A stretch of 64,000 nucleotides of DNA from Candidatus Pacearchaeota archaeon (GTDB lineage: Archaea > Nanobdellota > Nanobdellia > Pacearchaeales > JAPDKA01). Shown here in pieces: positions 1 through 64,000 of this stretch; the stretch's first letter is position 1; each line of letters begins with the position of its first letter. The notes below the pieces were generated by a model that did no database searches, was not told the DNA's origin, and saw only the letters and a program-made list of their open reading frames with translations. The position numbers were made by a program, and so were the translations under genes. Where the stretch lies: assembly GCA_038840695.1 (NCBI GenBank), contig JAWBVE010000001.1:108896-172895 (forward strand), read 5' to 3'.

Positions 1-117
1 ATCAAGCTTATGCGCTCTCTCGAGTTCAGCCTCTGTGGGTGCTGTGGCTGTAAGCACTTCTTTTGGCTTGCTATTTTTAAGTTTGCTATTTTTGAGCTTT
101 CTATTTTTTTGTTCCAT
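1..117 (-). CDS. hypothetical protein, N-terminal 39 codons only (continues off the left edge)
   Basis: ATG at 117 on the minus strand, open to position 1 (MEQKNRKLKNSKLKNSKPKEVLTATAPTEAELERAHKLD...). A TATA-like GATTTTAAATATT lies about 25-30 nt upstream on the minus strand. Too short to assign. Confidence 0.25.
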   Translation of the reverse strand, partial: MEQKNRKLKNSKLKNSKPKEVLTATAPTEAELERAHKLD

Positions 118-137
118 TTTTTATGAAAGTTTTTTAA

Positions 138-149
138 TATTTAAAATCT
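138..149 (+). promoter_or_regulatory. TATA-box-like element upstream of tRNA-Arg
   Basis: TATTTAAAATCT is centred about 29 nt upstream of the tRNA 5' end (173). It matches the window-wide TTTAAA/TTTATAAA motif. Confidence 0.35.
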
Positions 150-172
150 TCTTCTTATAGCAGCTCTTGTGT

Positions 173-244
173 GGGCCCGTGGTGTAATGGATAACACGAA
201 CGGCTTCGGACCGTTTGATGGGGGTTCGAGTCCCCCCGGGCCCT
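173..244 (+). tRNA. tRNA-Arg (anticodon TCG)
   Basis: Hand-folded cloverleaf of 72 nt. Acceptor GGGCCCG/CGGGCCC, D stem GTGT/ACAC, anticodon stem AACGG/CCGTT with loop CTTCGGA, T arm GGGGG-TTCGAGT-CCCCC. No encoded CCA. Confidence 0.9.
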
Positions 245-293
245 TGCAATTTTAGCAAGCAATGTTAGCAAGCAATGCTTTGCGCATCGAGCA

Positions 294-830
294 TCAAGCA
301 ATCTCGAGCATTTTCTTTATTTTTTCTAGAACAATTTCAAAATTTTCTCTGCTGAGCCAAAAAATCTCGCCCCGCGTCTTAAACTCATTTACAAAAGCTC
401 TATGCAAAGAAGCCACGAGAATTTTATTTGGCATTTCAGACACTAGCTCAACAAAACTCTTAAACTTTTCACTATAAAATTCCATCCTTCCAATTTCATC
501 AATAAAGATTATTTGCTTATCCATAATAAGTTCAGAGGCCTTGTCAACAATTTCATCAACATTTTTGGGAAAAACAAAATATTTTCCGAACTTGATGCTT
601 GGCTTGCCGGGCTCGGCAATTTTTTTGTTTAATGCAAGAATTGTTTTAGTAATTAGTTTTCCACTATCAATTAACTTAAAATCAAAACCTTTTCTCTTGC
701 CTCTTTCTCTAATCTCCTCAGAAATTATTGCCAAATATTTTTTTCCTGCTTTCGTGCTCTCTTCGAGCAGCTTTTTTATTAGTGTTGTCTTGCCACAGCC
801 AGGAAGCCCTGTAATAAAAATTGCTTTCAT
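294..830 (-). CDS. P-loop nucleoside-triphosphatase, THEP1/COG1618-like
   Basis: 178-aa ORF. Walker A ITGLPGCGKTTL at the N-terminus and Walker-B-like IIFIDEIG. Size and layout match small archaeal NTPases. Confidence 0.7.
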   Translation of the reverse strand: MKAIFITGLPGCGKTTLIKKLLEESTKAGKKYLAIISEEIRERGKRKGFDFKLIDSGKLITKTILALNKKIAEPGKPSIKFGKYFVFPKNVDEIVDKASELIMDKQIIFIDEIGRMEFYSEKFKSFVELVSEMPNKILVASLHRAFVNEFKTRGEIFWLSRENFEIVLEKIKKMLEIA

Positions 831-850
831 TTAATTTAAAATCCTAAGTT

Positions 851-861
851 AAATTTTAAAG
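851..861 (+). promoter_or_regulatory. TATA-box-like element upstream of tRNA-Pro
   Basis: AAATTTTAAAG is centred about 28 nt upstream of the tRNA 5' end (884). Confidence 0.35.
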
Positions 862-883
862 TTTCTTGTTTTTAATTTTAATT

Positions 884-957
884 GGGGCTGTGGTCTAACT
901 TGGCTAGGATTCAAGCTTCGGGAGCTTGCGATCTGGGTTCGAATCCCAGCAGCCCCA
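884..957 (+). tRNA. tRNA-Pro (anticodon CGG)
   Basis: 74 nt. Acceptor GGGGCTG/CAGCCCC, anticodon stem CAAGC/GCTTG with loop TTCGGGA, T arm CTGGG-TTCGAAT-CCCAG. Confidence 0.9.
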
Positions 958-1008
958 CTCAAGCCCCCCCCCACTACTCAGCCTCGCTACTCCTTGCGAC
1001 TTCACTAA

Positions 1009-2235
1009 TTATTCATATCTTAATGCATCAACAGGATTGAGTTTTGCAGCATGTCTTGCAGGCATAATTCCAGAAATAATACCAACAAAAAAAGCAAATA
1101 AGAGCCCAAGCACAATTGCCTTAAAATCCAGAACAATTTTTAACATATAAAAGCCTGAGAGAATAGCAATGAATTCTATAAGCTTACTTCCGAATACCCC
1201 GATAACAATCCCTATTACACCTCCGACAAGACCAATGAGGCCAGATTCTATTATAAAAATTGTTAAAATATGATGATCTTTTGCACCAACAGCTTTCATA
1301 ATCCCTATTTGTTTTGTTCTTTCTAAGACACTAGTATACATCGTATTCATTATCCCTATGCCACCAACAACTAAAGAAATAGCTGCTATGCCCACAACAA
1401 CAAATTGAATTATAGCAATGATATTTGTGAAAACTTCAAGTAATTGTCTTGATGTTGTTACAGTAAATGTTTCTTCTCCTTCTTTTTCATTTCTTTCTTT
1501 TCTCAACTTTTCCCTTATTTTTTCAGCAACTTGTTCTAAATCTCTGCCTTCTTGCACTTCTACAAATATACTATCAATTCTTTCCCCAATACCATACACC
1601 TCTCGCAAACTCTCAACCGGAATAAAAATGCTTGCATCATGGCTCCTTTCTCCAGTCTTTTCCAAAGCCCCAACCACAACAAATTCTTTACCTTTTATCT
1701 TTATTTTATCCCTAATTTTAACTTTTCCAATTTTTTTATAAACCCCTTTTAGTAAATCATTGCCAATAAGCACTTCATATTTACTATCTAGTCTTAAATT
1801 CCTTCCTTCAACAATTTTGTATCCTCTCTCACCAAATATAAGATCAATATCTTCTGTAGAGAAACCATGAACAGTTGTGCCAAATTTTTCACCATTAATC
1901 TCAATCATATCAACTACCACCACTATCTCTAATGCTTTTTTAACTCCTGGAACTTTTTTAACAACTTCTAAATCATCCTTAGTTATCTCTTTTTCAGCAA
2001 AAAGTCCAGCAATAGGTAATGCAAATGCTTCTAATGATGGTCCCGGAGTTATAGACAGAGTATTAACCCCAAATCTTTCAAATTGCTCTTCTACAGATGC
2101 CTTTAATCCTTTACTAACAAGCATTAAAGCAACGATAGCAGCTACACCAATTATAATACCTAGGATTGTTAGCCAACTTCTCAATTTTCTAGCCTTCAAA
2201 TTGTTTAAGGAAAATAAAAATAATTTGCTTATCAT
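1009..2235 (-). CDS. ABC transporter permease, MacB/FtsX family
   Basis: 408 aa. N-terminal TM helix, large extracytoplasmic MacB-type core domain and a C-terminal FtsX-like three-TM bundle. Lies directly downstream of the matching ATPase gene. Confidence 0.8.
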   Translation of the reverse strand: MISKLFLFSLNNLKARKLRSWLTILGIIIGVAAIVALMLVSKGLKASVEEQFERFGVNTLSITPGPSLEAFALPIAGLFAEKEITKDDLEVVKKVPGVKKALEIVVVVDMIEINGEKFGTTVHGFSTEDIDLIFGERGYKIVEGRNLRLDSKYEVLIGNDLLKGVYKKIGKVKIRDKIKIKGKEFVVVGALEKTGERSHDASIFIPVESLREVYGIGERIDSIFVEVQEGRDLEQVAEKIREKLRKERNEKEGEETFTVTTSRQLLEVFTNIIAIIQFVVVGIAAISLVVGGIGIMNTMYTSVLERTKQIGIMKAVGAKDHHILTIFIIESGLIGLVGGVIGIVIGVFGSKLIEFIAILSGFYMLKIVLDFKAIVLGLLFAFFVGIISGIMPARHAAKLNPVDALRYE

Positions 2236-2263
2236 TTTTATTCTATTTGTTCATTTTATTCTT

Positions 2264-2995
2264 TCAGCTTTTTCTTCTATTTAGCTCCCATAAAAATTTT
2301 TTTGCCATTACATGATCTTTCATTACAGTTCCATCCCTTATGTTAAGAAATCTTTTTGCATAACTAGCTATTAAAGGATCGTGGGTAACTACAATTACTG
2401 TTTTGCCATGCTCTTTGTGTAGCCTAACTAAGATTTCCATTATTTGCTTTCCTGTATTGCTATCTAGGTTTCCTGTGGGCTCATCAGCAAGGATAATTTC
2501 CGGGTTATTTATTAATGCTCTAGCAATAGCAACTCTTTGTTGCTCGCCACCAGACATTTCAGTTGGTCTATGCTTCTCTCTCCCTTTTAAACCAACGAGT
2601 TCTAGTAATTTGATTGCCTTTTCCTTCGAATTATCTTTATTATCACTAAATAAGACAGGAAGATAGACATTTTCCAAAGCATTTAATTGAGGTATAAGAT
2701 TAAACTGTTGGAATATGAAACCGATTTTTTTGTTCCTTATTTCAGCAAGTTGATTAGAACTTAATTTTGTTACATCAACTCCATTAAAAAATAATTTACC
2801 TTTTGTCGGGACGTCGAGCAACCCTAGCAAATGCAAAAGCGTAGATTTACCAGAACCACTAGGACCGATTATAGCTATAAAATCTTTTTTTGCTATAGAA
2901 ATGCTTACATTGCGTAGGGCATAAACTTTGCTCTTCCCTAAAATATATATCTTCCACACATTTTCTAATCTTATCACTTCCTTACTTTCATTCAT
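2264..2995 (-). CDS. ABC transporter ATP-binding protein (MacB/LolD, COG1136 type)
   Basis: 243 aa. Walker A GPSGSGKST, signature MSGGEQQRVAIARAL, Walker B ILADEPTGNLD, H-loop VTHD. Overlaps the upstream gene by 4 nt. Confidence 0.9.
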   Translation of the reverse strand: MNESKEVIRLENVWKIYILGKSKVYALRNVSISIAKKDFIAIIGPSGSGKSTLLHLLGLLDVPTKGKLFFNGVDVTKLSSNQLAEIRNKKIGFIFQQFNLIPQLNALENVYLPVLFSDNKDNSKEKAIKLLELVGLKGREKHRPTEMSGGEQQRVAIARALINNPEIILADEPTGNLDSNTGKQIMEILVRLHKEHGKTVIVVTHDPLIASYAKRFLNIRDGTVMKDHVMAKKFLWELNRRKS

Positions 2996-4185
2996 CTCTT
3001 ATCAGTTTTCTTCCTTTTTTTATATCTGTAATAATATAAAGCACCAACTATGACGAGAATTAAAACAATAAAAGGCCAATAATTTGTTTTTGCTTCATTT
3101 CTTACCTTACTTTTATCTAAAGTAACGTTAACATAATCTTTGTATTGCTTGTTTAACATATCACTATAAGTTATTTCAAGAGGAATTATAACTTTGCTTT
3201 TTCTTAAGCTTGCATAAAAGCTTTCAATAGCATAATCATCAGAATCTAGATCACCAATATATATCTCTTGATTACCTTTAAGTTTAAAACCTTCACCATC
3301 TAAAATTTTAACATTAAAAAATTTCAAATCGGCATTTCCATTATTTACAAACTTTAACTTTATTTCACCTTTAGAAGCTATCGCATCGACAATAACATAA
3401 TATTTAGGGTCTTCATTTATTTTTATACTTGCAAAAGTACTAAAAGCTTGCTTGTTTCCGCTTGAGTCAGTATAATTTATCGTTAAAGGTATTTTATATA
3501 TTCCTTGCTTAGCATTAGGCAATGTTAAAATATCAAAGATAACATCTGAAACCTGGCCCTTAGTTATGCTCTTGATTTTCTTTATTGTTGTTCCTTTAGC
3601 AGGAACTATAGGAGTATCAGTAATGTCTATTTCAACAAGAACATCATTAATTATATTTTCTGCATTATTTGAAATGCTTACCACTAGTTTTCCTTGCTGC
3701 CCTATTCCTAAGATATCTGGTTCTGTTTTTATATCAATCACATTTACTATTGCATACCTTTGTTGAATTCTGATTGGTATTTCTTTCACTATCCAAGCAT
3801 CTTTTTTAGGATTATCTGTACATTGCAATTTTAAATTCTCAAGCCCTTCAATAGCATTTTCGTCTACTTTAATATAAAAATCAATAAGGAATTCACGACC
3901 ACCGGCAAGCCTACCAATCGATTTTTCACTTTCACTATATGCGGAGAATGGAAACTTACTAACAATCTTACATGTTACATTTTCAGCCACCTCACTCCCA
4001 ACATTTTTAACAAGAAACCATATTCGGAACTTTTCTCCAGGCTCGACAGGAAATGGCTCATATTTTAAAGTTTTTATATCGACGCTGGCAATATTTTTTG
4101 CATAATTGATCGGGAAATTTTCTTCATAAGCATAAGCAAAGCTAATAATAATAAAGAATACAAAAGCCAAAAAAGCCTTTTTCAT
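2992..4185 (-). CDS. secreted, C-terminally anchored beta-rich protein (COG1361/CARDB-like) coupled to the ABC transporter
   Basis: The ORF runs to 4254, but the internal Met at 4185 starts a signal-like MKKAFLAFVFFIIISFAYA. C-terminal TM WPFIVLILVIVGALYYY plus a basic tail. The 4-nt overlap with the ATPase gene suggests one operon. Confidence 0.5.
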   Translation of the reverse strand: MKKAFLAFVFFIIISFAYAYEENFPINYAKNIASVDIKTLKYEPFPVEPGEKFRIWFLVKNVGSEVAENVTCKIVSKFPFSAYSESEKSIGRLAGGREFLIDFYIKVDENAIEGLENLKLQCTDNPKKDAWIVKEIPIRIQQRYAIVNVIDIKTEPDILGIGQQGKLVVSISNNAENIINDVLVEIDITDTPIVPAKGTTIKKIKSITKGQVSDVIFDILTLPNAKQGIYKIPLTINYTDSSGNKQAFSTFASIKINEDPKYYVIVDAIASKGEIKLKFVNNGNADLKFFNVKILDGEGFKLKGNQEIYIGDLDSDDYAIESFYASLRKSKVIIPLEITYSDMLNKQYKDYVNVTLDKSKVRNEAKTNYWPFIVLILVIVGALYYYRYKKRKKTDKR

Positions 4186-4500
4186 TTTTATCCTATTTTT
4201 CCATTTTTCTGCTTTACCTCTTTTATTTTGTAATAAAAAATTACAAAAGAACAATTTAAAAAAGTTTTCTATAGAAAATTTTTGGCATTATTTGGCATTA
4301 TTTTGGCACAAGATAAATGAAAAATTCTTGTTGTTTTGAAGATTTGCCCTTTAATTGTGAAGCAATTAAGCCTCTCATCTCATGTCCATTCTTTGATGCC
4401 CAATTTGCGACATTCTTAGCAATTTCAAAACATTTTCCGAAGGGGGACTTATATATAAATCTTTCCCCCTAAAGGAAACTAGCACTATTAGGCGCAAATG

Positions 4501-4515
4501 AAAAACTTTATAAAT
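4501..4515 (+). promoter_or_regulatory. BRE/TATA-like promoter (AAAAACTTTATAAAT)
   Basis: The TATA core TTTATAAA (4507..4514) is centred about 26 nt upstream of the ATG at 4537. This implies a leaderless or near-leaderless mRNA. Confidence 0.45.
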
Positions 4516-4536
4516 TCATAGTCACTCAAAAGTAGT

Positions 4537-5769
4537 ATGGCAAAATCTCGAAGCTATGGCTATGACCTTGAAGCACGCATAGCCCAAGCACTGCGAGAGT
4601 GTGGGCTAGGAGAAAAAGAAATTAAGCAAGTTGCAGGCAAAATTAAAACTTATGTTGAATTTATCGGTCCTCTTAAAGCAGATTCTTCCTTTTGGAATTT
4701 TAGAAGCAAATTAGAAAAAGTAGTTGAGGCTTTTTCTGATGAAGACCTAACATATGACGAATACCTTCAAGCCGCACTTGAGCAGCCACAGCTATTTTAC
4801 CAATCTCCAGACACAATCGAATCCAACATCAGAGACCTAGTTAGAAGATTCGAACCAGAAGGACTTACAGTTAAAGCTTATCTTAAAGCCGCACTTGAGA
4901 AGCCACAGCTATTTTGCCAATCTCCAGACACAATCGAATTCAACATCAGAGATCTAGTTAGAAGATTCGAACCAGAAGGACTTACAGTTAAAGCTTATCT
5001 TCAAGCCGCACTTGAGCAGCCACAGCTATTTTACCGATCTCCAGACACAATCGAATTCAACATCAGAGATCTAGTTAGAAGATTCGAACCAGAAGGACTT
5101 ACAACTAAACCTTATCTTAAAGCCGCACTTAAGCGGCCACAGCTATTTTACCGATCTCCGGACACAATCGAATTCAACATCAGAGACCTAGTTAGAAGAT
5201 TCGAACCAGAAGGACTTACAACTAAACCTTATCTTAAAGCCGCACTTAAGCGGCCACAGCTATTTTGCCTATCTCCAGACACAATCGAATCCAACATCAG
5301 AAATCTAGTTAGAAGATTCGAACCAGAAGGACTTACAACTAAAGCTTATCTTAAAGCCGCACTTAAGCAGCCACAGCTATTTTGCCAATCTCCAGACACA
5401 ATAGAGCAACATATTCACTTTGTGCAAGAACTTGAGAAAAGAGGAGTTATAAAAATTCCTAGCAAATATGGCTCAGTTCTAGAATGGTTACTTGCAAACC
5501 CAAAATATATGGCTTATGGCAGTGATCATTACAGACTAAAATTTTATTATGCAAAATTACTTGATAAACCGGCTGCGCTAAAAAATCTTAAAATGCCGAA
5601 GAAAAAAGTTATCTCTGAACTTGAGCAAGCTTTTGGGAGCATACACAGAGTGGAAAAAGGGAAAACCCTAATAGATTTTGAGAAATTGCATTCATTATAT
5701 ATAGAAAAATATAACAAGAGCCCTGCAGAAGGAGCATATCATGCTTATCTGTGGAATGAAAACACATAA
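4537..5769 (+). CDS. tandem 39-aa repeat protein, mTERF-like helical repeats (putative nucleic-acid binder)
   Basis: 410 aa. About six consecutive repeats of EGLTxKxYLxAALxxPQLFxxSPDTIExNIRxLVRRFEP, flanked by unique N- and C-terminal regions that contain degenerate copies of the same motif. Confidence 0.6.
   Translation: MAKSRSYGYDLEARIAQALRECGLGEKEIKQVAGKIKTYVEFIGPLKADSSFWNFRSKLEKVVEAFSDEDLTYDEYLQAALEQPQLFYQSPDTIESNIRDLVRRFEPEGLTVKAYLKAALEKPQLFCQSPDTIEFNIRDLVRRFEPEGLTVKAYLQAALEQPQLFYRSPDTIEFNIRDLVRRFEPEGLTTKPYLKAALKRPQLFYRSPDTIEFNIRDLVRRFEPEGLTTKPYLKAALKRPQLFCLSPDTIESNIRNLVRRFEPEGLTTKAYLKAALKQPQLFCQSPDTIEQHIHFVQELEKRGVIKIPSKYGSVLEWLLANPKYMAYGSDHYRLKFYYAKLLDKPAALKNLKMPKKKVISELEQAFGSIHRVEKGKTLIDFEKLHSLYIEKYNKSPAEGAYHAYLWNENT
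4741..5400 (+). repeat. 117-bp tandem repeat, about 5.6 copies, inside the CDS
   Basis: Units start at 4741, 4858, 4975, 5092, 5209 and 5326. Neighbouring units differ by only 4-8 nt. Confidence 0.95.
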
Positions 5770-5859
5770 AAAAAATTAGAAAAGTTTCAGTGCGAAAGCC
5801 TGTGCTATGTGCAGAGTAGCAGGGCCACGCGAGCTAAATGCAGGAATAAGAGATTGGCA

Positions 5860-5873
5860 AGATTTTTAAAAAC
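5860..5873 (+). promoter_or_regulatory. TATA-like promoter upstream of thrS
   Basis: AGATTTTTAAAAAC is centred about 24 nt upstream of the ATG at 5891. Confidence 0.4.
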
Positions 5874-5890
5874 TAAATTCATGCTTTTTC

Positions 5891-7825
5891 ATGAGGGCAT
5901 TATTTTTGCATTGCAATAGCCTTTATTTTAAGCCTTTGACTAAAGCTATTGCAAGCGCAGAGCCAATAGAGGAAAAGTTAAAAAAAGAGGGTGAGAAGGT
6001 TAAGGAAGCGCTTGTTGCATTTGTCGCTATCGAAGCTGGAGATGATGAAAGTTGTGTTGAGCAGCTTATCGATGAAATAATAAAGGTTGGGAAGCAAGTT
6101 AAGGCGAAGTGTTATGTTGTTTATCCTTATGTTCATCTCAGCTCAAATCCGTCAAGGCCTGAGCTGGCTTTGCAACTTTTGAAAAGTATTGAGGCAGGGC
6201 TAAAGAAAAAAAAGCTAAAAGTTGTGAGGGCACCTTTTGGCTGGTATAAAGAGTTTGATATTAATGTTAAGGGCCATCCTCTTTCAGAGCTAAGCAGGGA
6301 GATAAAGCCTAAGATAAAGCCGAGAGAGGAGAAAATTAGAGCAGAGGAGAAGGCTGGGGAGAAAGAGGAAATAAGCAAGGCGCTTGAGGCAGAGAAAAAA
6401 GCAAGCAGTGATTGGTTTATCCTTGATTTAGATGGAAATTTACATAGGATAAAGTTGAAGGGTGAAGAGCTTGTTGGTTTTGATTTTGCTGGCTATGAAA
6501 AGCTTGAGAAGTTTGCAAGATATGAAATGAAAAAAATAAGAGCAGTTCAACAAGAGCCACCACATGTTAAATATATGCGTGCTCTTGAGCTTGTTGATTA
6601 TGAAAGCGCAAGTGATCCTGGCCACTTTAGATTTTATCCTAAGGGAAGACTAATCAAAGCCTTGCTTGAGCAATATGTAACAAGTCAAATGCAAGAATAT
6701 GGTGCTCTCGAAGTTGAGACACCAATTATGTATGACTTCGAGCATCCAGCTTTGAAAGCTTATCTCCATAAGTTTCCTGCAAGGCAATATGCTATCATAA
6801 CACCAAACAAAAAGGTCTTTCTGAGATTTGCTGCATGCTTTGGCCAATTCATTATGGCAAGCCATATGGGTATAAGCTATAAGGACTTGCCGCTAAAACT
6901 CTATGAGCTAACTAGATATAGCTTTAGAGTTGAGCAAAGAGGAGAGCTTGTAGGTTTAAGGCGCTTACGAGCTTTTACAATGCCTGATTGTCATGCATTA
7001 TGCAAGGATCTTGAGCAAGCAAAAGAAGAAATGAGAATAAGGTTTGCACTAGCTAAAAAAATTTTGAGTGAAATTGGTTTTGATGTAAGCAAGGATTTTG
7101 AGCTTGGGATTAGACTTACAAAGGATTTCTGGGAAAGCAATGCTGATTTTGTTAAAGAACTTGTTAGAGCTTTTGGAAAGCCTGCATTGATTGAGATGTG
7201 GTCTTCTCAGTATTTTTACTTTATCTTAAAATATGAGCTCAATTTTGTTGATGCTCTAGATAAAGCCTCCGCTCTGGCCACAGATCAAATTGATACAGGA
7301 AATGCCAAAAACTATGGCATAACTTTTATTGATAGCGATAATAAAAAGAAATATCCAATCATATTGCATTTCTCGCCGAGTGGGAGTTTAGAGCGAGTAA
7401 TGTATGCTTTGCTTGAGAAAGCTTATATGGATGAAAAGCTAGGCCAAAAGCCGAGCCTCCCTTTCTGGCTTGCTCCAATACAGGCAAGGCTAATTCCTGT
7501 TAGCGAAAAATATGTTGAAGAAGCTATAGATATAGCGAATGACTTAAATGTCCATTCAGAGCTTAGAGTTGATGTTGATGATCGCGATTTGCATGTAAGT
7601 AAAAAAATTCTAGAAGCTGAAAAAGAGTGGATACCTTATATTATTGTTATAGGCAAAAAAGAACTTGAAAATGGCATTTTTACTGTTAGAATAAGAAAGA
7701 GCGGAGAAATAAAAGAGCTCAAGCCCAGCGAGTTTAGAGAGATAGTGAAGAAGGAGCAAGGCAAAATGCCTTTCAGGCCTCTTCCGCTTCCGATGCTCCT
7801 AAGCAAGAGACCAAACTTTGTATGA
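5891..7825 (+). CDS. thrS: threonyl-tRNA synthetase, archaeal type with N-terminal editing domain
   Basis: 644 aa. N-terminus MRALFLHCNSLYFKP resembles the archaeal ThrRS editing domain. Class II core (FRVEQRGELVGLRRLRAFTMPD) and a C-terminal anticodon-binding region (APIQARLIPVSEKY). A K/E-rich linker joins the domains. Confidence 0.9.
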   Translation: MRALFLHCNSLYFKPLTKAIASAEPIEEKLKKEGEKVKEALVAFVAIEAGDDESCVEQLIDEIIKVGKQVKAKCYVVYPYVHLSSNPSRPELALQLLKSIEAGLKKKKLKVVRAPFGWYKEFDINVKGHPLSELSREIKPKIKPREEKIRAEEKAGEKEEISKALEAEKKASSDWFILDLDGNLHRIKLKGEELVGFDFAGYEKLEKFARYEMKKIRAVQQEPPHVKYMRALELVDYESASDPGHFRFYPKGRLIKALLEQYVTSQMQEYGALEVETPIMYDFEHPALKAYLHKFPARQYAIITPNKKVFLRFAACFGQFIMASHMGISYKDLPLKLYELTRYSFRVEQRGELVGLRRLRAFTMPDCHALCKDLEQAKEEMRIRFALAKKILSEIGFDVSKDFELGIRLTKDFWESNADFVKELVRAFGKPALIEMWSSQYFYFILKYELNFVDALDKASALATDQIDTGNAKNYGITFIDSDNKKKYPIILHFSPSGSLERVMYALLEKAYMDEKLGQKPSLPFWLAPIQARLIPVSEKYVEEAIDIANDLNVHSELRVDVDDRDLHVSKKILEAEKEWIPYIIVIGKKELENGIFTVRIRKSGEIKELKPSEFREIVKKEQGKMPFRPLPLPMLLSKRPNFV

Positions 7826-7844
7826 TTCAAACTTTACATGATTT

Positions 7845-8321
7845 ATGATAAAAGAAAAATTTAATGAACTAAAGAAAAGCCAGGTATTTAAAAGAAAAGC
7901 TTTAAGTAATAGCTTGGGGCATCTTTTTCTTGTCTTTTGCATAACTGACTCAAGCTTCCAGCTAGAACAAATTGATTTTAGTTTTGGTAAACTTGATAGA
8001 AGAGGAAAATTTAATATAAAGTGTTTTTCACTTAAAGAAGGAAAGTGGCATTATAAAGAAAGCATCGAAGAAAAGCATTTCTTGCCGTTAAAGTTAGGCA
8101 AAGTAAAAGATGCGAAAGCTCTATTGCCAAAATTAAAGGAATTATGTGATAAGAGCGGAAAATTCATCTTTATTTTAATGAATGAAGATGGCAAGGAGAT
8201 ATATAGCATAACATGCCTTTCAGATTTTTTTATACACAAGCTTAAATTTGATGCAAAAAGCTTAGAATTACTTGATAAAAAGCAATACAGTATCTCAGAG
8301 CTTTTCATAATCAAAAAATAA
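7845..8321 (+). CDS. hypothetical protein
   Basis: 158-aa ORF beginning 20 nt after thrS. No recognisable motifs. Confidence 0.4.
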   Translation: MIKEKFNELKKSQVFKRKALSNSLGHLFLVFCITDSSFQLEQIDFSFGKLDRRGKFNIKCFSLKEGKWHYKESIEEKHFLPLKLGKVKDAKALLPKLKELCDKSGKFIFILMNEDGKEIYSITCLSDFFIHKLKFDAKSLELLDKKQYSISELFIIKK

Positions 8322-8378
8322 CATCAAAAGCTATTAATAAAATCAAAAAAAATTAAAACTCTTAAGTTATTATTTTTT

Positions 8379-9425
8379 ATGATCCCTAGGAAGATTGGGG
8401 TTATATTTAATCCAAGAGCAAGATTGGCGAGAGAGGGCAAAATAACAAGGCAGAAACTTGAACAAATTATGGCTAGAGCAAGTCATGATTATTCTGGCAG
8501 CTCCGGCAGCTTTGATTATATCATAAGAAATATTAACTTTGGGAATGCTGATGATATTTATATGAAATTACAGGAATTTAAAAATAAAGATATAAACATC
8601 GTTGCGATTGCTGGAGGCGATGGCACTTTGCACAGAACAATAAGTCAAATTATTAGTTACCAAGAAATTGAGGACTACCCAAAGTATATCTCGATTTTAA
8701 AATCAGGCACACAAAATATCATAGCAAAAGCATTTGGTTTTGGTGATGCTTACTCTACACTCGAAGCTCTTGTTAAACCTGAAAATGAACTAGAAGTAAT
8801 CGATGCTTTAACTCTTGAAATAAAAAAACTTAAAGAATGGGAGGAAGAACAAGAGGCAAGAGCTATATATGGTTTTAATTTGTCAGGATTAGCAATTGCT
8901 AATTTTATATTAAAATATCAGGACAAAAATGTTAAAGCATTTTTTATTAAAAAACCGTCAAAGGCTAAGATGTGGGCGTTGATATTAAAAGGAATTGTTT
9001 CAGGCATTTTAAATACAACTCTTTATAATGAAATTACAAAGCCAGCTAGATGTTCAATAATTCTTGATGATAAGGCTTTTATCGAGCTTTTGTATAATAT
9101 CTTTGTAATAGGTTCTATTCCTGTGAGGATTGCCGGATTTAACATATTCGATGAGGCCAAAATAAGGGATGAAAATAAAATTGCTGTGATTTGTGGCTAT
9201 GGAGGCATGAAAGATGTTTTTAAAGCGTGGCTTGGAAATTTTAAGTTTGGTGGACTTTATTATAAATATGTAAAAAAAGTTATGATAGAAGCAAAAGAGC
9301 CTTTATATTATGCTATTGATGGTGAGATTTACCACTTAAGTAATAATCAAAAGCTTCTCGCTAAACCAGGCAAAAAAATAAAAATAATCAGACCAAAATT
9401 GAGCAAACCGGAACAGCAAAACTAA
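8379..9425 (+). CDS. DAGK_cat-family lipid kinase-like protein
   Basis: 348 aa. Starts with IGVIFNPRA and carries the AIAGGDGTLHR motif typical of the diacylglycerol/sphingosine/NAD-kinase catalytic fold. Confidence 0.6.
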   Translation: MIPRKIGVIFNPRARLAREGKITRQKLEQIMARASHDYSGSSGSFDYIIRNINFGNADDIYMKLQEFKNKDINIVAIAGGDGTLHRTISQIISYQEIEDYPKYISILKSGTQNIIAKAFGFGDAYSTLEALVKPENELEVIDALTLEIKKLKEWEEEQEARAIYGFNLSGLAIANFILKYQDKNVKAFFIKKPSKAKMWALILKGIVSGILNTTLYNEITKPARCSIILDDKAFIELLYNIFVIGSIPVRIAGFNIFDEAKIRDENKIAVICGYGGMKDVFKAWLGNFKFGGLYYKYVKKVMIEAKEPLYYAIDGEIYHLSNNQKLLAKPGKKIKIIRPKLSKPEQQN

Positions 9426-9541
9426 CTAGCTTAGCAACTCGGAAAGTTTTCACAAAACTTGCAGCAAGGGAAGAGGGAAAGGGAGAGGAAGACGAAAAGC
9501 TAAAAAGATCAAGAAAGCCAAGGAAGCAGAAGCCTATTCTT

Positions 9542-10753
9542 TTATAAAAACTTTTTCATAAATTGCATTTCTTTTCTTATTTTATAAGTAGAGCAATGAA
9601 GTGACTTGCTTAGTATTTCTGCTAGCTCTCTTTCTTCGCTAATTTTCTTTTTATAAAGTTGAATAAAAAAAGAAGGATAGCTATACTTTACAAATTTTTT
9701 TCTTCTATGGCTTGTATGGCTTGCATGTATGTTTGATGCGTTTGCATATGGCCCAATTGCAGCTAGAAAAGTATTAACATAAGCCAAAAATCGCCAATAT
9801 TGCCATTTAATTATTCTATGCAGGAATAAATCAGCAAGGCTTAGCATTTCATAAGCTCTAGTTAATGCTTCTCCTTCGTATTCCTTAGCCACATTTTCAT
9901 CTATCCATCTTATAAGCTCACTATGCTCCATATCAAGGTTCTCAAATATTCCCTCATTAAGGATAGTAGAATTAAATAAAAGTCTGAGAGTATCAAAAAT
10001 TTTTTGTTCTTTGTCTCGAGAAGCAAGTTGCAAATAATCGCTAACTTCAGCAAGCAAAACTTTTTTGTTTTTTTCCCCTAGCGTCTGTAAATCGTTTATT
10101 GCAGCTCTCACATCACCTCTTGCATTAACTCCTATAAGCCTTAGTGCATCCTCATTAATGCTAATTCCTTCCTTTTTTGCAATTCTTTTTAAAATTCTCA
10201 CTATCCTTTCACTATCTAAGGGTTTTATCTCTATCAACAAAGAATTTTTTCTAAGTTCAACAAATCTCTTGTCATAAGGATCAGAAGTGATTAAAATTAT
10301 AGGGTAGCTTGAACTCATCAAAAGTCTTTTAAGCTCTTGTAGGCCTCCTTTATCTTCTTGCCCTGAAATTCCCTCAAGTTCATCGACAAGAATAAGTTTG
10401 CCTTTTTCAAATAGACTTTTTTGTTTTATTGCTTCTCCAACGACTCTTTTAATGCTTTCTTTATCTCTTAAATCGCTTGCATTTAACTCAATTAGCTCAA
10501 GCTTTAATTGATTTGCAATTGCATAAACTAGAGCTGTTTTTCCTGTTCCCGTCGGGCCATAGATTATACATGCATATAATCCTTTTTTTCTTATTTCTTC
10601 ATAATTTTTAACAAAATTGAGTACTTTTATTTTTTCTTCTTCGAGATTTTCAAACTCACTTAGGTTTAATGGCCTATACTTTTCAGCAAAAAGTTCTTTA
10701 GTTCTTTTTGCTTCTTTTTCACTTGCTTCTTTTTTTATTTCGATATCTTTCAT
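9542..10753 (-). CDS. rfcL: replication factor C large subunit
   Basis: 403 aa. AEKYRP box, Walker A GPTGTGKTAL, Walker B LVDELEG. Lies immediately downstream of the small subunit gene. Confidence 0.9.
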   Translation of the reverse strand: MKDIEIKKEASEKEAKRTKELFAEKYRPLNLSEFENLEEEKIKVLNFVKNYEEIRKKGLYACIIYGPTGTGKTALVYAIANQLKLELIELNASDLRDKESIKRVVGEAIKQKSLFEKGKLILVDELEGISGQEDKGGLQELKRLLMSSSYPIILITSDPYDKRFVELRKNSLLIEIKPLDSERIVRILKRIAKKEGISINEDALRLIGVNARGDVRAAINDLQTLGEKNKKVLLAEVSDYLQLASRDKEQKIFDTLRLLFNSTILNEGIFENLDMEHSELIRWIDENVAKEYEGEALTRAYEMLSLADLFLHRIIKWQYWRFLAYVNTFLAAIGPYANASNIHASHTSHRRKKFVKYSYPSFFIQLYKKKISEERELAEILSKSLHCSTYKIRKEMQFMKKFL

Positions 10754-10764
10754 TCTAATTTATT

Positions 10765-11778
10765 TTATTTTTCTCCTTTTCCAACAAAAGAAATAAATGC
10801 AAGCAAACTCTCAAGTTGTATTAAATCGTCTGCACCTTCGACAAGCCTAAATTCTATTTCTGCCATTTTCTCAATTATTTTCATTTTTTGTTCGATTGGT
10901 ATATCAATCCTCACAAGCTCTCTTTCCATCGCTTTTATTATATCAATTCCATAAATTCCTTGTCTCATCAGCATATTAATTAAAATTGCCTTTGCCTGCT
11001 CGAAATTTCCTTTTAGGGCTGTATCAATTAACTCTGCCATGTCTCGTGGCTTTACTTCAGCAACAATTTCATAAACTAGGCTCTCATCTATGTTCTTGCT
11101 AACACTTGCACATGTCTGAATTAAATTTATGACTCTTCTGCAATCCCCTCCACTTATCTCATACAAAGCTTTTATTGCTTCTTTGCTTATCTTTAATTTT
11201 TCATTCTTTGCTATCTTTTCAACAATTTTTTCAATTTCTCTTTGGCCAAGAAGCTTAAATCTAAAAATACTTGTTCTTGATTGTATTGGGTCAATTATCT
11301 TGCTCGAATAATTACAACTCAAGATAAAACGGCATGTAGAAGTGAAGTTTTCCATAGTCCTTCTTAATGCTTGTTGTGCTTCTTTTGTTAGGGCATCAGC
11401 TTCATCAAGAAAAATTATTTTAAAAGGCACATCACCAATAGCCTTTGTTCTTGCAAAATCCTTAACCTTTTCCCTTATCACATTAATTCCTCGCTCATCA
11501 CTTGCATTGAGCTCAAGATAATTTTCTCGCCAATTCTTTCCAAAAAGTTTTTTCACCATAACTAAAGCAAGCGTTGTTTTGCCTGTTCCTGCCGGGCCCG
11601 CAAAAAGCAAATGAGGCATATTGCGCTGTTCAACAAAAGCCTTAGCTCTCTTTACAATCTCGTCCTGCCCATAAATCTCACTAAAATCTTGCGGTCTATA
11701 TTTTTCAGCCCAAACAATATCTTCATAGCCTGTCTCTTTTTCTCGCCCTTCTTTTTCTTCGCTAACTTCTCTTTTCAT
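10765..11778 (-). CDS. rfcS: replication factor C small subunit
   Basis: 337 aa. WAEKYRPQ box, GPAGTGKTT, IFLDEADALT, SRT(C)-type sensor SRTSIFRF. No intein. Confidence 0.95.
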   Translation of the reverse strand: MKREVSEEKEGREKETGYEDIVWAEKYRPQDFSEIYGQDEIVKRAKAFVEQRNMPHLLFAGPAGTGKTTLALVMVKKLFGKNWRENYLELNASDERGINVIREKVKDFARTKAIGDVPFKIIFLDEADALTKEAQQALRRTMENFTSTCRFILSCNYSSKIIDPIQSRTSIFRFKLLGQREIEKIVEKIAKNEKLKISKEAIKALYEISGGDCRRVINLIQTCASVSKNIDESLVYEIVAEVKPRDMAELIDTALKGNFEQAKAILINMLMRQGIYGIDIIKAMERELVRIDIPIEQKMKIIEKMAEIEFRLVEGADDLIQLESLLAFISFVGKGEK

Positions 11779-11836
11779 TTTTGTTTGTTTTGTTATTTTG
11801 TTATTTTGTTTTTGTTTTTTATGCCTTTTGTTTATT

Positions 11837-12544
11837 TTAAAGCTTATCTTTCCTTTGTAAAATTTGTGCTATCTCCTCTTCACTTATCGAACATCCATAG
11901 GCTTTTGCACCATAAATTAGTGCATCAAGTCCTTCTTTATTATCTTCAAATCCAGTTTTCCGCTTTTCAAAGCCAATTATTAAAATCTCACTTGATCTAA
12001 TTATTTTAAAATTTTTGTTTTTAAACTGTGATGCAATTTTCTGGTTTATGTAAATTTTTCTGTGCACTTTTCCCTCAATCAACTTTGCCAAACTTTCCGG
12101 ATTCTCTAAAATCATCCTAGCAGTTCTTTCGTCTATAACAAGAGCCTTATCTTTCAGATTTAGCAATTCATAAAGTGCTATACAACTTGCTTCTCCACGA
12201 TGAATTATTTTTATCTTTTCATTGTTTACATGAAAGATAGAATTTATTTCATTCAAGATTTGATCTGTTCTTTTATCAAGTTCCTTATCATTAATCACCT
12301 CAATTATCCTTTCCTCAACGAATTTTTTAATCATCAAAGCTCTTAGCTCATATTTTTTTATTTCTATCGGCACATTTACACATTCATTATAAACATCACG
12401 TGTAATGAGAAATTTTCCATCAAAGCCTATTTTTAATTCTTTCAATAGCTCAAGCATTCCAATCATGTTTAGAGTTATTATTGACGATGCATCAAATATC
12501 AAGGCTTTTCTTGCCTGAACTTCAGCAATTTTTAGCTCTCTCAT
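11837..12544 (-). CDS. PIN-like domain protein (COG2405/DUF3368-like), extended
   Basis: 235 aa. Acidic positions in ALIFDASS, RGEASCIALY and LVIDERTAR resemble the PIN-type catalytic pattern. Only 3 nt from the upstream HTH gene. Confidence 0.35.
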   Translation of the reverse strand: MRELKIAEVQARKALIFDASSIITLNMIGMLELLKELKIGFDGKFLITRDVYNECVNVPIEIKKYELRALMIKKFVEERIIEVINDKELDKRTDQILNEINSIFHVNNEKIKIIHRGEASCIALYELLNLKDKALVIDERTARMILENPESLAKLIEGKVHRKIYINQKIASQFKNKNFKIIRSSEILIIGFEKRKTGFEDNKEGLDALIYGAKAYGCSISEEEIAQILQRKDKL

Positions 12545-12547
12545 GGC

Positions 12548-13210
12548 TTATTCAAAAAGTTCTCTTGCAATTTTTATTCTTTCAAAGATTGGCTTTGTGA
12601 TTGTGAGTGGCACATTGGCAATTCCTGTTTGGCCTATATATTCTGCAAGTTCCCAAGGAGTTATGCCCAGAATTTCTGCAGTTTGGCCAAAACTTATTCC
12701 ATGCTCATAAATTCTAGAGCCCTTATTAATCCGAGCTTTTCTAAAAATTTGTTCAACATATGCTCTTAAATGTCCACTGAGCTTTTCTATACTTTTAGTT
12801 ATTTCGACAAGTCCTTTCCTAAAATCTTCAAATTTATTTTGTTTTAATGCATAATAACAGCCATCAATACTTTTTTTTATACTTTCAAAAAATACAGGCC
12901 AATCACTATATTCTCTATATTTAGGTCTCTCCATTATCTTTGAAATAGCATAAATAATGACTGCCATGCTTATACTTTCAGTATCCTGATAAATGCTAGC
13001 ACTATGAATAGTAAAATTGCTAAGTTCTTTGATCTTTTGTGCATTTTCTTCTTTTATATATTGCCTTAGATTTTCAAAAATTTTCAGCAGGTGTTCTGGC
13101 TCCCTTATTGTAACTGCCTCATTCTCATCCCTTCCCTCTTCCCTCCCCTCTTTTTCTTCTTTTTGCATAGAAAAAAATAAAAATAAGGCTATATAAGCTT
13201 TTTTATGCAA
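12548..13210 (-). CDS. HTH-containing protein (UPF0175-like C-terminus); start uncertain
   Basis: 220-aa ORF. The C-terminal SFGQTAEILGITPWELAEYIGQTGI looks like a helix-turn-helix. The annotated start overlaps the divergent dph2-like start, so the real start is probably the internal Met at 13168 (MQKEEKEG). Confidence 0.35.
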   Translation of the reverse strand: MHKKAYIALFLFFSMQKEEKEGREEGRDENEAVTIREPEHLLKIFENLRQYIKEENAQKIKELSNFTIHSASIYQDTESISMAVIIYAISKIMERPKYREYSDWPVFFESIKKSIDGCYYALKQNKFEDFRKGLVEITKSIEKLSGHLRAYVEQIFRKARINKGSRIYEHGISFGQTAEILGITPWELAEYIGQTGIANVPLTITKPIFERIKIARELFE

Positions 13211-13540
13211 ATGATCAGCGCATCAAAAGCTGTAGATATAGACGAGATAGGAAATATAGACTTAGAGGAAAAAAAACTTATTAAGTTAATAAGAGAAAAA
13301 AAAGCAAGGCTTGTTTTGCTTCAGTTGCCTAATGGCTTAAAACAAAGAGCACTTGAACTTTCAAATTTTATAGAAAAAAACACAAAAGCAAAATGTCTTA
13401 TTTGGCTTGATTCATGTTTTGGGGCATGTGATGTTTCAGTCATTCCGTCAAGTATGGCAAAGAAAATTGATATTCTAATTAGCTTCGGCCATAGCCTCTG
13501 GCCTTTCGAGAAAAAAATAAAGGCAAAAGAAATTGATTAA
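13205..13540 (+). pseudogene. dph2: truncated dph2 (2-(3-amino-3-carboxypropyl)histidine synthase), N-terminal domain only
   Basis: 111 aa. ARLVLLQLPNGLKQRALEL...DSCFGACDVS...DILISFGHS follows the Dph2 N-terminal domain pattern (xQxPxGL...YGACD...GHS). It stops after about one third of the usual length. Confidence 0.6.
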
Positions 13541-13618
13541 GCAACAGCAAACCAGCGCGCGCCGTCCTAGCCTAAAGCCGATTCCGACTTTCCTAACTCA
13601 ACCAGCCCCCATTCTCCC

Positions 13619-15052
13619 TTAATAGCTTTCTCCTTCCTCCTCTTCGCGCTCAACAAAAAGTGTTGCAGTATTGCTGCTCTTTATTATTTTGTTTCCTTTC
13701 TTATCAATGTACTTTAGCTTTGCAGCTGGCAACTCAAGCCTGCCTTCATACTTAAGCTTGCTTAAGCATACATAATTTATCCTCTTTTCTTCGCCAGGCA
13801 AAAGCTCGCCGATTCTCCAATAAAGTTTGTTTTGTTCAACTTTGTCAGGCAAAGTAAAGCCATATTCATGATACTTCATTGATAAAGGCACTAAATCAAG
13901 CAAGGCAACATCTTTTAAAGGCGCTGTAGTTTTGTTTTTGATTGTTAAATAAACTCTAAGACCAAAGCCTGCCTTTGTCTTTATTTTCTTTGCTTCTTTA
14001 GTTATTGTTACATATTCACGTTTGCCAAAATAAATTGCAATTGCAATTATTAGCAAAATAATGAGTGGTATGATAAGCCAGGCATAATTTATTGTAACCT
14101 TAAATGACGCACTTTCTCCTGGCTCAAGTGAGCTTTGAAAGACATAAACATATTTTCCAGCGACTTTTTTTATTTGACTTGGCTTTGGCTTCGCTTTTGC
14201 AAAGGCTTTTTCAAAACCACCAAGTCTTATTTCAGCTTCAACATCAGCTCTGCTATTTCCAGCATTTGTCTTTTTAACCTCAATTGCCTTTCCTATAAAT
14301 ATTGTTTTCTCTTTGCTCTCAGTCAATATATTTCTATATTCAGAAAGCAAGATGATTTTTTCAAATTCATATTCGCCCTTGCCACTTCTAAGACTACAAG
14401 ACACTAGCTTTTCTCCTGCTCGAGCTTTTTGCAACTTTTCCTTATTAAGCTCTATTTCAAATTCCTTTTCTTCATACCCCTTTAATGAAAGTTGCAACTC
14501 AGCCATACCATTTTTCAAAATTTCAGACTCAAGCTTAAGTGTTAGACCGTCGAAGCTAGCATCCAGATTATTTTTAACTTTTATTTTTATTTTTTCCTCC
14601 TCATTGCTTATGGCTGTAGGAAAAGTAAAGCTAAAGGCATCAGCCGCACTTACTATTGAAAATGTATATTTATCCTCGAAAGCTCCAGCAGAATTTTTTA
14701 TGTAATAGGTATAAGTATATCTTCCTGGCTCAAGCGGCTTTTTGAGATAAAATTTTAATGTAAGCTCTTTTTCTTCTAAGCCATCAAAATGTACAGGATC
14801 TATTGGCGAGATAAAAACATCAAGTAGTGAAAAAAATTTATAATAATCAGAATAAATTTGTAAATTTTTTAGATTTAGCTTATATTCAATAGGTATATCA
14901 GGAAATTCAGCTATGCCTATAGCTCTAATTGGAGTCTTTTTAAAAATAAAGCCATCTAGTTGAGTTTGGGCAAGAGCAAAAGTGGCTAAAAACAAAAGTA
15001 CTGAAAAGATTAATGAAAGCTCTACTGAAAGCACAATTGAACTTTTTTTCAT
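13619..15052 (-). CDS. signal-peptide protein with beta-sandwich (CARDB/DUF11-like) domains and a central TM helix
   Basis: 477 aa. N-terminal signal-like helix, TM WLIIPLIILLIIAIAIYF around aa 325, repeated beta-rich modules, acidic C-terminus. Confidence 0.45.
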   Translation of the reverse strand: MKKSSIVLSVELSLIFSVLLFLATFALAQTQLDGFIFKKTPIRAIGIAEFPDIPIEYKLNLKNLQIYSDYYKFFSLLDVFISPIDPVHFDGLEEKELTLKFYLKKPLEPGRYTYTYYIKNSAGAFEDKYTFSIVSAADAFSFTFPTAISNEEEKIKIKVKNNLDASFDGLTLKLESEILKNGMAELQLSLKGYEEKEFEIELNKEKLQKARAGEKLVSCSLRSGKGEYEFEKIILLSEYRNILTESKEKTIFIGKAIEVKKTNAGNSRADVEAEIRLGGFEKAFAKAKPKPSQIKKVAGKYVYVFQSSLEPGESASFKVTINYAWLIIPLIILLIIAIAIYFGKREYVTITKEAKKIKTKAGFGLRVYLTIKNKTTAPLKDVALLDLVPLSMKYHEYGFTLPDKVEQNKLYWRIGELLPGEEKRINYVCLSKLKYEGRLELPAAKLKYIDKKGNKIIKSSNTATLFVEREEEEGESY

Positions 15053-15254
15053 TTAATTTTTTCTTATTTTCTCTTTAAAAACTTTTCTTTACTCGAGTAT
15101 TCATTTACTAAAGTAGTCACTTACTTATTTAACTTTCTGAGCTTTTTAATGCTTCTTTTGCTACTTTAAGCTTAGCCTAGAATAGTAAACCTTATAAGTT
15201 TTAAATGTTACTATTTTAAAAGAATAATTCAAAAATAATTTATCAAAAACAAAA

Positions 15255-15674
15255 ATGGTAGGGAAAAAAGGAATCGATTTAATAAATTATTTGAAAGCGA
15301 AAGGAATAATAAATTCCAAGCTAGAATCAGTGCTTTCTTGGATATATGGTTGTAGCATAAACCAGTTTTTGCTCTATGATTGCCCTTACTTTAGTGATGG
15401 GAAAAAATGTTGGTGTATAGAAAACCCAAAGAAAAAGTGCGAATATTCGATAAAAAAACTGCAGGAGTTTTATAATACTTGCTTAGCTATAAGAAAAAAG
15501 AAAAATAAAAGCATGAATGACAAGAATCTTGAAAAGTTAATTAAAAAAATAAAAAATTTGGAAAGAGATGTTTACTGTAGTTATTGGGATCTTCCTTCTT
15601 TTGAATATGATGAAAGAATTAGACGTTGTAAAAAAGAAATGGAGGAGACGGAAAGTTTTGAGCAGATGAAATAA
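15255..15674 (+). CDS. hypothetical Cys-containing protein
   Basis: 139-aa ORF. No recognisable motifs. Confidence 0.35.
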   Translation: MVGKKGIDLINYLKAKGIINSKLESVLSWIYGCSINQFLLYDCPYFSDGKKCWCIENPKKKCEYSIKKLQEFYNTCLAIRKKKNKSMNDKNLEKLIKKIKNLERDVYCSYWDLPSFEYDERIRRCKKEMEETESFEQMK

Positions 15675-15728
15675 AAGCTAATATTGAACAAATCGAGATA
15701 AAGGCATGGAACTAGGAAATAAGAGTGA

Positions 15729-15947
15729 ATGAGGAAAGGAGTGAACGAGGAAAAAGAACCAAAAGATTTATTAAGGCTTTATGTATTAGAGAACATGGCA
15801 GAACAAAAAAAATATCAATGTGAGGCTTGTGGTTATGAATTTGTTTCCTATCGACAACCAAAGCTATGCCCTTATTGTGGCAAAGAAAATAGTGTTAAGC
15901 CTGTAAAAACTGCTGCAGATATTCTAGATGAAGTAGGAGAGGAATAA
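15729..15947 (+). CDS. small zinc-ribbon protein
   Basis: CEACGYEF...CPYCG forms two CxxC pairs. The true start may be the internal MAEQKK at 15795. Confidence 0.5.
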   Translation: MRKGVNEEKEPKDLLRLYVLENMAEQKKYQCEACGYEFVSYRQPKLCPYCGKENSVKPVKTAADILDEVGEE

Positions 15948-16534
15948 GAAAAAAAGAGAATAAGAAAAGAGAGAAAGAAGTAGAAAAGCATGAGCGTGCA
16001 GAGAGCCATAGAAAAGGATACAGTGGTATGTAGTTCAGTGGATCTCAGTGGTATATAGCTATAGTGTGTACAGCAAAGCTGGGCTTGTAAACCAAAAGCA
16101 CTCAAAGTTGCAAAAAATTTCTTAATGCAAAAAATTTCTTAATGCTTAGTCTTCCCACACCAATTTCTTCCTCTTTTCTTAACTTTTTCCTTAATCATCT
16201 CTTAATTCTACATGCCCTAAGTCCAGAACAAACCAAGAACAAACAAGAACAAATCTAACAAAGAATAACAAAAAACAAAGAACAGAACAAACAAGAATAA
16301 AGAGAAAAAGAAAAAGAACAAAGAGAAAAAGAACAAAGAGAAAAAAAACAAAGAGAAAAATAACTAAAATAAAAATAATTGCACAACTCTTCTACTTCTT
16401 GCTTAATTCCTAGCTTACACCTTACACTCTTGCCTTTCTCTTATCTTCCCGTCTCTCCGCACTTCCCACGCTGCCCAAACCCAAACCCACACTATCTTCT
16501 AACCAAATTGGCTTTTGTTTAGCTGTCAATGTCC

Positions 16535-17608
16535 TTACTTGAATACTCTTATGCCGAGATCTTTTGATAGCTCTGCTTTAGGCTCCTCTATATATCGAGG
16601 CTTTCCCAAAACAAATGGGCTCTTTACACCTGTTATGATTGTTATTACTCTTACTTTTCCTTTAAAGTCCTTGCTTATCCTTGCTCCGATTATGACATTT
16701 GCGTCAGGGCTTAAGTGCTGTGTTACTAGTTCGCCCACATTATTAAGCTCTTCAAGCTTGAAGTCATCACCACAAGTAACATGGATTAATGCTCCATTAG
16801 CTCCTTTATAGTCTACATCGAGCAATGGATGTGCAAGTGCCATCTTTACTGCCTCTTCAACTCTATTTGCTGTATCACTTTGGCCTACTCCAATAATTGC
16901 AACATCACCATTTTTCATTATTGCTGAGACATCTGCAAAGTCAAGATTGATTAATGAAGGCATTGTTATTGTCTCAACTATGCCCTTTATCATCGTACTT
17001 ATCAATTCATTTGCTACAGCAAAAGCCTGTTCGATAGGTAAGTTTCCAGCTATCTCAACGAGCCTGTTGTTGTCAATAACTATGACAGTATCACAATATT
17101 CTCTCAACTGCTGCAAGCCAAATTCTGCCTTGTCAATTCTTGCTCGCTCTGTTTCAAAAGGCATAGTTACTACACCGATTGTTATTGCTCCCATATCCTT
17201 TGCTATCTGCGCTACAATTGGAGCAGCTCCTGTTCCTGTGCCTCCTCCTTCTCCTGCAATAATAAAAACCATGTCTGCTCCTTGCATGGCTTTCTTTATC
17301 TCCGCAACACTCTCTTTAGCTGCAAGTGCACCCTTTTCAGGAAAGCCACCACAGCCCAAGCCCCTTGTAAGCTCTTTTCCGAGTAATATCTTCTCGTCGG
17401 CTTTTGTAACACTTAAATGCAATGCGTCAGTGTTCAATCCATAAACCTTTGCTCCCTCTATTCCCTTATTGTAAAGCCATGTTATTGCATTACACCCAGC
17501 TCCACCAACTCCAAAAACCTTTATATTCGCCTTTCCTGCCTTAAGTTCGTCGAAATTTATTCCAAAAGTCTTTGCGTGTTCTATTGCTTCTTTTGCCAGC
17601 TCTAACAT
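16535..17608 (-). CDS. ftsZ: cell division GTPase FtsZ
   Basis: 357 aa. GVGGAGCNA and the tubulin signature GGGTGTGAAPIVA. Confidence 0.95.
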   Translation of the reverse strand: MLELAKEAIEHAKTFGINFDELKAGKANIKVFGVGGAGCNAITWLYNKGIEGAKVYGLNTDALHLSVTKADEKILLGKELTRGLGCGGFPEKGALAAKESVAEIKKAMQGADMVFIIAGEGGGTGTGAAPIVAQIAKDMGAITIGVVTMPFETERARIDKAEFGLQQLREYCDTVIVIDNNRLVEIAGNLPIEQAFAVANELISTMIKGIVETITMPSLINLDFADVSAIMKNGDVAIIGVGQSDTANRVEEAVKMALAHPLLDVDYKGANGALIHVTCGDDFKLEELNNVGELVTQHLSPDANVIIGARISKDFKGKVRVITIITGVKSPFVLGKPRYIEEPKAELSKDLGIRVFK

Positions 17609-17751
17609 TTTTTATTTAAAAATAAATTTAGTTTTTATCTTTTTTCAGCTTTTGGCTCTTTATAAATATTTTTGTTTTAGAGAATATACATTCAGTTACT
17701 ACTTTTTTCTATTTTTTTGTCTCAGTTACTACTTTCTTCTCGCAATTTTTA

Positions 17752-18564
17752 CTACTTTCTAGAGAAATTGTTAGAAAAATTTTCTTGTCTTATGGCTACA
17801 GCCTCCTTAAATTTTAAGAGTGAATCAACAACAAAGAGCATGAATCGCTCTGTAGATTTTAAAATTTCACACCCTGCACTTTCAATTATTATCGTGTGGC
17901 CATTATTATAAATTCTCGACTGATTTGTTCCACCATACTTTAGTAGGATGACAGTAGCATTATTTGTTTTTGCCCATCCATAATCATTAATCACAATAAA
18001 GCTCTTGTAAGTAGGCTCAGTGTAATTTTCATACCAAACTGCTACTTCACCCTTGACTTGAATAGCCGCCAAAAATTCGCCAAGCTTGTAAGAGGCAAGC
18101 AAAAGTTCTGAACAATTTTTATCGTCAAAAGCTTTGTCTATAGCGATATAAGTTAAAGCTTTTATTTCATCAACATCAAGCTCAATAGCTGTTTTGTCTT
18201 TTCTGTTATAATTTTCTCGAGGATCATTTCTAAGGAAAAGCCTATAAGTTATATTATATTTTGGCAAAAAAATTTCAGAATGATAAATCAAGAGCCTATT
18301 GCCATTTAGCATTTCACCAAAATCCTCAACGAGCCATTCAAGTCCAGCATAAGAGAAGTTCTCAATAATTTTAACTTTAGGCTTAGGCCTCAAAGCAAAA
18401 AATAAAACACTCACTATTAGTATTGCTATAACAACAAAAATTATTACTCTAACTATTAGCCTCTTTGTTAATCTCTTTTTTGGCTTTTCTCTTGTTTTTT
18501 CTCTTTTTTTGTCTTCTCCTTCTTTTTTCCTCTCTTCTTTTGCTTTTGCCATATTATAAGGCAA
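17752..18564 (-). CDS. membrane-anchored hypothetical protein (K/E-rich N-terminus, one TM helix, extracytoplasmic domain)
   Basis: 270 aa. Basic, K/E-rich head, then TM VIIFVVIAILIVSVLFFAL, then a globular domain. Confidence 0.45.
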   Translation of the reverse strand: MPYNMAKAKEERKKEGEDKKREKTREKPKKRLTKRLIVRVIIFVVIAILIVSVLFFALRPKPKVKIIENFSYAGLEWLVEDFGEMLNGNRLLIYHSEIFLPKYNITYRLFLRNDPRENYNRKDKTAIELDVDEIKALTYIAIDKAFDDKNCSELLLASYKLGEFLAAIQVKGEVAVWYENYTEPTYKSFIVINDYGWAKTNNATVILLKYGGTNQSRIYNNGHTIIIESAGCEILKSTERFMLFVVDSLLKFKEAVAIRQENFSNNFSRK

Positions 18565-18634
18565 AGGTTAAAAGCTAAAAGCATAAAAGCTTTATTTTTC
18601 TTCTTTTTCCTCTCCCCCCTTTCTTTTTATTCTT

Positions 18635-18790
18635 TTATTTCTTTTTTCCTATTATCTTATAAACACTTGTGCCGCACACCGCACACTTTCCTTTCACAGC
18701 CCACACACCTGGCTTTATTTCTACTTCCTGTGCCTCAACGACGTCGCGCTCTTGCTTACATTTCATGCATCTTGCTTTATATTCTACCAT
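18635..18790 (-). CDS. small zinc-ribbon protein, DUF5679-like (51 aa; below the ORF-track size cutoff)
   Basis: Hand translation: MVEYKARCMKCKQERDVVEAQEVEIKPGVWAVKGKCAVCGTSVYKIIGKKK. The CxxC...CxxC spacing and the KG-KC-x-CG-T pattern match DUF5679 as I remember it. Confidence 0.55.
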   Translation of the reverse strand: MVEYKARCMKCKQERDVVEAQEVEIKPGVWAVKGKCAVCGTSVYKIIGKKK

Positions 18791-18909
18791 TTTATTTAGT
18801 TAACTCTTAATTTTTAAATTTATCTAAAAAGTAGCCAAACAGCCAAGCATCAAAGAATAAATCAAAATTAAAAAATTAAAAAATTAAAAAGAAGGGCACT
18901 TCATTAGTT

Positions 18910-19218
18910 ATGGACTATCGAGAGCTGCATGCAAAAGCTGAAGATTGGATTTTTGAAAAATTGAAGGCAAAAGGCCATAAAGTGCTAAAAGAAGCGGCAA
19001 AAAATCATGAGGTAGTTTTTGATGTTTATGATGCGAGTACAGATACAGCATATGAAGTGCTGACAGCCAAATTTTTTCGCTCAGCGCATGAGCAGGACGA
19101 AATGATTATTTACAAAATTTTTCATTATCTGCTCCTTGTAAGGCGGCTTAGATTTTATATTGTTAGCTATGACAGGCAAGAGCTTGAGCTTTTCCATAGG
19201 CTTGGCCTGGAGCATTGA
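18910..19218 (+). CDS. hypothetical protein, possible PD-(D/E)XK-like core; in frame with the next ORF
   Basis: 102 aa. FDVYD...AYEVLTAK resembles a D...ExK nuclease motif (weak). The TGA at 19216 is followed by an open, same-frame continuation. Confidence 0.35.
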   Translation: MDYRELHAKAEDWIFEKLKAKGHKVLKEAAKNHEVVFDVYDASTDTAYEVLTAKFFRSAHEQDEMIIYKIFHYLLLVRRLRFYIVSYDRQELELFHRLGLEH

Positions 19219-19236
19219 CATCTTTCTTCAGAAGGC

Positions 19237-19587
19237 TTGTTTAATAAGAAAGTTGGCAATTTGATCTATCATAGAGGCAAAAGCGCTTTGCAAATAGCAA
19301 ACAAAATTTTTAATGCATTGGTTAAGTTTGCTCCCCTCGAGGAATGGATAAAGAAAGGAAGAAGAAATGCACCAGGACATAAAAAGAGTGATGTTGCCAG
19401 GCCATTTGTTGCTTTAACAAAAAAGCTAGGCTTGCCGAAAAATTTTCTTATTGGTTTGTGGCGAGATTGGAGACTACTTTGGGTTTGGCGCCTCGAATAT
19501 CTCTTGCCACTGTGGCCAAGACGGAATGAAATTTTGAAGAAGGGAATAGGCCCAGAGCTCATGGCAAAAATTCCGAAGAGAGAATAG
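19237..19587 (+). CDS. hypothetical protein (TTG start in the ORF track); same frame as 18910..19218
   Basis: 116-aa ORF. No ATG start. May be the 3' part of a disrupted 226-codon gene. Confidence 0.25.
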   Translation: MFNKKVGNLIYHRGKSALQIANKIFNALVKFAPLEEWIKKGRRNAPGHKKSDVARPFVALTKKLGLPKNFLIGLWRDWRLLWVWRLEYLLPLWPRRNEILKKGIGPELMAKIPKRE

Positions 19588-19636
19588 CCTGAAAAGCTTC
19601 AGAGCTTTGCAGAATTCCAAGCCCATCCCTTACAAG

Positions 19637-20587
19637 TTACCAATAAACATTAACTTTTTTCACAACACTTCCTTTTGATAGTGCAATTGTTTTGTCAAGA
19701 CTTATTGAATTTTCAAGCTCGAGAATTGAGCTATAAAGTTGCCTTAGTTGTTCATAGCTATAAGCACTTTTTCCTTCATTAAATTTTTTCGCTTCTTCAT
19801 TGTAAAATTTTATGCATTTGTCATAAAGCTCTATGCATTCAGAAAAAGCTGAAAAATAGCCATATGAGAGAATATTATGCTTAATGTATTTTATGCCGTC
19901 AATCAGGCTTTCACAGTCCAGCTTGCAATCAGGAATTTCCTCACTCGCTTTTTCGATAGCAATAACACCGTAGGGCTTTCCTTTCTCGATGTAAGCAATT
20001 TTGTCAAAGCCGCTTCCATTTTCATCACCAGTTGCATCAATATAAACGATGCCTCTATCTGTCTGAAATGCATTGAGCATGTGCCCAATACTTTCATTTT
20101 CAAATTCAATTTCTACAATGCCTACATTAATCCCGAGTAGTCTTGCATTTTTCCATAAGGTTAGTGCAAAGCCAGTGCAATCAAAACTTTCCTTGTCATA
20201 AATTAAGAAATTTGTGCCATCAAGCTTGAGAAAAGTTTTAAGCTCGGCAAAGCTTATATTAACTTTTTCTTTTTCCTTTTCACGCGTCAGATTTTGAAAA
20301 AAAGCCTCTAGTTGCTTGGATTCAGTTTTTAGCTTATCAATACTTAGCTTTAACTCATTGAGCTTTGCTTCCATTTCAGCTAGTTTTTGTTCTTTTTCTC
20401 GCAACTCAGAGCTTAGCTGATTTAGCTGTACTGTCTTTCTCACATTACTAAAAATCAAAAGCGCGAGAATAATAAATAATACAACAAGAAGAAAAAAATT
20501 AATTGTTAATTTGAAAATCAATGCCTTCTTAGCCTTCAGTGCCTTCACAGCCTTCACAGCCTTTTTCATTTTTTTCATTTTTTTCAT
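19637..20587 (-). CDS. membrane-anchored coiled-coil protein with a putative transglutaminase-like Cys-His-Asp domain
   Basis: 316 aa. Basic N-terminus, one TM helix, a coiled coil, then FDCTGFA...GHMLNAF...YIDATGD, which resembles a papain/transglutaminase-like triad. Confidence 0.4.
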   Translation of the reverse strand: MKKMKKMKKAVKAVKALKAKKALIFKLTINFFLLVVLFIILALLIFSNVRKTVQLNQLSSELREKEQKLAEMEAKLNELKLSIDKLKTESKQLEAFFQNLTREKEKEKVNISFAELKTFLKLDGTNFLIYDKESFDCTGFALTLWKNARLLGINVGIVEIEFENESIGHMLNAFQTDRGIVYIDATGDENGSGFDKIAYIEKGKPYGVIAIEKASEEIPDCKLDCESLIDGIKYIKHNILSYGYFSAFSECIELYDKCIKFYNEEAKKFNEGKSAYSYEQLRQLYSSILELENSISLDKTIALSKGSVVKKVNVYW

Positions 20588-20636
20588 TTTTCATCTTTGA
20601 AACTAAATGTAGGAAACTTAAAAACTTTTGGCAACC

Positions 20637-20652
20637 GAAAAGTTTTTAAATA
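20637..20652 (+). promoter_or_regulatory. BRE/TATA-like promoter (GAAAAGTTTTTAAATA)
   Basis: Centred about 24 nt upstream of the ATG at 20671. Confidence 0.4.
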
Positions 20653-20670
20653 TATACTTTATGTATACAC

Positions 20671-21093
20671 ATGAAGGATATATTTGAAGGAATTATTTTA
20701 TGCAGTGAGTGTGGGAGGAAAATGGAGAAGGGCTTTGTAGTTAGGGACGGCTTTAGGCTTAGATATGCACATTGCAATAATTGCAATGAGCGACTTTGGC
20801 ATCCAGGAGATATAGCAGAATACAAGCATTTTAAAAATTTAAAGCAAAAAGAATTTAGAGTTAAGTTGAGGCTGGTAGGAAATAGTTATGCTGTAAGTAT
20901 TCCGAGAGAAATAATAAGATTTATGCAAGCAATTGAAAGTAAAGTGAGGGATGAAGTTAGGTTAATGTTGGATGAGATGGGAAAGTTAAGTGTAATTTTT
21001 AGTGATAGCATAAATGCTAGAAATGCTGAAAATGCTTATACTGAGGAGAAAAGGAAAGGATTAAAAAGAAAAATAAAATTAAATATAAAATAA
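20671..21093 (+). CDS. zinc-ribbon plus AbrB/SpoVT-type DNA-binding domain protein
   Basis: 140 aa. CSECG...CNNC, then LRLVGNSYAVSIPREIIRFM, which is typical of a SpoVT-AbrB swapped hairpin. Confidence 0.55.
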   Translation: MKDIFEGIILCSECGRKMEKGFVVRDGFRLRYAHCNNCNERLWHPGDIAEYKHFKNLKQKEFRVKLRLVGNSYAVSIPREIIRFMQAIESKVRDEVRLMLDEMGKLSVIFSDSINARNAENAYTEEKRKGLKRKIKLNIK

Positions 21094-21102
21094 ATAAATA
21101 AA

Positions 21103-23367
21103 ATGACAGAGCAAATAAGTCAAATCAGGCTAAAAGTTGTTGAAGCATTGCAGGATGATGCCTATAAAGGGATAGCTAGAATAGATAGGGGTTTAATGAA
21201 GCAATTAGGCGTTAATCCTGGAGATGTGATAAGTATAAAGGGCCAGAGAGAGACAGTTGCTATCGTTGACAGAGCTTATCCTGTTGATATTGGCGAGCCT
21301 ATAATAAGAATAGATGGCATTATAAGAAAAAATGCTAAAGCAAGTGTGGGCGATTTTGTTATTGTTAAGCGTGTAGAAGCAAAGGAAGCAGAAAAAATTA
21401 CTATAGCCCCTGCACAAAAAGGCATAACAGTTAGAATGAGTCCTGAGTTGCTTAGGTCAGGGCTCATCGGAAGGGCTTTTGTGAAGGGAGATCTTTTTGT
21501 TCTTAGTGGCAGAAAAAGACATGCAATAGAGGATGATGAATTTGAAAATATTCTTGGAGCATTTAGAGAAGCCTTTGGAGCTTCGTTTGGTTTTCCTTTT
21601 ACTTCTACAAGATTTGTTGTTGTGAATTTGAAGCCTAAAGAGGCATGTATTGTAACAGATAGGACTGAAATAGAGCTCTTGCCGAGAGCAGTTGAAATTA
21701 TAGAAGAAAAAGTCCCAGAAATTACTTATGAAGATATAGGGGGCTTAGATGAAGAAATAAAGAAAATTAGAGAGATGGTTGAGCTACCATTAAAGCATCC
21801 AGAAATCTTTGAGAAGCTAGGCATAGAGCCGCCAAAAGGAGTTTTACTTTATGGTCCGCCGGGAACAGGCAAAACATTACTTGCTAAGGCAGTAGCTAAT
21901 GAAAGTGAAGCCAATTTTTATAGTATAGCAGGGCCTGAAATTATGAGTAAATTTTATGGTGAAAGTGAAAAGCGAATAAGAGATATATTTGAGGAAGCTG
22001 AAAAAAGTGCTCCAAGCATTATTTTTATTGATGAAATAGATGCAATAGCACCAAAACGAGAGGAAAGTTATGGAGAAGTCGAGAGACGTGTTGTAAGTCA
22101 GCTTTTAACTATGATGGATGGTCTTAAGTCGAGAGGAAAAGTTATTGTTATAGCTGCTACAAACAGGCCTAATGCAATCGATCCGGCTTTGAGAAGGCCT
22201 GGAAGATTTGATAGAGAAATAGCTATAAATGTGCCAAATAAAAAAGCAAGATTAGAAATATTAAAGATACACACAAGAAATATGCCTCTTGACAAAGATG
22301 TTGATCTTGATAAAATCGCAAGCATTACGCATGGCTTTGTTGGAGCAGATCTTGCGGCATTATGTAAAGAAGCTGCAATGTCAACATTGAGGCGTGTTAT
22401 ACCAAGTCTTGATTTGGAGAAGGAAGAACTCTCCCCAGAGATTTTGGAAAAGTTAAAAGTTACAATGAAAGATTTTAATAATGCATTAAGACTTGTAAGG
22501 CCAAGTGCTATGCGTGAAGTTCTCGTAGAGAGCCCGAATGTTAGATGGAAAGACATAGGTGGCTTAGAAGAAGCAAAACAAGCTTTAAAAGAAGCTGTCG
22601 AATGGCCTCTTAAAAATCCAGAAGCATTTAAAAGGCTAGGCATAGAACCACCAAAAGGAGTTTTACTTTATGGTCCGCCGGGAACAGGCAAAACATTACT
22701 TGCTAAGGCAGTAGCTACTGAAAGCGAAGCTAATTTTATTTATGTTGCTGGTCCAAGTTTGCTTAGCAAGTGGGTCGGCGAGAGTGAGAAAGGAATAAGA
22801 CAAGTTTTTGAAAGAGCGCGACAAGTTGCTCCTTGCATAATTTTCTTTGACGAGATTGATGCAATAGCGAGCAAAAGAGGCTATGATGTAAACAGAACAA
22901 CAGAACGAATGTTAAATCAATTACTTGCTGAGATGGATGGCTTGCAAGAGATTAAGGGAATAGTTGTTATTGGTGCAACAAATAGACCAGACATTCTTGA
23001 TTCTTCATTACTTAGACCTGGTAGATTTGATAAGCTAATTTTTATAGGCCCTCCAGATGAGGCATCACGATTAGAAATTTTGAAAATACATACAAAAGAC
23101 ATGCCTCTTGCAAAAAATGTTGATCTAGCAGCTTTAGCAAAGCTAACAGAGAACTATAGTGGAGCTGATCTAGCTGCTATATGTAAAGAAGCAGGCTTAG
23201 CTGCACTTCGCGAAAACATGAATGCTAAAGAAGTAAAACTCAAGCATTTCCAAGAGGCGATGAAAAAGATAAAGCCGAGCATAACAAAAGAAGAAGCAGC
23301 CCGTTATAAAAACATAGAGAAAAAAATCCGAGAAAGTGAGAGCAAAGGGGTTAGCTATACTGGATAA
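21103..23367 (+). CDS. cdc48: CDC48/VCP-like AAA+ ATPase
   Basis: 754 aa. N-domain plus two AAA modules, each with GPPGTGKTLLAKAVA and a DEIDA Walker B. Confidence 0.95.
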   Translation: MTEQISQIRLKVVEALQDDAYKGIARIDRGLMKQLGVNPGDVISIKGQRETVAIVDRAYPVDIGEPIIRIDGIIRKNAKASVGDFVIVKRVEAKEAEKITIAPAQKGITVRMSPELLRSGLIGRAFVKGDLFVLSGRKRHAIEDDEFENILGAFREAFGASFGFPFTSTRFVVVNLKPKEACIVTDRTEIELLPRAVEIIEEKVPEITYEDIGGLDEEIKKIREMVELPLKHPEIFEKLGIEPPKGVLLYGPPGTGKTLLAKAVANESEANFYSIAGPEIMSKFYGESEKRIRDIFEEAEKSAPSIIFIDEIDAIAPKREESYGEVERRVVSQLLTMMDGLKSRGKVIVIAATNRPNAIDPALRRPGRFDREIAINVPNKKARLEILKIHTRNMPLDKDVDLDKIASITHGFVGADLAALCKEAAMSTLRRVIPSLDLEKEELSPEILEKLKVTMKDFNNALRLVRPSAMREVLVESPNVRWKDIGGLEEAKQALKEAVEWPLKNPEAFKRLGIEPPKGVLLYGPPGTGKTLLAKAVATESEANFIYVAGPSLLSKWVGESEKGIRQVFERARQVAPCIIFFDEIDAIASKRGYDVNRTTERMLNQLLAEMDGLQEIKGIVVIGATNRPDILDSSLLRPGRFDKLIFIGPPDEASRLEILKIHTKDMPLAKNVDLAALAKLTENYSGADLAAICKEAGLAALRENMNAKEVKLKHFQEAMKKIKPSITKEEAARYKNIEKKIRESESKGVSYTG

Positions 23368-23407
23368 GAGCTAGCTTAATGCTTGAAGATAGAGACTTTG
23401 GCATCTC

Positions 23408-23423
23408 AAAAAACTTTATAAAC
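23408..23423 (+). promoter_or_regulatory. BRE/TATA-like promoter of the ribosomal-protein cluster (AAAAAACTTTATAAAC)
   Basis: The TATA core at 23415..23422 is centred about 26 nt upstream of the uL3 ATG (23444). Confidence 0.5.
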
Positions 23424-23443
23424 ACTTCTCTTTTTTAACTAAA

Positions 23444-24436
23444 ATGCCAAAGCACAGCAAGCCGAGAGCTGGAAGTCTTCAATTTTGGCCGAGAAAAAGA
23501 GCAGCAAAGTTAGTGCCAAGAGTAAACTGGAAGCCTCTAGAAGAAAAATATGCAAATAGTGAGGCGAAGCCACTAGGCATTTTAGGCTATAAGGTAGGAA
23601 TGATAGACGTAATTGCAAGAGATGAAAAGCCAACTAGCCTCGTGAAGGGTCAAGAAGTAGTACTTCCGGCAAGCATAATTGAATTTGCTCCAATGGCAAT
23701 TCTTGCTGTAAGATTTTATAAAGGAAATAAAAACATTAAAGATGTATTAAACACACTTAGCCTTGATTACAAGTGGTTAAGTAGAAAGATAAAGGTAAGC
23801 AAAAAGAAAAAAAGTAAAGAAGAATTGATAAAAGAAATAGAAGAATGCGCCAAAGAGGCAGATAAGATAAGACTAATTATTTTTACAAAACCAAAGGTTC
23901 TTGGCTTTAAAAAGGCTCCAGATATTTTTGAAACAGCCCTCGGAGGAAGCAAAGAGGCACAGCTTGAGTGGATAAAGGCTAATATCGATAAAGAACTTAA
24001 TGCAAGAGATTTATTAAAGCCAAAATTACTTGTTGATGTGAGAGGTGTTACAAAAGGTAAGGGAACAGCAGGGCCAATAAAAAGATTCGGTATAGGAAGA
24101 AAACAGCATAAGAGTGAAAAAGGAGTTAGAAGGCCAGGAAGTCTTGGACCTTGGAATCCAAGCAAAGTGCGCTTTAGTGTGCCAATGATGGGTCAACTCG
24201 GCTTCTTTAGCAGAGTAGAATATAATAAATATCTGCTTGATGTAGGAAATGCTAAAGAGAAATCAATAAATAAGAAAGGAGGTTTTTTACATTATGGTGA
24301 TGTAAAGAATGATTTTGCAATTGTTAAGGGAAGCGTAGTTGGCCCAGCAAAGAGGCCACTCCTCATTACTTTTCCATTAAGGCCAAGTAATAAAGCCCTC
24401 AAACAAAATTATCAACTTGTTAAATTAAATTATTAA
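23444..24436 (+). CDS. rpl3: 50S ribosomal protein uL3
   Basis: 330 aa. KPRAGSLQFWPRKRA and GVTKGKGTAGPIKRFG. Confidence 0.95.
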   Translation: MPKHSKPRAGSLQFWPRKRAAKLVPRVNWKPLEEKYANSEAKPLGILGYKVGMIDVIARDEKPTSLVKGQEVVLPASIIEFAPMAILAVRFYKGNKNIKDVLNTLSLDYKWLSRKIKVSKKKKSKEELIKEIEECAKEADKIRLIIFTKPKVLGFKKAPDIFETALGGSKEAQLEWIKANIDKELNARDLLKPKLLVDVRGVTKGKGTAGPIKRFGIGRKQHKSEKGVRRPGSLGPWNPSKVRFSVPMMGQLGFFSRVEYNKYLLDVGNAKEKSINKKGGFLHYGDVKNDFAIVKGSVVGPAKRPLLITFPLRPSNKALKQNYQLVKLNY

Positions 24437-24449
24437 AAAATTAAGAAAG

Positions 24450-25340
24450 ATGGCAAAGGCAGACGTTTTTAACGAAGAAGGCGAGAAGATTAGGGAGATG
24501 GAGTTGCCTAAATACTTTGATCTTCCTTATAGAGAAGATATAATAAATAAGGTTTATGAGGCATTAAAGCTTAATGCAAGAGCGGCTATTGGTAGATATG
24601 CACTAGCTGGAAAAGAGACAAGTGCAAGCGGCAAAGTAAGACATGTAAGGCGTCGCTACAGAACAGCTTATGGCAGAGGCATTAGCAGAGTGCCAAGAAA
24701 AATTTTGCTAAGAAGAAAGCCTCAAGGTTTTTATTGGGTAGGTGCTTTTATTCCGAGTGCTAGAGGAGGTTATCGTGCACATCCTCCAAAGCCTTTAAGG
24801 AGAGAATTAAAAATAAATAAGAAAGAAAAATTTCTTGCTTTGCTTTATGCACTTTCTGCAACTGCAAACAAAGATATTGTAAAAAAAAGATACAAAAGTT
24901 TGCAAAGAAGTTTACAGCGATTGAAGGAGCTACAGAAATCGGGAGAGGAAAAAATACCAAATCTACCAATTCTTCTCGACATAAGCTTGGAGAAAATTAA
25001 AAAAGCAAAAGAACTAAAAGAAATTATAGAAAAAGTTTTCCAAAATTTTCCAGCTCTAAAAGAGATTATTTTTAAAAAAAGAAAAGTAAGGGCTGGGAAA
25101 GGAAAGCTTCGAGGAAGACGTTATAAAAGTTCAGCAGGCTTGTTGCTTGTTGTTTCGAATAGCGAATTTAAACCTCTTAAAACTACAGGAATAGCAATAG
25201 CAAAAGCGTCTAACCTTAGCCTCAAGGAGCTTGCGCCAGGCAACATTCCAGGCAGACTAACAGCCTTTACAGTGCAAGGATTTAATGAGTTAAATTCAAG
25301 AATAAATGCTCAAGCAGAAAAGTTAAATTTAAAAATTTGA
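24450..25340 (+). CDS. rpl4: 50S ribosomal protein uL4
   Basis: 296 aa. Position after uL3 and the RAGKGKLRGRRY motif. Somewhat longer than typical archaeal uL4 (K/E-rich internal segment). Confidence 0.9.
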   Translation: MAKADVFNEEGEKIREMELPKYFDLPYREDIINKVYEALKLNARAAIGRYALAGKETSASGKVRHVRRRYRTAYGRGISRVPRKILLRRKPQGFYWVGAFIPSARGGYRAHPPKPLRRELKINKKEKFLALLYALSATANKDIVKKRYKSLQRSLQRLKELQKSGEEKIPNLPILLDISLEKIKKAKELKEIIEKVFQNFPALKEIIFKKRKVRAGKGKLRGRRYKSSAGLLLVVSNSEFKPLKTTGIAIAKASNLSLKELAPGNIPGRLTAFTVQGFNELNSRINAQAEKLNLKI

Positions 25341-25446
25341 TAAAAAAGCAAGGCCAAAATAAAAAAATCAAAATAAATAAAAAACAAAAACAAACAAAAA
25401 CAAACAAAAATAAAAAGCAAACACGAAATAAATCAATCAAGGTAAA

Positions 25447-25689
25447 ATGATATTAATAAAGCCGATATTGAGTGAGAAGGCGCTTAGGCTGATGGAAGCT
25501 GAAAATAAGATAGTTTTTGAAGTTCAACGTAATTCTAACAAGCAAGAAATAAAGCAGGAATTTGAAAAAACTTTCAATGTAAAAGTGGCTAAAGTTAATA
25601 CACATATTCTAAAAGGGAAAAAAATTGCATACATAAAAATTAAGGAAGGCAAGGCTCTTGATATAGCGGCCAAGCTTGGATTGATTTAA
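25447..25689 (+). CDS. rpl23: 50S ribosomal protein uL23
   Basis: 80 aa. ILIKPILSEKALRLMEAENKIVFEV, and its position in the cluster. Confidence 0.9.
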   Translation: MILIKPILSEKALRLMEAENKIVFEVQRNSNKQEIKQEFEKTFNVKVAKVNTHILKGKKIAYIKIKEGKALDIAAKLGLI

Positions 25690-25731
25690 TTTAATTAAAA
25701 AAGATAAAAAGGAAAAAGACAAATTAAAAAA

Positions 25732-26358
25732 ATGAGTGATTTTTCTTATATTTATATAGACGAAAGCGGTGATTTAGGCTTGCATGGAAGTAAATATTTT
25801 GTTATTGCTGCTATTGCGGTAAATGAACCTAAAATTTTGAGTAGAATAATTAAAAAAATAAGGCAAAGAAAATTAGAAAAGAAAATTAAAAAGTTAGTAG
25901 AACTAAAAGCAAATAATTCAAATAAAAAAATTAGGGAATATATTCTTAAAAAAGTAAAAAATTCAGATTGTAATATTTTTGCGGTTGTAGTGAATAAATC
26001 GAAAATTTTATCACAATTATATGAAGTAAAAGATAAACTCTATAATTATTTGTGTGGTATCCTTATGGATCGAATAATCCTCCCAAGATATAAAATAATG
26101 ATCATAATAGATAAAAAACATACAAACACATTAATCAGAGAAGATTTTAATAACTATATACAAAAGAAAATAAAAAATAAAGATCCTGGTTTAAAAATTG
26201 AGATTTTTCATAAACCTTCTTATATGTCAAATGAATTACAAGTTACGGATTTTGTAGCTTGGGCTATAAATAGAAAATTCAGTTTTGGTGATAATTATTA
26301 TTACAGCATTATCGAAAACAAAATAATAAACAAAGAAAATATGTTATTATGGAAATAA
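25732..26358 (+). CDS. DUF3800-family protein (uncharacterised) inserted in the r-protein cluster
   Basis: 208 aa. N-terminal YIYIDESGDLG and C-terminal LQVTDFVAWAI match the DES and QxxD motifs that define DUF3800. Confidence 0.7.
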   Translation: MSDFSYIYIDESGDLGLHGSKYFVIAAIAVNEPKILSRIIKKIRQRKLEKKIKKLVELKANNSNKKIREYILKKVKNSDCNIFAVVVNKSKILSQLYEVKDKLYNYLCGILMDRIILPRYKIMIIIDKKHTNTLIREDFNNYIQKKIKNKDPGLKIEIFHKPSYMSNELQVTDFVAWAINRKFSFGDNYYYSIIENKIINKENMLLWK

Positions 26359-26361
26359 AAT

Positions 26362-26433
26362 GTGGACCCAAGCTAGTTATAAAGTGAAAGCGTGCACCAT
26401 TCCGGTACACATACCTAGCTTGGACTTACCCAC
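26362..26433 (+). other. nested inverted repeat / candidate structured RNA element downstream of DUF3800
   Basis: Outer stems GTGG (26362-65)/CCAC (26430-33) and CCAAGCTAG (26368-76)/CTAGCTTGG (26415-23). They enclose the hairpin GTGCACC-ATTCC-GGTACAC (26392-26410, one mismatch). Confidence 0.3.
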
Positions 26434-26667
26434 AAATTATTACAGCTAAATGACTTAAAAACCTTTCGTTTTTAAAAATTGACAAATAACTGTTTCCAAT
26501 TAGGAGTAAGTTGAAAGACTAATTTGAAAAAATCCAAAAGGGCATAGTTGAGGGGGCTAGTTTTGCTATTTGATGAGGAGCTTTATCTTTAAAGTTGAAA
26601 AAACTTTGAGTTCAAGAGATCTAATTTAAAAACACTAAATTTAAAAATAACAAAGCTAAGATAAGCT

Positions 26668-27363
26668 ATGGGAAAAAGAATTATACAGAGAAAGCGAGGA
26701 AGAGGAACTCCAGTTTATAGAGTTAGAAGGAAGGCTTTTAGTATAAAGGTTGGCTATCCACCAATAGAGGGAAAAGGACAAATAATTGACATTATACATA
26801 ATGCTGGACATAATACACCACTAGCCAAAGTAAAAATCAATGATGAAGTATTTTTTATTCCTGCGCCTCTCTATTCTTATGTTGGGCAACCTATCGAGAT
26901 TGGCAAGGATGCTAGGCCAGAGCCAGGCAACATTTTGCCCCTCTCAGCCATTCCTGTTGGTACTGATATTTTTGCTATTGAGCTATTGCCAAACGATGGC
27001 GGAAAACTTGTTAGGGCGAGCAGTGCTAAACTTGTTAAAAAAGAAAAAGACAAAGCAATAGTGCTCTTGCCTAGCAAGAAAGAAAAAGAACTTTCACTAG
27101 CGGCTAGGGCTATTATTGGGATTCCTGCAGGAATAGGCAGAGTTGAAAAGCCATTCGTTAAAGCTGGAAATAAGTGGCATAAAATGGTGGCAAGAGGAAA
27201 ACTTTATCCAAGAACTAGTGCAGTAAAAATGAATGCCTATGATCATCCATTTGGTTCTGGTAGAGGAAAACATAAAAAAGCGAAGATAGCTCATTGGAAT
27301 GCACCTCCAGGAGCTAAAGTTGGCTTGATAAGGCCGAGGAGGACTGGGAGAAAGAAAAAATAA
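26668..27363 (+). CDS. rpl2: 50S ribosomal protein uL2
   Basis: 231 aa. GRGTPVYRVRR, GNILPLSAIPVGT, DHPFGSGRGKH. Confidence 0.95.
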   Translation: MGKRIIQRKRGRGTPVYRVRRKAFSIKVGYPPIEGKGQIIDIIHNAGHNTPLAKVKINDEVFFIPAPLYSYVGQPIEIGKDARPEPGNILPLSAIPVGTDIFAIELLPNDGGKLVRASSAKLVKKEKDKAIVLLPSKKEKELSLAARAIIGIPAGIGRVEKPFVKAGNKWHKMVARGKLYPRTSAVKMNAYDHPFGSGRGKHKKAKIAHWNAPPGAKVGLIRPRRTGRKKK

Positions 27364-27555
27364 GTTGCAAGTTTGGCGTAGTGTTCACAGGCATAGTGTT
27401 TATAGTGTTGGCATGGTTTGGCTTATCGATGTTCAATGCGCATTGCTTATTGATTTTAAATTTTTATTTTTGCTTTTCATTTTTCTAAAAACAAATACAA
27501 AAAGCAAAATTTAAAAATAAGCTTAAATTAATTGAACAAAATATTAATGCACAAA

Positions 27556-27975
27556 ATGGCGAAAGAAGAAAAATTTGGAGAGAAAATAGAAGCAATTGAA
27601 TTTAGATTTAGAAACAAGACTCTTGAAGAGCTTAAGCAAATGTCTCTAAAAGAATTTGCTCAACTTGTAAAGAGCAGAGAGCGAAGAAGTTTATTAAGGC
27701 AGCTTGATCGGTATAATGCTTTTTTAAAACAAGTAAAAGAAAAGGCTGAAAAAGGAAAGCCAATAAGAACTCATTGGAGAGACGCTGTCATAGTCCCTGC
27801 AATGCTTGGCCTAACTTTTTATGTCCATAATGGCAAGAGCTTTGAGCCGGTTAAGATCAATGAAGAGATGCTAGGCCATAGGCTCGGCGAATTTATATTA
27901 ACGAGGAAGCCTGTAAAGCACAGTGCTCCAGGTGTAGGAGCCACAAAGAGCTCGGCTTTCTTGTCAGTTAAATAA
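27556..27975 (+). CDS. rps19: 30S ribosomal protein uS19
   Basis: The ORF track starts at a TTG (27532). I prefer the ATG at 27556 (MAKEEK...). Motif HNGKSFEPVKINEEMLGHRLGEF. Confidence 0.9.
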   Translation: MAKEEKFGEKIEAIEFRFRNKTLEELKQMSLKEFAQLVKSRERRSLLRQLDRYNAFLKQVKEKAEKGKPIRTHWRDAVIVPAMLGLTFYVHNGKSFEPVKINEEMLGHRLGEFILTRKPVKHSAPGVGATKSSAFLSVK

Positions 27976-28018
27976 AAATTTCTTTCTATGATCAAACAAT
28001 AACAAGCAAAAGCAGAAA

Positions 28019-28714
28019 ATGATCGAAACAAAGAAAACGAGTGAAGAGAAAAAGGAAAAAGAAATAAAAGAAAAAGAAATAAAAGAAGAAAGAAAAAAAG
28101 AAAGAAAAAAAGAAGCAAAAGAAGAAAAAGAAGCAAAAGAAGAGAAGAAGGAAAAAGAAGAAGGGAAGGAGAAAGAGAAAGAAGTGGGAAAAAAGAAAGA
28201 GAAGAAAGAAGAGGAAGAAAAGAAAGAAGAAAAGGAAAAAGAGAAAGAAGGAGGAAGAAAGAAAGAGGAAGGGGAAAAAGAAAAGGAAAAACCACAAAAG
28301 TCTAAAAAAGAATTTGTTGTGGCTAGAGCTTATGACTTGCCTATCTCGAGAAAAGCTGCTGTTGCTATTTGTGATGTGATTAGAGGTAAAAGCCCTTATG
28401 ATGCAATCAAGCTTCTTGAAAAAGTAATTGAAAAAAAGCTAGCAATACCAATGCTAGGAGAGATCGGGCATAGGAAAAGAGGGCATAGGCTAGGAAAAAT
28501 TGCAAGTGGCAGATATCCTGAAAAAGCAGCAAAATTTTTTATCAAAGTTTTAAGGCAAGCAATTGCAAATTCAAGACAAGCTGGCTTTGATGATACTAAA
28601 ATATATTTAAGTGTTGCAAAAGCTGATAAAGGCTCAACGCAATATCATCCAAGTAGGTTTTATGGCAGAAGATTTAAAAGAACTCATCTCTATTTTGAAA
28701 TAAGAGAAAAATAA
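28019..28714 (+). CDS. rpl22: 50S ribosomal protein uL22 with an N-terminal K/E-rich extension of about 95 aa
   Basis: 231 aa. The core begins near ARAYDLPISRKAAVAICDVIRGK. The first ~95 residues are almost pure K/E and are encoded by a polypurine tract. Confidence 0.9.
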   Translation: MIETKKTSEEKKEKEIKEKEIKEERKKERKKEAKEEKEAKEEKKEKEEGKEKEKEVGKKKEKKEEEEKKEEKEKEKEGGRKKEEGEKEKEKPQKSKKEFVVARAYDLPISRKAAVAICDVIRGKSPYDAIKLLEKVIEKKLAIPMLGEIGHRKRGHRLGKIASGRYPEKAAKFFIKVLRQAIANSRQAGFDDTKIYLSVAKADKGSTQYHPSRFYGRRFKRTHLYFEIREK

Positions 28715-28730
28715 AAAAGAAAAAAGGAAA

Positions 28731-29342
28731 ATGATAGAGAAAAAGTTTATTGCACTGAAAAAGCAAGAGCTAGAAATTAAAGAATGGATCAAAGCAAATT
28801 TTGATTATGTTAGTTCAATCAAGTTAGAAAGAACTCCGATAGGAGAAAAAATTATTATAAGGACAGCCAAGCCTTCCTTTGTTGGGAGATATGAGGCAAT
28901 GGAAAGCATTATAGAAAAGCTCAAGAAAGATTTTGGCCTAGAGAATCCGCATGTTGAAATTCAACATATTGATAATCTTTTTCTTGATGCAGCGAGTGTT
29001 GCTGAATATATTAAAAAGGCCATAGAGCAATATGGCCCATTAAGCTTTAAAGTAATTGCTTATAGAGCACTAGACAAAATAAAGGCGAGTGGTGCACTTG
29101 GGGCAGAGATAAGGCTTTCAGGAAAATTGCCAAGCGAGAAAGCAAAGACCTGGCCATTTTCTTTTGGCTATTTAAGTAAATCTGGCGAATATAAAGAAAC
29201 TCTCGTCGATAGAGCAAAAGCACAGGCTTTTACACCTGCAGGCGTTGTTGGGATAAAAGTTGCAATTTTTAAACCAGGGGCTAAAGTTCCAGACAAAATT
29301 GAAATAAAGCAGAATGCAGAAACAGAAGCGAAGAAAGCATGA
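28731..29342 (+). CDS. rps3: 30S ribosomal protein uS3
   Basis: 203 aa. KH-domain layout, GAEIRLSGKL, and its position in the cluster. Confidence 0.9.
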   Translation: MIEKKFIALKKQELEIKEWIKANFDYVSSIKLERTPIGEKIIIRTAKPSFVGRYEAMESIIEKLKKDFGLENPHVEIQHIDNLFLDAASVAEYIKKAIEQYGPLSFKVIAYRALDKIKASGALGAEIRLSGKLPSEKAKTWPFSFGYLSKSGEYKETLVDRAKAQAFTPAGVVGIKVAIFKPGAKVPDKIEIKQNAETEAKKA

Positions 29343-29435
29343 GTTAAGCATGAATGCGAGCATGAGAACCAGCATGAGAACAAGAAAAAGTTTTAAAAGC
29401 CAAACACTTAAAAATTATATAAAGAGTTAAAATCT

Positions 29436-29636
29436 ATGGCGATAATAAGAAAGACTGAATTGCAAGCATTAAGTAAGGAAGAGCTTTTAAAGAAACTTGA
29501 TGACTTACAACTTAGCCTTATAAAAGAGAGAGCAGTAAAGCCCGGACAAGGAGCAAAAATTAAAATAAGAGAAATTAAAAGGACTATTGCTAGAATAAAA
29601 ACAATTCTAAGATCAAAATATAATACTAAAATATAG
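29436..29636 (+). CDS. rpl29: 50S ribosomal protein uL29
   Basis: 66 aa. LSKEELLKKLDDLQLSLIKERA. Confidence 0.9.
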   Translation: MAIIRKTELQALSKEELLKKLDDLQLSLIKERAVKPGQGAKIKIREIKRTIARIKTILRSKYNTKI

Positions 29637-29637
29637 C

Positions 29638-29943
29638 ATGGAAGTTTGTCCTAGATGTGGTTTACCTAAAGCAGCTTGCATTTGTGAAAGTCTAATAAAA
29701 GAAAGGCAGAAAATAAAAATAATACTTGAAAAGAGAAAATTTGGCAAAAAAGTGACTATAGTGGAAGGCATAGCTGATATTGACATAAAGCAACTTGCAA
29801 AAATTCTAAAGCAGAAACTTGCTTGTGGAGGCACGGTTAAAAATAATGCGATAGAACTTCAGGGCGAGCATTTAAATAAAGTGAAGGAAGAGCTAATAAA
29901 ACAGGGCTTTAGTGAAGAGCTCATAGAAATAGTGCAAAAATAG
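29638..29943 (+). CDS. translation initiation factor aSUI1/eIF1
   Basis: 101 aa. N-terminal CPRCG...CIC zinc knuckle, then the SUI1 core (VTIVEG...KLACGGTVKNNAIELQGEH). Confidence 0.85.
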   Translation: MEVCPRCGLPKAACICESLIKERQKIKIILEKRKFGKKVTIVEGIADIDIKQLAKILKQKLACGGTVKNNAIELQGEHLNKVKEELIKQGFSEELIEIVQK

Positions 29944-29990
29944 CAAAAGCAATTCAAAAATTAGAGAAGCAAAGATCATCGGCGCTAGCG

Positions 29991-30275
29991 AGTGAGAGGA
30001 AAGGATAGGAAGGAATAGAAAAAGAAAGGGAAGGAGAAAGGGAAAGGAAGAGAAGGGGAAGAGAAAGGGAAATGATAGAAAGAGAAAGGAAGAGATAGAA
30101 TAAGAAAGGAAAGGAAGGGAGAGGAAGAGAAAGGGGAAGGAGGAAGGGAGAGGATAGGAAAGGAAAAGATAGAAAGAGAAAGAAACGAGAAGGGAGAGAA
30201 AGAGAAAAGGGGAAGGGAAAGGAAGAGAAGGGAAGAGAAAGGAAAGGATGAGTGAAATAAGAGGAGGATGATAAA
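29991..30275 (+). repeat. 285-nt non-coding polypurine (G/A) tract
   Basis: Almost exclusively G and A on the + strand, with a single C and scattered T. Stops occur in all + frames. The minus-strand 'ORFs' here are low-complexity artefacts. Confidence 0.9.
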
Positions 30276-30335
30276 TACTAGCAAAGGGAAGCATGAAATA
30301 GAAGCAAAAATAAGCTAAAATAGTCAATAAAAAAA

Positions 30336-30383
30336 GTAAAATGGAAAAGAAATAAAATGGAAAAGAAGTAAAATGGAAAAGAA
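30336..30383 (+). repeat. 16-nt tandem triplication of the rnp1 start region
   Basis: (G/A)TAAAATGGAAAAGAA occurs three times (30336, 30352, 30368). The first two copies give MEKK-stop mini-ORFs and the third is the real start. Confidence 0.9.
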
Positions 30384-30657
30384 TATTGCAGAATTGGCTA
30401 GCATTCCATATCAGACTCTTGTTGGTAAAAAGCTTGAGGTTTTTGATTCGTCGAATAAGAAAGAGATTGGAATTAAAGGCAAGTGTGTTGAGGATAGAGC
30501 AAATACAGTTGTTATTAAAACAAGGCATGGAGAAAAAACGATAATAAAAAAGAACGTTTGGTTTTTGGTTTATGTGGAGGGCTACAAAGGCTACAAAGTT
30601 CTTGTGGATGGCAAAAAACTTGTCGGCAGGATAGAGAAAAGGATAAAGAGGCAGTGA
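30373..30657 (+). CDS. rnp1: RNase P protein component 1 (Rpp29/Pop4)
   Basis: 94 aa. LVGKKLEVFDSSNKKEIGIKGKCVEDRANTVVIK parallels the archaeal Rpp29 core. Canonical position before uS17. Confidence 0.85.
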   Translation: MEKNIAELASIPYQTLVGKKLEVFDSSNKKEIGIKGKCVEDRANTVVIKTRHGEKTIIKKNVWFLVYVEGYKGYKVLVDGKKLVGRIEKRIKRQ

Positions 30658-30667
30658 TTTCTTTTTC

Positions 30668-30683
30668 GGAAAACTTTAAAAAC
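30668..30683 (+). promoter_or_regulatory. internal BRE/TATA-like promoter (GGAAAACTTTAAAAAC)
   Basis: Centred about 26 nt upstream of the uS17 ATG (30704). Confidence 0.4.
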
Positions 30684-30703
30684 TATACTCAATAAAAGAA
30701 AAC

Positions 30704-31072
30704 ATGGCAAATGCAAGTGGGGCAGATAGGCAAAGGGTGCATAAAGCACAAGACGTGCAAAAAGGAACGCAAGAGATGCAAGTATGCTTAGATAAAAAAT
30801 GCCCTTTTCATGGTTCTTTAAGTGTTAGAGGAAGAAGGTTTGAAGGCAAAGTTGTTAGAAAAAATATTGTACAGAAAAAAGTTACTATAGAATTTGAGCG
30901 TTATCTTTACTTGCCTAAATATGAACGCTATTTGAAGCGATTTACAAGGATACATGCACATTTGCCAGATTGTTTAAGCTCTCTTATAAATGTAGGCGAT
31001 ACAATTGAAATCGGCGAAACAAGGCCTCTCAGCAAGACAATACATTATGTTGTACTAAAAAAAATAAAATAA
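30704..31072 (+). CDS. rps17: 30S ribosomal protein uS17
   Basis: 122 aa. CPFHGSLSVRGRRFEGKVV. Confidence 0.9.
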   Translation: MANASGADRQRVHKAQDVQKGTQEMQVCLDKKCPFHGSLSVRGRRFEGKVVRKNIVQKKVTIEFERYLYLPKYERYLKRFTRIHAHLPDCLSSLINVGDTIEIGETRPLSKTIHYVVLKKIK

Positions 31073-31087
31073 AACTGAAAACAAAAA

Positions 31088-31495
31088 ATGCAGCCTGTTA
31101 AAGCGAGAGTGAGCAAGGGTTTACATATAGGATCTTACCTAAATGTTGCAGATAATTCGGGTGTTAAACTTATTAGAATAGTCGCCATATGTGGCTCGAG
31201 AGGGAAAACGAGAAGAGGAAGACAGATAGGCTGTGGCGTGGCCGATCTTGTTAAAGTTAGCGTAAGAGATGGCCCTCTTGATTTAAAAAAGCAAACTCAT
31301 TATGCTGTAATAATTAGGCAAAGAATGCCATATAGAAGGCTTACTGGTGAGAGAATTGCCTTTGAAGATAATGCATGTGTATTGCTTAAAGATGAGAAAG
31401 GAAATCCGATGGGAACACTTATAAAAGGTCCGATAGCAAGAGAAGTTGCTGAAAGGTGGCCTTTTGTAGCTAAAATTGCAAGCTTAATTGTATAA
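31088..31495 (+). CDS. rpl14: 50S ribosomal protein uL14
   Basis: 135 aa. LNVADNSGVKLIRIV. Confidence 0.95.
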   Translation: MQPVKARVSKGLHIGSYLNVADNSGVKLIRIVAICGSRGKTRRGRQIGCGVADLVKVSVRDGPLDLKKQTHYAVIIRQRMPYRRLTGERIAFEDNACVLLKDEKGNPMGTLIKGPIAREVAERWPFVAKIASLIV

Positions 31496-31889
31496 AATGG
31501 CGACTAATGCATGGAGTGCACATTGGAAAGCGAGTAAAAAACCTGGAAAACAAAGAAAATATAGATACAATGCACCACTTCACATCAGGCACAAACTTAT
31601 TTCGGCAAACTTAAGCAAGGAACTAAGAAAAAAATATCAAAGAAGAAGCTTTCCTTTACGTAAGGGAGATATAGTTAAAATAATGCGAGGAAAATTTAAA
31701 GGAAAGCAAGCAAAAGTTGAGAGAGTTGATTTAAAAAATTTAAAAGTATATTTAGAGGGAATAGCTCAAATTAAACAGAGTGGCGTTAAAACGCCCTTAC
31801 CTTTCGATCCTAGTAATTTGCAAATAATCGAGCTTGATTTGAGTGATAAAAAACGTGTAAGTGCTCTTGAAAGAAAAATTAAATCATAA
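31488..31889 (+). CDS. rpl24: 50S ribosomal protein uL24
   Basis: 133 aa. KOW motif KGDIVKIMRGKFKGKQAKV. Overlaps uL14 by 8 nt; the start could instead be the ATG at 31497. Confidence 0.9.
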   Translation: MYKMATNAWSAHWKASKKPGKQRKYRYNAPLHIRHKLISANLSKELRKKYQRRSFPLRKGDIVKIMRGKFKGKQAKVERVDLKNLKVYLEGIAQIKQSGVKTPLPFDPSNLQIIELDLSDKKRVSALERKIKS

Positions 31890-31901
31890 AAGGAAAACAA
31901 A

Positions 31902-32609
31902 ATGGCGCACAAAAAAAGGCTTGCGGCAATGAAAACATGGCCTATTGAGAGAAAGGCAAGTGTTTGGATAACAAGGCCCTTGCCTTCTGGCCATCCACAG
32001 CAATTTTGTATGCCAATCAACATTATATTACGTGATCTATTAAAAATAACGAAGACAACAAGCGAAACCAAAAAGCTACTTCAGTCAGAAAAAATTTTGC
32101 TTGATAACGTTGAAATTAAAGATTATAGAAGGGCAGTGGGCTTATTTGATAGACTTTCTATTCCTCTAATCAATAAATTTTATACAATAGTCATTACGAG
32201 GAAGGGCAAGCTAAAGCTTATTGAAATTTCAAAGGAAAATGCAGCCATAAAGCCACTCAAAATTATAAACAAAAATGCAATTAAAGGCAACAGACTTCAG
32301 CTAACTTTTCATGATGGCAGAACCATGATCGGATCAAATGAGTTAAATAAGTATAAAGTTAATGACTCAGTTATTTTTGATTTAGGCACAAAAAAAATTA
32401 TTTCTCATTTGCCCCTAGTCAAGTCAGCCTTAGTTTATATAATTGCTGGCAAGCATGTTGGCAAAATAGGCCTTTATAGTGAGAGTGTGCTAAAAGGCTA
32501 TGAAAGATATGGAATTGTTACCTTTGGCAGTGAAAAAACAGAAATTCCAATCAAAAATCTTTTTGTCATAAATGAAATGATTGTTAAAGAATTAGAAAAT
32601 ATAGATTAA
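31902..32609 (+). CDS. rps4e: 30S ribosomal protein eS4
   Basis: 235 aa. MAHKKRLAAMKTWPIERK N-terminus. Confidence 0.9.
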   Translation: MAHKKRLAAMKTWPIERKASVWITRPLPSGHPQQFCMPINIILRDLLKITKTTSETKKLLQSEKILLDNVEIKDYRRAVGLFDRLSIPLINKFYTIVITRKGKLKLIEISKENAAIKPLKIINKNAIKGNRLQLTFHDGRTMIGSNELNKYKVNDSVIFDLGTKKIISHLPLVKSALVYIIAGKHVGKIGLYSESVLKGYERYGIVTFGSEKTEIPIKNLFVINEMIVKELENID

Positions 32610-32625
32610 AATGAGATAAATTAAA

Positions 32626-33150
32626 ATGATGCGAGCCAATTCAACAAATACGATGCAGACTATCTTCATTGAGAAGCTTATATTGCATGCTACTACGAGC
32701 GATCAAGAAAAGCTTGAGCGCTATAAAAAGCTTCTAGAATATATAACAAATCAAAAGCCAGCTGGTGTCAGGGCAAAAAAGAGAATACAGCAATTTGGAA
32801 TAAGGCCGGGGTTGCTTATAGGCTATAAAGTAACACTAAGAAAAAAACGTGCAATTGAGCTTTTGAAGCTTTTACTAGCAGCTTTAAAACATACATTGCC
32901 AGAATCGGGCTTGGGAGAAGGCTTCGTTAATTTTGGAATTAAAGAATATATTCAGATTCCTGGCATTGAATATCGACGAGATATAGGTATACTAGGCTTT
33001 GATGTTAGTGTTGTTTTAGCAAAAAAGGGAAAGCGGGTTATTTATAGAAGAAGATGCAAAAGTAAGCTCGGTAGGAAGCAAAGAGTCAGCAAAGAAGAAA
33101 CAAAGAAATTTATGGAAGAAAATTTTGGAGTAGAATTTAAAAGCAAATAA
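32626..33150 (+). CDS. rpl5: 50S ribosomal protein uL5
   Basis: 174 aa. FGIRPGLLIGYKVTLRKKRA, and its position in the cluster. Confidence 0.9.
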   Translation: MMRANSTNTMQTIFIEKLILHATTSDQEKLERYKKLLEYITNQKPAGVRAKKRIQQFGIRPGLLIGYKVTLRKKRAIELLKLLLAALKHTLPESGLGEGFVNFGIKEYIQIPGIEYRRDIGILGFDVSVVLAKKGKRVIYRRRCKSKLGRKQRVSKEETKKFMEENFGVEFKSK

Positions 33151-33243
33151 AAAATAAAAATTAAAAATCAAAAACAAAAAGAAAAAATAAACAAAAAACA
33201 AAAAATAAAATAAAAAACAAAAAAATAAAAAACAAAAAAGCAA

Positions 33244-33474
33244 ATGCCTGCGAGTGATTGGAGAAATCTCTTGAAGCAATTGAAAGCAAAGCCGCAGATG
33301 CTTAGACGCTTTTATAAATATAATAAGCCGAAAGATAGAAAGTTTGGCGTTGCAGCTTTTAAATGCACTCGCTGTGGCCGTTTTGGGGCCCATATTCATA
33401 AATATGGTATTCATTTATGCAGGCAATGCTTTAGAGAAGTGGCTGAGGAGCTCGGATTTAAAAAATATGGATAA
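33244..33474 (+). CDS. rps14: 30S ribosomal protein uS14 (zinc type)
   Basis: [25 protein letters not shown]. The N-terminus is longer than typical, so the start is uncertain. Confidence 0.85.
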
Positions 33475-33525
33475 AATAAAGAAAAGTAAAGAAAAGTAAA
33501 GCACAAAAGAAAAGTAAAGCACAAA

Positions 33526-33918
33526 ATGGTGGTGAGAGATTGGTTAAGCAATGCGCTTAATGATATTATGAATTGCATTAAAACTGGAAAGTTTGAGACG
33601 AGAGTATGGCCTGTGAATAAATTAATGCTAAATGTTTTTGAACTTATGAAAAAGCATGGCTATATTGAAGAAATAAAAATTAGCCAAGAAAAAAATTATA
33701 AAATAGCTGAACTAAAAATAAGTAAAAAGCTTCATGAGTGTAGAGCAATAAAACCGAGATTTACTGTAAAGAAGAAATTTTTTGATAAATATGTTAGGCG
33801 CTATCTTCCTGCGAGAGATATAGGGTTGCTAATTGTATCGACTGACAAAGGTGTAATGAATTATCAGGAGGCTATAGAGAAAGGGCTTGGGGGAGTTCTA
33901 ATTGCTTATTGCTTCTAG
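33526..33918 (+). CDS. rps8: 30S ribosomal protein uS8
   Basis: 130 aa. LSNALNDIMNC...GGVLIAYCF. Confidence 0.9.
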   Translation: MVVRDWLSNALNDIMNCIKTGKFETRVWPVNKLMLNVFELMKKHGYIEEIKISQEKNYKIAELKISKKLHECRAIKPRFTVKKKFFDKYVRRYLPARDIGLLIVSTDKGVMNYQEAIEKGLGGVLIAYCF

Positions 33919-33972
33919 GAGAAAATTTAAACTTATGCGAAAATTTAAAAATATAGTGCTTTTAAATGCAGA

Positions 33973-34533
33973 ATGAGAAAGGACATAGTAGAGAAAATAG
34001 TTATTGAAAATGTAAAGGTTGAGCTAGTTAAGAAGCCGAACTCTTACTTAATAAGAATTTCTGCCAACGGAAAACAGAATGAGCGGGAATTTAAGCTTGG
34101 AAAGAAAATAATAATGAGCATAGAGAATAGCACTTTAGTTATAAGTGCAAAGGCAGGAACAAAAAAAGAAAAGCGGCTTATTGAAACAGTAAAGGCGCAT
34201 ATTAAAAATATGATAAGGGGTGTTATCCAGCCTTGGGTTTATAAATTAGAAATTTGCTATAGCCATTTTCCTATTTCTGTAAGCATTGATGAAAAAGCAA
34301 GGCAGATTGTGATAAAAAATTTTTCAGGAGAAAAAGTGCCGAGATATGTGCAATTGTTGGAAGGCGTTAATGTAGCTATTAAAGGCAATATAATTGAAGT
34401 AAGCAGCATTGACAAAGAGCTTGCTGGAAGACAGGCAGCACTTATAGAAAGTGCAACAAAAATAAAAGAAAAAGATAGGCGCATCTTTCAGGATGGGATA
34501 TGGATAATTGAAAAGGCAGGAAAGCCTGTTTAA
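33973..34533 (+). CDS. rpl6: 50S ribosomal protein uL6
   Basis: 186 aa. Two-domain uL6 pattern, and its position after uS8. Confidence 0.9.
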   Translation: MRKDIVEKIVIENVKVELVKKPNSYLIRISANGKQNEREFKLGKKIIMSIENSTLVISAKAGTKKEKRLIETVKAHIKNMIRGVIQPWVYKLEICYSHFPISVSIDEKARQIVIKNFSGEKVPRYVQLLEGVNVAIKGNIIEVSSIDKELAGRQAALIESATKIKEKDRRIFQDGIWIIEKAGKPV

Positions 34534-34559
34534 ACAAAATGCAAAATCCCGATTGAAAA

Positions 34560-35231
34560 ATGGTTGCTGACGCATTAAAGGGAAGAGAAGAAAAAAAGAA
34601 AAGAAAGCCAACCTATGTTAGGAGTGATTGGCATAAAAGAAGTAGAATAGGAAGAGGGAGAAAAAAGCTTCAAGTTTGGAGAAGGCCAAAAGGAAGGCAT
34701 AATAAAATTAGAGAAAGAAGGAGAGGAAAGCCAGCAAGGCCCGAAGTTGGATACGGAAGTCCAAGCTCTGTTAAGGGCTTTATAGGCGATTTAAAACCAG
34801 TTTATGTTTCAAGCCTTGATGAACTTTCAGGGCTCACAAACCAAAATATCGCAATTATTAATGGCCGTCTAGGAATGAAAAAAAAGGCAGAAATTTTTAA
34901 AAAGGCTAAGGAGCTTGGAATAAAAACAAATCTTCCAGAAAACTTTCTTGAGCAAGTAGAGAACTTCTTAAAAGAAAAAAAGCAAAAGCGAGAAGAATTT
35001 GAAAAAACAAAGAGAGAAAAAGAGAAGAGAAAGGAAGAAAGGATTAAAGAGGAAGAAAGGAGGGCTAAGGAAGAAAAAGAAAAAAGAGAGAGGGAGGAAA
35101 AAGAGAAAGAAATAAAAAAAGAGGAAGAGGAAAGGAAAAAAATTGAAATAGAAGCAAAAGAGATGCCTGTCACAACAAAAGGCTTGGAAAAGAAGGGGGT
35201 TGGCTATCATAGACAAGCCTTGGAAAAATAA
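34560..35231 (+). CDS. rpl32e: 50S ribosomal protein eL32 with a C-terminal K/E-rich extension of about 90 aa
   Basis: 223 aa. LQVWRRPKGRHNKIR...VGYGSP core, then a KEKRKEERIKEEERRAKEEKEK tail. Confidence 0.85.
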   Translation: MVADALKGREEKKKRKPTYVRSDWHKRSRIGRGRKKLQVWRRPKGRHNKIRERRRGKPARPEVGYGSPSSVKGFIGDLKPVYVSSLDELSGLTNQNIAIINGRLGMKKKAEIFKKAKELGIKTNLPENFLEQVENFLKEKKQKREEFEKTKREKEKRKEERIKEEERRAKEEKEKREREEKEKEIKKEEEERKKIEIEAKEMPVTTKGLEKKGVGYHRQALEK

Positions 35232-35395
35232 GTTTAAGAAAGGAGCTTAAGAAAGAAGCAAACGAAGAAGCAAAAGATAAAAACAAAATAAAAAACAAAT
35301 AAAAAAAAATAAAACAAAATAAAATAAAAATAAAATAAAAAACAATAAGCAAAAAAATAACAAAAAACAAAACAAAAAAATAAAAATAACAAAAA

Positions 35396-35623
35396 TTATA
35401 GCAGTGATTCTTCCTCACTTAAACTCTCATTGCCCAGGTCAACCTCAACATCAAGAGCTTCGATTTCATTAATTAAGCTATCAATTTCATTTACACTTGC
35501 ATTTAGTGTTTCAGGTGTCTCAGCTGTCTTAGCTTCTTTCTTGCAACCGCTTACAAAAATAAGTGTCAAAAGCAAAAAGAAAATAAATAAAGCAATAACT
35601 GGTCTCTTTGCCATTTTCGTCAT
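35396..35623 (-). CDS. small putative lipoprotein
   Basis: 75 aa. Signal helix ending in the lipobox-like FVSGC, then an acidic mature part. Confidence 0.45.
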   Translation of the reverse strand: MTKMAKRPVIALFIFFLLLTLIFVSGCKKEAKTAETPETLNASVNEIDSLINEIEALDVEVDLGNESLSEEESLL

Positions 35624-35671
35624 TTTACTTTTTACTTTTGTGGTTTATTAACCTTTCGATTTTTATGCGCT

Positions 35672-36766
35672 TTACTCAGTTTCATTGCTTGTTTCGTTTT
35701 CTGCTTCAACTTCGCTTTCAGTTTCATTAGCTCCAGCCTCCTCTTCTGTCTCGGCTTCTGTCTCGGTCTCTGTCTTAGCAATCTCTGTTTCAGCCTCTTC
35801 AGTTTCAACTCCAGTCTCATTAACTTTTACCTCTTCCTTTTCTACAGTCTTAGTAGCTTGAGTTTCAGGCTTTATAGGCTTTGGAAGCCCTTTTACTTCA
35901 GCAATTATTTCTCTCAAAATTTCTCTCGCCTTCTTAAGCTCTTCCTTAGCTTCAGTTATTTTTTCATGAATTGCTCTCTCAGTCTCTCTTATCTCTTGCG
36001 CTGTAACATTCCCAGATCTTAGCTTTTCTTTAAGTCCAATCCAAAGTTCCTGTGATTCCTCCTTAAGTTTTTTTGCATTTTCAATAGCTTTATTAAGCTC
36101 ATCTATTTTTTCACTTATCTCTTGTCTCTGCTCTTCAGTTATGTTTTGTTTTTCTAGAAATCTCTGTAACCTTGCCAAAATTGCTTCAGCCCTTTCCACT
36201 ATCAATCCCACTCTTGCTATTTTTACCCATGTCATCTCTGTCTTAATCTTGCCTTTCCAAAACTCTCTTTGCAAGGCAAAATTTCTTATTCTTTCTTTTA
36301 GTTGTGTTGCAGTCATGCTTGGTGTTTTTGTTTTCAAGTTTTCTAAATTTTTTATAACTTCATTAATAGCAGCAACGGACTTAGCTTTTTCCTCTGCACT
36401 ATAAGCTGTACTTTGCTCAACAATTGTTTTTACTGCATTAAGTCTTGCAATAGTGCTATCAATAACACTTGCAAATCTCTCTCTTGCAAAACTTAAAGCT
36501 GCCTCTTTCAAAGTTTCACATTCTGCAGCACTTGTAGCATTTTCTTTGCATGCCCTAAGTTGTTCCCTAAGCTGTTCTCTTAGTTGTTCCCTAAGCTGTT
36601 CTCTTAATTGATTATCAGCAAGCTTTGCCTTTACAGCCTCAACATTTACTTTTCTATTCACTTCATCGCTTGGCCCTTTGGCAAAGACAAAAACACTGAG
36701 CACACTGCACAACATCACTGCCATAACTAAAACTGCAAAAACTTTTTCTATTATTTTAGTTTTCAT
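35672..36766 (-). CDS. secreted coiled-coil protein
   Basis: 364 aa. Signal-like N-terminus, a (LREQ)x4 repeat, long helical regions and an acidic ETE-rich tail. Confidence 0.5.
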   Translation of the reverse strand: MKTKIIEKVFAVLVMAVMLCSVLSVFVFAKGPSDEVNRKVNVEAVKAKLADNQLREQLREQLREQLREQLRACKENATSAAECETLKEAALSFARERFASVIDSTIARLNAVKTIVEQSTAYSAEEKAKSVAAINEVIKNLENLKTKTPSMTATQLKERIRNFALQREFWKGKIKTEMTWVKIARVGLIVERAEAILARLQRFLEKQNITEEQRQEISEKIDELNKAIENAKKLKEESQELWIGLKEKLRSGNVTAQEIRETERAIHEKITEAKEELKKAREILREIIAEVKGLPKPIKPETQATKTVEKEEVKVNETGVETEEAETEIAKTETETEAETEEEAGANETESEVEAENETSNETE

Positions 36767-36808
36767 TTTTCATTTATTTTTTTATATTTTTATTTATTTA
36801 GCATTAAT

Positions 36809-37153
36809 TTAGCCATTAATATAAAAGAGTACCTCCTCGATCCTATTTATTCTATACTTTTTCTCTCCTATTTCAACATAATCATCATTAAACTTTATGG
36901 CATCTCGCTTAATCAAGCTTTGTCTATGATTCAAAATTTCATATAAGTGATTACTTTTATAACTAGTAATTATTGCAAACTTTAATCCATCAATTAAATA
37001 TAAATTAGTAATTTTATTTTCGTCTTTTATTTCAAATATCTGTGCTTTGGCTTTTTGCTTAGTAGCACTAAAATCCTCTTCATTCTCAACTATTTCAATC
37101 TCAATTTCTTCAATTTTCTCAACATCAATCTTATCTTCAAGCTTTCCTCCCAT
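36809..37153 (-). CDS. hypothetical protein
   Basis: 114-aa ORF. Overlaps the upstream ORF by 17 nt (probable operon). Confidence 0.4.
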   Translation of the reverse strand: MGGKLEDKIDVEKIEEIEIEIVENEEDFSATKQKAKAQIFEIKDENKITNLYLIDGLKFAIITSYKSNHLYEILNHRQSLIKRDAIKFNDDYVEIGEKKYRINRIEEVLFYING

Positions 37154-37700
37154 TTTGCACTTGTATTTTTTCTTTTATTTTATTAAAATATTCTTTGAAT
37201 TTTTTGAATTTTTCAGCATTACTAAACAATCCTTGAACAATTTTTTCTATCCCATTATCTTTCTTGTATGCTTTAAATCTTTCTTTATAAGCATCGATTG
37301 GTTTTTCTATTCCATTCAAAATATTTTCAATTAATGTTTCACTATTTATTATCGTTTCATTTCTATCTTCCCTATTAATTAATATAAAATACGCTTGATA
37401 AGCTTCTTTTTCCTTTAAAGTTTTTCTAATCTCATTTAGCTTTAGCTTGATATCTTGCAAATCTTTCAAATTTTTTTTACTATAAAAGTTTATTTTTTCC
37501 ATTGTTATTTTATAAGCCTTTGAAAGTTCATCAAGTAAACATTCTATCGCTCCTCTATCTTCTCCTGCATTAAGCCTTACTTCATATTTTTTGTTAAGAG
37601 AGCTCCCTGGAAATAACGTACTGTAGTCAAATTTATCGCTTTGGTTACTTTCATTTTCATTCATGCTTACATAGCCTTCATTCATTTTTTCAATTTCCAT
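37137..37700 (-). CDS. hypothetical protein
   Basis: 187-aa ORF. Helical, K/E-rich, no recognisable motifs. Confidence 0.4.
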   Translation of the reverse strand: MEIEKMNEGYVSMNENESNQSDKFDYSTLFPGSSLNKKYEVRLNAGEDRGAIECLLDELSKAYKITMEKINFYSKKNLKDLQDIKLKLNEIRKTLKEKEAYQAYFILINREDRNETIINSETLIENILNGIEKPIDAYKERFKAYKKDNGIEKIVQGLFSNAEKFKKFKEYFNKIKEKIQVQNGRKA

Positions 37701-37895
37701 TTTCTTATTTCTTTTTTGTTTATTTTTTCTTATTTTTCTTATTTTAATGCAGAAATCATTATTTATAAATAAACTTTTTTTGCATTTTTAAAAAATGCTT
37801 TTTTAAGCTTTATTTCTTCAAAATTTGAAAAAGTTTTAAGGCAAAATTTAAATAAGGCAATTTTATTAATTCACATAGGAATTTTTACTTGTAGC

Positions 37896-38696
37896 ATGAA
37901 AAGCAAAAATAATAAGTTAAGCTTTTTAATTTTTTTAGCAGACATTATCTTTATTTTTTTGTTTAGCCTGCATGGCGTGATAGGAGCTAAAGTTTATGGC
38001 TTGGTTCTTGATTATGGGCTAAACCCAGTAAATGCAATAGTAAAGATAAATTCAACGCCAGAACAAAGGCTGGTAGGAAATGGTAGCTATAGCTTTGATG
38101 TGCCTCCAGGAGTTTATAAGCTTGAAGCTTATTATAAAGAAAAAAATATTACTTATAGCGATTTTGAAATTTTAAATATAAGTAAAGAGGGCAACTATAG
38201 GATTGATTTAATTTTATTTGAAAGCGAAGAAGAGCTTTTTGGAAGTGATGAAGAGCTAAACGAGATACTACAAATACTTGATCTTGCAGAGAAAAAAGAA
38301 AAAAGGACATGGGCTTTAATTTTGATTATTGTTGGCATTATTATCCTTGCCGCAATTGTTATTGCAATAATTAAAAAGAGAAAGAAAAAAGAGAAAGGAA
38401 AAGAGAGAGCAGAAATAAAAAAGAAAAAAAAGAAAAAATCTGAAAAAGAAAAACAAAAGGAAAAAAGAGAAAAAATTCAAGCGGAGATAGAGGCACTCTT
38501 GAGAGCTCCTGATAAATTTAAAAAAGAAGTTATGACTATTCTTGAAAAAGAACGCAGAATGTTGCAAAAAGATCTTCGCAAGAGGCTTGGTGTAAGTGAG
38601 GCAAAGCTAAGCCTACTTATTTCCGAGCTCGAGGAAGAAGGCAAAGTAAAAAAAATAAAGCGCGGGCGTGGGAATATATTGATTTGGCAAGAGTGA
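37896..38696 (+). CDS. membrane-spanning winged-HTH protein with an extracytoplasmic CarboxypepD_reg-like domain
   Basis: 266 aa. N-terminal TM/signal, beta-sandwich region (VYGLVLD...GSYSFDVPPGVYKLEAYY), second TM, K/E-rich linker, and a C-terminal wHTH (LQKDLRKRLGVSEAKLSLLISELEEEGKVKKIKRGRGNIL). Confidence 0.55.
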   Translation: MKSKNNKLSFLIFLADIIFIFLFSLHGVIGAKVYGLVLDYGLNPVNAIVKINSTPEQRLVGNGSYSFDVPPGVYKLEAYYKEKNITYSDFEILNISKEGNYRIDLILFESEEELFGSDEELNEILQILDLAEKKEKRTWALILIIVGIIILAAIVIAIIKKRKKKEKGKERAEIKKKKKKKSEKEKQKEKREKIQAEIEALLRAPDKFKKEVMTILEKERRMLQKDLRKRLGVSEAKLSLLISELEEEGKVKKIKRGRGNILIWQE

Positions 38697-38700
38697 ATGT

Positions 38701-38772
38701 GGCCCCGTGGTCTAGTGGTATGACGTCGCTTTCACATGGCGAAGGTCCCAGGTTCGAATCCTGGCGGGGCCA
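38701..38772 (+). tRNA. tRNA-Val (anticodon CAC)
   Basis: 72 nt. Acceptor GGCCCCG/CGGGGCC, anticodon stem TCGCT/GGCGA with loop TTCACAT, T arm CCAGG-TTCGAAT-CCTGG. Starts 5 nt after the upstream stop codon. Confidence 0.9.
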
Positions 38773-38814
38773 CTTTTAAAAAAATTTTTAAACCTAACTT
38801 ATATTATTTCGAGA

Positions 38815-39105
38815 ATGACAACATCTCACAAAACCAAAACACACAAAACACTTTACAAAATAGTATATAAAGAAGATATAAGTATGGGCGTGGAAAACGA
38901 GGGATATTATGAAGTGCTTAGAGATGGAAATTTACATGGTAAAAAATATAGTAAGAGGGCAATTATTGATCGCATAATAACCTTAGCTAAAAATAATGAA
39001 ATCATTATTTTTGATAGCAGCATCCCAGAGTATGCTATTAACTATCTTGTTGGAATTGCACGCTATTATGGAAACCCAGAAATAAAATATGCTGATGATG
39101 ATTAA
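38815..39105 (+). CDS. hypothetical protein
   Basis: 96-aa ORF. No recognisable motifs. Confidence 0.35.
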   Translation: MTTSHKTKTHKTLYKIVYKEDISMGVENEGYYEVLRDGNLHGKKYSKRAIIDRIITLAKNNEIIIFDSSIPEYAINYLVGIARYYGNPEIKYADDD

Positions 39106-39141
39106 ACTAAAAAAATTAATAGAGTTATTAATAGAGTTTTT

Positions 39142-40602
39142 TTAGTAAGTTTTGCCAGCTAGCACAAAATAATCTGCCCTTTTGCCGCAAACAAGGCATC
39201 TCTCGGCTTTTACTTTTTTCTCTTCAATGATGCAAACAGCTTTTATGCCATTAGTGATTTCTTTTAGCTTTTCCTCACACTCAGAGTTTTTGCATAATGG
39301 GATTATGCCAGCTTTCTTATCTTTCACTGCCTTAATCAAGCCATCTATGCTATCAACTTCAACAAGTTTTTCTTCAAACATTTTCTTTGAGCGTTCGAGA
39401 AGTGTCTTTTGTATTTCTTCAAGAGCTAAATTAACTTTTTTAACTAGTTCAGAAATTTTTATAACCTCTTTCTGGCATGTATCACGCCTTACAAGCACTA
39501 CTTGCCTGCTCTCAATCTCTCTCTGGCCAATTTCAATCCTGAGCGGAATTCCCTTTAGTTCCCAATCATTAAACTTGTATCCTGGCGTGTGCTCTTCTCG
39601 CAAATCAACAAATGCATCGAAATCTTTTAGAATTTTTTCTATCTCACTAGCTTTCTTTAGTACTTCTTCCTTATTCTCTTTAGTATAAATTGGTATTATC
39701 ACAATTTTGTTTGGGGCGAGCTTAGGCGGCAAGATTACGCCCTTGTCGTCAGCATGGATTGCAAACATTGTGCCTAGCATTCTTGTTGAGATTGCATAAG
39801 TATTTTGATAAGCATATTGTTGCTTTCCTTCTTTGTTGAGAAATTTTATTCCGAAAGCCTTTGCAAAATTTTGTCCATCATAGTGAAAGCATGGCCCTTC
39901 TATAATCTTACCATTTGGCAATATATAATGAATTTTCCAACTAGCAACTCCACCAGCAAATTTTTCTAGCTCTGTTTTTTTACCAACAATACCATAAAGT
40001 GCAAGGCAATTTTCACAAACATCAAGATAAATATCAAGCAATAGCTTTCCTTCTTCCAAAGCTTCTTGCTCACTAGCAAGAACGGTATGAAGCTCATTCC
40101 ACAAAAATTCGCGAGTTCTAAAGAAAGGTACAGGATGTCTGAATTCCCATCTCACAACATTGTTCCATTGGTTAAGTCTGAGCGGTAAATCTCGCCATGA
40201 GCGTATCCATCTTGCAAATGCAGGATACATTATTGTCTCTGATGTTGGCCTAACAGCAAGCCTTTCATTAAGTTTTTTATTTCCGCCATGTGTCACCCAC
40301 GCCACTTCAGGCGAAAAGCCAGCCACATGAGCCTTTTCTTTTTCTAAAAACCTTTCAGGAATAAAGAGTGGGAAATAACAATTTTTTATCCCAAGTTTCT
40401 TGAAACGCTTATCGCATTCTTCCTTTATCTTTTCCCATATTGCATAACTTCTCGGCTTTAAAATCATACAACCAGAAACCTCACTATAATCAGCAAGATC
40501 TGCTTTAAGCATTAGTTCTGTAAACCACTCACTAAAATCATCTTTCTCAGCAGTTATTCCAAGCTCTTTTTTCTTTTTTTCCTTTGCCATTCTAACATTC
40601 AC
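39142..40602 (-). CDS. proS: prolyl-tRNA synthetase, archaeal/eukaryotic type
   Basis: 486 aa. RPTSET, the class II motif-2 region FRHPVPFFRTREFLWNE, and a C-terminal domain ending in Tyr, as in archaeal-type ProRS. Confidence 0.9.
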   Translation of the reverse strand: MNVRMAKEKKKKELGITAEKDDFSEWFTELMLKADLADYSEVSGCMILKPRSYAIWEKIKEECDKRFKKLGIKNCYFPLFIPERFLEKEKAHVAGFSPEVAWVTHGGNKKLNERLAVRPTSETIMYPAFARWIRSWRDLPLRLNQWNNVVRWEFRHPVPFFRTREFLWNELHTVLASEQEALEEGKLLLDIYLDVCENCLALYGIVGKKTELEKFAGGVASWKIHYILPNGKIIEGPCFHYDGQNFAKAFGIKFLNKEGKQQYAYQNTYAISTRMLGTMFAIHADDKGVILPPKLAPNKIVIIPIYTKENKEEVLKKASEIEKILKDFDAFVDLREEHTPGYKFNDWELKGIPLRIEIGQREIESRQVVLVRRDTCQKEVIKISELVKKVNLALEEIQKTLLERSKKMFEEKLVEVDSIDGLIKAVKDKKAGIIPLCKNSECEEKLKEITNGIKAVCIIEEKKVKAERCLVCGKRADYFVLAGKTY

Positions 40603-40637
40603 CCCATTCTAGTTATCTAACCCATTCTATTCTAACA

Positions 40638-40973
40638 TTATTCTATTACACTACCAAGTTCGATTTCTTTTTCTGGCCCAACAAGCACAATCTTGCTTCT
40701 ATCGCTATTAACAGCTGCAAGAATCATGCCTTCACTCCTAATGCCCCGAATTGTTGCAGGCTGGAGGTTTGTAAAAACAATACAGAGCTTGCCTTTAAGC
40801 TCATCAGGCTTATAATGCTGCCTAAGTCCTGCAACAAGCTCAACTTTTTTATCGCCTAAATCAACTTTTAGCACATAGAGCTTATCTGCATTAGGATGTT
40901 CCTTCACTTCAATTATTTTACCAATCTTTAATTTCAATCTTTTCCATTCATCAAAGCTTATTGTTTCCATCAT
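40638..40973 (-). CDS. stand-alone tRNA-binding domain protein (Trbp111/CsaA/EMAP-like OB fold)
   Basis: 111 aa. GKIIEVKEHPNADKLYVLKVDLG...RGIRSEGMILAA. Confidence 0.8.
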   Translation of the reverse strand: MMETISFDEWKRLKLKIGKIIEVKEHPNADKLYVLKVDLGDKKVELVAGLRQHYKPDELKGKLCIVFTNLQPATIRGIRSEGMILAAVNSDRSKIVLVGPEKEIELGSVIE

Positions 40974-41063
40974 ACTTAATGCAACGCGAGGTTAAAAATT
41001 TTTGCATGAAAAAGCTTTTAGAGCTTTTAGATAGTTTTTTAAATTTTCTTTATTTTCTTTTGA

Positions 41064-41930
41064 ATGCCAAAAGTCCAAAAAATGAAAAAAAGAGAAATGA
41101 AAAAAAGAGGAATTTTTAATATTATAGGCCAGTCTCTAAAAAATTATTTCAAAAATCTTCATGTTGCTCTGCCAATGCTTATATGGCTAGTTATTAGCGC
41201 TATCTTAGGCTTAATTGGCCTAGCAATTTTTATTGCAGCAAACAAAGCCGAAATATCACAGCTTGTTGCCTTGACAAGACCTGAAGGACTTAGCATAGAA
41301 GGACAAAATTCAATGGCAGCCTTAGCAGTCATGCCCTTGCTAATAAAAATTCTCATTGCATTTTTTATTTTCATACTTGTTAGTGCTATAATAGGCTCAT
41401 TTTTCTTTTCTAGTATGCTTGTTTTTTCAAGAAACATTGTCAATAACAAGCCTGAGAAAAGCTATTTTAAGAATTCTTTTAGATATAGTAAATATTGGCT
41501 AAAGTTGATAGCTGTAAAGCTTATACAAGGAATTTTAGTGCTTTGTTATTTAGCTATTTTGTTTGGTCTGATTTTACTGGCAAAAAAACTTGCATGGCTT
41601 GTGCTGCTGCTAATAATAATTTTTGCCATAGCAGGCTATTTGCTTTATCTTTTTATTTTGCCAGCTCCTTATGGGCTTGTTTTTTATGATAGCAAAATAT
41701 TAAATAGCTTCAAGATTTCAATAAAGCAAGTATATAGGAATTACTTGCCATTCTTGCTGCTAAACATTATTGTTGACTTATGCTGGCTAGTCTTTAGTAT
41801 TGCATTTTCACTTATCCCTTTTGTTGGCAGCCCTCTTGTTTTCTTGCTTAACTGGCTTTTCCTCACTCCTTTCAAGGCCCTGCTTTTTATGCTATTTATG
41901 AAAGAGAGATTCGAATGGGAAAACTGCTAA
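41064..41930 (+). CDS. polytopic membrane protein, unknown function
   Basis: 288 aa with at least six hydrophobic helices. Confidence 0.5.
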   Translation: MPKVQKMKKREMKKRGIFNIIGQSLKNYFKNLHVALPMLIWLVISAILGLIGLAIFIAANKAEISQLVALTRPEGLSIEGQNSMAALAVMPLLIKILIAFFIFILVSAIIGSFFFSSMLVFSRNIVNNKPEKSYFKNSFRYSKYWLKLIAVKLIQGILVLCYLAILFGLILLAKKLAWLVLLLIIIFAIAGYLLYLFILPAPYGLVFYDSKILNSFKISIKQVYRNYLPFLLLNIIVDLCWLVFSIAFSLIPFVGSPLVFLLNWLFLTPFKALLFMLFMKERFEWENC

Positions 41931-42108
41931 AATGAGAAAAAAATTAGCTTAAAAAGTAAAAAGAAAAAAGAGCATACCTTTTCATGACTTAATGACTTAA
42001 AAAGAAGAAAAACAAAAATGGAAAAGAGATGGTATTAAAAAAGAAAAAATATAAAAATTAAAATATAAAAATTTAAAAATACAAAAATATTAGCTTAAAA
42101 AACAAAAA

Positions 42109-45100
42109 ATGCAAAAAAAGAGTGCCATCTTATTAATTTTTCTTGTTTTGATATGCCTAGCTTTGCTACTCATTATAGCTGTTAAAAAATCAGAAATTAC
42201 TGGGCTTGCTATTTATTTAAGCAAGCCGAGCTATGCAAGTAATGAGAGACTGAGTGGAAGCTACGAGTTAAGCTTAAGAGAAGGCGAGCTTATTCCTCTT
42301 GATAGCATTGCCTTAATCCAACTTGCAGATCAGCAAAGAAACTTGACTCTTGAAGAATGGCTCGAGCTAAGCAATGCTAGCTATCCTCTTGGCTTCGGAA
42401 GCTTTTATCTTGAAAATAAAAGCCTGAGCGGAGAAGGCATGGGTCTTGGCAGGCCAGGAAAGCTTATTGAGAAGCCTAGCATAAGCTTCAAGCTAAAAAT
42501 TTTTGAAATAAGCCAAAGCCAAGCTAGTAACGAGAGTGAAGAGAAAGACACATTCAGTACATTCAGCGTAGGCAACATAGGGAACATAGGGGGCGCCTCA
42601 GTCTTCAACCCTATAAATCCACTTAGCTTTCTTTATTTTATTTCGGCCTTAAAATCACTTCTTGGCTTTACAATTGCAGAGCAACTTGAGGCAAGCGTAA
42701 GCGCTGACAAGCCTTTTATTTATGAAATACCGCCTGGCTATGACGCTGAGATTATCGAAGAAAGTATAAACATAGATGGCAGCCCAGCAAGCATAGAACT
42801 TTTACAAATAAGCAAGCAAGGCAGCATTTTAACAATAAAAACAAATTACACAATAGAAAAAATTGGCTTTGGCCCAGAGTTTCTTGGTGAGGCCTATACA
42901 ATACCACTGAGCCTTGATGTGCTCAATCTGCAGGCACAAGATGGAACTCTTGAAATAAAGCTTGTTTATGCTAATGAAACCTTGTTCTATGATCAAGAGC
43001 AAATCACAACACAAGCAACCGCTGCTCCAGCCCAGATCCAAGAATTCCAAATCCAACAAACTTGCTACTGCGACTCATGCAGTAATTGCACAGCCCAGCT
43101 CAATAATCCTCTCTGCAGTGAAGTTCTGCTTACTGCTGACATAACAAATTTTGCAGGCACATGCATTGATAATCCTGAAAACTTCAGCAACAAAGTTTTT
43201 GATTGCCAAGGACATACAATAGATGGTGATGATAATGGAACAGATTATGGAATCTATTTAAGCGAAAAAACAAACAACACAATAAAAAACTGCATAGTTA
43301 CTGACTTTTATTTTGGAATTTATTTCTATAATTCGTCAAACAACACCCTGGCAAACAATATTGCCAATTCAAATTATTACTTTGGGATTTATTTATATTC
43401 TTCCTCAAATAACACTTTAATAAATAACACTGCCAATTCAAATAAAGGGGACCTTTCTTATATAGGTAGTGGAATTCTTTTATCCTATTCCTCAAACAAT
43501 ACTTTAATAAACAACAATGCTAGTTTAAATAATAACTTTGGAATTGATTTATCCTATTCCTCAAACAATACTCTAATAAACAACACTGCAAGCTCAAATA
43601 GTAATGGAATTTATTTAGATTCTTCATCAAACAACACCCTGACAAACAACACTGCAAGCTCAAATAGCGAGGACGGAATCTATTTAGGCTCTTCTAGCAA
43701 TAATAATCTAATATCCAACACTGCAAACTCAAATGGTGGGAGTGGGATTTATCTAGGTTATTCTTCAAGTGATAATATTGTAACAAATAATATAGCAAAT
43801 AATAACTCTCGAGGAATAAATGTCTGTGGTGCAGTCAATTCAACAATAGCAAATAACACAATGCAAGAAAATGTTTATGTTGATTTGGAAGAATGTAGCA
43901 TAGGCGGAGAAAATTGCCTAAACAACATATTTGAAAATAACACTTGTTCTGGTGATAGGCTTTGTGGGGTTTATAACTATCCTGTAAACTTAGTAAATCA
44001 AGAATTTTCAGATCTTATAATGTGTAATGCCACAGGTTCAAATATAACAAATGTAACTGTAAAAGGTTCGGAAACACTATTTAATAATGCAGTTAGAATA
44101 TTTTTCTCAGATAATTTGTTAATACAAAACCTAACTTCTTCTGGGAATGCGATAGGCATAGCATTAGTTGGTTCAAACAATATAACAATAATTAATAGTA
44201 CAGCCAATTATAACAATGGTGGTTTCCCATTTGGCTTGGTAATATTTGGTGGCGGTAATCATACAATTAATAATAGTGAGTTTAATTTCAATGGAGCAGG
44301 GATTAGGTTGTTAACTTCAAGCAACATTTTAACAAACAATACTGCAAATTCAAATATGTATGGAATTTATTTATCTTCTTCCTCAAGCAATATCTTAATA
44401 AACAACACAGCCCGAAATAACTCTGACTGGGATTTCTATTCAGAAAGTGATTCAATAGGCAATATAATAACAAATCTAAACATAGGCCCAATCGTAAGCT
44501 TTGAGGGCAAGGACATAGCATTAAGAAATGCAAGTGCTCCTGCGGCCGATCCTGCTGGATGGTATAATATTAGTAAATATGTAAATGCAACAAACAACAG
44601 CGCTGACTCGTGGCTTTTCTTGAATATAAGCTATGATGAAAGCGAGATAGACTCAGTTAGCGAGGCCAGCTTGCGCATTTGGAAGTATAATGACTCATGG
44701 TATAATGAGGGCTTCTATACTATTAATGGCGTTGATACTACAAACAATGTTGTTTATGCAAACATAACAAGCTTTAGCATATTTGCGCCGCTTGGAATTC
44801 CTCCTTGTTACTGTGACTCATGCAGCAATTGCACAGCCCAGCTCAATGATCCTGCCTGCAGTGAAGTTCTGCTTACTGCAGATATAACAAATTTTGCAGG
44901 CACTTGCATTAATAATCCTGAAAACTTCAGCAACAAAATCTTTGATTGTCAAGGACATAAAATAGATGGCGATGATAGTGGAGCTGATCATGGAATTGAT
45001 TTAAGCGGAAAGACAAACAATACAATAAAAAATTGTGTGATTACAGACTTTTTTGAGGGAATTTATTTATATGGCGTGTCAAATAGCATTTTTACAAATA

Positions 45101-47277
45101 ACACAGTTAATTCAAATAATTTGGCGGGAATTTATTTAGGTTACTTCTCAAGCAATAATACTTTAATAAATAACATTGTTAATTCAAATACTTATGGAAT
45201 TGATGTAGTTGTGTGGTCAAACAACAACATCCTGACAAACAACACTGCAAGCTCAAATGATTATGGAATTATATTGCTTGCTTCATCAAACAACATTTTA
45301 ACGAGAAATATAATAAAGAATTCAACTTATTATGACCTATATGTTGATAATTCCTCAGCCAATAACTCCATCTTTTTAAATAATTTCCTTTCTAAAGGCA
45401 TTAAAGATGAGCTATATAGCTTTGACGAAGCTATTTCGAATTATACTATTTCCTACTCGCCGATGCACTTTAATGGAGAGGACTTTTATGAAGAAATTTA
45501 TGCTATTCCTGCCGTTGGTTGTTATAATATAACTGCAGATGGACAGATTGTGAATGTTGATGGAGTAACGAATATAGACTTAATTTTAGTTAATGACAGT
45601 GCCAATCCTGCCTGTGGATGGGCTCCTGGCGGCTTGCGTGAGGTTTTTTGCCAGGGCTGTTATGGCCTTGGCATTACTAATTGTAGCATACTCGAGGCAT
45701 TGCTTGGCTTGAATCCTGGAGATTGTCGCTATTTTAAGGCAAGCGCTTTTGTGGCTGGTGGCTATGGTAGCAATTATACTTGGAATGATAGCTTCAATGA
45801 TAGCTATTATGTAATTCCTGGCTATACAACACCACCTTACTTAAACTTTAGCATTATTGGAACAACAAATGAGAGCTATAATGGCACAAATATATATTGT
45901 GTAAATAACAGTGGAAATTGGTATGATGAAAATGCTAGGCCTTTGAAGCTGGTTGATTGTGGCAAAGCCAATGTTATTTCAATTAGCATTTCTGGCTACA
46001 TTGTTAATCTTGCATTTGTTGGCCAAGACTCAGCATTAAGCCCTGTCTACTATGATCTTTTCCTAGTTAATGCATCTAATCTATCTAATCAGAGCTTTTT
46101 GATGAATACAACATCAACATCATTAAGCATTGATCTTAGCGGCTATTCTGCGGGAACTTATAAAATTAAGATAGTTCCTTTTGTTCTTGGTTCAAGATAT
46201 AATGGAACAATCATTTATAGTGAGCCATTTACTTTGGCTCCAGCTCAGCCTCCCCCACCTACGCCCCCACCTACGCCAACACCAAATCATGCACCAGAAA
46301 TAATAGCTTATAAACCAGAAGATTTGAGCATAGCTATTCAAGAAAATGATAGCCTAGTCTTTTATGCTAAGGCAAGAGATGCTGATAATGACAGCCTAAT
46401 AATGAAATTTTATCTTAATGACAATGAAGTAAATGAATGTCAAGATGTTGGGGAGGTAGAATGTGGCTTTAATTTCAAAGAGGCGAGTGGTAGTTACAGC
46501 ATTAAAGCAGAAGTAAGTGATGGCGAAGCAAGTAATAGGGTTGAGTGGCAAGTAACAGTTATTAAATGCATCGACGAGTGGAACTGTAGTGAGTGGGGAC
46601 CTTGCATTAATGGAACAATGGAAAGGAGATGTGTTAAAGTTAATCCTGAATGTCCTAGCGAGGAGCATAAGCCAAGCGAAAGCCAAGCCTGTGTCGTGCC
46701 AATAGAAAAATGCGTTCTTGCATATTGTGAAAATTGGTCTGAATGTAAGCTTGAAAGGGCTAGCTGGAAAGAGCTTCTTGCAGGAAAAATAACCTATTAT
46801 GGCAAGCAAAAGAGAATTTGTTATTGCAAGGATGGTAGAAATTATAGTGAAGAGCAAGATTGTGTAGTTTATAAAGAGTTAAAAGTTGAGAAGGGCTTTG
46901 AATGTGGGGTTGTGCACTATTATGTCAAGGATAAGGCAACAAATAAAATACTAGCCAAAATAAAGATGCCATCATTTGAGAAAGGCCTTGATATTCACTT
47001 TGTGATAAAAGAGAGTGAACTTGGCTATTGCTGGTATTGCTTTGATGGCAAACAAGATTATGATGAAACTGGCATTGATTGTGGCGGGCCTTGCAAGCCT
47101 TGTGTGGAAAAACCAGCAGTTCCGGCTAAAGCTAAGAAATTCAACTATCTTCCTGTAATAATAATCAGCATTCTTTTTGTATCTGGGTTGGCTTGGCTAA
47201 CCTTAAAATTGTTAAAAAAGAGAGAAATAGTAGCTATGAAACGCAAATTAAAAGAAATGAGCATTTTTAGGAAATAA
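42109..47277 (+). CDS. giant surface protein: two NosD/PbH1-type beta-helix modules, Ig/cadherin-like domain, Cys-rich modules, C-terminal TM anchor
   Basis: 1722 aa. Signal/TM at the N-terminus. Repeated NNTLxNNTANSNxxGIYL beta-helix turns. Duplicated cap CYCDSCSNCTAQLN..CSEVLLTADITNFAGTCI at codons 319 and 900. C-terminal TM plus basic tail. Very dense in N-x-S/T sequons. Confidence 0.8.
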   Translation: MQKKSAILLIFLVLICLALLLIIAVKKSEITGLAIYLSKPSYASNERLSGSYELSLREGELIPLDSIALIQLADQQRNLTLEEWLELSNASYPLGFGSFYLENKSLSGEGMGLGRPGKLIEKPSISFKLKIFEISQSQASNESEEKDTFSTFSVGNIGNIGGASVFNPINPLSFLYFISALKSLLGFTIAEQLEASVSADKPFIYEIPPGYDAEIIEESINIDGSPASIELLQISKQGSILTIKTNYTIEKIGFGPEFLGEAYTIPLSLDVLNLQAQDGTLEIKLVYANETLFYDQEQITTQATAAPAQIQEFQIQQTCYCDSCSNCTAQLNNPLCSEVLLTADITNFAGTCIDNPENFSNKVFDCQGHTIDGDDNGTDYGIYLSEKTNNTIKNCIVTDFYFGIYFYNSSNNTLANNIANSNYYFGIYLYSSSNNTLINNTANSNKGDLSYIGSGILLSYSSNNTLINNNASLNNNFGIDLSYSSNNTLINNTASSNSNGIYLDSSSNNTLTNNTASSNSEDGIYLGSSSNNNLISNTANSNGGSGIYLGYSSSDNIVTNNIANNNSRGINVCGAVNSTIANNTMQENVYVDLEECSIGGENCLNNIFENNTCSGDRLCGVYNYPVNLVNQEFSDLIMCNATGSNITNVTVKGSETLFNNAVRIFFSDNLLIQNLTSSGNAIGIALVGSNNITIINSTANYNNGGFPFGLVIFGGGNHTINNSEFNFNGAGIRLLTSSNILTNNTANSNMYGIYLSSSSSNILINNTARNNSDWDFYSESDSIGNIITNLNIGPIVSFEGKDIALRNASAPAADPAGWYNISKYVNATNNSADSWLFLNISYDESEIDSVSEASLRIWKYNDSWYNEGFYTINGVDTTNNVVYANITSFSIFAPLGIPPCYCDSCSNCTAQLNDPACSEVLLTADITNFAGTCINNPENFSNKIFDCQGHKIDGDDSGADHGIDLSGKTNNTIKNCVITDFFEGIYLYGVSNSIFTNNTVNSNNLAGIYLGYFSSNNTLINNIVNSNTYGIDVVVWSNNNILTNNTASSNDYGIILLASSNNILTRNIIKNSTYYDLYVDNSSANNSIFLNNFLSKGIKDELYSFDEAISNYTISYSPMHFNGEDFYEEIYAIPAVGCYNITADGQIVNVDGVTNIDLILVNDSANPACGWAPGGLREVFCQGCYGLGITNCSILEALLGLNPGDCRYFKASAFVAGGYGSNYTWNDSFNDSYYVIPGYTTPPYLNFSIIGTTNESYNGTNIYCVNNSGNWYDENARPLKLVDCGKANVISISISGYIVNLAFVGQDSALSPVYYDLFLVNASNLSNQSFLMNTTSTSLSIDLSGYSAGTYKIKIVPFVLGSRYNGTIIYSEPFTLAPAQPPPPTPPPTPTPNHAPEIIAYKPEDLSIAIQENDSLVFYAKARDADNDSLIMKFYLNDNEVNECQDVGEVECGFNFKEASGSYSIKAEVSDGEASNRVEWQVTVIKCIDEWNCSEWGPCINGTMERRCVKVNPECPSEEHKPSESQACVVPIEKCVLAYCENWSECKLERASWKELLAGKITYYGKQKRICYCKDGRNYSEEQDCVVYKELKVEKGFECGVVHYYVKDKATNKILAKIKMPSFEKGLDIHFVIKESELGYCWYCFDGKQDYDETGIDCGGPCKPCVEKPAVPAKAKKFNYLPVIIISILFVSGLAWLTLKLLKKREIVAMKRKLKEMSIFRK

Positions 47278-47290
47278 GCAAAAAGGGCAA

Positions 47291-47303
47291 TAACTTTATA
47301 AAC
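47291..47303 (+). promoter_or_regulatory. TATA-like promoter (TAACTTTATAAAC)
   Basis: The TATA core at 47295..47302 is centred about 27 nt upstream of the ATG at 47326. Confidence 0.4.
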
Positions 47304-47325
47304 AAAAAGACTTTTAATTTTAAAA

Positions 47326-47826
47326 ATGAGTGAGAAGGAACTTATTTATGAAACAAAGGTAAAGCATGATGGAATTTTTGATTTTAAAGCTCTTTATGCT
47401 TTTCTCTATGACTGGTTTGCTGATAGAGAGTATTTTATAAAAGAAGAGAGCTATACTGAAAAAATTAAGGCAGAAGGCAAAGAAATAGAAATAAAATGGA
47501 AATGCTTAAAGAAGATTACAGATTACTTTAGGTTTGAGATAGAAATTAAGTGGAGAATTTCAAGGCTTGTTGACATAGAAATAACAAAAGAAGGAAAAAA
47601 AATTAAGGCAAACAAAGGCGAAGTTGAAATTAAATTTTCAGGCACACTAGAGAGAGATTATGAAAATAAATTTGAGACCTCTGCTTTCACTAAATTTTTA
47701 CGTTCTGTCTATGACAGATACATTATAAGGACAAGAATAGAGCAAATGGAAGGAGAGCTAACAAAAGAGGTTATCGATGCCTCAAATCAAGTAAAATCAT
47801 ATCTTGTTCTTGAGGCTAAGAGGTAA
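47326..47826 (+). CDS. hypothetical cytoplasmic protein
   Basis: 166-aa ORF with no signal peptide. Beta-rich with a long C-terminal helix. Sits between the two giant surface-protein genes. Confidence 0.45.
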   Translation: MSEKELIYETKVKHDGIFDFKALYAFLYDWFADREYFIKEESYTEKIKAEGKEIEIKWKCLKKITDYFRFEIEIKWRISRLVDIEITKEGKKIKANKGEVEIKFSGTLERDYENKFETSAFTKFLRSVYDRYIIRTRIEQMEGELTKEVIDASNQVKSYLVLEAKR

Positions 47827-47875
47827 AAGTTTTTAAAGATAAAGTAATTTTAACATAATTAAACAAAAAATACAA

Positions 47876-50800
47876 ATGAAAAAAAGAAAAAAGAGGTACT
47901 TAGGCTCTATTTTAGGCATTTTATGCCTAGCTTTTATAATTTTTATTCCTGCAACTCAAGCTGAAAGCCCTATTTTAAGTGAGCAGCTTTTTCAATATAA
48001 GGCAATTTTAAATGAGCCTGTAAAATGGAAAAAAATCATAAATGCAAGCGAGCCTACAATAATAAAAACAAAACTGCCAAAAGAGGCTAGCAATATTAGT
48101 GTTAAAATTATTGATAATGAAAGCATCGAAGTATCTCCTGATCTAATAACAATCTACTCAATTGCTGAAGGCTTTTCTAGCTTTTTTAAAAAAATTATTA
48201 AGGGCCTTACTGGTTATTTGATAAATCTTGACGAGTTTTTTATTGATAAAAATGCCAATGAAGTTACTTTAGAAATAAAGCAATTAGCTAAGGCAGTAGA
48301 AATAGAATATTTCACTCCAGCGCCTTATGCAATTGAGCAAGTTGGAATTAATGAAAGCAGAAAGCTAATAACAATAGTTGGCCCAGAAACCTTGCACTAT
48401 AGCGATGTTCTTGCATACACAAATCTGCCTGTGGAAGCAATAAAAGATGCAATAACACTTTATCACATTATTGACAATGACAAGGAAGAAGTAGCCTTTG
48501 AAGCTTTTGACAAAAATAACAATGGCCTGATTGATTATATTGAGTGGAACATCCCTTATTTAAGTAATCAAAGTTATGAGCTTGTGATAAATGAAATGGC
48601 AAGTGAGAATGGCACTACAAATGAGCCAGCATACAATGTAAGCGAGACGGAATATTTTACAATTGCTGAAGCTTGGCAATATAGAAGAAGCATAACAATA
48701 GATAACACAGCAAACTCAAACACTTTAACAGATTATCAAGTTTTGGTTATTTTAGACACTCAAAGCTTAATTTCTGTCGGAAAAATGCGTCCGGATTGTG
48801 GAGATATAAGATTTACTGACTCAGATGGTCAAACCCTATTAAATTATTGGCTTGAATCTGACTGCAATACAACTTCAACAAAGCTCTGGGTAAAAGTTCC
48901 TTCAATTCCAGCAAGCTCAACAGCAACTATTTATGTTTACTATGGAAATCCTTCTGCAACTTCAGCAAGCAATATTGCCAACACCTTCATTTTTGGTGAT
49001 GATTTTGAAGACGGTGTGATAAATTCAGCTTGGATATTTCAACAAAATACAACAGGAAGTGCTACGTGGATTGAAACAGGGGGGCTATTACAACAAACAA
49101 GTACCGTGGACGATAGTGTAGGTAAACATGCGAAAGTTACTATACCAAGTGCAGACTATATAGCAGAAGTCAAAATGAGACCCGACACTTTTGGAAGTGA
49201 TTACAGGATGGGTTTGGCTGGAAGAATTACTGCTGATAATAGAGGGTATAATTTGGTTATTACTTACGACAATCTAACAACGATTAGTTTTTTAGATGAC
49301 CTTGTTGCGTGGGGAACAGCTGGTTCCGTAGGGTTCACCTTTACTACAGGAGTATGGTACAATTTCAAGATGGCCCTAGTTGGAAATAATCAATACGGAA
49401 AAGCTTGGCAGGTTGGAACTACCGAACCAGCTTCGTGGCAAGTATCCCAAGCTTGGACAACAAGAACAGATGCTAATGCGGGATTAAATGGTGGTTTAAA
49501 TTCTGCCGTATCTTTTGATGATTTTAGAGTTAGAAAATACACTTCCCCAGAACCAACAACAAGCGTAGGAGCAGAAGATCAAGCCCCTCAAATTACTCTG
49601 AACGAACCGGCCAATAACACACAATTCAACAATATTCACGATATTAACTTCAACTTTACTGCTACAGATGATTGGAATCAAACATTAAGTTGCTCAATAT
49701 ATCTTGACTCTGTGTTAAATCAAACAAATAATTCAGTGCAAAATAACACATTAACAAACTTCTTGATTAATGGAATAAGTTATGGAGATCATAGCTGGTA
49801 TATAAACTGTACAGACGGAAGCCTGAGCAATGTTTCTGCGACAAGGCACTTTACAATCGCAGATACGATTGCCCCTGCAATTCAATTTGTTCCTCTAACA
49901 GAAAGCTCTGGAAGCATAATAAACAGGAATTACATACAAATTAACGTAACAGCATCCGACTCAGGCATAGGTCTAAAAAACATAACAATCTACCTTTACA
50001 ATTCAACCGATCTAATTAATTCAAGCAATTTAACAACCTCGCCATTATTTGTTAACTTTACAGGCTTGGCTGAAGGAACTTACTACTTTAATGCAACTGC
50101 TTATGATAATGCTGAAAATGCGAATTCAACTGAAACAAGAAATGTAACTCTTGATGTAACGCCGCCTAGAATTAGCTTTAGTTTGTCACGTAGATGGGTA
50201 TATGTGGGAGAAAAAATAGAAGCAAGCTGTTTTGCAAGTGATAACCTTGATCCAAGTCCTGTCATATCTATTTCAAGAATAGACACTTCATCAATAGGCA
50301 AATTCACAGCAACATGCACAGCCAAAGACAAGGCAGGAAATGTAGCTATAGCAACAATGAGATATGAAGTAAGACATAGGCCTAGTAAAGGTGGTGTTTA
50401 TGTACCTTCTCCCTCTGTATGTGGCGATGGCAAATGTGATTCAAAAAAGGAAAATTATTTGAATTGCTCACAGGACTGTGCTGCTCCTAGTGAGCCGCCT
50501 GAAAATGTAAGCGAGGATTTGGGCGATGTTGGGGAAGGTAGAGAATATGGGGGAAGTGGTGGATATGCCTTTAGGTTTAGGGTTAAGGGGCAGGAGCATG
50601 TTGGGCAGATAGGTGAAATAAGGGCAAATGGAATCACTTTATTCATTTGGAGCGATCCTATAAAAATAGATTTAATTATAGGTAAAGCTGTGCAACTTGA
50701 CTTGGATGGCAATAATCTTGCTGAGCTTGAAATTTTGCTGGAAAAGATTGAAAATGACAAAGCATTTTTGTTATTGAAAGAATTAAAAGAAAAAGAAGAA

Positions 50801-50944
50801 ATGCCATCTAGCATTGCTGTGCCTACACAGCCAACAAAGCAAGCAAAACCAAAGCTTATATGGTTATGGATAATTATAGGTGCAATCCTAATTGTAATAA
50901 TCGTAGCAGCAATCCTTCGTAGCATTCGTAAGAAAAAAGTTTAG
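47876..50944 (+). CDS. giant surface protein with DUF2341 and LamG/jelly-roll-like domains, Ig-like repeats and a C-terminal TM anchor
   Basis: 1022 aa. Signal peptide. YRRSITIDNTANSNTLTDYQVLVILDT...CGDIRFTDSDGQTLLNYWLE...LWVKVPSIPASSTATIYVYYGN matches the DUF2341 pattern. C-terminal TM LIWLWIIIGAILIVIIVAAIL plus a basic tail. Confidence 0.7.
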   Translation: MKKRKKRYLGSILGILCLAFIIFIPATQAESPILSEQLFQYKAILNEPVKWKKIINASEPTIIKTKLPKEASNISVKIIDNESIEVSPDLITIYSIAEGFSSFFKKIIKGLTGYLINLDEFFIDKNANEVTLEIKQLAKAVEIEYFTPAPYAIEQVGINESRKLITIVGPETLHYSDVLAYTNLPVEAIKDAITLYHIIDNDKEEVAFEAFDKNNNGLIDYIEWNIPYLSNQSYELVINEMASENGTTNEPAYNVSETEYFTIAEAWQYRRSITIDNTANSNTLTDYQVLVILDTQSLISVGKMRPDCGDIRFTDSDGQTLLNYWLESDCNTTSTKLWVKVPSIPASSTATIYVYYGNPSATSASNIANTFIFGDDFEDGVINSAWIFQQNTTGSATWIETGGLLQQTSTVDDSVGKHAKVTIPSADYIAEVKMRPDTFGSDYRMGLAGRITADNRGYNLVITYDNLTTISFLDDLVAWGTAGSVGFTFTTGVWYNFKMALVGNNQYGKAWQVGTTEPASWQVSQAWTTRTDANAGLNGGLNSAVSFDDFRVRKYTSPEPTTSVGAEDQAPQITLNEPANNTQFNNIHDINFNFTATDDWNQTLSCSIYLDSVLNQTNNSVQNNTLTNFLINGISYGDHSWYINCTDGSLSNVSATRHFTIADTIAPAIQFVPLTESSGSIINRNYIQINVTASDSGIGLKNITIYLYNSTDLINSSNLTTSPLFVNFTGLAEGTYYFNATAYDNAENANSTETRNVTLDVTPPRISFSLSRRWVYVGEKIEASCFASDNLDPSPVISISRIDTSSIGKFTATCTAKDKAGNVAIATMRYEVRHRPSKGGVYVPSPSVCGDGKCDSKKENYLNCSQDCAAPSEPPENVSEDLGDVGEGREYGGSGGYAFRFRVKGQEHVGQIGEIRANGITLFIWSDPIKIDLIIGKAVQLDLDGNNLAELEILLEKIENDKAFLLLKELKEKEEMPSSIAVPTQPTKQAKPKLIWLWIIIGAILIVIIVAAILRSIRKKKV

Positions 50945-51068
50945 GCACCGCTATAAGTGAAGTTCAATTATTATATTAATAATAAAAGGAAAGATTACGA
51001 TTACAAATGCAAAAATAAATAAATCCTGCCAGATTATTTAAAAAACTTAGACTGATGATAATTTTAAA

Positions 51069-51428
51069 ATGGCATCTGAGTTTGTGGATTTTACTTTGCT
51101 AGAGAAAATAAAGAAAAAGAGGCAAGAGCGAGAGTTGCAAGGGCAAGGGTTTGGACAAGGACAAAGTAATGAAAGAGCTTTAGATGCGACAAGCGGCGAG
51201 AGCGAGAGTGGTAGTGGCAGTTTTTTAGGCTTTTCGAATTTAGCTGCATTTACTAGCCCTAGTCAAGGCAGCCAAAGCGAGATGCGAGAGGAAAGCACAG
51301 AGAGCATACAATATCCGCAATATCAAAGCAGCAATTTTGTCGAACAAAAACTTTTAGAGATTTATGAAAGGCTTAATGAAATTTATGAAAGTGTAGAAGA
51401 AATCAAGAGAAAACTTAAGAAAACTTAG
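51069..51428 (+). CDS. hypothetical protein (disordered Q/S/G-rich centre, C-terminal helix)
   Basis: 119-aa ORF ending 6 nt before the lspA-like gene. Confidence 0.4.
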   Translation: MASEFVDFTLLEKIKKKRQERELQGQGFGQGQSNERALDATSGESESGSGSFLGFSNLAAFTSPSQGSQSEMREESTESIQYPQYQSSNFVEQKLLEIYERLNEIYESVEEIKRKLKKT

Positions 51429-51434
51429 AAAGGA

Positions 51435-52013
51435 ATGAAACGAAAAGCAAAAGCACAAAGAAAAGCTAAAGAAAGTTGCGAGATGAAAAAACAAAATCAT
51501 TTAATCGCAATTTTAGATTTTGTATTTTTTGCATTTTTATTTTTTATTGACAGGTTTACTAAAACTTTTTTAGCTGGCAGAGAAGGCTGCGCGCTGATTT
51601 TTTGCCTTGCCAAAGCAAAAAATAAAGGAATCTCTTTAGGCTTGCTTTCATCAGGCTTAATTAGATATTTAATAATAACCTTTTCTCTAGTAATGATTTT
51701 AATAATTTTTTTCATAAGCTTTTTTGGAAATAAAAAAAAGAAAAATCTTTTTAGATATGCAGCAATTTTTGCTCTTGCAGGCATTATTGGGAATCTCTTT
51801 GATAGAGTATTTTATGGCTATGTGATTGATTGGCTCTCACTTAGCTTGCTTGGCCTTTCATTTAATCTTGCTGATTGCTATTTATGGATTGCCTTAATTT
51901 TATGTGTGATCTTTTTGATAAAGAAGCAAAAGGAAAGAAGACCAAAGAAAAAAGCAAGCAGTTGGCGTTGGCATCAAGTGCAAACAACAAAAAAACCAAA
52001 GGTTTTTAAATAA
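51435..52013 (+). CDS. lspA: lipoprotein signal peptidase II (peptidase A8), bacterial type
   Basis: 192 aa with about four TM helices. FIDRFTK, AKNKGISLGLL, IIGNLFDRVFYGYVIDW and SFNLADCYL line up with the LspA boxes (D..K, N.G.aF, GN..DR, V.D, FN.AD). Both catalytic Asp boxes are present. Confidence 0.75.
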   Translation: MKRKAKAQRKAKESCEMKKQNHLIAILDFVFFAFLFFIDRFTKTFLAGREGCALIFCLAKAKNKGISLGLLSSGLIRYLIITFSLVMILIIFFISFFGNKKKKNLFRYAAIFALAGIIGNLFDRVFYGYVIDWLSLSLLGLSFNLADCYLWIALILCVIFLIKKQKERRPKKKASSWRWHQVQTTKKPKVFK

Positions 52014-52251
52014 TTTTTGTTTTTTAAATTTATAATTGCTTAAAGCTACTTTAAAGCTTAGCTTTCATTTCAATTAAGCAAAAGCTAATTGCTTAACCAT
52101 TGCTCAAAGCATCATCCATAATAGCTAAAAGCTAATTAGGTTAAGTTAAAGAAAGTTAAGAATCAAAGCTAAAAGCAAAAGCAAGAAGCTAAAAGCTTAA
52201 GCTGAAATAAAAGCTAAAAACAAAACTAAAACAAAAGTAAAAATAGCAAAA

Positions 52252-53670
52252 ATGGGAAAAATAAGTCCTATATCGATAAAATATCTTATAAAAATAAAAT
52301 TTACTGCAAATGGTATAGTTGAAAAGCCTGATGTGATAGGTGCAATTTTTGGCCAGACAGAGGGCTTACTTGGTGAGGAGCTTGAACTTCGCGAGTTGCA
52401 GAAAAAAGGAAAAATTGGCCGAATTGAAGCAGAAATAAAATATGAAGGAGAAAAAACTAGCGGCATTGTGCAAATACCAACGGCTCTAGATAAGACAGAA
52501 ACCACGCTCGTAGCAGCTGCCATAGAAACAATTGACAGAATAGGCCCAACAGAAGCAAAATTTGAAGTTATCGAGGTTGAGGATGTGAGAGAAGAAAAAA
52601 GAAAATATATTGTAGAAAGAGCTAAGGAGCTTTTGAAAAAAATAACAGAAAAACTTCCTGAATCAAAAGAAATACAAGAGGCTGTAAAGTTAACTAAGAA
52701 AGTTTCTGAAATAAGAGAGATAGGAAAAGAAAAATTGCCTGCAGGAAATATTGAAGGCAAAGAAATTATAATTGTTGAAGGCAGGGCCGACGTTATAAAT
52801 TTAATTAAGCATAATATAGACAATGTAATAGCGATGAATGGTATAAAAGTGCCATCAACGATAAAAAAAATTTCTAAAGAAAAAGAAACAACTTTGTTCA
52901 TTGATGGTGATAGAGGAGGCTTATTGCTTGCAAAATCTGCACTAAAAAGTGGAGCAAAAATAGATTATATTGCTATAGCACCTGATGGTAAGGAAGTTGA
53001 GGAGCTTGTTGGAAAAGAAATTCTAAGTGCTTTGAGAAAGCGAGTTCCGGCAAGTGAGTTTATCGAGAAATACGAACTTAATAAAGGAAAACTAAGAGGA
53101 AAAATAAAATCAATACAAGAAACAGGAAAAGAGGAAAAAGAACAGGGCAAAGAACAGGGAAAAGAACAATTTGAGGAAAAAGTAAAGAAAAAAGAAAGAA
53201 AACCGAGGAAGCAGGCAATGAGGAAAGGAATAAGGGAAAAAACAAAAGAAAGGGAGAAAGAGAAGATAGAAAAAAGAATTGAAGAAGGAGAGGCTATCGA
53301 GGCTGTTATTGAAGCACAAAAGGAGATGCAGGCAGGAGAAAAGATAGCTGAAAAGACAGCTGAGAAGACAGCAGAAAAAATTGGTGGGAAAGAAAAAGAA
53401 GAGATATATAAGAAAATAAAGCCTTTTCTGGATGAGGCTAGAGATAGTGGACTCGCCTATATAGTGGACAAAAATTTTAGGCTAATAAAAACATTGCCTT
53501 TCAGAAATCTAAAGTTTTTGCTAAGAAAGTTCATAGGCTATTGTTTAATCGTTGATGGCTCTGTTGATGATTATCTGATTGATATTGCGGAAAGAAGTGG
53601 ATTTAAGATAGTAGCAGCAAGAAATTTTATAATTAAGAGAGAGCATAGGGCTGTACTAATAAGCTTTTAA
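52252..53670 (+). CDS. dnaG: archaeal DnaG-type Toprim protein (primase/exosome-associated)
   Basis: 472 aa. N-terminus IKYLIKIKFTANGIVEKPDVIGAIFGQTEGLLG. Toprim motifs IIVEGRADV and FIDGDRGG. A long K/E-rich insertion precedes the C-terminal domain. Confidence 0.9.
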   Translation: MGKISPISIKYLIKIKFTANGIVEKPDVIGAIFGQTEGLLGEELELRELQKKGKIGRIEAEIKYEGEKTSGIVQIPTALDKTETTLVAAAIETIDRIGPTEAKFEVIEVEDVREEKRKYIVERAKELLKKITEKLPESKEIQEAVKLTKKVSEIREIGKEKLPAGNIEGKEIIIVEGRADVINLIKHNIDNVIAMNGIKVPSTIKKISKEKETTLFIDGDRGGLLLAKSALKSGAKIDYIAIAPDGKEVEELVGKEILSALRKRVPASEFIEKYELNKGKLRGKIKSIQETGKEEKEQGKEQGKEQFEEKVKKKERKPRKQAMRKGIREKTKEREKEKIEKRIEEGEAIEAVIEAQKEMQAGEKIAEKTAEKTAEKIGGKEKEEIYKKIKPFLDEARDSGLAYIVDKNFRLIKTLPFRNLKFLLRKFIGYCLIVDGSVDDYLIDIAERSGFKIVAARNFIIKREHRAVLISF

Positions 53671-53702
53671 TTTGACTTGTAAAGAAAATCTAGTAGAGCA
53701 AA

Positions 53703-54785
53703 ATGAGAATCGAAAATTTGAAAGGAATTGTTGATATAGATGGGAGCTATGGAAGTGGAGGGGGTCAAATCTTAAGAACAGCTTTGGCATTAAGCATACT
53801 AACAAAAAAGCCATTCAAGCTAAGGAACATTAGAGCGAAGCGCAAAAATCCTGGCCTAGCAGCTCAGCACCTAGCATGTGTAAAAGTGGCGCAGCAGCTT
53901 AGTGATGCTTATGTGCAAAATGCAATGCTTGGAAGCCAGGAAATTCTATTTGTGCCAAAAGGAGTTATTGTAAAAGACTTAAGTATAGATATAGGGACAG
54001 CAGGAAGCATCTCTTTAGTTTTACAAACATTAATGCCGTGCTTAATCGAGCAACAAAGCTTTAAAGCAGAGATAATAGGTGGCACAGATGTTAGTAATGC
54101 CCCGCCAATTGATTATATTAAATATGTACTTCTCCCCTTACTTAATAAAATAGGTTACGAAGCAGAAATAACCATTGAAAGGCGAGGTTTTTATCCAAAA
54201 GGCGGAGGCAAAGTAACTTTTGTTAAGAATCCAGGAAAACTAAAATTCTATGAGTTTATTGAAAGAGGAAAGTTAATTGAAATAAGAGGAAATGTAGTTG
54301 TAAGCTCAAGCTTGAGCCAGGCGAAAATTGCAGAAAAAATAAAAACTTTTACAATGCAGTGGTTAAAAGCTGAAGCCATTTTTAAGCCACTCCCGATCAA
54401 TATCTCTCTTGAGTATGTTGATAGCTACAGCCCAGGAGCTGTTTTAACATTATGGCTTATCACGCAACACTCAGTGCTCGGCGCGAGTGCAATTGGTGAA
54501 AGAGGTAAACCAAGCGAGGTAGTGGCAAAAGAAGCAAGTGTTGCTCTTAGCTCAGAGTTAAGTGGATCAGTAGATAGTCATGCAGCAGATCAGCTTTTAC
54601 CTTTTCTTGCTTATCTTTGTGATAAAACCAAAAAGCAAATTTCATTGAAAACTTCTTTCATTACAGATCACACAAGAACAAATGCATTTGTTATAGAAAA
54701 ATTTCTTCCTTTGAGTGTAAAAATCGACGAGAAAAAAGCACTCATAAGCCTTTCTCCACAAAAATACGAGAAAAACTTAATGTGA
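53703..54785 (+). CDS. rtcA: RNA 3'-terminal phosphate cyclase
   Basis: 360 aa. GSGGGQILRTALALS and SVDSHAADQLLPFLA (adenylated-His region). Confidence 0.9.
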   Translation: MRIENLKGIVDIDGSYGSGGGQILRTALALSILTKKPFKLRNIRAKRKNPGLAAQHLACVKVAQQLSDAYVQNAMLGSQEILFVPKGVIVKDLSIDIGTAGSISLVLQTLMPCLIEQQSFKAEIIGGTDVSNAPPIDYIKYVLLPLLNKIGYEAEITIERRGFYPKGGGKVTFVKNPGKLKFYEFIERGKLIEIRGNVVVSSSLSQAKIAEKIKTFTMQWLKAEAIFKPLPINISLEYVDSYSPGAVLTLWLITQHSVLGASAIGERGKPSEVVAKEASVALSSELSGSVDSHAADQLLPFLAYLCDKTKKQISLKTSFITDHTRTNAFVIEKFLPLSVKIDEKKALISLSPQKYEKNLM

Positions 54786-54790
54786 GAAGT

Positions 54791-54805
54791 AAAAAAATTT
54801 AAATG
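54791..54805 (+). promoter_or_regulatory. TATA-like element upstream of initiator tRNA
   Basis: AAAAAAATTTAAATG is centred about 25 nt upstream of the tRNA 5' end (54825). Confidence 0.35.
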
Positions 54806-54824
54806 CTAAAAATATTTTTATAGT

Positions 54825-54899
54825 AGCGAGGTGGAGCAGCCAGGAGTGCTCGTCGGGCCCATAACCCGAAGGTCGGTGGTTCAAATCCACCCCTCGCTA
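54825..54899 (+). tRNA. initiator tRNA-Met (anticodon CAT)
   Basis: 75 nt. A1:U72 pair (AGCGAGG/CCTCGCT). Three consecutive G:C pairs close the anticodon stem (TCGGG/CCCGA). Loop CCCATAA. T arm GGTGG-TTCAAAT-CCACC. These are archaeal initiator hallmarks. Confidence 0.85.
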
Positions 54900-54959
54900 C
54901 TTTTCTTCTTAATTTTGAAAAAAATTAAAAAGGCGAAAAATTAGTAAAAATTTGTATCA

Positions 54960-55760
54960 ATGTATCAAAAAATGAAAATTTATCTTGGATTTGATGATTC
55001 GGGAAGAGGGCCAGTGATAGGGCCAATGATAATTGGCGGAGTGGCCGTCAATGAAGAACAAAATTCTTTTTTGAAAAAGATCGGCGTAAAAGATAGCAAG
55101 TTACTCTCGCCGAATACAAGAGAGCGGTTAGCTAAGCAAATTAAAGAGCACTGTCTTGCATATACACTTGTTAAAACTTATCCTGAAGAAATAGATTCGA
55201 GAGAAAAAATGAAAATTAATTTAAATAAGCTGGAGGCAATAAAATTTGCTAAGGCCATAACTCAACTCTGGAGAAAGCTTTGTTTTCAAGCAAAGGGAAG
55301 CATAGAAGAAAGCCCAATGTTTGTTTTCATCGTTGATTGCCCATCTAACAATATCCCTAAGTGGAGAGCTTTGCTCGAGTCTTACCTTCCAGATGAGTTA
55401 AGGGATTTAATTAAGCAGAGAAAAATTGCATTGCTAGTAAAACATAAAGCAGAAAGGCATACTAGTGTAGCAGCTGCAAGTATACTAGCTAAGGAAGAGC
55501 GCGAGTATGAAATTACAAAGGTTAAAGCATTAATTGATTATGATTTTGGCTCTGGTTATCCTTCAGATCCTCGCACACGATATTTTCTTGAGAAAATTTA
55601 TCCTAGCCCAAAGTTAAAGGCACTGGATGAAAAACTAAAATTTGTTAGGAAAAGCTGGGCAACCTATAAAAAGCAGTCAAAGCAAAAACAAAGTAAAGAG
55701 CAAAATCAAGGCCTGGAACAATCAGAACAATCAAAGCAGAAAAAACTTACGGATTTTTAA
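54960..55760 (+). CDS. rnhB: ribonuclease HII
   Basis: 266 aa. GFDDSGRGPVIGPM, where the canonical motif is DEAGRG (Asp replaces the Glu). AASILAK. K/Q-rich C-terminal extension. The start may be the ATG at 54972. Confidence 0.85.
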   Translation: MYQKMKIYLGFDDSGRGPVIGPMIIGGVAVNEEQNSFLKKIGVKDSKLLSPNTRERLAKQIKEHCLAYTLVKTYPEEIDSREKMKINLNKLEAIKFAKAITQLWRKLCFQAKGSIEESPMFVFIVDCPSNNIPKWRALLESYLPDELRDLIKQRKIALLVKHKAERHTSVAAASILAKEEREYEITKVKALIDYDFGSGYPSDPRTRYFLEKIYPSPKLKALDEKLKFVRKSWATYKKQSKQKQSKEQNQGLEQSEQSKQKKLTDF

Positions 55761-55827
55761 GATTCTAAAATAAAAGATTCTAAAATAAAAAATTTAAAAA
55801 ATACAAAAATGCTTACCTGAATTAAAG

Positions 55828-58740
55828 ATGACTTACATAAAAAAGCTCGTTATAGAAGGTTTTAAAAGTTTTGGGAAAAGAACAGAAATTATTTTCGATA
55901 AGGGCCTGAATGTTATTGTTGGACCAAATGGAAGTGGAAAGAGTAATATAATTGATGCAATTTGCTTTGTACTAGGACGACTAGCAATGAAAAGTTTGCG
56001 TGTTGAAAGTGCAAAAAATTTAATTTTTAAAGGAAGTAAAGCTTTAGCCAGTGCAAACAATGCAATTATTTCTATGACAATTGACAATTCCCAAGGTTTA
56101 TTAAAAATAGAAAATGAGATCCCAAATGAAGTTACTATAACGAGAATTCTTAGAAGTGATGGCTCTAGTATTTATAAAATAAACAATAAGCCAAAAACAA
56201 GAAATGAAGTTCTTGAACTTCTTTCACAAGCAGGAATAAATCCATATGGCTTTAATTTGGTTTTGCAGAAAGAAATTTCTAGGTTTGTTGAAATGAAAAA
56301 TGAAGAAAGACGTAAATTAATAGAGGATATAGCTGGAATAAGTGTTTACGAAGAAAGAAAAGAAAAAGCATTAAGAGAACTTGAAAAGACAGAAGAAAAA
56401 ATTAAAGAAATTAAAGCTATACTTAATGAGAAAGAGCACTTTTTGAGAGAACTTGAGGCTGAAAGAAAACAAGCACTTTTTTATAATCAAATAAAAGAAC
56501 AAGTTGAAAATTTAAAATTTTCCATAATAGCAAAAAAGCATGCCGAAAAAAGTGCTGAAAAAGCCAAAATTGAGAGTGCTTTGCAAAAAGAGTTATCAAG
56601 AAAAGCGACAAATGAAGCTAAGCAGAAAAAAATCCAAGAGCTAAAGGAACAAATAAAAAATAAAATAAATTTAATAGATTCTCACATAGAAAATCTTTCT
56701 GGTGTTGAGCTAAAAGAATTACAGAATAGCATAGTTGAAGGAAAAGCACAGCTTGCGAAGCTCGAAATAAGGCGAAATTCTTTGCAAGCTCAGGTTTTAT
56801 CAGCTAATGAAAAAATAAAAAATCTAAATGAAGAAATTGAACTTGGCTTAAAAGAGCTAGAAGAGCTTAAAGAAAAACAGAAGCAATCGTTTAAAGACAA
56901 AAAGAAAGAGAAAATTTTTAGTGGTATTGATAGAAAAATAGATGAAGCGAAAAGGAGATATGATTATTTAAGCAAAAGATTAGGTGAAATAGAAAATGCT
57001 GCTAATCAGCTTTCTCTCGCCAAAGAGAGGCTCTCTTTTGCAAATAAAAATTATCTAGCTGTATGTGATGAAATTGCAAAAAAACAAGAGGCTTTGAATA
57101 ATCTTAGAGCAAAGATTGTGAGCATCGAGGAAAATATCGATGATAAAATTAAAGCGTTAAGCAAAAAGATCAGTGAAAATGATGCATTAATAAAGAAGAG
57201 TGAGGTTGAAATAGCTGCATTTGAAAAAGAAATTGAGCTTGCAACGACCGAGCTTAATGAGCTAGTTAACTTGCAAATATGCCCAAAATGTAAGCGCGTT
57301 CTTGATGATGAGCACAAAAAAAAGCTTGAGGCTGAGGCTAATGAAAAAATTAAAGACATAAGATCGAAGATAAAAGTCATTTTGCTTGAGATTGATAAAC
57401 TTAAGAATGAAAATTCTATATTGATTAAAGAAATTGAGAGATATAAAAAAGAGAAGGAAAAAGAGCTAGAAAATAGAATTATTAATGAGAAGATTAAAGA
57501 GCTAAGAAGTGCTATTGAAACCTTGATAGTTCAGAAAAAAGAGCTTTCTGCAAAGCTTGAAGAGCTAAATAGGCAAATTCCTGAGTTAGAAGCAAGTATA
57601 AATGCCCGCGAGCTCGTCGAGACTGAGCTCAATGAAGTGAAAGCAAGGCTTAATACTTATTTGCTTGAAAAAGAAAAAGTTAAAAAAGAAATGGATGTTG
57701 ATAAACAGCTTACTTTAGAGGTTGAGCTTAAAGAGCGAGAGTTAGAAAATGCAAGAGATGTTCTTGCAAGAACTGAGAAAGAGAAAGCAAAGGCTGAAGA
57801 AAATTTGAAAAGTATAGAGGCTGAAATTCAGGAAATTACTAAGTTGTTAGAAGAGAGACAAAGCAAGCATGATGAAATTTATAAAAAATTTTCTAGCCTT
57901 ATAGAGGAAAAAAATTCTTTACAGCAAAAAAATTCAGAGCTTGAGTCGCAGCTTTCATCTTTGCAAGGCGAGCTTTTTGTTATCATGAGCAAAATAAATG
58001 AACTTAATGTTAATAAGGCAAGAGTCGAGGCTGAACTCAAAGCTCTTGATGATGAAATCAATGCACTAGGCAAAAAAACTAAGGTAATTCGTTTGCCAAT
58101 TGAAAGGCTTGAGGAAAAGTTAAGGAGAGCGCAAGCGAGGCTTGAGCAAATAGGCAATGTTAATCTTTTAGCTCTTGAAACTTATGAAAAAATAAAGTCA
58201 GAATGGAATGAAGTTAACGCTAAGCTTGAAAAGATAATTAAAGAAAAAGAAGAAATATTAAAGCAAATCGAGAGAATAAATAAAGAAAAGAAGAAAGTTT
58301 TTATGGCAATATTTGATAAAATAAATGCTCAATTTAGTGAAAATTTTATGAAGCTGAATTGGAAAGGTGGAATAGCCAAGCTTGTGCTTGAAAATGAAAA
58401 AGATCCTTTCGCAGGCGGCGTAGACATTTTGTTGCAAGTTGGGAAAGGAAAATATTTTGATTCAACAAGCTTAAGTGGAGGTGAAAAGGCTTTAACAGCT
58501 TTAGCCTTTATTTTTGCTATTCAACAACTTAGCCCTTATCCTTTTTATGTCTTTGATGAAATAGATTCTGATCTTGATAAACATAATAGTGAGCGAGTAG
58601 CAAATTTGCTTAAGGCACATATAGGAAAACATCAATGTATAATTATAAGTCATAATGATGCGACAATAAGCAAGGCAGATCTAATTTACGGTGTCTCAAT
58701 GCAGGATGGAGTAAGCAAAGTTATAAGTTTAAAGTTGTAA
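55828..58740 (+). CDS. smc: SMC-family ATPase with a central CPxC hook instead of a hinge
   Basis: 970 aa. SMC-type heads (GFKSFGK...GPNGSGKSN; LSGGEKALTALAFIFAIQ; FYVFDEIDSDLD; GVSMQDGVSKV). Continuous coiled coil between them, with CPKC at codons 485-488. Confidence 0.8.
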   Translation: MTYIKKLVIEGFKSFGKRTEIIFDKGLNVIVGPNGSGKSNIIDAICFVLGRLAMKSLRVESAKNLIFKGSKALASANNAIISMTIDNSQGLLKIENEIPNEVTITRILRSDGSSIYKINNKPKTRNEVLELLSQAGINPYGFNLVLQKEISRFVEMKNEERRKLIEDIAGISVYEERKEKALRELEKTEEKIKEIKAILNEKEHFLRELEAERKQALFYNQIKEQVENLKFSIIAKKHAEKSAEKAKIESALQKELSRKATNEAKQKKIQELKEQIKNKINLIDSHIENLSGVELKELQNSIVEGKAQLAKLEIRRNSLQAQVLSANEKIKNLNEEIELGLKELEELKEKQKQSFKDKKKEKIFSGIDRKIDEAKRRYDYLSKRLGEIENAANQLSLAKERLSFANKNYLAVCDEIAKKQEALNNLRAKIVSIEENIDDKIKALSKKISENDALIKKSEVEIAAFEKEIELATTELNELVNLQICPKCKRVLDDEHKKKLEAEANEKIKDIRSKIKVILLEIDKLKNENSILIKEIERYKKEKEKELENRIINEKIKELRSAIETLIVQKKELSAKLEELNRQIPELEASINARELVETELNEVKARLNTYLLEKEKVKKEMDVDKQLTLEVELKERELENARDVLARTEKEKAKAEENLKSIEAEIQEITKLLEERQSKHDEIYKKFSSLIEEKNSLQQKNSELESQLSSLQGELFVIMSKINELNVNKARVEAELKALDDEINALGKKTKVIRLPIERLEEKLRRAQARLEQIGNVNLLALETYEKIKSEWNEVNAKLEKIIKEKEEILKQIERINKEKKKVFMAIFDKINAQFSENFMKLNWKGGIAKLVLENEKDPFAGGVDILLQVGKGKYFDSTSLSGGEKALTALAFIFAIQQLSPYPFYVFDEIDSDLDKHNSERVANLLKAHIGKHQCIIISHNDATISKADLIYGVSMQDGVSKVISLKL

Positions 58741-58801
58741 GACAGACTTTTGCTGCCTAGCTTGTGTGCTGAATGCTCGCTCTGTATCGCGCGAATACGA
58801 A

Positions 58802-60130
58802 CTAATAAAGAAAGCATTCCGGAAGCTCTCTCTCGTTAAATTCTCCTGCTAGATTTTGCAGCATTAGTGCTCTTGCTTCATCAAGCTTTTTAGTTTTTCC
58901 AAGCACATAGCCTAGCTTAACATAAGCTGTTTCAGCCAGCATGTCATGCAAATAAACTATTCCTGCTTGCTCAAGTTTTCTTGCAGTGCTATAAACGTAA
59001 GGATTTACAGAGCCATATATAGTCTGTGTTGTCATACAGATGAGGATTTTTTTACTCAATTTTTTTATTTTTTCCAGCCAACTCAATTTTCCTTCACTGC
59101 ACACGTGCCCCATTCCTGTTCCTTCTATTACAATCCCTCTATAACCTTGCTTTGCATAAAAATCCAGAATGCTTGGATCACAGTTTGGATAAAACTTAAT
59201 TAAAGCTACTTTTTTTTCAAAAGCAATATCTGCTTTTGCCCTTTCTTTCTTGTTTGGATCTTTTTTATTGTATTCACTAATAATCTCTATCTTGCCATCT
59301 TTGCTTACTCTTGCTAGAGGCAAAGCGTTTATTGGCCTAAAGGTATCTCTTCTCGTTGAGTGCATTTTTCTAGCCTTTGTGCCTCTAATTACCAAGCAAG
59401 TTTCATCATTGCTGCTCTCATGCCCAACAAGTACTACTTCTGCAATATCACTAAGTGCAACATGTGCTGATGCAATTAAGTTTAATATAGCATCGGTTGA
59501 TGGTCTATCAGAACTTCGCTGAGCATAAGTCAGCACGACGGGCTTATTAATATTTTTTAACATAAAACTTAAGGCTGAGGCACTATAATGCAAGGTGTCT
59601 GTGCCATGTGTTATTATTATTCCTTCTATGCTCTCATCATTCAGCCATTTCTCACATTTTTTTGCTAAAATTTGCCAATGCTTATAATTCAAATTTTCAC
59701 TAAGTGCAGAAAATGCAAAATCAATCTTTATATTTGCTATCTTTGCTATTTCTGGGACAAGAAAAAAAAGATTTTCAGGCTTCATTAGTGCACTTACTGC
59801 TCCTGTAGTATAATCAACCCTACTGCTTATCGTGCCTCCTGCAAGTATTACTGCTATGTTTTTCCTTGCCCTTGCCTCAATCTTAGCTTCAGGAAATCTT
59901 TCAAGCTCTCTTGTGCCTATTTTTTCTATGCCCTTAATATTAGACTTTTCTAAACCAATATTATATCCACTTTTCAACTTTAAGATTAAAAAGCCAGAAA
60001 GCGCTTCTGGCATAACTGTTCCCTCAACAATCTGGCCATCGTTTTTTGTTATTTTTACAACATCACCAGGCTTAAGTTTGAGCTTCATCTCAAGCTTATG
60101 CTCTGCTTTTGTTATTTTTTCTTTTTGCAT
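58802..60130 (-). CDS. gatD: Glu-tRNA(Gln) amidotransferase subunit D
   Basis: 442 aa. N-terminal GatD-specific domain (KPGDVVKI...GTVMP) plus an asparaginase-like domain (ILAGGTISS, THGTDT). Confidence 0.9.
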   Translation of the reverse strand: MQKEKITKAEHKLEMKLKLKPGDVVKITKNDGQIVEGTVMPEALSGFLILKLKSGYNIGLEKSNIKGIEKIGTRELERFPEAKIEARARKNIAVILAGGTISSRVDYTTGAVSALMKPENLFFLVPEIAKIANIKIDFAFSALSENLNYKHWQILAKKCEKWLNDESIEGIIITHGTDTLHYSASALSFMLKNINKPVVLTYAQRSSDRPSTDAILNLIASAHVALSDIAEVVLVGHESSNDETCLVIRGTKARKMHSTRRDTFRPINALPLARVSKDGKIEIISEYNKKDPNKKERAKADIAFEKKVALIKFYPNCDPSILDFYAKQGYRGIVIEGTGMGHVCSEGKLSWLEKIKKLSKKILICMTTQTIYGSVNPYVYSTARKLEQAGIVYLHDMLAETAYVKLGYVLGKTKKLDEARALMLQNLAGEFNERELPECFLY

Positions 60131-60204
60131 AAAAAAATAAAAAAACTTAATTAATAAATTTTATTGTGACCTCACAGATTTAAAAATGCATTTCATAATT
60201 ATTA

Positions 60205-61086
60205 ATGGCTAATCTAATTAAGAGCCTGATTAATGGGCTGATAATAATTTTAATTATCATAATTTTTTTCTTCGCAGCTAATTATTTTAAAGAGAAAGAA
60301 GCCATTAATGCAAGGACGGTTGCTGAAATTGATCAAGAAGGCCAAGGAAGTGGTGGTGAGCAAATGACGGAGACATTTGAAAAGCATGTCGAGGGGCCAA
60401 AGATTGTGACAAAGATTATTGATGGTGATACTGTGATTGTAGAGGGCAATGATGTTAGGCTTCTTGGCATTGATGCTGATGAGCGTGGCTATCCATGCTA
60501 TAAAGCAGCTAAACAAGCACTCGAGCAACTTGTACTTAATAAAGCTGTTTATCTCGAGTATTTTAATGAAAATACTGATAAACATGGAAGATTCTTGAGA
60601 TATTTAATTTTAGACGGAGAAAACATAAATTTGAAGTTAGTTGCTGAAGGCCTTGTTGTTGCACGTGTTAGTGATGATCCTTACAAAGAGCAATTCATTC
60701 AAGCTGAAAAACAAGCAAGAGAGAGCAGGCTTGGATGTAAATGGAGCAATCTTAGCAGCATGAGCAATCATAGTTTAGATTGGAATTTGAGCGAGGGCTC
60801 GATATATGCTTGTGATGCTAGAAATTATATTGGCCAAGAGAAAGTTGTTGAAGGAAAAATTGTTGAAATATATAAGAGCAAAGCCAACACTGTATTTTTA
60901 AATTTTGAACAGCCTTATCCAACAAGCTGTTTTATAGCAGTTATTTTTTCCTCAAGCCTAAATAATTTTCCAAATATAGAAGATTATAAAGACAAAATAG
61001 TTAAGGTTAGTGGCTTAATTAAGGAATACAATGGCAGGCCAGAGATAATTCTTGAAAGTCAGGCTCAGATAGAAATAGTTCATTAG
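60205..61086 (+). CDS. membrane-anchored staphylococcal-nuclease (SNase)-like nuclease with a C-terminal OB-like domain
   Basis: 293 aa. N-terminal TM. IDGDTVIVEGNDVRLLGIDADE and GRFLRYL are thermonuclease motifs. The C-terminus VVEGKIVEIYKS...VSGLIKEYNGRPEIIL is OB-like. Confidence 0.75.
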   Translation: MANLIKSLINGLIIILIIIIFFFAANYFKEKEAINARTVAEIDQEGQGSGGEQMTETFEKHVEGPKIVTKIIDGDTVIVEGNDVRLLGIDADERGYPCYKAAKQALEQLVLNKAVYLEYFNENTDKHGRFLRYLILDGENINLKLVAEGLVVARVSDDPYKEQFIQAEKQARESRLGCKWSNLSSMSNHSLDWNLSEGSIYACDARNYIGQEKVVEGKIVEIYKSKANTVFLNFEQPYPTSCFIAVIFSSSLNNFPNIEDYKDKIVKVSGLIKEYNGRPEIILESQAQIEIVH

Positions 61087-61132
61087 TTTGCAAATTGAGT
61101 AAGATTTATGAACACTGACACATTTTGTTTTT

Positions 61133-62350
61133 ATGAAATTCGAAATCTTAGCAAGAAACAAGGCTGCAAGGCTTGGCAAGATAAAAGTTGCCCATGGCAG
61201 CTTTAAAACACCAATACTTTTTCCAATAGCAACAGCAGGAGTAGTTAAAGCACTAACAACAAAACAACTTAACGACATAGGCATAGAAGCAATACTTGCT
61301 AATACTTTACATTTATATTTAAAAAGCAATGTAGATTTTATAGCAAGGCATGGCGGTCTGCATAAGTTTATGGCTTGGGATAAGCCTATTGTGACTGATT
61401 CTGGCGGTTTTCAAGTTTTTAGTCTTGGTTTTTTCATCGAGCATGGGATAGGAAAAATAGGCTATTTCCCTGGAGAAAAATTTAAATGCAAGAAAGAACT
61501 AGGAAAGGTGAAGTCAGAATTGGGGGCATGCACAAAAGAAAAATTGGCTGATGTTGATGATGATGGCGTTACATTTAAGTCATTTATCGACGGAAGTTTG
61601 CATAGATTAACGCCAGAAAAAAGCATAGAAATTCAGGAAAAGCTTGGCTCTGACATAATGTTTGCATTTGATGAGTGCACATCAATTTTTAATGACTATA
61701 GCTATACAAAAGCTTCTCTTGCGAGAACACATGCTTGGGCCCTACGCTCGTTAGAAGCAAAGAAAAGTAAAAATGCTCTTTTTGGCATAGTGCAGGGAGG
61801 AATTTTCAAAGATTTAAGGAAGCAATCTGCAAAATTTATATCAAGCCAGGATTTTGATGGCATAGGAATTGGTGGTTTTCTCGGAAGAAATAAGCAAGAG
61901 ATGCAAGCCTTAACAAAATATACTTTGAAATTTATTGATAGGACAAAACCAATTCATTTTTTAGGAATTGGCACTGTGGAGGATTTATTTTTTGGGGTAG
62001 AGCAAGGTATTGATATGTTTGATTGTGTAACGCCGACGAGGTTGGCAAGGGTTGGCTATTTTTTTCTAAAACCTGAAGATGGGGGCAAGCTAAAAAATAA
62101 GTTTAGAGCAAGTATTAAGAATGCAGCTTTTAAAAATGATCAAAAGCCTCTAAGCAAGCATTGTCAATGCTGGGTTTGCAAAAATTTCTCTCGAGCTTAT
62201 TTAAGATATCTTTTTGCTGCAAGAGAGCTAACAGCTTATACGCTATTAAGCTATCATAATCTCTACTATTTCAAAAGCTTAATTGACGAAATTAGAGGTG
62301 CAATTCTCGAAGGAAAATTTTTGGCATTAAAGAAAAGGTGGCTTAAATAG
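61133..62350 (+). CDS. tgt: tRNA-guanine transglycosylase, bacterial (queuine/preQ1) type
   Basis: 405 aa. MKFEILARNKAARLGKI, TDSGGFQV, GIDMFDCVTPTRLAR and the Zn site CQCWVCKNFSRAYLRYL...YHNL. No PUA or C-terminal ArcTGT domains. Confidence 0.85.
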   Translation: MKFEILARNKAARLGKIKVAHGSFKTPILFPIATAGVVKALTTKQLNDIGIEAILANTLHLYLKSNVDFIARHGGLHKFMAWDKPIVTDSGGFQVFSLGFFIEHGIGKIGYFPGEKFKCKKELGKVKSELGACTKEKLADVDDDGVTFKSFIDGSLHRLTPEKSIEIQEKLGSDIMFAFDECTSIFNDYSYTKASLARTHAWALRSLEAKKSKNALFGIVQGGIFKDLRKQSAKFISSQDFDGIGIGGFLGRNKQEMQALTKYTLKFIDRTKPIHFLGIGTVEDLFFGVEQGIDMFDCVTPTRLARVGYFFLKPEDGGKLKNKFRASIKNAAFKNDQKPLSKHCQCWVCKNFSRAYLRYLFAARELTAYTLLSYHNLYYFKSLIDEIRGAILEGKFLALKKRWLK

Positions 62351-62400
62351 CATATAGGCAAACAGGCAAATAGAATTTGTATTGGCTAAAACAAAATTAC

Positions 62401-62415
62401 AAAGTTTTTAAATAA
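62401..62415 (+). promoter_or_regulatory. BRE/TATA-like promoter (AAAGTTTTTAAATAA) for tRNA-Val
   Basis: Centred about 26 nt upstream of the tRNA 5' end (62435). Confidence 0.45.
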
Positions 62416-62434
62416 AAAATTATCTTTTATTTAA

Positions 62435-62507
62435 GGCCCCGTGGTCTAGTGGTTATGACGTTCGCTTGACGTGCGAAAGGTCCCAGGTTCGAATCCTGGC
62501 GGGGCCA
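62435..62507 (+). tRNA. tRNA-Val (anticodon GAC)
   Basis: 73 nt. Same acceptor, D and T arms as the Val-CAC gene. Anticodon stem TTCGC/GCGAA with loop TTGACGT. Confidence 0.9.
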
Positions 62508-62614
62508 CTTAAAAGCTTAAAAAAATTTAAAGAGGCTGAAATAAAAAATTGAAAAATATAAAAAAGCAAAGGTAAAAATAAAAAGGCAAATAAAAGCAAA
62601 GACAAAGACAAAAA

Positions 62615-62812
62615 ATGAAAAAGTGCGTTTATTGTGATGCGCAAATAAATGATGAGCGTGCGATTGATGTGTGTGATGAGTGCGGCAATAAAGTTTGGGG
62701 AGAAGTAATGTTTAGAACAATTGTTAATAACATGGAAAAAGCCAAGAAAAGGGGCGACTTGTGGCAAGGGTTAATTTCTGTTAATGAGGAAAAGGAAAAA
62801 AAGGAGAGGTGA
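62615..62812 (+). CDS. small zinc-ribbon protein
   Basis: 65 aa. CVYCDA...CDECG. The K/E-rich tail runs into the downstream purine tract. Confidence 0.5.
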   Translation: MKKCVYCDAQINDERAIDVCDECGNKVWGEVMFRTIVNNMEKAKKRGDLWQGLISVNEEKEKKER

Positions 62813-63050
62813 GAGAAAGAAGTGGGGGAGAAGTGGAAAAAAGTGAGGAGAAAGTGAGAAAGAAAGAGGAGGTAGAGGAGGTGAGAGAGAAAAGTAAAGA
62901 GAGAAGAAATAGGAAGAAATAGAGAAAGGCGAATTGGGAAAAGAAAAGTAATAAAGAAAAGGTGAAACGAGATGAAAAAATTGAAAAGTGGAATGTGAGG
63001 AGGAAGCATGGCAAGTGGGTATGAGGAATGCGAGAAAGTAGTGAAGCGAA
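62785..63050 (+). repeat. C-depleted purine-rich (G/A with some T) tract
   Basis: About 265 nt of GAGAAAG/GTGAGGAG-like sequence with almost no C. It begins inside the 3' end of the preceding CDS. Confidence 0.85.
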
Positions 63051-63089
63051 TTTTTGTGCATTTTGCACTTTTGCAAGCAACATACTTTT

Positions 63090-63105
63090 AAAAGTTTTTA
63101 AAATT
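63090..63105 (+). promoter_or_regulatory. BRE/TATA-like promoter (AAAAGTTTTTAAAATT) for tRNA-Gly
   Basis: Centred about 27 nt upstream of the tRNA 5' end (63126). Confidence 0.45.
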
Positions 63106-63125
63106 CTAAAGTATATTAGAGCAGT

Positions 63126-63199
63126 GCGCCGGTGGTCTAGTCTGGCTATGACACGAGCTTGCCAAGCTCGTAACCCGAGTTCAAATCTCGGCCGGCGCA
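63126..63199 (+). tRNA. tRNA-Gly (anticodon GCC)
   Basis: 74 nt. Acceptor GCGCCGG/CCGGCGC, anticodon stem CGAGC/GCTCG with loop TTGCCAA, T arm CCGAG-TTCAAAT-CTCGG. Confidence 0.9.
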
Positions 63200-63207
63200 T
63201 CTTTAAG

Positions 63208-64000
63208 ATGGCCAAAAGGAAAAATTTGTTCAATGTTGAGAAATACAGCTTGCCAAAATACAAAATTGAGGAAATAAAGCAAAAAAGGGCTGAAGAGTTA
63301 GGCTTGATAAATGAAAACCAAGAAAAATCAGAAGAAAGCAAAGGGAACAGCAAAGAGCAGCTTAGCATCGATGAGATTTGCGAAAGAATAAATGCAGAAC
63401 TTGATGAACTTGACTCGCCAATGAATTTGATTGAGAGTGAAGGTATTGGAGAAATAAGTGCATCAAAGCTTACAACATATAAGGGCTGTCCATTTGCTTA
63501 TTTTTTAGGATATGTTATGCATTTAAAGCCGCTACTAATGCCAGCAAGTATAAAAGCAGGATTGGCAATGCATAATGTCATAGCTGATTTTAATAGAGGC
63601 AATTTACTTACTTTAGAAGATCTAATCAATGGGCGAGAAATAATAGAAAATGGAAAAAAGAAAAAAATTTTAGGCTGGAAAGCGCGATGGTACAGACAAG
63701 TTTATTCAAAGGATATATATTTTGATAATGATGACCAACCTTATATAATTTTTAACAGTGGAAATCGATTATTAGAAGAATTTTATCATGAAGAAAAAAA
63801 TAATAGCAATGAAAAGCTGCTCGTTGAGCATAGGTTTTGCTTAAATATAAATTTAAACAACAAGAGTTATCTTTTTACTGGAGTTTTTGATTTGATTGAG
63901 CACGATGGAAAGAAAGGGCATATAATTGATTACAAGACTGGAAGCATGCTTACAAAAATTACTGCCGATCTTTCAATTCAATTTACCATCTACAATCTTG
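63208..64000 (+). CDS. PD-(D/E)XK nuclease (RecB/Cas4-like), 3'-truncated by the window edge
   Basis: Not in the ORF track because no stop falls in the window. Hand translation from the ATG at 63208 is open to 64000. ISASKLTTYKGCPFAYFLGYV, GLAMHNV, GVFDLIE...IIDYKTG and QFTIYNL follow the PDDEXK_1 pattern. Confidence 0.6.
   Translation, partial: MAKRKNLFNVEKYSLPKYKIEEIKQKRAEELGLINENQEKSEESKGNSKEQLSIDEICERINAELDELDSPMNLIESEGIGEISASKLTTYKGCPFAYFLGYVMHLKPLLMPASIKAGLAMHNVIADFNRGNLLTLEDLINGREIIENGKKKKILGWKARWYRQVYSKDIYFDNDDQPYIIFNSGNRLLEEFYHEEKNNSNEKLLVEHRFCLNINLNNKSYLFTGVFDLIEHDGKKGHIIDYKTGSMLTKITADLSIQFTIYNL

Follow-up and report, generated by a model that had tools for sequence, protein, structure and literature searches.

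The open reading frame at positions 4537..5769 (+ strand) of the window, by which we mean the whole stretch of 64,000 nucleotides of Candidatus Pacearchaeota DNA analyzed here, codes for an archaeal protein of the mTERF superfamily, as read from its sequence and its modelled structure. Proteins of this superfamily have long been regarded as a eukaryotic, organelle-specific invention. We consider the chances slightly better than even that the protein is an mTERF-type superhelix that binds nucleic acid, with variable residues setting the specificity and with a repeat array that undergoes recombination. It belongs to a small and hitherto undescribed prokaryotic family of tandem mTERF proteins, which is probably related to pTERF; the archaeal form is new, the kind having been known since 2024.

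Identification of the mTERF fold

The original prediction had likened the repeat to the helical repeat of mTERF and compared its logic with that of TALE, PUF and PPR proteins. In the Pfam search, the mTERF model PF02536 matched the window protein with 24.7 bits (E=1.3e-5), above the gathering cutoff of 23.1, and it also matched 20 of 40 relatives at E<=1e-3 (best 5e-12), the longer relatives reaching 53-85 bits (top 84.6 bits, E=8e-24). No Pfam match to TAL_effector, PUF or PPR was found even at E<=10, and NCBIfam gave no meaningful match. A PDB sequence search with the protein and the family profile placed MTERF1 on top at an E of only ~0.2-1, and therefore a comparison of folds was needed to settle the mTERF identity. 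The AlphaFold2 model is confident (pLDDT 94.4, pTM 0.88) and agrees with the predicted solenoid, being a stack of three-helix units of mTERF type, each consisting of a helix at unit positions 5-14 (10 residues), a short helix at 16-20 (4-5 residues) and a helix at 23-36 (14 residues). With this model as the query for Foldseek against PDB, the top 18 matches were all mTERF proteins, headed by MTERF1-DNA complexes (E=2e-6, TM 0.63-0.65 over ~329 aligned columns); the TM score rose up to 0.65-0.68 when normalised to target. PUF and PPR proteins were absent from the Foldseek matches, and a library of viral structures contained no relatives.

A proline in position 8 of the motif, together with hydrophobic amino acids in positions 11, 18 and 25, makes up the canonical mTERF signature (Roberti et al. 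2009, quoted in PMC11417379). This signature corresponds to P16/F19/I26/L33 of the 39-residue unit, and in a set of 547 units P was retained in 501, F in 486, I/V/L in 521 and V/L/I in 437. Human MTERF1 and the other eukaryotic mTERF proteins (PF02536; PDB 3MVA, 3N6S and 5CKY; MTERF3, 3M66; MTERF4, 4FP9) share with the window protein the three-helix motif stacked into a superhelix, the conserved proline that caps the short helix in the middle and the hydrophobic heptad pattern. In contrast, the eukaryotic proteins are nuclear-encoded and organellar, whereas the window protein is archaeal (from a MAG); their motifs are ~33 aa long, interspersed and highly diverged, whereas those described here form an exact 39-aa tandem without indels, and the sequence identity between MTERF1 and the window protein is only 14-17%. 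The archaeal origin, which had been supposed from the beginning, agrees with the naming of the closest relatives as Candidatus Pacearchaeota, with the location of a paralogue beside archaeal 16S/23S genes and with a neighbouring ThrRS that carries the archaeal editing domain.

Organization of the gene and the protein

The complete coding sequence (4537..5769, + strand) specifies a protein of 410 aa with a pI of 8.96, and its assignment to a tandem-repeat protein of mTERF fold is based on the reading frame, the repeats, Pfam, the AlphaFold2 model, Foldseek and the pI. An N-terminal helical cap domain (aa 1-68; 4537..4740, +), which is conserved in the family consensus, is modelled with helices at 7-20, 26-43 and 55-65. 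It is followed by six in-frame units of 117 bp or 39 residues on the + strand, starting at 4741, 4858, 4975, 5092, 5209 and 5326 just as originally noted. Tandem Repeats Finder detected the array at 4765-5402 (period 117 bp, 5.5 copies, 95% matches, 0% indels, score 1094). Unit 1 (EDLTYDEY...; 4741..4857) is the most diverged full unit, the divergence lying at its start; then come unit 2 (4858..4974), unit 3 (4975..5091), unit 4 (5092..5208) and unit 5 (5209..5325), the DNA of which is identical to unit 2 of a mosaic gene in a relative (L001). The terminal unit 6 (5326..5442) is repeat-like in codons 1-27 and departs from the repeat at codon 28 (nt 5407; EQHIHFVQELEKR), leading into a C-terminal domain (5443..5769, +) that is likewise conserved in the family consensus. 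This domain, with a helix at 314-341, a strand segment at 370-379 and a helix at 381-406 in the model, includes an extra degenerate mTERF-like motif (VLEWLLANPKYM...HYRLKFYYAKLL), followed by helices and a beta-hairpin.

In the alignment of the window gene (copy A) with its paralogue (copy B; L002/L004), the similarity starts only 35-43 bp 5' of ATG, and the short upstream segment common to both copies spans 4494..4536 (+ strand). Within this segment a TATA-like box, TTTATAAA, is located at 4507-4514, ~26 bp upstream of ATG, a position pointing to an archaeal promoter and to a leaderless mRNA. A scan for promoters and terminators of bacterial type, a scan unsuited to an archaeon, gave no match, and the ORF list of the window contains no other-frame ORF of at least 60 aa over the repeat array.

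Variation among units and between gene copies

The units are up to 90% identical to one another, and each carries near-zero net charge. Between units 2 and 3 we counted 4 nucleotide differences, all 4 nonsynonymous, and between units 3 and 4 we counted 8, falling into 5 nonsynonymous and 2 synonymous codons, both as previously reported; for units 4 and 5 the recount gave 6 differences (4 nonsynonymous codons and 1 synonymous codon) instead of the 7 given before. The amino-acid changes among units 2-6 of the window protein are indeed confined to the positions listed at the outset, 5, 7, 10, 14, 15, 20, 21, 28 and 32, and the paralogue varies at 17 and 24 as well. At position 14, units 1-3 of the window protein have glutamate where the family has K or R. 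At most of the variable sites two alleles occur that differ by a single nucleotide, and these are recombined into mosaics; the states at positions 20 and 28 are found in every one of their four combinations among the window units.

The restriction of variation to fixed positions extends beyond this gene, for the highest variability among orthologues, paralogues and the family at large is found at the positions that vary in the window (p=0.006, p=0.0005). Family-wide, the mismatch from unit to unit within a protein is highest at positions 20 (0.77) and 17 (0.73). The strongest covariation was detected among helix-B and linker positions (27/31 and 38/39), and is probably structural.

The two paralogues in the genome are ~94% identical, copy A standing beside ThrRS in the window and copy B being divergent from the 16S-tRNA-23S rRNA operon, ~275 bp from the 16S 5' end in three Pacearchaeota MAGs. 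The flanking genes of copy B are absent from the 64-kb window, and a mixed-strain bin was rejected on this ground as the source of the two copies; paralogy is favoured, though not proven. In close strains the number of units is 6, 6 and 2 for copy A, 4 and 4 for copy B, and 3 for the mosaic gene, of which nt 1-369 match copy B and the last 609 nt match copy A of the window. Variable unit counts and the mosaic gene could reflect real recombination or effects of short-read assembly.

Possible recombination and tests for selection

Pairwise dN/dS was 0.8-1.85 in the repeat units (1.85 for units 2-5) as against 0.15-0.4 in the flanking domains. In the comparison of the window with L002, the N-terminal domain carries 3 synonymous and 4 nonsynonymous changes over 44 S and 160 N sites (ratio ~0.36); the corresponding counts for the C-terminal domain, which has 62 S and 253 N sites, are 8 and 5 (ratio ~0.15-0.2). 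The original prediction had proposed diversifying selection or concerted evolution. Counting independent events, however, we found 19 nonsynonymous and 9 synonymous events in the repeats (68%, as compared with 76% expected from random mutation), and the difference from the non-repeat domains (18:18) was not significant (Fisher p=0.12). Since 19:9 matches the neutral expectation, the nonsynonymous excess is no evidence for positive selection and this part of the proposal is downgraded; only the clustering is significant, the 19 nonsynonymous events falling in 11 of 39 codons (p=0.005), five of them at position 15 alone. The other part, concerted evolution and recombination among units, agrees with the mosaic structure of the units and with the variation in copy number.

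The neutral counts, together with the mostly biallelic sites recombining into mosaics, are also what is expected if the variable surface were merely under relaxed constraint, with gene conversion shuffling biallelic sites, with no adaptive code, and with copy number and mosaic gene arising as short-read artefacts. All the genomes compared are metagenome assemblies, and de Bruijn assemblers collapse or cross-join units ~95% identical and gene copies ~94% identical, so that an array of such 117-bp units is a typical case. We regard this explanation as possible though unlikely. The clustering of nonsynonymous events, the contrast in pairwise dN/dS between units and flanks, and the concentration of variability at the same positions in distant relatives with old, diverged arrays all speak against it, and the six-unit array is present in the same form in a second deposited public assembly, which is 100% identical to the window over 7,233 bp. 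In the reading that we prefer, the array would change by in-register unequal recombination and gene conversion, both among units and between copies A and B.

Proposed recognition of nucleic acid

In the proposed structure, the N-terminal cap, the six 39-residue three-helix units and the C-terminal cap would together form a superhelix of mTERF type, in which the invariant residues G2, L3, Y8, A11, P16, L18, F19, P23, T25, N29 and F37 may build the scaffold. The variable residues 14, 15, 17, 20, 21 and 24, surrounding the proline-capped short helix, would be turned towards the nucleic acid and determine the specificity. The roles of MTERF1 residues in direct readout and base flipping have been described (PMC4705650). 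When MTERF1 was aligned with the window protein, a weak alignment (phmmer E ~0.25), position 14 was occupied by its residue R162, position 17 by R202, F243 and R350, and position 20 by F322, while R251 came to about position 25; several variable positions (14, 17 and 20) coincide with DNA-reading residues, the base-reading positions of MTERF1 being P-2, P+1 and P+4 relative to the conserved proline. From this alignment together with the fold match we infer that the variable residues face the groove. The window protein probably binds DNA or RNA; the likeliest function would be the binding of nucleic acid, most probably as sequence-selective binding to double-stranded DNA along the groove, in a role as transcriptional regulator or roadblock. 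In favour of a nucleic-acid ligand are the basic pI of the protein and of the family, the DNA binding of pTERF1 and pTERF2, and the annotation of some relatives with a helix-turn-helix of XRE or sigma-70 region 4 type; against it speak the near-zero net charge of each unit, the glutamate at position 14 in units 1-3 and the lack of an RVD-like restricted alphabet.

The choice of DNA as the ligand, like the reading residues and the regulatory role, is inferred, and many eukaryotic mTERF proteins have RNA or ribosome ligands instead. The window protein might accordingly be an RNA-binding or ribosome-biogenesis factor similar to MTERF3, MTERF4 or the plant mTERF proteins, with rRNA or another structured RNA as its ligand. 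The Foldseek matches do include MTERF3, MTERF4 in mitoribosome assembly intermediates, and mitoribosomal mTERF proteins of Tetrahymena, Chlamydomonas and Polytomella; in addition, copy B lies close to the 16S gene in the three MAGs, and translation genes (ThrRS and IleRS) flank the two copies. The best structural matches, however, are the DNA complexes of MTERF1. Adjacency to rRNA genes is absent from all other family loci examined (>60) and was therefore rejected as a family-wide link, and rRNA operons are a frequent cause of contig-joining artefacts. The only prokaryotic relatives tested by experiment bind double-stranded DNA (PMC11417379). On balance an RNA ligand appears rather unlikely, and binding of DNA is the reading preferred.

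Distribution of the family

The profile search yielded a family of ~955 clusters (955 matches in total), among which the large eukaryotic mTERF families were not retrieved. Scanning of genomes was performed with a two-unit alignment. The repeat spacing is 39 aa in 394 of 486 cases, with sub-variants of 36-45 aa and no 35-aa period among the spacings; the unit number ranges from 2 to 12, and the median pI is 8.9. The distribution is patchy, covering DPANN archaea (Pacearchaeota, Aenigmatarchaeota and Nanohalarchaeota), Melainabacteria, Planctomycetota, Alphaproteobacteria and CPR bacteria. The family loci examined do not share a common gene neighbourhood, and gene context gives for this reason no functional support. 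Apart from HTH-like matches and one FG-GAP protein, the domains fused in long relatives offered no functional clue.

The family is enriched in host-dependent or predatory lineages (DPANN, Saccharibacteria and other CPR, Micavibrio, Pseudobdellovibrionaceae and Rickettsiales), one member is carried by a mobile element, with a TrwC relaxase on one side and an integrase on the other, and both copy number and surface residues evolve rapidly among closely related strains. These observations would suit a protein-protein scaffold or a delivered effector, whose variable surface tracks a host or partner in an arms race between symbiont and host without any reading of nucleic acid. We hold this to be improbable, because the fold, the basic pI and the location of variable positions on the DNA contacts of MTERF1 favour nucleic acid; moreover, Planctomycetota and gut Melainabacteria often carry members of the family as well, and no obvious hydrophobic stretch resembling a signal peptide was recognized at the N-terminus of the window protein when the sequence was read by eye.

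Comparison with known tandem-repeat DNA-binding proteins

The pTERF proteins are prokaryotic mTERF-like tandem-repeat DNA binders described in 2024 (Hu et al. 2024, Nucleic Acids Res 52:10464, PMC11417379). pTERF1 (MBQ3414883.1) and pTERF2 recognize specific DNA motifs, the Kd lying in the nanomolar range, and different repeat arrangements were proposed to give different DNA specificities (PMC11417379). Both pTERF and the present family are prokaryotic, are known mostly from MAGs and consist of three-helix mTERF-like units in strict tandem, the number of which varies (3-11 for pTERF and 2-12 here). They differ in that the period of pTERF is 35 aa (cluster TR_35_C32, from a screen of 15-35 aa only) while that of our family is mostly 39 aa with the sub-variants noted above; pTERF was reported only from Bacteria, mostly Bacillota, while our family includes DPANN archaea; and pTERF1 was reported without the canonical proline/hydrophobic signature that our family keeps. 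This comparison is based on the published description of pTERF. The 39-aa family was invisible to the published pTERF screen, which stopped at 35-aa periods. With the locus, tandem mTERF-like proteins now include a second family, which resembles the canonical motif more closely and extends into Archaea.

The TALE and TALE-like proteins (AvrBs3, BAT, MOrTL and STAR) are similar in having near-identical tandem helical units of 33-39 aa with an 'LT' start, in the limitation of variation to a few fixed positions and in the change of copy number by recombination. The TALE repeat of 33-35 aa, however, is made of two helices as opposed to the three-helix mTERF motif found here, and TALE uses a hypervariable di-residue (RVD) from a small alphabet. 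No such restricted alphabet exists in our family, in which positions 17 and 20 form 86 distinct residue pairs, and a search of the DNA-proximal positions for a TALE-like small alphabet or for code pairs that covary was negative. We know of no one-repeat-one-base rule for mTERF proteins.

A wider proposal, to which we attach a low probability, is that the 39-aa family may be a programmable reader of nucleic acid, in which positions 14, 15, 17, 20 and 21 of each unit would select a short step of the target, and the prokaryotic stock of the organellar mTERF proteins, acquired by DPANN through horizontal transfer and re-tuned by repeat recombination. Retention of the canonical signature and the presence of the family in Alphaproteobacteria and Melainabacteria are in line with such an ancestry; Alphaproteobacteria are related to mitochondria, and Melainabacteria, the sister group of cyanobacteria, to plastids. 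The family offers a tractable system for studying the origin of mTERF and the reprogramming of a scaffold through few residues, because its units are near-identical, its natural alleles have 2-6 of them, two paralogues are present per genome, and the variable positions lie at the base-reading sites of MTERF1. For the biology of DPANN, it provides a possible regulator for a genome of very small size, one copy of the gene lying beside the rRNA promoter region. The host, a member of Pacearchaeota, is a tiny archaeon of symbiotic type.

Tandem 39-aa units in the window gene

The ORF at 4537..5769 (+ strand) encodes a 410-aa product, and Tandem Repeats Finder detected within it, at 4765-5402, a repeat of 117-bp period (5.5 copies, 95% matches, 0 indels, score 1094). 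The six consecutive in-frame units of 39 codons that had been proposed were all found, starting at 4741, 4858, 4975, 5092, 5209 and 5326 (+), and no competing ORF was detected across the array. The start of unit 1 is more diverged than the other units, and unit 6 is repeat-like in its first 27 codons only. Our recount agreed with the original prediction for units 2 and 3 (4 nucleotide differences, all nonsynonymous) and for units 3 and 4 (8 differences, making 5 nonsynonymous plus 2 synonymous codons), but gave 6 differences instead of 7 for units 4 and 5. The proposed restriction of amino-acid differences to positions 5, 7, 10, 14, 15, 20, 21, 28 and 32 holds for units 2-6. The mean unit identity of 0.83 places this protein in the top decile of its family (median 0.57); near-identical units are not peculiar to the Pacearchaeota lineage.

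Identification as an mTERF-type protein

The Pfam mTERF model (PF02536) matched residues 134-314 with 24.7 bits, against a gathering score of 23.1 bits. Since repeats may inflate such a score, the model was also run on relatives of the protein: 20 of 40 family members matched it independently (best E 5e-12), and longer members reached 53-85 bits, with E down to 8e-24. The AlphaFold2 model, made from an alignment of 40 sequences, is all-helical and of very high confidence (pLDDT 94.4, pTM 0.88); in each unit a helix of 10 residues (positions 5-14) and one of 14 residues (positions 23-36) lie on either side of a short helix, P16-Q-L-F-C20. In the Foldseek search of PDB, the best 18 matches were all mTERF proteins, led by DNA complexes of MTERF1, the human mitochondrial transcription terminator (E=2e-6, target-normalised TM 0.63-0.65, about 329 aligned columns) and followed by MTERF3, MTERF4 and mitoribosomal mTERFs; no viral structural relatives were found. 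The classical mTERF signature (quoted in PMC11417379) has Pro at position 8 of the motif, with hydrophobic residues at 11, 18 and 25; these correspond to P16, F19, I26 and L33 of the unit, all conserved across the family. The protein is thus of mTERF type both by sequence and by fold, as had been guessed from the repeat pattern, and it gave no similarity to the Pfam models of TALE, PUF and PPR, to which a relation had also been considered.

A small, widely scattered family

A word-indexed search gave 184 relatives; when 1.84 billion cluster representatives were searched exhaustively with a profile, 955 passed E<=1e-3 and 688 passed E<=1e-10. The family is small, and the large eukaryotic mTERF families are not retrieved by its profile. 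Every member has an N-terminal cap, 2-12 tandem units and a C-terminal cap, and the proteins are basic (family median pI 8.9; window protein 8.96). Spacing is exactly 39 aa in 394 of the 486 unit spacings, and 36, 37-38, 40, 43 or 45 aa in some lineages. Among the wider-family loci (L013-L070) the period is lineage-specific. Most members have 39 aa; a period of 36 aa occurs in a subset of Melainabacteria, the Nanohalarchaeota member (L060) and several CPR bacteria, Micavibrio (L055) has 36-38 aa, and single lineages have 40, 43 or 45 aa.

Carriers include DPANN archaea (Pacearchaeota, Aenigmatarchaeota and Nanohalarchaeota), cyanobacterial relatives (Melainabacteria/Gastranaerophilales, often with several copies per genome), Planctomycetota (many MAGs plus Planctomicrobium), Alphaproteobacteria (Micavibrio, Rickettsiales, Rhodomicrobium and unnamed MAGs), CPR bacteria (Saccharibacteria, Minisyncoccia and Moraniibacteriota), Pseudobdellovibrionaceae, Blastocatellia, and single MAGs of Clostridia and Muribaculaceae. 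Because this distribution is patchy, it suggests horizontal transfer. At least two copies are present in several of the genomes, in some cases side by side in tandem (L025, L040, L055).

The prokaryotic mTERF-like proteins already described, the pTERFs (Hu et al. 2024, PMC11417379), have tandem units of 35-aa period, are all bacterial and mostly from Bacillota, and are reported to lack the canonical Pro/hydrophobic signature, whereas the present family is mostly of 39-aa period, reaches archaea and keeps the signature. The 39-aa family fell outside the screen of Hu et al., since that covered periods of 15-35 aa only (PMC11417379). The word 'archaea' is absent from their paper, and in the literature that we searched nothing connects mTERF with archaea, with DPANN or with the bacterial lineages named above. 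Set against pTERF as described, the window protein represents Archaea in a separate tandem mTERF-like family that is closer to the canonical motif. Both the family and the fold assignment are solid and bring Archaea into the range of mTERF-like proteins; function, any residue code and adaptive evolution are inferences.

Variable positions and the DNA-reading residues of MTERF1

Position-restricted variation was also observed in relatives, using 547 units from 115 proteins after removal of the five close Pacearchaeota sequences. Family-wide entropy was higher at the eleven positions variable in the Pacearchaeota units (2.80 bits, against 1.87 bits at the others; Mann-Whitney p=0.006), and these positions mismatched more often between units of one protein (p=0.0005), the highest within-protein mismatch being at positions 20 (0.77), 17 (0.73) and 28 (0.70). 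Variable positions 7, 10 and 14 of helix A are spaced i, i+3, i+7, and 24, 28 and 32 of helix B i, i+4, i+8; being opposite the conserved hydrophobic positions, they probably form exposed stripes, as judged from sequence and predicted secondary structure.

MTERF1 reads DNA directly through R162, R202, R251, R350 and R387, and its conserved prolines cap the central helix beside DNA (PMC4705650). We took the mutant chains R162A and F243A as the anchor for its numbering, with R202, R251, R350 and R387 checked as arginines (the 'RFY' structure 3MVB is mutated at R162, F243 and Y288), and equated the conserved proline of each motif with unit P16. By this mapping R162 (P-2) falls at unit position 14, R202, F243 and R350 (P+1) at 17, F322 (P+4) at 20 and R251 (P+9) at about 25. 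The original idea of specificity residues has its main support here, in that the hypervariable segment (positions 14-21 and 24) would correspond to that by which MTERF1 reads DNA, the pairwise alignment behind this mapping being weak. No small RVD-like alphabet was found: 86 distinct pairs occur at positions 17 and 20, even though about 81% of units have Q, S or P at 17 and about 81% have Y, C, S, T or A at 20.

Selection on the units

Pairwise dN/dS (Nei-Gojobori) was 1.85 for window units 2-5, 0.80 for all 12 distinct full units of five genes, and about 0.15-0.4 for the N- and C-terminal domains of the same genes. Because pairwise counts are not independent, minimal events were counted in addition. 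The internal units gave 19 nonsynonymous and 9 synonymous events, and this 68%, set against 76% expected from random mutation, does not bear out the nonsynonymous excess taken as a sign of diversifying selection; the difference from the non-repeat domains (18:18) was not significant (Fisher p=0.12). Clustering was significant, the 19 events falling within 11 of the 39 codons (p=0.005), with five hits at position 15 (K, Q, R, E, W or H). Event counts and clustering therefore show a strictly conserved scaffold with a few positions evolving at or above the neutral rate, at which diversifying selection is plausible.

Two probable paralogues and a mosaic gene

The gene is present in four related Pacearchaeota MAGs, one of which, GCA_038818895.1, carries two loci on separate contigs: one (L012) is 100.000% identical to window 1537-8769, including the six-unit gene, and the other (L002) holds a four-unit copy. 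The flanking genes of the latter were sought in the 64-kb window and none was there; two paralogues in one genome is the simplest reading. Copy A lies between divergent ABC-transporter/surface-protein genes and a codirectional ThrRS gene (6 units in the window and L012, 2 in L003), and copy B between IleRS with a divergent 23S-tRNA-16S operon and a codirectional PRC-barrel gene (4 units in L002 and L004). Similarity between the copies is limited to the coding sequence, about 94% identical, and to the 35-43 bp that precede it; this upstream stretch includes a TATA-like TTTATAAA about 26 bp 5' of the ATG.

The gene at 6001-6882 of a further locus (L001) is a mosaic, in which the upstream flank and first 369 nt of copy B (L002) are joined to the final 609 nt of copy A with a 6.6-kb downstream flank, matching the window at 99.9%; the junction is at the unit 1/2 boundary, leaving 3 units. 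This may be either a recombinant of the paralogues or an assembly chimera joined within the array. The proposed concerted evolution gains support, in that the unit-count differences and the mosaic fit in-register unequal recombination and gene conversion. Exact unit numbers and the mosaic are provisional and need long-read confirmation, because all the genomes are metagenome assemblies, in which 117-bp units of about 95% identity are liable to collapse and chimeric joins.

Upstream of copy A (window, L003), an inverted repeat GGGGGA...TCCCCC surrounds TATATATAAA (window 4443-4470, about 70 bp 5' of the start codon); it is absent upstream of copy B. Three direct TTTGGCA copies spaced by 10-11 bp, about one helical turn, lie at 4283-4308 in the interval separating the mTERF-like gene from the divergent surface-protein gene (2992..4254, -), and could be a binding site for a regulator.

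Genomic context and proposed function

In L001, L002 and L004, from three related MAGs, the rRNA operon (16S-tRNA-23S, 1258-5726, -) is divergent from the gene at 6001, the 16S 5' end being about 275 bp from the copy B start codon. No rRNA was found in the 64-kb window, nor within 5 kb of any other family locus. An aenigmatarchaeote member neighbours TFB, an alphaproteobacterial tandem pair follows a flagellar cluster, and the Planctomicrobium member (L008, 5019-10461) lies between a gene for a TrwC-type relaxase/helicase and those for a phage-type integrase and AlpA, which suggests carriage on an integrative mobile element. Gene neighbourhoods are thus not conserved across the family, so that context tells nothing general about function; that copy B adjoins the rRNA operon may be incidental.

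Nucleic-acid binding by the mTERF superhelix is the best-supported candidate mechanism, with sequence-selective dsDNA as the most likely target, because of the structural match to MTERF1-DNA, the mapping of positions, the basic charge and the DNA binding of pTERFs: pTERF1 binds the motif ACTNNNAGTC experimentally with Kd 1.87 nM, and pTERF2 also binds DNA (PMC11417379). The main rival is binding of RNA or the ribosome, like MTERF3/4.

Other features of the window

Short tandem repeats of GCAATGTTAGCAA type lie at 66-108 and 246-277, on both sides of a tRNA gene (173-244), and similar TAGCAA/TTGCT motifs are present in the interval from the 16S 5' end to copy B (about 5900-5960 in L001/L002); stable-RNA genes may have such an element in common. 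The protein encoded at 28019-28714 (+) appears by eye, from its translation, to resemble ribosomal protein uL22 in its C-terminal two-thirds, preceded by a lysine/glutamate-rich low-complexity extension of about 95 aa that corresponds to AG-rich tandem repeats (28043-28292); a second AG-rich tract is at 29997-30249. A predicted surface protein of 1722 aa (42109-47277, +) carries 23-aa (69-bp) repeats of the form NNTLxNNTAxSN..GIYL at 43308-43734, which by their pattern look like the parallel beta-helix type.
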